Notes: a model not told the origin generated them from the sequence alone. A stretch of DNA of 17,757 bases from Planctomycetota bacterium (GCA_038213805.1 JBBQSO010000103.1:1-17757); one strand, 5' to 3'; positions 1 through 17,757 are shown, counted from the stretch's first letter. Numbers and translations: made by a program.

Positions 1-1
1 G

Positions 2-253
2 GGGAAGCCGACGAGCGTCGGCATCATGACGGGCGACGGCAACGGCGGCTCGCGCTACGGCTACGTTAGGCTCGGCGTGCAGGGCATCCCGTACGGCGCG
101 GTGCTGATGTGGATCGATACCAACAAGCGGCAGCTGGCCGACGAGATCACCGGTCCGGGCCACGTGTGGCTCGGGCCCTCGAGCGAACACACCGCGGAAT
201 CCAACTGCACCGGTGCGATCCGCGTGAAGATCATCCATCCGCCGGGCGACTGA
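2..253 (+). CDS. 3' end of a hypothetical protein (5'-partial); C-terminus weakly resembles a LecA/PA-IL-like beta-sandwich
   Basis: The frame is open from base 2 (GKPTSVGIMTGDG...) to TGA 251-253 with GC3-rich codons. GIPYGAVLMWI...GHVWLG...NCTGAIRVKII loosely follows the GALxxxI...GxxxL...NxGxxxVxI pattern of LecA-like domains. Confidence 0.6.
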   Translation, partial: GKPTSVGIMTGDGNGGSRYGYVRLGVQGIPYGAVLMWIDTNKRQLADEITGPGHVWLGPSSEHTAESNCTGAIRVKIIHPPGD

Positions 254-262
254 AGCGACGCA

Positions 263-1072
263 TCACCCACCAAGTAGCCGCCGGCGCAGCAGCATGGTCG
301 CCAGCGGCATGGTGACGGCGAGCAGCACGCCGCTGCTGAGCAGCATCCACAGCACGTGCAGGTCGGGTTCACCCAGGATTGCCAGCGCCCGGGCGCTCTC
401 GGCGAGGTGGTGCACCGGGTTGATGGCGAGCAGCAGGCGCACCAGCGGATGGCCCTCGGGCACCGGGAAGTAGGTGCTGCTCACCAGGCTGAGGGGGATG
501 GCGAGCAGGAAGGCCGGCAGGTTCATGTGGTCGATGCTGGGCAGGACCGCGGTGAAGGTCAGCGCAAAAGAGGCCATCGCGCAGCCCATCACGAACACCA
601 GTGGCAGCACCAGCGGCAGCAGCAGCGGGTGCGGCAGGTGCAGCACCCCACAGGCGTCGAGGGCGAGGATCACGGCCACCACCGCGCCAACGAACATCGT
701 GCCCATGGTGCCGCCCCACAGGATCTCGCCCGCCACCATGTGTGGCAGCTCGACCTGGGTGGCAAGCAGGCCGTCGTACAGGCGTTGGTAGTGCATGCGC
801 ACGTAGGCGCCCCACAGCGCGTGGAAAAACGGTGCGTTGAGCGCGGTGTAGGCGCACAGACCGGGGGCCAGGTAGGTGAGGTAGGGCAGCGTCTGGCCGT
901 GCCAGACCAGCGCGCCGATGAAGCCGCCCAGGCCGAGGCCGAAGGCGAGCATGGCGACCACCGGCTCCATCGCCGGCGGCATCATGCCGATGTACCAGGT
1001 GCGCAGGTAGACGCGCGCGTGGCGGCGCATCACCGCCCACGAGCGCCAATCGGCGAGGGCGAGCAGGATCAT
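263..1072 (-). CDS. ABC-2 type transporter permease (NodJ-like)
   Basis: About six hydrophobic segments; EPVVAMLAFGLGLG, YLTYLAPGL, YVRMHYQRLYDGLLAT, GEILWG, SSTYFP and NPVHHL motifs. ATG at 1072-1070 overlaps the ATPase stop (ATGA), so the ORF-track start at 1234 is too long. Confidence 0.9.
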   Translation of the reverse strand: MILLALADWRSWAVMRRHARVYLRTWYIGMMPPAMEPVVAMLAFGLGLGGFIGALVWHGQTLPYLTYLAPGLCAYTALNAPFFHALWGAYVRMHYQRLYDGLLATQVELPHMVAGEILWGGTMGTMFVGAVVAVILALDACGVLHLPHPLLLPLVLPLVFVMGCAMASFALTFTAVLPSIDHMNLPAFLLAIPLSLVSSTYFPVPEGHPLVRLLLAINPVHHLAESARALAILGEPDLHVLWMLLSSGVLLAVTMPLATMLLRRRLLGG

Positions 1073-2031
1073 GGCGCACGCCCCGCGTGCGCCGCCGCGC
1101 TGGCGGCGCCCTCGCCGTCGCGTGCGAGCTTGAGGAAGAGGTCGTCGAGGGTCGGCTCGCGCAGGCGCAGGGCCAGCGCGGGGAAGGCGGCGGCGAAGGC
1201 GGCGAGCTGCGCGGCGCGCAGCGGCAGGTGCCACTCATCCATGATCGGCGCCGGGGTCGAAGCCTTCGCGGCGCGCAGCCACGCCGCGATGCGCTCCTCC
1301 AGTACGGCGTCGCCAGCGGTGGCGTAGACCGCGACGTGCTCGCCCAGCACCGCGCCAAGCAGCGTGCGCGGTTGCCCGCGTGCGGTGATACGGCCCTCGG
1401 CGAGCACCAGCAGTTCGTCGCTCAGGCGCTCGGCCTCGTCCATGTAGTGGGTGGTCAGGATGATGCCCAGGCCCTCGCCGCGCAGGCGGTTGACCAGCTG
1501 CCACAGCGCCACGCGCGCCTGCGGGTCGAGACCAGTGGTGGGTTCGTCGAGGAACAGCACGCGCGGCCGGTGCACCACCGCGCGCGCGATCATCAGCCGG
1601 CGGCGGAAGCCGCCCGAGAGCTCTTCGGGGCGGTGGCCGGCGAAGGGGCGCAGGCCGAAGGTGTCGAGCAGCTCGTCGACGCGCGCGTGCAGGTCATCCA
1701 CTCGCGGCCGGAAATAGCCGGCGTAGCGCAGCAGATTCTCGGCGACCGGGAACTCCTGATCGAGGGTGTCCTCCTGGCTGCAGATGCCCAGCATGCGCTT
1801 GGTCGCGCTGCGCGCCGTGCTGAAATCCCGCCCGAAGTAGCTGATGGTGCCCGCGTCCGGGGCGATGAAGCCGCTGAGCATGCGCAGGGTGGTGGTCTTG
1901 CCGGCGCCGTTCGGCCCGAGCAGTCCCAGCACCATGCCCGCGCGCAGCTCGACCCCGACCCCGTCCACCACCCGCCGCCCAGCGAAATGCTTCACCAGAC
2001 CGGTGGCTTCGAGGAGCAGGTCGGACGCCAT
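1069..2031 (-). CDS. ABC transporter ATP-binding protein (NodI/DrrA-like)
   Basis: Walker A GPNGAGKTT, signature LSGGFRRRL, Walker B VLFLDEPTTGLDP, H-loop TTHYMDEAE and C-terminal REPTLDDLFL. Likely start MASDLLLEA at 2031. Confidence 0.93.
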   Translation of the reverse strand: MASDLLLEATGLVKHFAGRRVVDGVGVELRAGMVLGLLGPNGAGKTTTLRMLSGFIAPDAGTISYFGRDFSTARSATKRMLGICSQEDTLDQEFPVAENLLRYAGYFRPRVDDLHARVDELLDTFGLRPFAGHRPEELSGGFRRRLMIARAVVHRPRVLFLDEPTTGLDPQARVALWQLVNRLRGEGLGIILTTHYMDEAERLSDELLVLAEGRITARGQPRTLLGAVLGEHVAVYATAGDAVLEERIAAWLRAAKASTPAPIMDEWHLPLRAAQLAAFAAAFPALALRLREPTLDDLFLKLARDGEGAASAAAHAGRAP

Positions 2032-2227
2032 GGGCGGGAGGCTAGGGAGGGGGCGGCAGTGCGGAAGCCGGGAAGCCGGAAAGCGTCTCCCATGCATGCG
2101 TCCCATGCGCCCAGGAACATCTGGAAAGCGGCGGGGACGACCGCATCGTCCGTAGCGATATCCGGGCTCCCGTCCTGGGTGCCTCGACGCCTTCCGCCCG
2201 CCCCCGCCCCTGCCATCGGATCCGCGC

Positions 2228-4024
2228 ATGCCCATCGTCACCGCCAAGACCGCCCAGCCCGCATATGATGTCGTCATCGTCGGCTCTGGCGCCGGTGGCG
2301 GGCAGATGGCGATGACCCTGACCCTGGCCGGACTGAAATGCGTGATGCTCGAGGCCGGTCGCGCCTACGACCCGGCCACCGAGACGGCGATGTTCCAGCG
2401 CCCCGACCAGGCGCCGCTGCGCGGGGTCGGCACGCCCGAGAAGAATTTCGGCTTCTACGATGCCACCGTCGACGGCGGCTGGCAGGTGCCGAACGAGCCC
2501 TACACCCAGGGCAGCGACGACCCGGCGCGCAAGTTCTGGTGGTGGCGCGCGCGCATGCTTGGCGGCCGCACCAACCACTGGGGGCGCATCTCTCTGCGCA
2601 ACGGTCCCTATGACTTCAAGCCGCACAGCCGCGATGGGCTGGGCTTCGACTGGCCGATCGGTTACGAGGACGTCGAGCCGTACTACACCAAGGTCGAGCA
2701 ACTGATCGGCGTGTACGGCACCAACGAGGGCCGCGAGAACACTCCGGACTCGCCCGATGGCGTGCTGCTGCCTGCGCCCAAGGGGCGCGCGGCCGAGCTG
2801 CTGGTGCAGAAGCATGCGAAGACCGTGGGCGTGCCAGTGATGCCCATCCACCGCGCGGTGCTGACCAAGGCGCTCGACGCGGACACCATCCCTGCCAAAC
2901 TCTTCCCCGGCAACGAGTGGGCGCAGAAGATCGTCGCTGATTCGATGCGTCGGCGCGGCGCGTGCTTCTGGGCGACACCGTGTGGCCGCGGCTGCAGCAT
3001 CGGCGCCAATTACCAGAGCACGACCGTGCACCTGCCGCCGGCGCTGGCCACCGGCAACCTCGACATCCTGCCCAATGCCCACGCGCGCGAAGTGCTGCTG
3101 GGCGCCGACGGCAAGGCCAACGGCGTGCTGTTCGTCGACAAGACCACCGGCAACGAGGAGCGTGTGCGCGGGCGCATCGTCATCCTTGCGGCGAGCAGCG
3201 GCGAGACCGTGCGCATCCTGCTGAACTCCAAGAGCGCGTCCTTTCCCAACGGCCTGGCCAACAGCAGCGGCAAGGTCGGCAAGTACGTCATGGACACGGT
3301 CGGCACCAGTCTGGTCGGCCAGATCCCCAAACTCGAGAACGTGCCGTCACACAACGAGGACGGCGCCGGTGGCTCGCACTTCTACTCGCCGTGGTGGCTC
3401 TATAAGGAGCAGCTCGCCGGCAAGCTCGGCTTCGCACGCGGCTACCACATCGAGATGGGCGGCTCGCGCGACATGCCGGGCGGCTGGAACCCGCTGCCCG
3501 ACGACCTCGGCCAGGGCGCCTACGGCACCAAGTTCAAGGAGGCCGCGCGCCGTTACTACGGCTCATTCGTCTACCTCAGCTGCCGTGGCGAGATGATCCC
3601 GAACGAGGACTCCTTCGCGGAGCTCGACCCGGTGGTCAAGGATAAGTGGGGCACCCCGGTGATCCGCTGGAACTGGAAGTTCAGCGAGCACGAACTGCGC
3701 CAGGCGGACCACGCCCAGGATACCTTCACCGCGATCTTCGCGGCCATGGGCGGCACAGTCCGCCGCGCCAAGCCCAAGACCGGCACCGAGATCGAGCCCG
3801 GCGGCAAGATCATCCACGAGGTCGGCGGCGCGCTGATGGGCGCCGATGCGAAGCGCTCGGTGGTGAACGGCTGGAACCAGACCTGGGACGTGAAGAACCT
3901 GTTCCTGGTCGATGCTTCGCCGTTCCCGTCGAACTCCGACAAGAACCCGACCCTGACCATCATGGCGCTCGCCTGGCGCACCGGTGACTACATCGTCGAC
4001 CAGGCGAAGAAGGGGAATATCTGA
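2228..4024 (+). CDS. GMC-family FAD-dependent oxidoreductase, large subunit (sugar/glycoside dehydrogenase-like)
   Basis: YDVVIVGSGAGG dinucleotide-binding motif, LGGRTNHWGR flavin loop, CFWATPCGRGC cysteine cluster, and C-terminal His/Asn pair (IIHEVGG...KNPTLTIMALA). Confidence 0.93.
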   Translation: MPIVTAKTAQPAYDVVIVGSGAGGGQMAMTLTLAGLKCVMLEAGRAYDPATETAMFQRPDQAPLRGVGTPEKNFGFYDATVDGGWQVPNEPYTQGSDDPARKFWWWRARMLGGRTNHWGRISLRNGPYDFKPHSRDGLGFDWPIGYEDVEPYYTKVEQLIGVYGTNEGRENTPDSPDGVLLPAPKGRAAELLVQKHAKTVGVPVMPIHRAVLTKALDADTIPAKLFPGNEWAQKIVADSMRRRGACFWATPCGRGCSIGANYQSTTVHLPPALATGNLDILPNAHAREVLLGADGKANGVLFVDKTTGNEERVRGRIVILAASSGETVRILLNSKSASFPNGLANSSGKVGKYVMDTVGTSLVGQIPKLENVPSHNEDGAGGSHFYSPWWLYKEQLAGKLGFARGYHIEMGGSRDMPGGWNPLPDDLGQGAYGTKFKEAARRYYGSFVYLSCRGEMIPNEDSFAELDPVVKDKWGTPVIRWNWKFSEHELRQADHAQDTFTAIFAAMGGTVRRAKPKTGTEIEPGGKIIHEVGGALMGADAKRSVVNGWNQTWDVKNLFLVDASPFPSNSDKNPTLTIMALAWRTGDYIVDQAKKGNI

Positions 4025-4734
4025 TGCCCACTCACGAGCTGCCCGCGCCCTTCGATCCCGGCCTGCCCGAGCGCATGCCCGATCCCGCCATCCGCCTGCC
4101 GCGCCGCACCGTGCTCAAGTGGTTCGCCGCGGCGGCTGCGGCCAGCCAGGTGGCGGGCTGCCTCGACCGCTCCGGTCCCGGCGGCATGGCGCCGATCACC
4201 GCGCCGGGCTATGGCACCGATCCGCTGCTGACGCGCGTGTACAAGGCCGGCGACGCATGGCCGCTGACGCTGACCGAGGCCGAGCGCACGGCGAGCGTCG
4301 CACTCGCCGACTTCATCATGCCCGCCGACGCCTACGGCCCCGCGGCCTCGAAGCTGCGCGTGGTCGACTTCATCGACGAATGGGTCAGTGCGCCCTACCC
4401 CGGACAGATGAATGATCGCAAGATCATCGTCCCGGGCTTGGCCTGGCTCGAAAGCGAATCGCGCCGGCGCTACGGTGCCGCTTTCACCACTCTCGCCGCT
4501 GCCCAGATGGATGGCATCTGCGCCGACATCTGCTTCGAGAAGAACGCCACCGAGCCGTTCAAGGCCGGGGCGCGCTTCTTCTCGGTGTTCCGCGGACTCA
4601 CCGCTGGCGCCTACTATTCCACCCCCGCGGGCTGGAAGGCGATCGGGTACGAAGGCAACGTGCCACTGCCGAAGTTCGACGGTCCGCCGCCCGCGGTGCT
4701 GGCGATGCTTGAGGTCGAACAGACGGTCAAGTAA
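4024..4734 (+). CDS. Gluconate 2-dehydrogenase subunit 3 family protein (Tat-signal small subunit, possible lipoprotein)
   Basis: TGATG coupling to the GMC gene with an AAGGGGA SD; twin-arginine PRRTVLK, Ala-rich h-region and VAG-C; LADFIMP, VVDFIDEW and GAYYSTPAGWKAIGYEGN motifs. Alternative start at 4075. Confidence 0.88.
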   Translation: MPTHELPAPFDPGLPERMPDPAIRLPRRTVLKWFAAAAAASQVAGCLDRSGPGGMAPITAPGYGTDPLLTRVYKAGDAWPLTLTEAERTASVALADFIMPADAYGPAASKLRVVDFIDEWVSAPYPGQMNDRKIIVPGLAWLESESRRRYGAAFTTLAAAQMDGICADICFEKNATEPFKAGARFFSVFRGLTAGAYYSTPAGWKAIGYEGNVPLPKFDGPPPAVLAMLEVEQTVK

Positions 4735-4882
4735 GGCGCTGGCAGCTCCCATCTCTGCGAGATCTGCTCACAGCCGTGCGCAGTGCACGGTCCGCCGATC
4801 GCTCGAATCCATGCGCGACTCGGTGAGCCTCAGTACCGGTGCTGCGCAGGTCTGGTCGACCAATGCAGGTCGCGTCCCGGTT

Positions 4883-5098
4883 TCATCCATCCGGTCCAGG
4901 GGCGCGCGGGTGATGTTCGACCGGAACCACATCCCCTTGCTCCGTCTGGGATTGTGCCCCACTCGCCCCGTCGGCCAGGGCGCCATGAGCGTAAGCTTCG
5001 GCCTGTTCGCGGTTGCAGAAGATGTGCTGAGCGCCGCCATGCATGCGCACGTGCCAGCCGTCGGTATGCCGCTCGATGATGAAGGCCTCGGTAGCCAT
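4883..5098 (-). CDS. Small protein (71 aa), DUF2188-like
   Basis: Strong SD (CCAAGGAGACCGCC-ATG) before MATEAFIIERHTDGWHVRMHGGAQHIFCNREQAEAYA; the GWxV...FxxxxxAxxxA pattern resembles DUF2188. Divergent from the sigma gene. Confidence 0.65.
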   Translation of the reverse strand: MATEAFIIERHTDGWHVRMHGGAQHIFCNREQAEAYAHGALADGASGAQSQTEQGDVVPVEHHPRAPGPDG

Positions 5099-5214
5099 GG
5101 CGGTCTCCTTGGTGGTTGCAACCGGAGTGAGCACATGGCGATCCACATGACCGCGCGCCGCTCTGAATAAACACGGGCGCGGTCTCGACACTATGCTGGA
5201 GGGGCGAGGACGGC

Positions 5215-7446
5215 ATGGCACCCAGCGACCAGACGCTCCTCGACAAGTTCGCCAGCACCCGTGACGGGGGCTGCTTCGCGGAGCTGGTGCGTCGCCACAG
5301 CGGCATGGTCTATGGCGTCTGCCGGCGCGTGCTGCGCGATGGCGCGCTCGCCGAGGATGCGGCCCAGGAGACCTTCCTGCTGCTGATGCGCCAGCCGGCC
5401 GCGGTCAGCGAATCGGTGGCGGGTTGGCTGCACCGGGTCGCCCACCGCAAGGCTGTCGACCTGGTGCGGCGCGAGGTCGGCCACGCGCGCCGTGTGCAGC
5501 CGGTAGCGCCGGTCGGCGAGGACGAGCCGACCTGGGCGACGCTCAGTCCGCTGCTCGACGAGGCGCTGCAGGAGTTGCCAGAGGACCTGCGCCGCATCCT
5601 GGTCGGCCACTACCTGGAGGCGCGCGGTCAGCAGGAGCTGGCCGAGGAACTCGGCATCTCGCAGCCCACCGTCAGCCGGCGGTTGGCCGCTGGCGTGGCG
5701 CAGCTGCGCAGCCTGCTCATGGCCAAGGGCGTGGTCTCGGCGGTGTTGATCGCCAGCCTGCTCCACGGCTCCGTGTGCGCGGCGGCGCCCGCCACCCTGA
5801 CTGTGGAACTGGGCAAGATGGCGCTGGCCGGCCAGGCCGGATTGGGCCTGGGCGTGGCGAAGGTCGGCACGGCCGCGGCGAAGACCGGGCTCGTCGTCAA
5901 GGCGATGTGGCTGGCAGTGGCGGCGCTGGTGGTTCTCGCAAGCGCAGGCGCAGTGGTGCGCACATGGATCGGCCAGCGAATCGACTCCGCTACCGCGGCA
6001 GACTGGCGTTTCATCGCGCCCGGTCTGCCGGCGCAGGTCCCCGCACCCGCACCCGCGCCGCCCAGCGACGTCCTTGGCGAAGACGGACCTGCGCATCTGC
6101 TCGCGCTCACCCGCCTCGGCGGTGCGGGCGATGACGAGATCGTCGGCGTGGCGATCGCACCCGACTGGACGGTGCTGGTCGCCGGTAATGCCGCGCAGCC
6201 GGTGCCGGCGAGTGCGCCCGTCACGTCGATCGGTATTGCTTCGATCTCTATCGGGCGCAGCGGCTTCATCGCGCGCTACGCGCCTGATGGACGCACTCTG
6301 CTCAGCTGCGCGCGCGCTCCCGCTGGCGCGACCTTCACGTGCGTGCGCAGCGACGCGCGTGGCGACCTGCTGGTGGCCGGCCTCAGCGACGATGGCTGCG
6401 ATCTCGGCGGTGGTCCGGGGCGTGGCGGCTTCATCGCCAAGCTCAGCGTCGCCACCTGTCTACCGTTGTGGATCCTCTACCAGGACGGCATCGTCGACTA
6501 TGCGACCGCTGCGCAGGGCGATCTGCTGGTGCTGCGCGCGTCGCGATTGACGCGCTACGACAGCGCCACCGGCGCGGCGCGCTGGAGCGTAGGCTGGCCG
6601 GCGCGCGGTCCCGACCATCCCCAGGCGCTCGGTCTAGAGCCAAGTAGCGGCATCGCGGTGGTCGCGGGCGCAAGCGCGGGGGCGACCGGCGACGAGACCT
6701 TCATGGACCCCTACGCGCGCGCCTTTGCGCCTGACGGGCGACCGATCTGGACGCTGTGGGATGCCGAACCGGCGCGCGTGCGCAGCGGCGACGGCGGGCT
6801 GCACCTGACCGCCGAGGGTGCGGGCCAACGCATCGTCGCGGTCGATGGCGCGCTGCTGCTGGCGATGTCCAGCAGCGGCGGCAACAGCGTGCTCGCGCAT
6901 GATGTCCACGACCCGGCGCGCGCGCCCGCTGCGGAGTTGCTCGCGGACGTGCACCAGGCTGGGCCGGGCTTCGGCTTCCGCGGCGCCACGCCGGTGGCCA
7001 CGCTGCTGCTGGTCGAACCCGGCGCCGGTGCGGTCGCGAAGCAGACCTGGCTCAGCGCCTGGAGCGATCCCGCCCACGCCGGCGCCTGGGCGGTCGCGGA
7101 TGTCGCCGCCGACGCCGGCCGCATCTGCGCCGTCGGGCGCAGCGCGGCGGGCGGGCCAACGCGCGCCGCGTGGGTCGCGGCCGACGGCCAGCCGGGCGGC
7201 GCCATCGCGCTGTGCGATGCGCGCCTGCGGCTCCTGCAGGCCGGCACCTTTCCCGGTGCGCGCTGGACCTGTACCGCGCTGCGCGGTGGATTGCTGGTGG
7301 TCGGGGGCACGGTCAGCGCCGCAGCGGCACACACGCATCACGCGGTGCAGGCCGCGCCGGGCGGCGGCCAGGACGGCTACCTCGCGGTCTTCGCCATCGC
7401 TGCAGTCCCGTCGTCCACGAACCCTTCCGCCGGGACCTCGCCATGA
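5215..7446 (+). CDS. ECF sigma-70 factor with membrane anchor and long C-terminal beta-propeller-like extension (ECF57-like architecture)
   Basis: Region 2 (SDQTLLDKF..FAELVRRHSGMVYGVCRRVL..AEDAAQETFL..GWLHRVA), region 4 HTH (LPEDLR..QQELAEELGISQPTVSRRL), hydrophobic segments near 5728-5790 and 5899-5958, a Pro-rich linker, then an SBBP-like LGGAGDD...GGGQDGYLAVF domain. GGAGG/GAGGA SD upstream. Confidence 0.9.
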   Translation: MAPSDQTLLDKFASTRDGGCFAELVRRHSGMVYGVCRRVLRDGALAEDAAQETFLLLMRQPAAVSESVAGWLHRVAHRKAVDLVRREVGHARRVQPVAPVGEDEPTWATLSPLLDEALQELPEDLRRILVGHYLEARGQQELAEELGISQPTVSRRLAAGVAQLRSLLMAKGVVSAVLIASLLHGSVCAAAPATLTVELGKMALAGQAGLGLGVAKVGTAAAKTGLVVKAMWLAVAALVVLASAGAVVRTWIGQRIDSATAADWRFIAPGLPAQVPAPAPAPPSDVLGEDGPAHLLALTRLGGAGDDEIVGVAIAPDWTVLVAGNAAQPVPASAPVTSIGIASISIGRSGFIARYAPDGRTLLSCARAPAGATFTCVRSDARGDLLVAGLSDDGCDLGGGPGRGGFIAKLSVATCLPLWILYQDGIVDYATAAQGDLLVLRASRLTRYDSATGAARWSVGWPARGPDHPQALGLEPSSGIAVVAGASAGATGDETFMDPYARAFAPDGRPIWTLWDAEPARVRSGDGGLHLTAEGAGQRIVAVDGALLLAMSSSGGNSVLAHDVHDPARAPAAELLADVHQAGPGFGFRGATPVATLLLVEPGAGAVAKQTWLSAWSDPAHAGAWAVADVAADAGRICAVGRSAAGGPTRAAWVAADGQPGGAIALCDARLRLLQAGTFPGARWTCTALRGGLLVVGGTVSAAAAHTHHAVQAAPGGGQDGYLAVFAIAAVPSSTNPSAGTSP
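6115..6189 (+). repeat. Diverged direct repeat, copy 1 (start of the duplicated domain; copy 2 at 7605-7679)
   Basis: Hand count gives 59/75 identical nt and 20/25 identical aa (LGGAGDDEIVGVAIAPDWTVLVAGN vs LGGAGDDEVVAVGIAPDWSILVAGN). Confidence 0.9.
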
Positions 7447-8984
7447 TCCGCCTACACCCGTCCCGCCTCGCCACTGCCACCATGCTCGCGTTGACCGCAG
7501 CCTGCGGCATGGGCGCCGCCGAGGCGCACACGCCGCTCGCTGAACCGGCGGCGCCGGCTGACGCGCTGGGCAGCGGCGTGGCGCAGTTGCTGAGCGCCAC
7601 GCCACTCGGCGGTGCGGGTGACGACGAGGTGGTCGCGGTCGGCATCGCGCCCGACTGGTCGATACTGGTCGCGGGCAACTGCGTCGACCTGCCGCTGGCC
7701 GGCGTGCCGGACACGCTCATCGGCCCGGCCGGCACGCGCGTCGATCCCCCGCCGGCGGATCCCAAGACCAAGGGTCGCCCGCAACCGAGCAGCCATGGCT
7801 ACATTTTGCGCCTGACGAGCGATGGCCGCAAGGCGCTCGCGCTGACCCGTTTCGGCTATGGCGCTGCGACCATCCAGCAGATGCGCAGCGATGACCAGGG
7901 CGAGGTCTACATCGCCGGTACCAACCTTATCGGCGCGGCGCTCTCACCCGGAGCGACGCCCGGGCGCTTCGTCGCGAAGCTCGCGCCAGACCTGCGCTCC
8001 TGCGCATGGGTGCTGCCCATCGAGGGCCTCAGCGATTTCGCCATCGATGGGAATGGCGACGTAGTCGCGCTCGCCAACAAGTCGCTGACGCGCTACGCCG
8101 CTGGCAGCGGCAAGCCCCTGTGGACCGCGACCTGGGCGACGCATGGTGACAACCGGCCCGGCGCAATGACCCTGGCGAGCGGCAGCGGCATCACGGCGGT
8201 GGTCGGCTATGGTATGACCAAGACCGGGCACGAGCCCTACAAGGACCCGTACGCCTACGCCTTCGACCGCGCCGGCAAGCAGGTGTGGGCGGCGTGGAAT
8301 CCGGACCCGACCAAGGAGTGCGACGCCAAGTTCGGCGGCAACGGCCTGATGGCCGACACCACCGGCCACGCCGCCGCGGCGACCAGCGACGGCAAGATCA
8401 TGCTCATGCTCTACGCCGACGGCGGCAACACCGTGTGCATGCGCGATCCCGCCGATCCCGGGCAGCCGCTCGATCCGGCGGTGCTCGCCGGCGTCCACCA
8501 AGCGGGCGCCGGCTACGGCTTCAAGGGGGCGAGCAAGACCAGCGTGATCGTACGCTTCGACGCGGTCAGCGGGCGGATCGAGAAGAGCACCTGGATGAGC
8601 GCCTGGCTGAATCCTCAGCACGCCAACGGACTGTCCATCGACGGCGCCAGCGGCGATGCGCGTTGCACCGCGGTGGTCGGCAACAGTGCCAATGGCTGCC
8701 CGCTCAAGGACCCATGGTACCCGTTCATCGAGGGCACTTACCGCGGCGGCGGCTTCCTCGCGCTCTTCGACCGCGGCTTTGCGCTGCAGCAGTGCGGCTA
8801 CTTCGCGCATGCGCACCTCGCGGCGATCGCCATGCGCGGCGACTGCGTCGTGGTCGGCGGGTCGGTGCGACCGGAGGCCGGTCCGGATGGCGAAAAGGAT
8901 CCGATCAAGCTCCATCATGCGGTGCAGTCGACGCTCGGCGGCGATCAGGACGGCTATGTGGTGGTGCTGCGCCGTGAACACTGA
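7443..8984 (+). CDS. Secreted beta-propeller-like protein (SBBP-like ends), paralog of the sigma factor's C-terminal domain
   Basis: ATG 7443 overlaps the sigma stop (ATGA). Signal-peptide-like start MIRLHPSRLATATMLALTAACGMGAAEA. TPLGGAGDDEVVAVGIAPD and AVQSTLGGDQDGYVVVL resemble SBBP propeller blades. Confidence 0.8.
   Translation: MIRLHPSRLATATMLALTAACGMGAAEAHTPLAEPAAPADALGSGVAQLLSATPLGGAGDDEVVAVGIAPDWSILVAGNCVDLPLAGVPDTLIGPAGTRVDPPPADPKTKGRPQPSSHGYILRLTSDGRKALALTRFGYGAATIQQMRSDDQGEVYIAGTNLIGAALSPGATPGRFVAKLAPDLRSCAWVLPIEGLSDFAIDGNGDVVALANKSLTRYAAGSGKPLWTATWATHGDNRPGAMTLASGSGITAVVGYGMTKTGHEPYKDPYAYAFDRAGKQVWAAWNPDPTKECDAKFGGNGLMADTTGHAAAATSDGKIMLMLYADGGNTVCMRDPADPGQPLDPAVLAGVHQAGAGYGFKGASKTSVIVRFDAVSGRIEKSTWMSAWLNPQHANGLSIDGASGDARCTAVVGNSANGCPLKDPWYPFIEGTYRGGGFLALFDRGFALQQCGYFAHAHLAAIAMRGDCVVVGGSVRPEAGPDGEKDPIKLHHAVQSTLGGDQDGYVVVLRREH
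7605..7679 (+). repeat. Diverged direct repeat, copy 2 (copy 1 at 6115-6189)
   Basis: Same alignment as copy 1. A second anchor lies at 7336-7380 vs 8913-8957 (HHAVQAAPGGGQDGY vs HHAVQSTLGGDQDGY). Confidence 0.9.
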
Positions 8985-9058
8985 CCGGCGTCGCCGGGAG
9001 TGATGTGCGGCCAGGATCGCCGCGGTGGCGTGCCGGATCCGCCAGGAGATAAAGCGGC

Positions 9059-10159
9059 ATGCTTCCACTTCGTACGACCACGCAGCTCCTCGCCTGCGCC
9101 CTGCTGCTCATGTCGCCGGCGGCGCCCGGCGCGGCGCAGGCCACCGAAGCAGCCGCGACGCGCGATCCCTGGCTGTGGCCCTTCGCCGCCACGTCGATCT
9201 GGAACCAGCCGCTGGGCAACAGCGCGGTCTACCGGCCGGCGCACCTCAGCGCCGCCGCGCATGTCGGCGTCGACATCCAGCACCTGCTGCGCCTGAATCC
9301 GCAGGACCCCGACCGCCACGTGCTGGGCAGCACGACCTTCGGTCAGGGGCGCGCGGCGGGCACCGTCGACCTCGGCTTCACGCTCAATGTGCCCGATGCC
9401 TGGGTGGTGCCCGACGCCGGTCCAGGCAATCCGTACGGGTTGACACCGAACAGCAATTTTGCGCTGCTGATGCCGGATGGTGAGCAGGTCATGCAGGGCT
9501 GCCAGATCACCCGCGCCGCCGCCAGCGGGCCGGTGCACGTGCCCGAGTGGCTGCGTTGGTCGGCCAACCGGCCGCTGGTTTCGATCCGCGGCGACGGACT
9601 GGAGGGTGGCGGTCAGGGCGCCTCGCACATGTCGTCGCTGGGCGGCACCATCCGCCTGCACGAACTGGTCGGCGATGCGCCCATCCGCCACGCGCTCAAA
9701 ATCAATCCCTTCGCCGCCCGCTGGTGCCATTATTCCGCCGCCGTGCCCGGCTGGCGCTGGCCGGCGCGGGGCGCGGACAGCTATGCGGCGACCGGCTACC
9801 ACGGCCAGGATCCTGCACTGGTGATGGGCAGCCTGCTCGCGATCCCGCCGCAAGATTCGGCCGCCAAGCTTGGGCTCGTCACCGCCCCCGGCCGCAAGCT
9901 GTTCGCAGCGCTGCAGGACTATGGCATGTATGTCGTCGAGGACGCGGCCTGGGACACCTGGGACCTCATCGTCGAGCGCGGTGCGGAGCAGGAATTCGCG
10001 ACCGCCTACGGTTTTTCCATGGACAGCCCGGCGTGGCGCGACGAGGTCAATCGCCTGATGGTCGCCTTGGCCATCGTCGACAACAATGGCCCAGGGCACA
10101 TCGGCGGCGGCGGGACGCCGCGCCGGCCGCTGGCGCCGCCCTTCGCCGTGCTGCGCTGA
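9059..10159 (+). CDS. Uncharacterised secreted protein
   Basis: AGGAG SD, signal peptide (LLACALLLMSPAAPGAAQA), GC3-rich codons and globular motifs WPFAATSIWNQPLG, SSLGGTIRLHEL, IRHALK and LQDYGMYVVED. Confidence 0.82.
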   Translation: MLPLRTTTQLLACALLLMSPAAPGAAQATEAAATRDPWLWPFAATSIWNQPLGNSAVYRPAHLSAAAHVGVDIQHLLRLNPQDPDRHVLGSTTFGQGRAAGTVDLGFTLNVPDAWVVPDAGPGNPYGLTPNSNFALLMPDGEQVMQGCQITRAAASGPVHVPEWLRWSANRPLVSIRGDGLEGGGQGASHMSSLGGTIRLHELVGDAPIRHALKINPFAARWCHYSAAVPGWRWPARGADSYAATGYHGQDPALVMGSLLAIPPQDSAAKLGLVTAPGRKLFAALQDYGMYVVEDAAWDTWDLIVERGAEQEFATAYGFSMDSPAWRDEVNRLMVALAIVDNNGPGHIGGGGTPRRPLAPPFAVLR

Positions 10160-10350
10160 ACCGGAGCAGTGCGGGGTGCCGTACCCTGGGTTGGTGCGGG
10201 TGCGCTCGACATCGGGTTTGCACCCCGCCGTCGCGCCGACACGCTGATTGGGATGAACATCGTCACTGCTCTGCTCGCTGATATTCCGTCGCCTCAGGAC
10301 AGCGGCGGGTGGGCCGCACGGTCAGTGGCCCGTGCCCAGGGCGTGCGCCT

Positions 10351-11985
10351 ATGAACCCCGTCCTGATCGGCATCGGCTTCATCCTGCTGATCGTGGCGGC
10401 GATGCGTCTGGCAGCCTACCGCCTCGTGCGCGGCGCCTCGCTGCGCGAGCCGCACACCGTGCTGGCAGGTGCCGAGGAAATTCCCGCCGCCCTGCGCCAG
10501 GAACTCGACGACGGGCTGGTCACGCTCCTGCCGCTCGGCTTCCAGGCGCGTGGGTACATCCGTTCGCTGTGCATGGTCGCCGACGACCCTCGGCCGGTGT
10601 GGTCTGCGCTTGCGGAGCAGGTGCAGCATGGGACATGGGTCGCGGTCTTCGCCAACTTCAGTCCAGAGGCCGAGGTGCCGCTGCGCGCGACATTTCTCAC
10701 GCCCTTGGTGGATGGCCGGGCGCTGCTCTCGGCCGAAAGCTCGTTCCTTTCGCTCCCGGTCCCCTACGCGGATGCCGTTTTGCTCGATCACGGCGAGCTC
10801 GACATCGTCGCGAGCGGGCGGCGGCACCTCGCCGAACTGAGCCGGCACCAGCTCGCGAGCCCCTTCCCCGACGCGGCGGCCTGCATCGCCCGCCTCGCAG
10901 CGCTCGACGCCGCCTACCTGCCGATGCTGCGTGCGCGCAAGCTGGTCGCCACCGATGCGGCGGGCCGGACGCGTTTCACGCCCGCCGCGGCGTGGGCCTA
11001 TCTGGGACGCATCCGCAGCGGTCAGGCCGTCCAGGTGCGCGCGCTGGCCGCCTTGCGCAAGCAACGTGGTGGTGCGCGCAGCGTGGTGCCCGCGGCCATC
11101 GAGGCCGACGCCGTGCTGCGCCAGGAGGAGATGAGCGAACGCCGCGTGCCCGCCGGATCGTGGGTGTGGATGTTCCTGCTCACCATGCTGGCCTTCATCG
11201 CGACGGCGCCGCTGGCCATCGGCAGCAACATCCCGGTGCCCCTGATCCTCGCCATCCTGCTGTTCCATGAATTCGGCCACTTCCTGGCCATGCGCGCCTG
11301 CGGCTACCGCGATACGCGCATCTTCTTCCTGCCGTTGTTCGGCGCCGCCGCCAGCGGCCGCAAGAAGGACGCCACCATTCCGCAGCAGGTGTTGGTCAGC
11401 CTGATGGGACCGCTGCCGGGCATCGTTCTCGGACTGGCGCTGCTCGCCGCGGTCCACACCGACCGTGGCAGCCCGCTGTTCCAGGCCGGCCTGATGCTGG
11501 TCGCCATCAACCTCTTCAATTTGCTGCCGGTGCTGCCCCTCGACGGCGGCCAGATCCTCTGCCGCGTGCTGTTCGCGCGCCGCCCGTGGCTGGACCTGGT
11601 GTTCCGCGCGCTCGCCGCGGTGGCGATGGTCGCGCTCGGGCTGGCCACCTCGCCGATCCTCATCTACCTCGGCATCTTCCTCGCCATCGGTCTGGTCCAC
11701 CACCGCCAGATCGCGCGCCTGCGCAGCCGCATCATGCGCGACCCGGCCATCGCCGGTCTGGTCGGCGAGCCGCTGACCGAGGCGGTCAGCGCCGCGGTGG
11801 CGCAGGACCCCGTCACCGGGCGAGCGCTCTTCCCCCAACGTCTGCGCATGGTCCGTGACATCACCGCCGCGCTCGCCCAGCCGCGCATCACCACCGGGAC
11901 GCGCGTGGCGCTGCTCGGCGCCTACGTGGGCGCATTCCTGCTGGCGCCGGCGGCGCTGCTGATCTGGCGGTTGGCCCACCACTGA
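10351..11985 (+). CDS. Site-2 protease family (peptidase M50) intramembrane zinc metalloprotease with N-terminal extension
   Basis: ILLFHEFGHFLAM (HExxH), FFLPLFGAA, VSLMGP and NLFNLLPVLPLDGG (third zinc ligand Asp). An N-terminal TM helix and a soluble region of about 240 aa precede the protease core. ATG 10351 is preferred over GTG 10309. Confidence 0.92.
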   Translation: MNPVLIGIGFILLIVAAMRLAAYRLVRGASLREPHTVLAGAEEIPAALRQELDDGLVTLLPLGFQARGYIRSLCMVADDPRPVWSALAEQVQHGTWVAVFANFSPEAEVPLRATFLTPLVDGRALLSAESSFLSLPVPYADAVLLDHGELDIVASGRRHLAELSRHQLASPFPDAAACIARLAALDAAYLPMLRARKLVATDAAGRTRFTPAAAWAYLGRIRSGQAVQVRALAALRKQRGGARSVVPAAIEADAVLRQEEMSERRVPAGSWVWMFLLTMLAFIATAPLAIGSNIPVPLILAILLFHEFGHFLAMRACGYRDTRIFFLPLFGAAASGRKKDATIPQQVLVSLMGPLPGIVLGLALLAAVHTDRGSPLFQAGLMLVAINLFNLLPVLPLDGGQILCRVLFARRPWLDLVFRALAAVAMVALGLATSPILIYLGIFLAIGLVHHRQIARLRSRIMRDPAIAGLVGEPLTEAVSAAVAQDPVTGRALFPQRLRMVRDITAALAQPRITTGTRVALLGAYVGAFLLAPAALLIWRLAHH

Positions 11986-12188
11986 GCGGAATCTGCGTAG
12001 GTCGCCCTGCCGCTTATCACGCTGGTGCCAAGGTCGCCATCCGGCGCGAGTGTTGCGCATGCGGCATGCTCGGTGAGTGGGTCACGCGTGTTTACCCCCA
12101 ACCGCGCCCGGCATCCCCGGTATGGACTTCCTCCAGGTTCCGGCCCACCCGCCTGCTCGCACCATCCATCCTGTCCGGGATCCGCCCC

Positions 12189-13001
12189 ATGCGCACTGCC
12201 CTGCTCGCCGTCCTGCTCGCCGCCTGGCTCCCCCTCGCGGCCGCCGAGCGTCCGCTCACCATCATGCCTTTGGGCGATTCCATCACCGCCGCCGCCGATC
12301 CCGGCTACCGCGGTTTCCTCTACCGCATGCTGGTCGACGCGGGCCACACGGTGCATTTCGTCGGCACGCAGTCCGCCAAGCCGTCCCTGCCGGAGGGGGT
12401 CGCTCTCGACCCGGATCACGAGGGCCACGGCGGCTTCAGCATCGGTCCCGGACCGAGCGCAGCCGATGGTTGGACGAACGGCAAAGGCAACCTCTTTGCC
12501 AACCTCGACGACTGGCTCGGCCCGGCGCAGGCGAAGACCAGGGACGTCGACATCATCCTGCTGCACGTCGGCGTGAACGACTTCGCGAACATCAAGGAGC
12601 GCGATCCCGGCTACGACCTCGTGCGCGATCTGCCCACGCGCTATGCGGGTCTGCTCGACAAGATCCTCAGCCTGCATCCGAAAGTGGCGATCATCATGAG
12701 CTCGATCATCCCCGGCGGCAACCCGGACATCAACGCAGTGTTCCCGGTCGGCCCGTTCGACCAGATCAATCCGCGACTCAAGTACATCGCCGCACGCCGC
12801 TCCAGCCACGTCTTCTTCCGCGACGGCGCGGCGCTCGAGGGCACCGGGCTGAAATGGGAGTCCAGCGACTGGAACAAGGGCGATGTGGTGCACCCGAATG
12901 CCCAGGGGCAGAAGAAATTCGCGACCTTCTGGTTCACGGCGATCACCGCCGTGATCGACCAGGGCAAGCTGCCCAAGAAACCCTACGTGAAGCAGCCCTG
13001 A
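12189..13001 (+). CDS. Secreted SGNH/GDSL hydrolase (CE3/acetylxylan esterase-like)
   Basis: Signal peptide MRTALLAVLLAAWLPLAAA; block I IMPLGDSIT, block II HEGHGG, block III LHVGVND and block V DVVHPN. Confidence 0.9.
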   Translation: MRTALLAVLLAAWLPLAAAERPLTIMPLGDSITAAADPGYRGFLYRMLVDAGHTVHFVGTQSAKPSLPEGVALDPDHEGHGGFSIGPGPSAADGWTNGKGNLFANLDDWLGPAQAKTRDVDIILLHVGVNDFANIKERDPGYDLVRDLPTRYAGLLDKILSLHPKVAIIMSSIIPGGNPDINAVFPVGPFDQINPRLKYIAARRSSHVFFRDGAALEGTGLKWESSDWNKGDVVHPNAQGQKKFATFWFTAITAVIDQGKLPKKPYVKQP

Positions 13002-13024
13002 GCTGAGCCCGCAGGCTGAAGGAC

Positions 13025-13546
13025 CTACTTGCCGACCGGCGCCCCGTACGCCGCGACCAGCACGTCCGCGCCCTTGCCCGAGATCACGACGTCATCCTCG
13101 GACTTCGCGCCGCTGAAGGCCGCGATCACGTAGCCGCCGGCGACCGGCCGGATCACGCCGCCTTTGTAGCCGTTTTCACCCTTCAGCTTCGGCCGCACGC
13201 CGCTGCCGCTGTTCTTCAGGGTGTCCGCCATCTCGGAGGCCTTGGTGTAGGCGATGGCCAGGAGGTTGGCATCGTTGGCGGGGTCCTTGTCGTTGGAGTG
13301 GAAGGTGCCGACCACGCGCATGCGCGACTCCCAGCCGGTCGTCGCCTCGCCGGGCACCCAGGCGACCAGCGCGGCACCGTGCGCCGTGATGGACTCGGCC
13401 TGCACCTGCATCGCCTGGATCGCAGTGATGGAGACGTGCGCGAAGTCCACGGCCCCGTTGGGTCCGGTGGCGCAGCGCTCCGAGCAGCAGCCGGCGGCGA
13501 GCAGGCACAAAGCGATGAGGGAGAGGGTGGTGGGCGTCGTGGGCAT
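13025..13546 (-). CDS. Putative lipoprotein, GlcG/HbpS (heme-binding-like) fold
   Basis: GAGG SD; lipobox LAAG-C20; AIAYTKASEMA...GGVIRPVAGGYVIAAFSGAKSEDDVVIS follows the GlcG-like IAxxKA...GG...SG...ED pattern. Confidence 0.7.
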   Translation of the reverse strand: MPTTPTTLSLIALCLLAAGCCSERCATGPNGAVDFAHVSITAIQAMQVQAESITAHGAALVAWVPGEATTGWESRMRVVGTFHSNDKDPANDANLLAIAYTKASEMADTLKNSGSGVRPKLKGENGYKGGVIRPVAGGYVIAAFSGAKSEDDVVISGKGADVLVAAYGAPVGK

Positions 13547-13739
13547 GGTCGACCTCGTGCGGGACTCTAGTGGCGCTGGCAGATCGGCAATCCGGGAACC
13601 GGAGCCGGCGAGCTGGACGTGCGCGCGGTGGTTCCCTCACCCTGCGCCGCGCTCCAGACGGGTCGGCACGGGAGGTGTGCGTGTCGACCCGGCGCCTGGA
13701 CTGTGGCAGCGGCGCCCAGCGCAACTTCCACCCCTCGGA

Positions 13740-13766
13740 TTGACCCCGCCGCGCCCGCGGTAGCCT
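13740..13766 (+). promoter_or_regulatory. Possible sigma70-type promoter for the redoxin gene
   Basis: TTGACC (13740-13745) and TAGCCT (13761-13766). The 15-nt spacer is shorter than optimal. Confidence 0.3.
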
Positions 13767-13812
13767 GCGAACGGCGCTCCCGCCCATCCGTACCACCACC
13801 ACGGGAACACCC

Positions 13813-14988
13813 ATGCGCACCACCATCCTGCCCACCGCCCTCCTTACCCTGGCCTGCCTGATCGGCCTGGCCGCCTACGCAGAGGACGGTATCCACGACC
13901 TGAAGATCGGCGACGCCGCGCCGGACTTCTCGCTGCCGGGCATCGATGGCAAGACCCACGTGCTGGCCGAATACCAGGCGGCCAAGGTGCTGATGGTCGC
14001 CTTCCTCTCCAATCACTGCCCCGACTCCCACGCCGCCGAGAAGCGCATCATCGCCCTGGTCGACGCTGCCAAGAATCAGGGCTTCGCACTGGTCGCGATC
14101 AACCCCAACAACCCCGACGGCCTCAGCCTCGACGAGCTCGGCTACTCGAAGTACAACGACGGTTTCGAGGACATGAAGAAGTACGCGGTCGAGGCCGGAT
14201 TCACCTTCCCCTACCTCTACGACGGCGAAACGCAGGCGGTGGCCAAGGCCTATGGCTGCCTGGCCACGCCACACGTGTTCGTCTTCGACGCGCAGCGCAA
14301 GCTGCGCTACAAGGGCCAGTTCGATGACTCGCGCTTCCTCGACCCCGCGACGGTGAAGTCCAACGACGCGCGCAAAGCGGTCGAGGCGCTGCTCGCCGGC
14401 ACACCGGTTCCGGTCGAGACCACGCGCCCGCACGGCTGCTCGACCAAGTGGCTGGGCAAGAAGGAGGTGATCGCCAAGCTCACCGAAAAGTGGCAGCACA
14501 CCCCGGTCGACATCGAGCCGATCACCGCAGCCCAGGTCAAGGCGCTGGTCAAGAACGGCACCAGCAAGCTGCGTCTGTTCAACGTCTGGTCGACCAGCTG
14601 CATCCCGTGCGTCGCCGAGTTCCCGGAACTGGTCACCACCGCGCGCAAGTTCGGCATGCGCGACTTCGAGTTCATCTCGATCAGCCTCGATGACCCTACG
14701 GATACCGCCAAGGCCAAGGCCTTCCTTGAGAAGCAGGGTGCTGGTCCGCTCGACAGCGCGCAGCGCGCCTTCAAGGCCGAGGGCCGCACCACCAACAGCT
14801 ACCTCTTTGCCGGCGCCGACGCCAATGAGCTGGTCGCCGCGCTCGACCCCGCCTGGCCCGGCGCCATGCCGCACACCGTCCTGGTCGGTCAGGACGGCAC
14901 CATCCTGTGGCGGCACACCGGCGCGATCGACGGCGACGAGCTGCGCGCGAAGATCCTCGAGATCCTGGGTGACGTCTACAAGCCGTGA
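13813..14988 (+). CDS. Exported tandem thioredoxin-fold redoxin (AhpC/TSA-like domain plus TlpA-like domain)
   Basis: Signal peptide; LKIGDAAPDFSLPGIDGK, FLSNHCPDS, FPYLYDGETQ, ATPHVFVFD and GCSTKW; second domain NVWSTSCIPCVAEFP...AMPHT. Confidence 0.92.
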   Translation: MRTTILPTALLTLACLIGLAAYAEDGIHDLKIGDAAPDFSLPGIDGKTHVLAEYQAAKVLMVAFLSNHCPDSHAAEKRIIALVDAAKNQGFALVAINPNNPDGLSLDELGYSKYNDGFEDMKKYAVEAGFTFPYLYDGETQAVAKAYGCLATPHVFVFDAQRKLRYKGQFDDSRFLDPATVKSNDARKAVEALLAGTPVPVETTRPHGCSTKWLGKKEVIAKLTEKWQHTPVDIEPITAAQVKALVKNGTSKLRLFNVWSTSCIPCVAEFPELVTTARKFGMRDFEFISISLDDPTDTAKAKAFLEKQGAGPLDSAQRAFKAEGRTTNSYLFAGADANELVAALDPAWPGAMPHTVLVGQDGTILWRHTGAIDGDELRAKILEILGDVYKP

Positions 14989-15022
14989 TTCCGGCGCGCG
15001 CCCCGTTCGCAGTCCTGAATGC

Positions 15023-15044
15023 CGCGGGCGGCGCTCCGCCCGCG
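15023..15044. other. GC-rich hairpin downstream of the redoxin gene
   Basis: CGCGGGCGG-cgct-CCGCCCGCG is a perfect 9-bp stem. It has no U-tract, so it is not a canonical intrinsic terminator. Confidence 0.45.
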
Positions 15045-15071
15045 CGAGGATCGATGGTGTACGACACCGCC

Positions 15072-15099
15072 TTGCCAGATGACACGCCGGGAGTAAGGT
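15072..15099 (+). promoter_or_regulatory. Possible sigma70-type promoter for the TPR-like gene
   Basis: TTGCCA-N16-TAAGGT about 30 nt upstream of ATG 15131. Confidence 0.4.
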
Positions 15100-15130
15100 C
15101 TGCCCCACTCCGGACCAGGAATAGGGCATT

Positions 15131-16510
15131 ATGATCGCGACACCGTTCGTCCGACTGTCGACTTCGCTCGCGGTGGCCTGCCTGCTGCTCGGTGGCGAAC
15201 CCGCGCTCAAGGCTGCAGATCTCATGGCCGAGGTGCGGGCGGCGCAGGGTGCACTCAAGGCGGTCATGCCTCAGCTCGAGGAGATGGTCGCCGACGGTCG
15301 GCTGGACGCTGCAAATGAGCGGCTCCTGCAGGTCTTCCCCGGCCCCGCGCGCTCACCGGCGCAGTCCCTCCTGCTTGGCAACGTGCTTTTCGGCATGGAT
15401 CCCAAGGCGTCCTACGCGCTCCACCGCGAGGCCGCCTTGGGCGCCCCGGGCGACAAGCTGACCACCATGGAATGGGCGCTCGAGCAGCATCGGGCGGGAG
15501 AATACGCCGGCGCCCTGGCCTCCTACGACCAGTACTCCATGCTCGATCCGGACTTCGCGCCCGTGCACGGTTTGGCCGCCGACTGCCTGATCCGGCTGGG
15601 GCGCACGCACGATGCTGTCGCGCGCTGGATGCTGTCGGAGAAGGCCCGGCGCGGGACCCTGGACGACCTCGAATCGCTGGTCTGCGCGGTGCACGGCGAC
15701 CCCACCCTGCAGGCCCGCCGCGCGGAGCTGTGTGCGCGGGTGCGCACTGGCGACATAGATGCAGCGGTCCTCCTCATCGCCCTCGACAGCGACTTCGCCC
15801 GCGACTGGTGGAACCGTGGCCCACAGCGCGCCTACCTCCGCCACGACCTCGCCTTGCTCGCGCCGCTGGTAGGGCCGCGCATCGCGGCGACGCGCTGCGC
15901 CGGCGAGTGCCGCCTGGACGAAGGCCCCAAGGCGGACGACGTCCGCGCCCTCCTCCTGAAGGCCGGCCTCATCACCGATGGGGCGCACACCCTGCCGACT
16001 GATCCGGTGCTCGTGGAATTGTTGCTCCAGTCCGCCATCTCCGCAGAGGTCATCACCCGGGAACAGGCCCAGGCCTGGTTCGGCACCCGTCTGCACGAGC
16101 AGGCCAAGGCCAGCAAGGACCCCATGATCTGGAACGTGGTCGCCTACCTGCAGGAGAGCAATCAGCCTGCCGATCCAGCCATGCATGCCCTAGAGAAGGA
16201 GGCTTGGGACGCGTGCGCTGATCCGCGCTTCGCGGTGGGCTGGTTCGCGTCCGCTCCGGCGGGGGAGCATCTGCGCGTCGACGATCCGCTGCTGGTGAAG
16301 GCGCTCGCGCAGTTCCCCGATGACGCGCTGCTGCTCCACCAGGCGATCATTTCCGCTCCGCCCAGCGCGGCCCTGCTCGTCCAGGGCATCAAGGCCGAGT
16401 ACCATCACTTCTCCGCCACCGGCATGACCTCCTCGCTCAACGGGCGACCGGCGGCGCGTACCCTGCGCGCCTATTTCGCCGCGCTCGACAAGCTTCCTGG
16501 GGCGCAGTAG
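15131..16510 (+). CDS. Secreted alpha-helical protein with TPR-like repeats
   Basis: Signal-peptide-like N-terminus; WALEQHRAGEYAGALASYDQYSMLDPDFAPVHGLAADCLIRLGRTHDAVARW fits TPR periodicity. Confidence 0.75.
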   Translation: MIATPFVRLSTSLAVACLLLGGEPALKAADLMAEVRAAQGALKAVMPQLEEMVADGRLDAANERLLQVFPGPARSPAQSLLLGNVLFGMDPKASYALHREAALGAPGDKLTTMEWALEQHRAGEYAGALASYDQYSMLDPDFAPVHGLAADCLIRLGRTHDAVARWMLSEKARRGTLDDLESLVCAVHGDPTLQARRAELCARVRTGDIDAAVLLIALDSDFARDWWNRGPQRAYLRHDLALLAPLVGPRIAATRCAGECRLDEGPKADDVRALLLKAGLITDGAHTLPTDPVLVELLLQSAISAEVITREQAQAWFGTRLHEQAKASKDPMIWNVVAYLQESNQPADPAMHALEKEAWDACADPRFAVGWFASAPAGEHLRVDDPLLVKALAQFPDDALLLHQAIISAPPSAALLVQGIKAEYHHFSATGMTSSLNGRPAARTLRAYFAALDKLPGAQ

Positions 16511-16989
16511 GGAGTGATCTCGGGCCGAAGATAAGGTCGTTCCACCCTTCCACCATCGCCTCCGACCCGGGTATCCGCGAACGGGACCGCCACTACCTGG
16601 TGGCGGTCCTCGTAGGTCACGTAGCCCGGGCGCCACGTACGGATCTCGCGCACAGGGCTACCCGCCGCGCGCAGCAGCGCAACCACCGTGAGGATGCGCG
16701 CCAGGTGGACGGTGGCGTCGGGCTTGAACCAGCTGATCGCGATCGGGGTGCGCACCCAGGTGCCGCTCGCCGACCGCTGCCAGCCATCCCGATGGTGGGA
16801 GAACCGTCTGGGTACCGCCAGGTTGTCGCCGAACCACCTCAGCGAAGTGGCCAGCATCGCGCGTACCTCTGCCGGCATGCCCTCGTCGCGCTGTGCCCGG
16901 CTCGCGACTTGGAAGACGCCGATGGCCAGTCCCGAATGCGAGTCACGTTCCGGGCCTACATAGCGGATTAGCTCGCCACCGTCGATCAC
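16471..16989 (-). CDS. Conserved-looking hypothetical protein; start uncertain (GTG 16989 assumed)
   Basis: IRYV..DSHSG..GVFQ, WFGDNLAVPRRF, AISWFKPDA..HL and RPGYVTYEDRHQVVAVPFAD look like a conserved small-protein family. The stop lies 40 nt inside the convergent TPR-like gene. Confidence 0.65.
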   Translation of the reverse strand: MIDGGELIRYVGPERDSHSGLAIGVFQVASRAQRDEGMPAEVRAMLATSLRWFGDNLAVPRRFSHHRDGWQRSASGTWVRTPIAISWFKPDATVHLARILTVVALLRAAGSPVREIRTWRPGYVTYEDRHQVVAVPFADTRVGGDGGRVERPYLRPEITPYCAPGSLSSAAK

Positions 16990-17218
16990 ATCGTACGAAC
17001 CGGGCGGCTGGGCATGACGCCAGCGTGAATCCGGACGCCAACGGCAACGTTCGCGGCGGGAGCGGGACATGCGTCTGGATATAGCGGGCGGTGCAGGCGA
17101 CGTAAGCGGCGAGCGCACTCTCGGCACCGACGCTGGGTACGGGGGCGAGCACCAGCTCCAGCATGTGGGAGGTCACCCTTTGACGCGGTCGAAGCCGCAC
17201 CCCGCAGCGGGCATCCGG

Positions 17219-17617
17219 CTACTTGATCATCCCGATCGCTGCCAGCCACGCGAGCGACCCCGTCTGCCACGCATCCCACATCGGACCATGGTACCCATTC
17301 AACCCGTGATTGCCTGAGGGCAGTTCCAGGTACTTCGCCGGCACACGATGCGCCTGCAGCGCCTCATAGAACATCTGGCTGTTGTCCGGCGGGACCATGC
17401 TGTCGTCCTTGGCGTGCGCCAAGTACGTGGGCGGCGTCTGGTCGGTCACTTGCAGCTCATTCGAATACCACGCAATCAGCTGCGGCGACGGATTCGGCCC
17501 AAGCAGGTTGGCTCTCGTCCCACCATGACCCTTCTCGCCCAGGGTGATGACCGGGTACACCAGCACCGCGAAATCCGGGCGTGAGCTGAGGCGATCCAGC
17601 GGATCGGTCGCAGCAGC
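17219..17617 (-). pseudogene. 3' part of an alpha/beta hydrolase (acetyl esterase/BD-FAE-like) gene interrupted by an IS
   Basis: DPLDRLSSRPDFAVLVYPVI, TPPTYLAHAKDDSMVP (catalytic Asp) and GNHG (catalytic His). The GxSAGG nucleophile motif expected just upstream is replaced by IS sequence from 17618. Confidence 0.85.
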
Positions 17618-17757
17618 TGATCCTCCCCCGGTTTTGTGGACGCCATGATAAGCGGGAAACCGCTGATAGGATGATCCACCATGACCACCCCAACCCCGTC
17701 CCGGTCGTCCAAGGCCAAGCGGCGTAAGCACACCAAGGAATTCAAGCAGGAGGCAGT
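17618..17757 (+). mobile_element. IS3-family insertion sequence, left end (runs off the window)
   Basis: Starts TGATCCTCCCCCGGTTTTGTGGACGCC, matching the TGATC...GTGGAC ends of IS3-type elements, and is followed 63 nt later by an OrfA start. Confidence 0.88.
17681..17757 (+). CDS. IS3-family transposase OrfA, N-terminus (3'-partial)
   Basis: MTTPTPSRSSKAKRRKHTKEFKQEAV matches the RRxYxxEFKxEAV start of the HTH_Tnp_1 domain; AGGA SD upstream. Confidence 0.88.
   Translation, partial: MTTPTPSRSSKAKRRKHTKEFKQEA

Follow-up and report, generated by a model that had tools for sequence, protein, structure and literature searches.

The C-terminal extension of an ECF sigma factor encoded in the stretch of DNA analysed here (the window; 17,757 nucleotides, from an uncultured planctomycete) is, as originally predicted, a genuine paralog of the protein encoded by the next, overlapping gene, and the pair is kept as a module in other lineages of the same genus. 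With a probability of roughly 0.5, this two-gene operon encodes a one-component transmembrane signalling sigma factor together with a secreted paralog of its own sensor domain, one propeller being the sensor copy and the other the working copy. The locus is a variant of the known planctomycetal ECF sigma factors with membrane-spanning extensions, while the alternation within one genus between a fused gene and a tandem pair is new here. The features of the locus are as follows:

5163-5189, + strand: ECF-type promoter candidate, putatively autoregulated (CTGAATA, 16 nt, CGAC), with 25 nt between it and the sigma ATG
5215-7446, + strand: ECF sigma factor gene with a predicted membrane-spanning C-terminal extension (ORF, 743 aa)
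5284-5709, + strand: sigma2 and sigma4 regions (Pfam Sigma70_r2, E 1.1e-13; Sigma70_r4_2, E 1.1e-10)
5728-5901, + strand: conserved linker after sigma4, residues 172-229, common to all fused forms
5902-5958, + strand: predicted transmembrane helix, residues 230-248, AMWLAVAALVVLASAGAVV (Kyte-Doolittle 2.36)
6031-7392, + strand: degenerate 7-bladed beta-propeller as modelled, residues 273-726, paralogous to the protein encoded next (BLASTP)
7443-7446, + strand: ATGA stop/start overlap, ATG at 7443 overlapping the sigma stop TGA at 7444-7446
7443-7526, + strand: signal-peptide-like N-terminus, residues 1-28 of the free protein, MIRLHPSRLATATMLALTAACGMGAAEA (read from the sequence)
7443-8984, + strand: gene for the putatively secreted free beta-propeller (ORF, 513 aa)

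The sigma factor and its upstream region

The sigma protein matched TIGR02937 (sigma70-ECF) at E 1.8e-22, with 79.7 bits against a cut-off of 42.9, and its start, MAPSDQ, was kept in relatives. Pfam placed Sigma70_r2 at residues 24-87 and Sigma70_r4_2 at residues 114-165 and gave no match to r3 or r1, so that the protein has sigma2 and sigma4 only, the composition (without sigma1 and sigma3) by which ECF (group 4) sigma-70 factors are recognised. AF2 pLDDT was mostly 81-95 across residues 1-170 and below 50 in the loop at 94-105 between sigma2 and sigma4. These matches and the alignment given below bear out the original description of an ECF-type sigma factor that has hydrophobic helices and whose long extension is a propeller. 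For the narrower label, ECF57-type, one defining feature published for that group, the sigma4 cysteine, is absent, the protein having C36 in sigma2 and no cysteine in residues 107-170, and none was present in the sigma4 region of the six other fused forms compared either. Planctomycetal origin, which is also a mark of ECF57, was found, and the source names of propeller family members agree with it.

A 66-nt gap, in which the candidate promoter lies, separates the sigma ATG from a divergent small ORF. The motif [CG][TC]G[AC]AT[AG]-N16-CGAC occurred at the same position upstream of the sigma gene at seven of seven loci compared (the window, G010, G001, G004, G007, G002 and L052), where the flanks had otherwise diverged, and may function as a promoter; a genome-wide count of the motif lent no support.

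Homology to the neighbouring gene

In BLASTP, sigma residues 273-726 (nt 6031-7392) aligned with residues 28-509 of the free protein as a single colinear segment with 30 gap positions, 181 of 483 positions being identical (37%, E 1e-84). This confirmed the colinear, end-to-end likeness to the ATGA-coupled neighbour that had been predicted; every anchor string listed for it was visible in the alignment, and the limits given for it, about 6094-7404, were right apart from a 5' end about 60 nt short. These were the only two copies of the propeller family in their genome, which is 90% complete. Identity of the fused propeller was 54-56% with its fused counterparts in two sister genomes, 41% with P0005 (free) and P0013 (fused) from other organisms, and 37-40% with its own neighbour, which is not clearly its closest relative.

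The overlap of the two genes was kept in all three tandem lineages, with an identical CCATGA junction in G001 and G004/L049, and suggests translational coupling. The putative leader of the free protein, judged by eye, has an n-region with positive charge, then a run of hydrophobic residues, and an AEA motif, and a comparable hydrophobic leader was present in 34 of 34 homolog N-termini compared (6 from clade A and 28 from clade D).

Fold and family of the propeller

The shared propeller family is putatively secreted and occurs in Planctomycetota and Verrucomicrobiota, in a genomic context that is not conserved. Neither window protein had a match for its propeller in Pfam, at E 0.01 or better, or in NCBIfam. 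Among 69 family members, weak Pfam matches were found to SBBP (six members), DUF5122 (10) and PQQ_2 (eight), the best SBBP (PF06739) match reaching E 7.9e-4, and SBBP clusters are among the Atlas neighbours of the propeller (0.90-0.91). Generic SBBP propellers had been named as a standard of comparison; the propeller fold stands, and the term SBBP applies only loosely.

AF2 modelled the domain common to both proteins as a 7-bladed beta-propeller. The model of the free protein had a pLDDT of 90.2 and a pTM of 0.90, and that of the fused copy placed the propeller at residues 263-728 with pLDDT mostly 84-97. Residues 43-513 of the free model superposed on the CylK, YncE and WD40 propellers with Z scores of 25-31. 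CylK is a Friedel-Crafts alkylase in which an N-terminal domain and a propeller together form the active site. Its propeller (PDB 7ron) was the nearest solved fold and the best structural match (Z 30.9, rmsd 3.2, 362 residues aligned; Foldseek E 3.8e-16), but identity was 13% (Foldseek) to 16% (superposition), generic WD40 propellers came close behind (Z 25-27), and the match was limited to the C-terminal propeller of CylK (249-654). The N-terminal domain of CylK is absent here; ahead of its propeller the free protein has only the leader, and so does not have the architecture of a CylK-like enzyme. The resemblance allows no inference of common function.

Linker, transmembrane helix and topology

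The linker has a hydrophobic helix, GVVSAVLIASLLHGSVCAAA, and then the motif PATLxxELGKMALAGQ. It is homologous in all fused forms, which also have in common a homologous sigma part and a WR(F/M)xxP junction, and in the paralogous sigma factors of the same genome, which carry unrelated extensions behind it; one of these extensions has a free homolog elsewhere. AF2 pLDDT was 31-61 in the linker, and sigma residues 171-272 had no Pfam or NCBIfam match, no anti-sigma domain (FecR-N or zinc finger) being recognised. The predicted transmembrane helix that follows at 230-248 is the only hydrophobic segment found in every fused form, and AF2 modelled one long helix at residues 227-258.

If the hydrophobic segment of the linker also crossed the membrane, the two helices would leave the fused propeller in the cytoplasm, where it could not sense what the secreted paralog meets. 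The window protein does have two hydrophobic segments, of 2.01 (19-residue Kyte-Doolittle maximum, in the linker) and 2.36; the linker segment scored 2.03 in G001 and 2.34 in the single-fused relative P0016, and the supplementary account of ECF57 extensions gives them about two transmembrane helices (PMC7826278, Supplementary Text S2). However, the first segment did not reach 1.5 in 12 of the 16 single-fused relatives, which have D, Q or H there, the rest of the propeller family is putatively secreted, with signal-peptide-like leaders, and the single-fused propellers retain all invariant residues, invariant Cys332 included. The loop between the two segments, ahead of the predicted helix, is Lys-rich and net positive (4 K, 1 E). 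A cytoplasmic propeller is very unlikely on these grounds. Because the free homologs have signal-peptide-like leaders, only the second segment is universal and the loop is Lys-rich, the protein is predicted to have one transmembrane helix, with the propeller outside.

Single fused genes and tandem pairs

Genomes of the same genus contained either one fused gene or a tandem pair. The sigma-plus-free module was found in three further same-genus lineages, and the pair was arranged as in the window in G001, G004 and three metagenome contigs of the G004 type. G007 and G002 had a single sigma-TM-propeller gene without a second copy, and at L053 no free copy was found in 5 kb of downstream flank. All tandem loci go back to a single event, and the association of a free copy with a degenerate fused one therefore counts as one observation (n=1).

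The two copies of a tandem pair differed in conservation. Tandem-fused copies kept 21-23 of the 30 invariant family positions (23 in the window), as against a mean of 29.9 in single-fused forms and 30 in tandem-free copies; at the 65 near-invariant positions the values were 30-39 (39 in the window), a mean of 61.4, and 62.5. In the remaining 88 sequences, 99 positions were conserved at 90% or above; of these, the four degenerate fused copies kept 46, had a shared new residue at 9 and were variable at 44. Fixed changes of this kind numbered zero in the free and single-fused clades. The 44 variable sites are more in keeping with relaxed constraint than with a new, defined function. The regulator had been proposed to sense the ligand that its target protein binds; as roughly half of the family's conserved sites are no longer constrained in the fused copy, identical ligand specificity cannot be assumed. 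Several conserved loops, such as the HQxGxGxGFxGA motif, were retained. The stem of the degenerate fused clade was about 9 times as long as that of the free clade (1.47 versus 0.17), and the paths after the stem were about 2 times longer.

The fused propeller might be regarded as a decaying, functionless relic whose likeness to its neighbour is only historical, the sigma factor being controlled in some other way. The variability at 44 of the 99 positions would agree with this, as would a drift to GC-rich codons, the composition of the degenerate copies being GC-shifted (Lys 2 versus 9-30; Ala 17-20% versus 9-14%) and GC reaching 0.756 across window positions 6501-7500. Yet the propeller reading frame of about 470 codons was intact in six of six lineages seen, the fused copy was modelled with a confident fold, and the 46 retained positions and nine common new residues were found in all four copies. 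For one genome pair, that of the window and G010, dN/dS was 0.275 in the fused propeller (173 codons, 273-445), 0.132 in the free copy overall, 0.143 over the part of it homologous to the fused stretch, and 0.117 in the sigma domain. Purifying selection acts on both copies, the fused one is no pseudogene, and a functionless relic is very improbable.

Order of duplication and fusion

It had been proposed that the effector gene was duplicated and then fused to the sigma factor. The paralogy was upheld; an effector-first origin was neither shown nor rejected. In the ML tree, the free tandem copies and the degenerate fused copies were sister groups, with the single-fused forms outside (support 85/66), and the same branching was obtained with P0107 and P0108 added (87/62). 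This topology agrees with the free copy having split off from a gene already fused. AU tests rejected neither alternative order (p 0.158 and 0.398).

In an effector-first history, an ancestral free propeller gene would have been duplicated, and the tandem pair would have arisen when its upstream copy was joined to a sigma-TM module; single-fused genomes would later have lost the free copy, which would have forced the fused copy to stay conserved. Free forms are widespread and represent the older state, clade D occurring in both Planctomycetota and Verrucomicrobiota, and a single fusion is parsimonious because the sigma part, linker and junction are homologous in all fused forms. A tree that unites all fused propellers in a single clade was only 0.92 lnL worse (p-AU 0.398), and Pinto et al. 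2020, in their discussion of extensions, propose that duplicated sigma2-sigma4 modules captured adjacent genes (PMC7671368). The branching of both ML trees argues against this order, as does the extra loss of the free copy required in the single-fused lineage. It is a plausible history, though probably not the actual one. It differs from the favoured explanation in history alone, the functional reading being identical.

The ancestor may, more tentatively, have been a bifunctional fused protein in which a periplasmic, enzyme-like propeller performed its own task and also gated the sigma domain attached to it, and which was duplicated into a secreted working copy and a sensor-only pseudo-enzyme copy, the degenerate copy still controlling transcription of the working one. 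This is possible and rather doubtful. If it is true, the single-fused and tandem forms would provide a ready-made pair of systems in which to ask how an ECF sigma factor, with no anti-sigma factor, can follow the state of an enzyme domain outside the cytoplasm.

Proposed mechanism

The favoured reading of sensor and working copies infers release by proteolysis, autoregulation and an assignment of roles to the two propellers. The sigma protein would have sigma2-sigma4 in the cytoplasm and, beyond the conserved linker and a single transmembrane helix, the 7-bladed propeller outside it, and would be kept inactive at the membrane until the propeller perceives a signal. Regulated proteolysis would follow, with a site-2 protease cutting within the transmembrane helix; M50 site-2 protease genes were found at three loci of the same genome, which bears on the feasibility of proteolysis only. 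The freed sigma factor would drive its own conserved upstream promoter, and the ATGA overlap would cause the free propeller to be produced along with it. The free propeller would perform the extracytoplasmic function of the family, enzymatic or binding, and the fused propeller, with its fold and part of the conserved loops kept, would act only as a sensor or regulatory module. The tandem pair would then represent labour divided after duplication; the single-fused sister lineages, with their fully conserved propeller, suggest that one protein can carry both roles.

Alternatively, the free propeller may be a regulatory partner, forming a periplasmic heteromer with the fused propeller and controlling its cleavage as co-sensor, protector or decoy in a split sensor. 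A +1 position with a 4-nt overlap, seen in three of three tandem lineages, is usual for regulators of ECF sigma factors as these are surveyed in PMC7826278, translational coupling would suit a stoichiometric complex, and the fused copy keeps conserved loops such as the one named above. However, contact between the two propellers is itself only proposed, and every residue conserved in stand-alone members with no sigma gene nearby is also present in the free copy, which indicates that this copy is under the ordinary constraints of the family. A split sensor is unlikely.

Comparison with known systems

The ECF57 entry of Casas-Pastor et al. 2021 (PMC7826278) describes planctomycetal ECF factors with a long C-terminal extension, about two transmembrane helices and a completely conserved pair of cysteines, one in sigma2 and one in sigma4; membrane release is proposed there, and promoter motifs are reported as not conserved. 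The window sigma is like them in its planctomycetal origin, in the hydrophobic or transmembrane helices of its extension and in having no separate anti-sigma factor, and some ECF57 members are noted to have a WD40-like propeller. It differs in having C36 in sigma2 only, in the upstream motif, which is conserved at window-type loci and not in ECF57 (PMC7826278), and in its tandem free paralog, for which that entry gives no counterpart. The comparison is with this published description.

Planctomycetal ECF extensions are attributed to capture of neighbouring or disrupted genes in the relevant text of PMC7671368. The present extension likewise has homologs in a family of stand-alone genes from the same phylum, but that text describes neither an adjacent coupled paralog of the captured gene nor asymmetric decay of the fused copy.

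The fused sigma/anti-sigma factors IutY (ECF243) and SCO4117 (ECF52) are activated by proteolysis, IutY being cleaved by Prc and RseP, in the account given by PMC8999054. They are a precedent for the proposed mechanism, since in them too a single polypeptide joins an ECF sigma at the N-terminus, through membrane span(s), to a sensing domain outside the cytoplasm. Phylum and sensor fold differ, the window sigma has no FecR-like or zinc-finger anti-sigma domain detectable with Pfam, and cleavage is only proposed for it.

RsgI factors of Clostridium thermocellum, as outlined in PMC10328401, PMC12203970 and PMC6852018, have sensor modules of the same domain kinds as the secreted proteins that they regulate, and pass their signal by RseP cleavage. 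The sensor domain proposed here is similarly of the same kind as the regulated secreted protein. The RsgI sensor, as outlined there, sits on a separate anti-sigma factor and not on the sigma factor, and is not the tandem paralog of one adjacent target gene.

UhpC is homologous to the transporter UhpT. In E. coli it is the membrane receptor that induces uhpT, as summarised in PMC13507172. That system is two-component and made up of transporters, not of a sigma-fused propeller, but there, as proposed here, the sensor for expression of the regulated protein is its own diverged paralog, encoded next to it.

A sigma factor with a propeller extension and its adjacent free paralog

In this 17.8-kb contig of a planctomycete MAG (about 70% GC), which the window covers whole, two overlapping ORFs made up the pair of interest:

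5215-7446, + strand: ECF sigma factor with a C-terminal extension, 743 aa; the sigma domain is residues 1-170 (Sigma70_r2 24-87, Sigma70_r4 114-165; TIGR02937 E 1.8e-22)
7443-8984, + strand: free propeller protein, 513 aa, with a signal-peptide-like leader

The extension had been predicted to be a diverged copy of the product of the adjacent gene, coupled to it by an ATGA overlap, and this was borne out. BLASTP gave a single colinear segment, sigma 273-726 against 28-509 of the neighbor (181 of 483 positions identical, E 1e-84), which contained every anchor string that the original prediction had named, and the ATG at 7443 lies within the sigma stop codon. The homology is real and far above chance. 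These were the only two copies of the family in the genome, and no terminator-like site was found on the coding strand inside the pair or directly 3' of it.

A distinct propeller family

Searches with the propeller part of either protein gave no Pfam or NCBIfam match, and a PDB sequence search with a profile of 69 homologs gave no match at E 1 or better. AlphaFold2, run with the 69-homolog alignment, gave an all-beta model (pLDDT 90.2, pTM 0.90) whose top Foldseek match was the Friedel-Crafts alkylase CylK (7ron, E 3.8e-16). A search independent of Foldseek also found CylK, within residues 249-654 only (Z 30.9, rmsd 3.2 over 362 residues, 16% identity), with YncE (Z 27.2) and generic WD40 propellers (Z 25-27) below it. 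Weak Pfam matches among the 69 family members were to DUF5122 (10), PQQ_2 (8), and SBBP (6). From the empty sequence searches, the model, and the structural matches, the propeller is therefore a distinct, uncharacterised seven-bladed family. The SBBP label applies to it only loosely. A search of 1.84 billion cluster representatives returned 73 proteins at E 1e-30 or better, and scores fell sharply beyond about 20 clusters scoring above 360 bits. The family, of about 20 clusters at 50% identity, is a named starting point for finding the ligand.

Distribution of fused and free forms

Homologs of the free protein were sorted into four groups:

Group A: free proteins, 62-66% identical to that of the window
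Group B: a set of 14 sigma-fused proteins (711-768 aa), together with those of the same-genus genomes G007 and G002
Group C: the fused members of the tandem pairs, with 34-40% identity to the free protein and 50-56% among themselves
Group D: many stand-alone secreted proteins from Planctomycetota and Verrucomicrobiota, 38-53% identical

Every group A gene with upstream DNA (the window, the same-genus genomes G001 and G004, and three G004-type metagenome contigs) follows a sigma-fused copy, the overlap being CCATGA each time; in G010, the closest genome, each of the two genes is on a short contig of its own, where adjacency is not visible. The group B propellers were 51-61% identical to the free protein, closer to it than the fused copy of the window itself. 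One copy per genome was found in each of G007 and G002, and at one metagenome locus (L053) there was no free copy within 5 kb downstream. At 13 other metagenome loci, neither tandem nor fused, no sigma gene was found within 5 kb, 3 of the 13 being short fragments.

Sigma-fused forms were found in the genus of the window only: they were present in 6 of the 10 other genomes there and in none of 37 from the order's other genera. In other genera, none of 16 loci with open frames of 570-860 aa, distant matches of the same family, was sigma-fused. A scan of genome contigs with the single protein gave one locus, that of the 94%-identical relative. Just three of the 22 long representatives scanned have sigma domains: P0107, which is a further C type, P0108, and P0196, a distant one. 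The last (821 aa) is an ECF sigma factor (Sigma70_r2 and r4_2) with a hydrophobic helix followed by a distant propeller relative of 23-28% identity, which suggests an independent sigma-propeller fusion elsewhere. One protein, P0010, was considered as a free member of the single-fused clade and rejected, as it is a truncated gene call that starts in the linker.

Asymmetric decay of the fused copy

The family alignment of 69 sequences has 30 invariant and 65 near-invariant positions, at which residue conservation was scored. Among the former, residues of the free propeller include E264, D305, D326, N329, Q353, and the 353-363 loop. In tandem loci the fused copies retained 21-23 of the invariant and 30-39 of the near-invariant positions; single-fused propellers retained a mean of 29.9 and 61.4, and the free proteins of tandem loci 30 and 62.5. 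A second test used the 99 positions at which the other 88 sequences show conservation of 90% or more: in the four C-type copies 46 were kept in all four, 9 carried a common new residue, and 44 were variable. There were no fixed changes at these positions in clade A or in clade B. The C-type copies are poor in Lys (2 vs 9-30) and rich in Ala, and that of the window lies in its most GC-rich stretch (0.756). In the careful ML tree the stem of C measured 1.47 substitutions per site vs 0.17 for A, and later paths within C were about twice as long. P0108 (750 aa) was an early branch of this degenerate clade (100/99) and retained 21 of the 30 invariant positions, many of its substitutions being unlike those of clade C; it was compared at the protein level.

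The reading frame of the fused copy was intact in every lineage, and its AlphaFold2 model was the same propeller. Together with the dN/dS values, these data indicate that the fused copy is not dead.

dN/dS of parts of the gene pair, compared with G010, the closest genome
Sigma domain: 0.117
Linker and TM helix: 0.196
Fused propeller, codons 273-445: 0.275
Free copy, homologous part: 0.143

Timing of fusion relative to duplication

In the ML tree, groups A, B, and C formed a clade against D (100/99). ML trees joined A with C, leaving B outside (85/66, then 87/62 in a second tree). AU tests rejected neither a clade of A and B (p 0.158) nor one of all fused forms, B and C (p 0.398), and the N-terminal regions of the four groups are colinear and do not discriminate the order of events. 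The original prediction had the effector gene duplicated and then fused to the sigma gene as its sensor. This interpretation is supported in part. The paralogy of sensor and effector is plausible, but the order may have been the reverse: the trees would fit an ancestor with one fused gene, which gave off the free copy later. Because the ML trees join A with C, the AU tests reject neither order, and the N-termini are uninformative, fusion before duplication is only slightly ahead of duplication before fusion.

That the fused gene derives, further back, from a free member of the family would fit the proposal in section 12 of Pinto et al. 2020 (PMC7671368) that planctomycetal ECF extensions are captures of adjacent or disrupted genes. 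Three other sigma factors of the genome share the post-sigma4 linker of the window's and carry unrelated extensions, which is consistent with extension capture as proposed in that section; only the window's has a paralog next door.

Paralogous ECF sigma factors on other contigs of the same genome
C45, 19810-21681, - strand
C31, 12947-14197, - strand
C40, 29946-31418, + strand

All three have the linker (RRGVxV..., including its hydrophobic helix) and, besides, another hydrophobic helix. For the C45 extension there is a free homolog on contig C98, non-adjacent, with 31% identity over 272 aa.

Topology and release of the sigma domain

Every fused form had one clear hydrophobic helix (window residues 230-248, Kyte-Doolittle 2.36), and AlphaFold2 placed one long helix at 227-258, with low confidence over 173-226. 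An earlier segment, 172-191, scored 2.01 in the window; in 12 of 16 single-fused orthologs it scored below 1.5 and contained D, Q, or H, and in one it scored 2.34. About two TM helices are described for ECF57 (PMC7826278). Free homologs carry export leaders, single-fused propellers retain every invariant residue, and the loop before the helix is rich in Lys; for these reasons an N-in/C-out topology, with the propeller outside, is favored and appears quite likely from these sequence features. No anti-sigma domain was detectable in the sigma protein by Pfam search. By analogy with IutY and SCO4117 (PMC8999054) and following the proposal made for ECF57 (PMC7826278), the most likely route of activation would be the freeing of the sigma domain by regulated proteolysis, much as fused sigma/anti-sigma proteins are released.

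M50 proteases were found at three loci of the genome. The window has an M50 gene near the pair:

10309-11985, + strand: membrane protein of 558 aa; its Peptidase_M50 (site-2 protease) domain matches at E 1.4e-15, and it has an HEFGH and an LDG motif

This same-strand gene, 1.3 kb downstream of the pair, encodes a candidate for the sigma-releasing protease. In ten related loci, tblastn did not find it near the module, so the adjacency is lineage-specific.

A bipartite motif, [CG][TC]G[AC]AT[AG]-N16-CGAC, lies at 5163-5189, 25 nt upstream of the sigma ATG. It was present at the equivalent site in all seven loci aligned (B and C types), the surrounding sequence being otherwise diverged, and we read it as a putative promoter of the sigma gene itself. 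Since the divergent ORF starts on either side are 66 nt apart, this candidate lies in a very tight intergenic region. Genome-wide, the strict motif occurred 27 times at spacing 16 vs 9-13 times at spacings 14, 15, 17, and 18. Spacings of 7, 10, 13, 19, 22, and 25 gave 18-33 occurrences, so the excess reflects codon-phase periodicity, and prediction of a regulon from the motif was dropped.

Relation to known systems

ECF sigma factors whose extensions span the membrane are numerous in planctomycetes, and we know of no member of this kind with a demonstrated mechanism. The present locus is a small, testable case, in which the sensor comes from a defined secreted family and the presumed target is the adjacent paralog, and close relatives provide the undivided single-gene form for comparison. 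Its logic, in which the presumed sensor has diverged from a paralogous regulated protein encoded next to it, recalls that of the homologous pair UhpC/UhpT. RsgI sensors bear a looser likeness. The locus may illustrate, at residue level, how a sensor arises when a copy of its regulatory target degenerates; its reach is limited, the arrangement having been found in one genus of uncultured bacteria and the propeller family being uncharacterised.

The sigma factor had been likened to ECF57, and the architecture is alike, a planctomycetal ECF with a membrane-spanning, sometimes propeller-bearing extension, but the sigma2/sigma4 cysteine pair, one of the defining features of ECF57 by its description (PMC7826278), is absent. 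In the literature searched we found no ECF sigma factor described as having an extension paralogous to the adjacent gene; the supplements of PMC7671368 (Table S3, Figure S3) may hold cases. Nor did we find described a free paralog that stands in tandem with an ECF extension and is translationally coupled to it, asymmetric decay of a fused copy, or co-existing undivided single-gene relatives.

Genomic context

No neighbor was common across the groups, so assignment of a function from context was rejected. Because the lineages have no flanking genes in common, the unit is the gene pair itself. At three metagenome loci (L057, L058, and L059, the first two probably from the same species) the gene immediately upstream of a stand-alone member encodes a very large PEP-CTERM-anchored protein of 1030-1560 aa (L057 68-4747, L058 85-4299, L059 106-3195). 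In both single-fused loci compared, the next same-strand gene encoded a LigB-type extradiol dioxygenase subunit (L034 2569-3375, E 3e-30; L035 10261-11088, E 6.5e-35). Other genes of the window were:

263-2277, - strand: ABC-2 permease and ABC ATPase, at the left end
2228-4734, + strand: GMC-family FAD oxidoreductase (598 aa), overlapping by 1 nt (start/stop) with the following gene, for a gluconate 2-dehydrogenase subunit-3-like protein
4768-5148, - strand: divergent 126-aa ORF, its start 66 nt from the sigma start
9059-10159, + strand: 366-aa protein, 75 nt past the free propeller gene; its leader clearly resembles a signal peptide, and the gene has a GGAGA Shine-Dalgarno site
13813-14988, + strand: AhpC/TSA-redoxin family protein

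The oxidoreductase/subunit-3 pair was kept beside the sigma gene in G010 only. The 126-aa ORF, also conserved in G010, had no Pfam match, and the 366-aa protein had no Pfam or NCBIfam match; the gene of the latter may belong to the same transcription unit as the pair, in this genome only. In this GC-rich window antisense ORFs exceed the real genes in length in several places, so that the gene need not be the longest frame.
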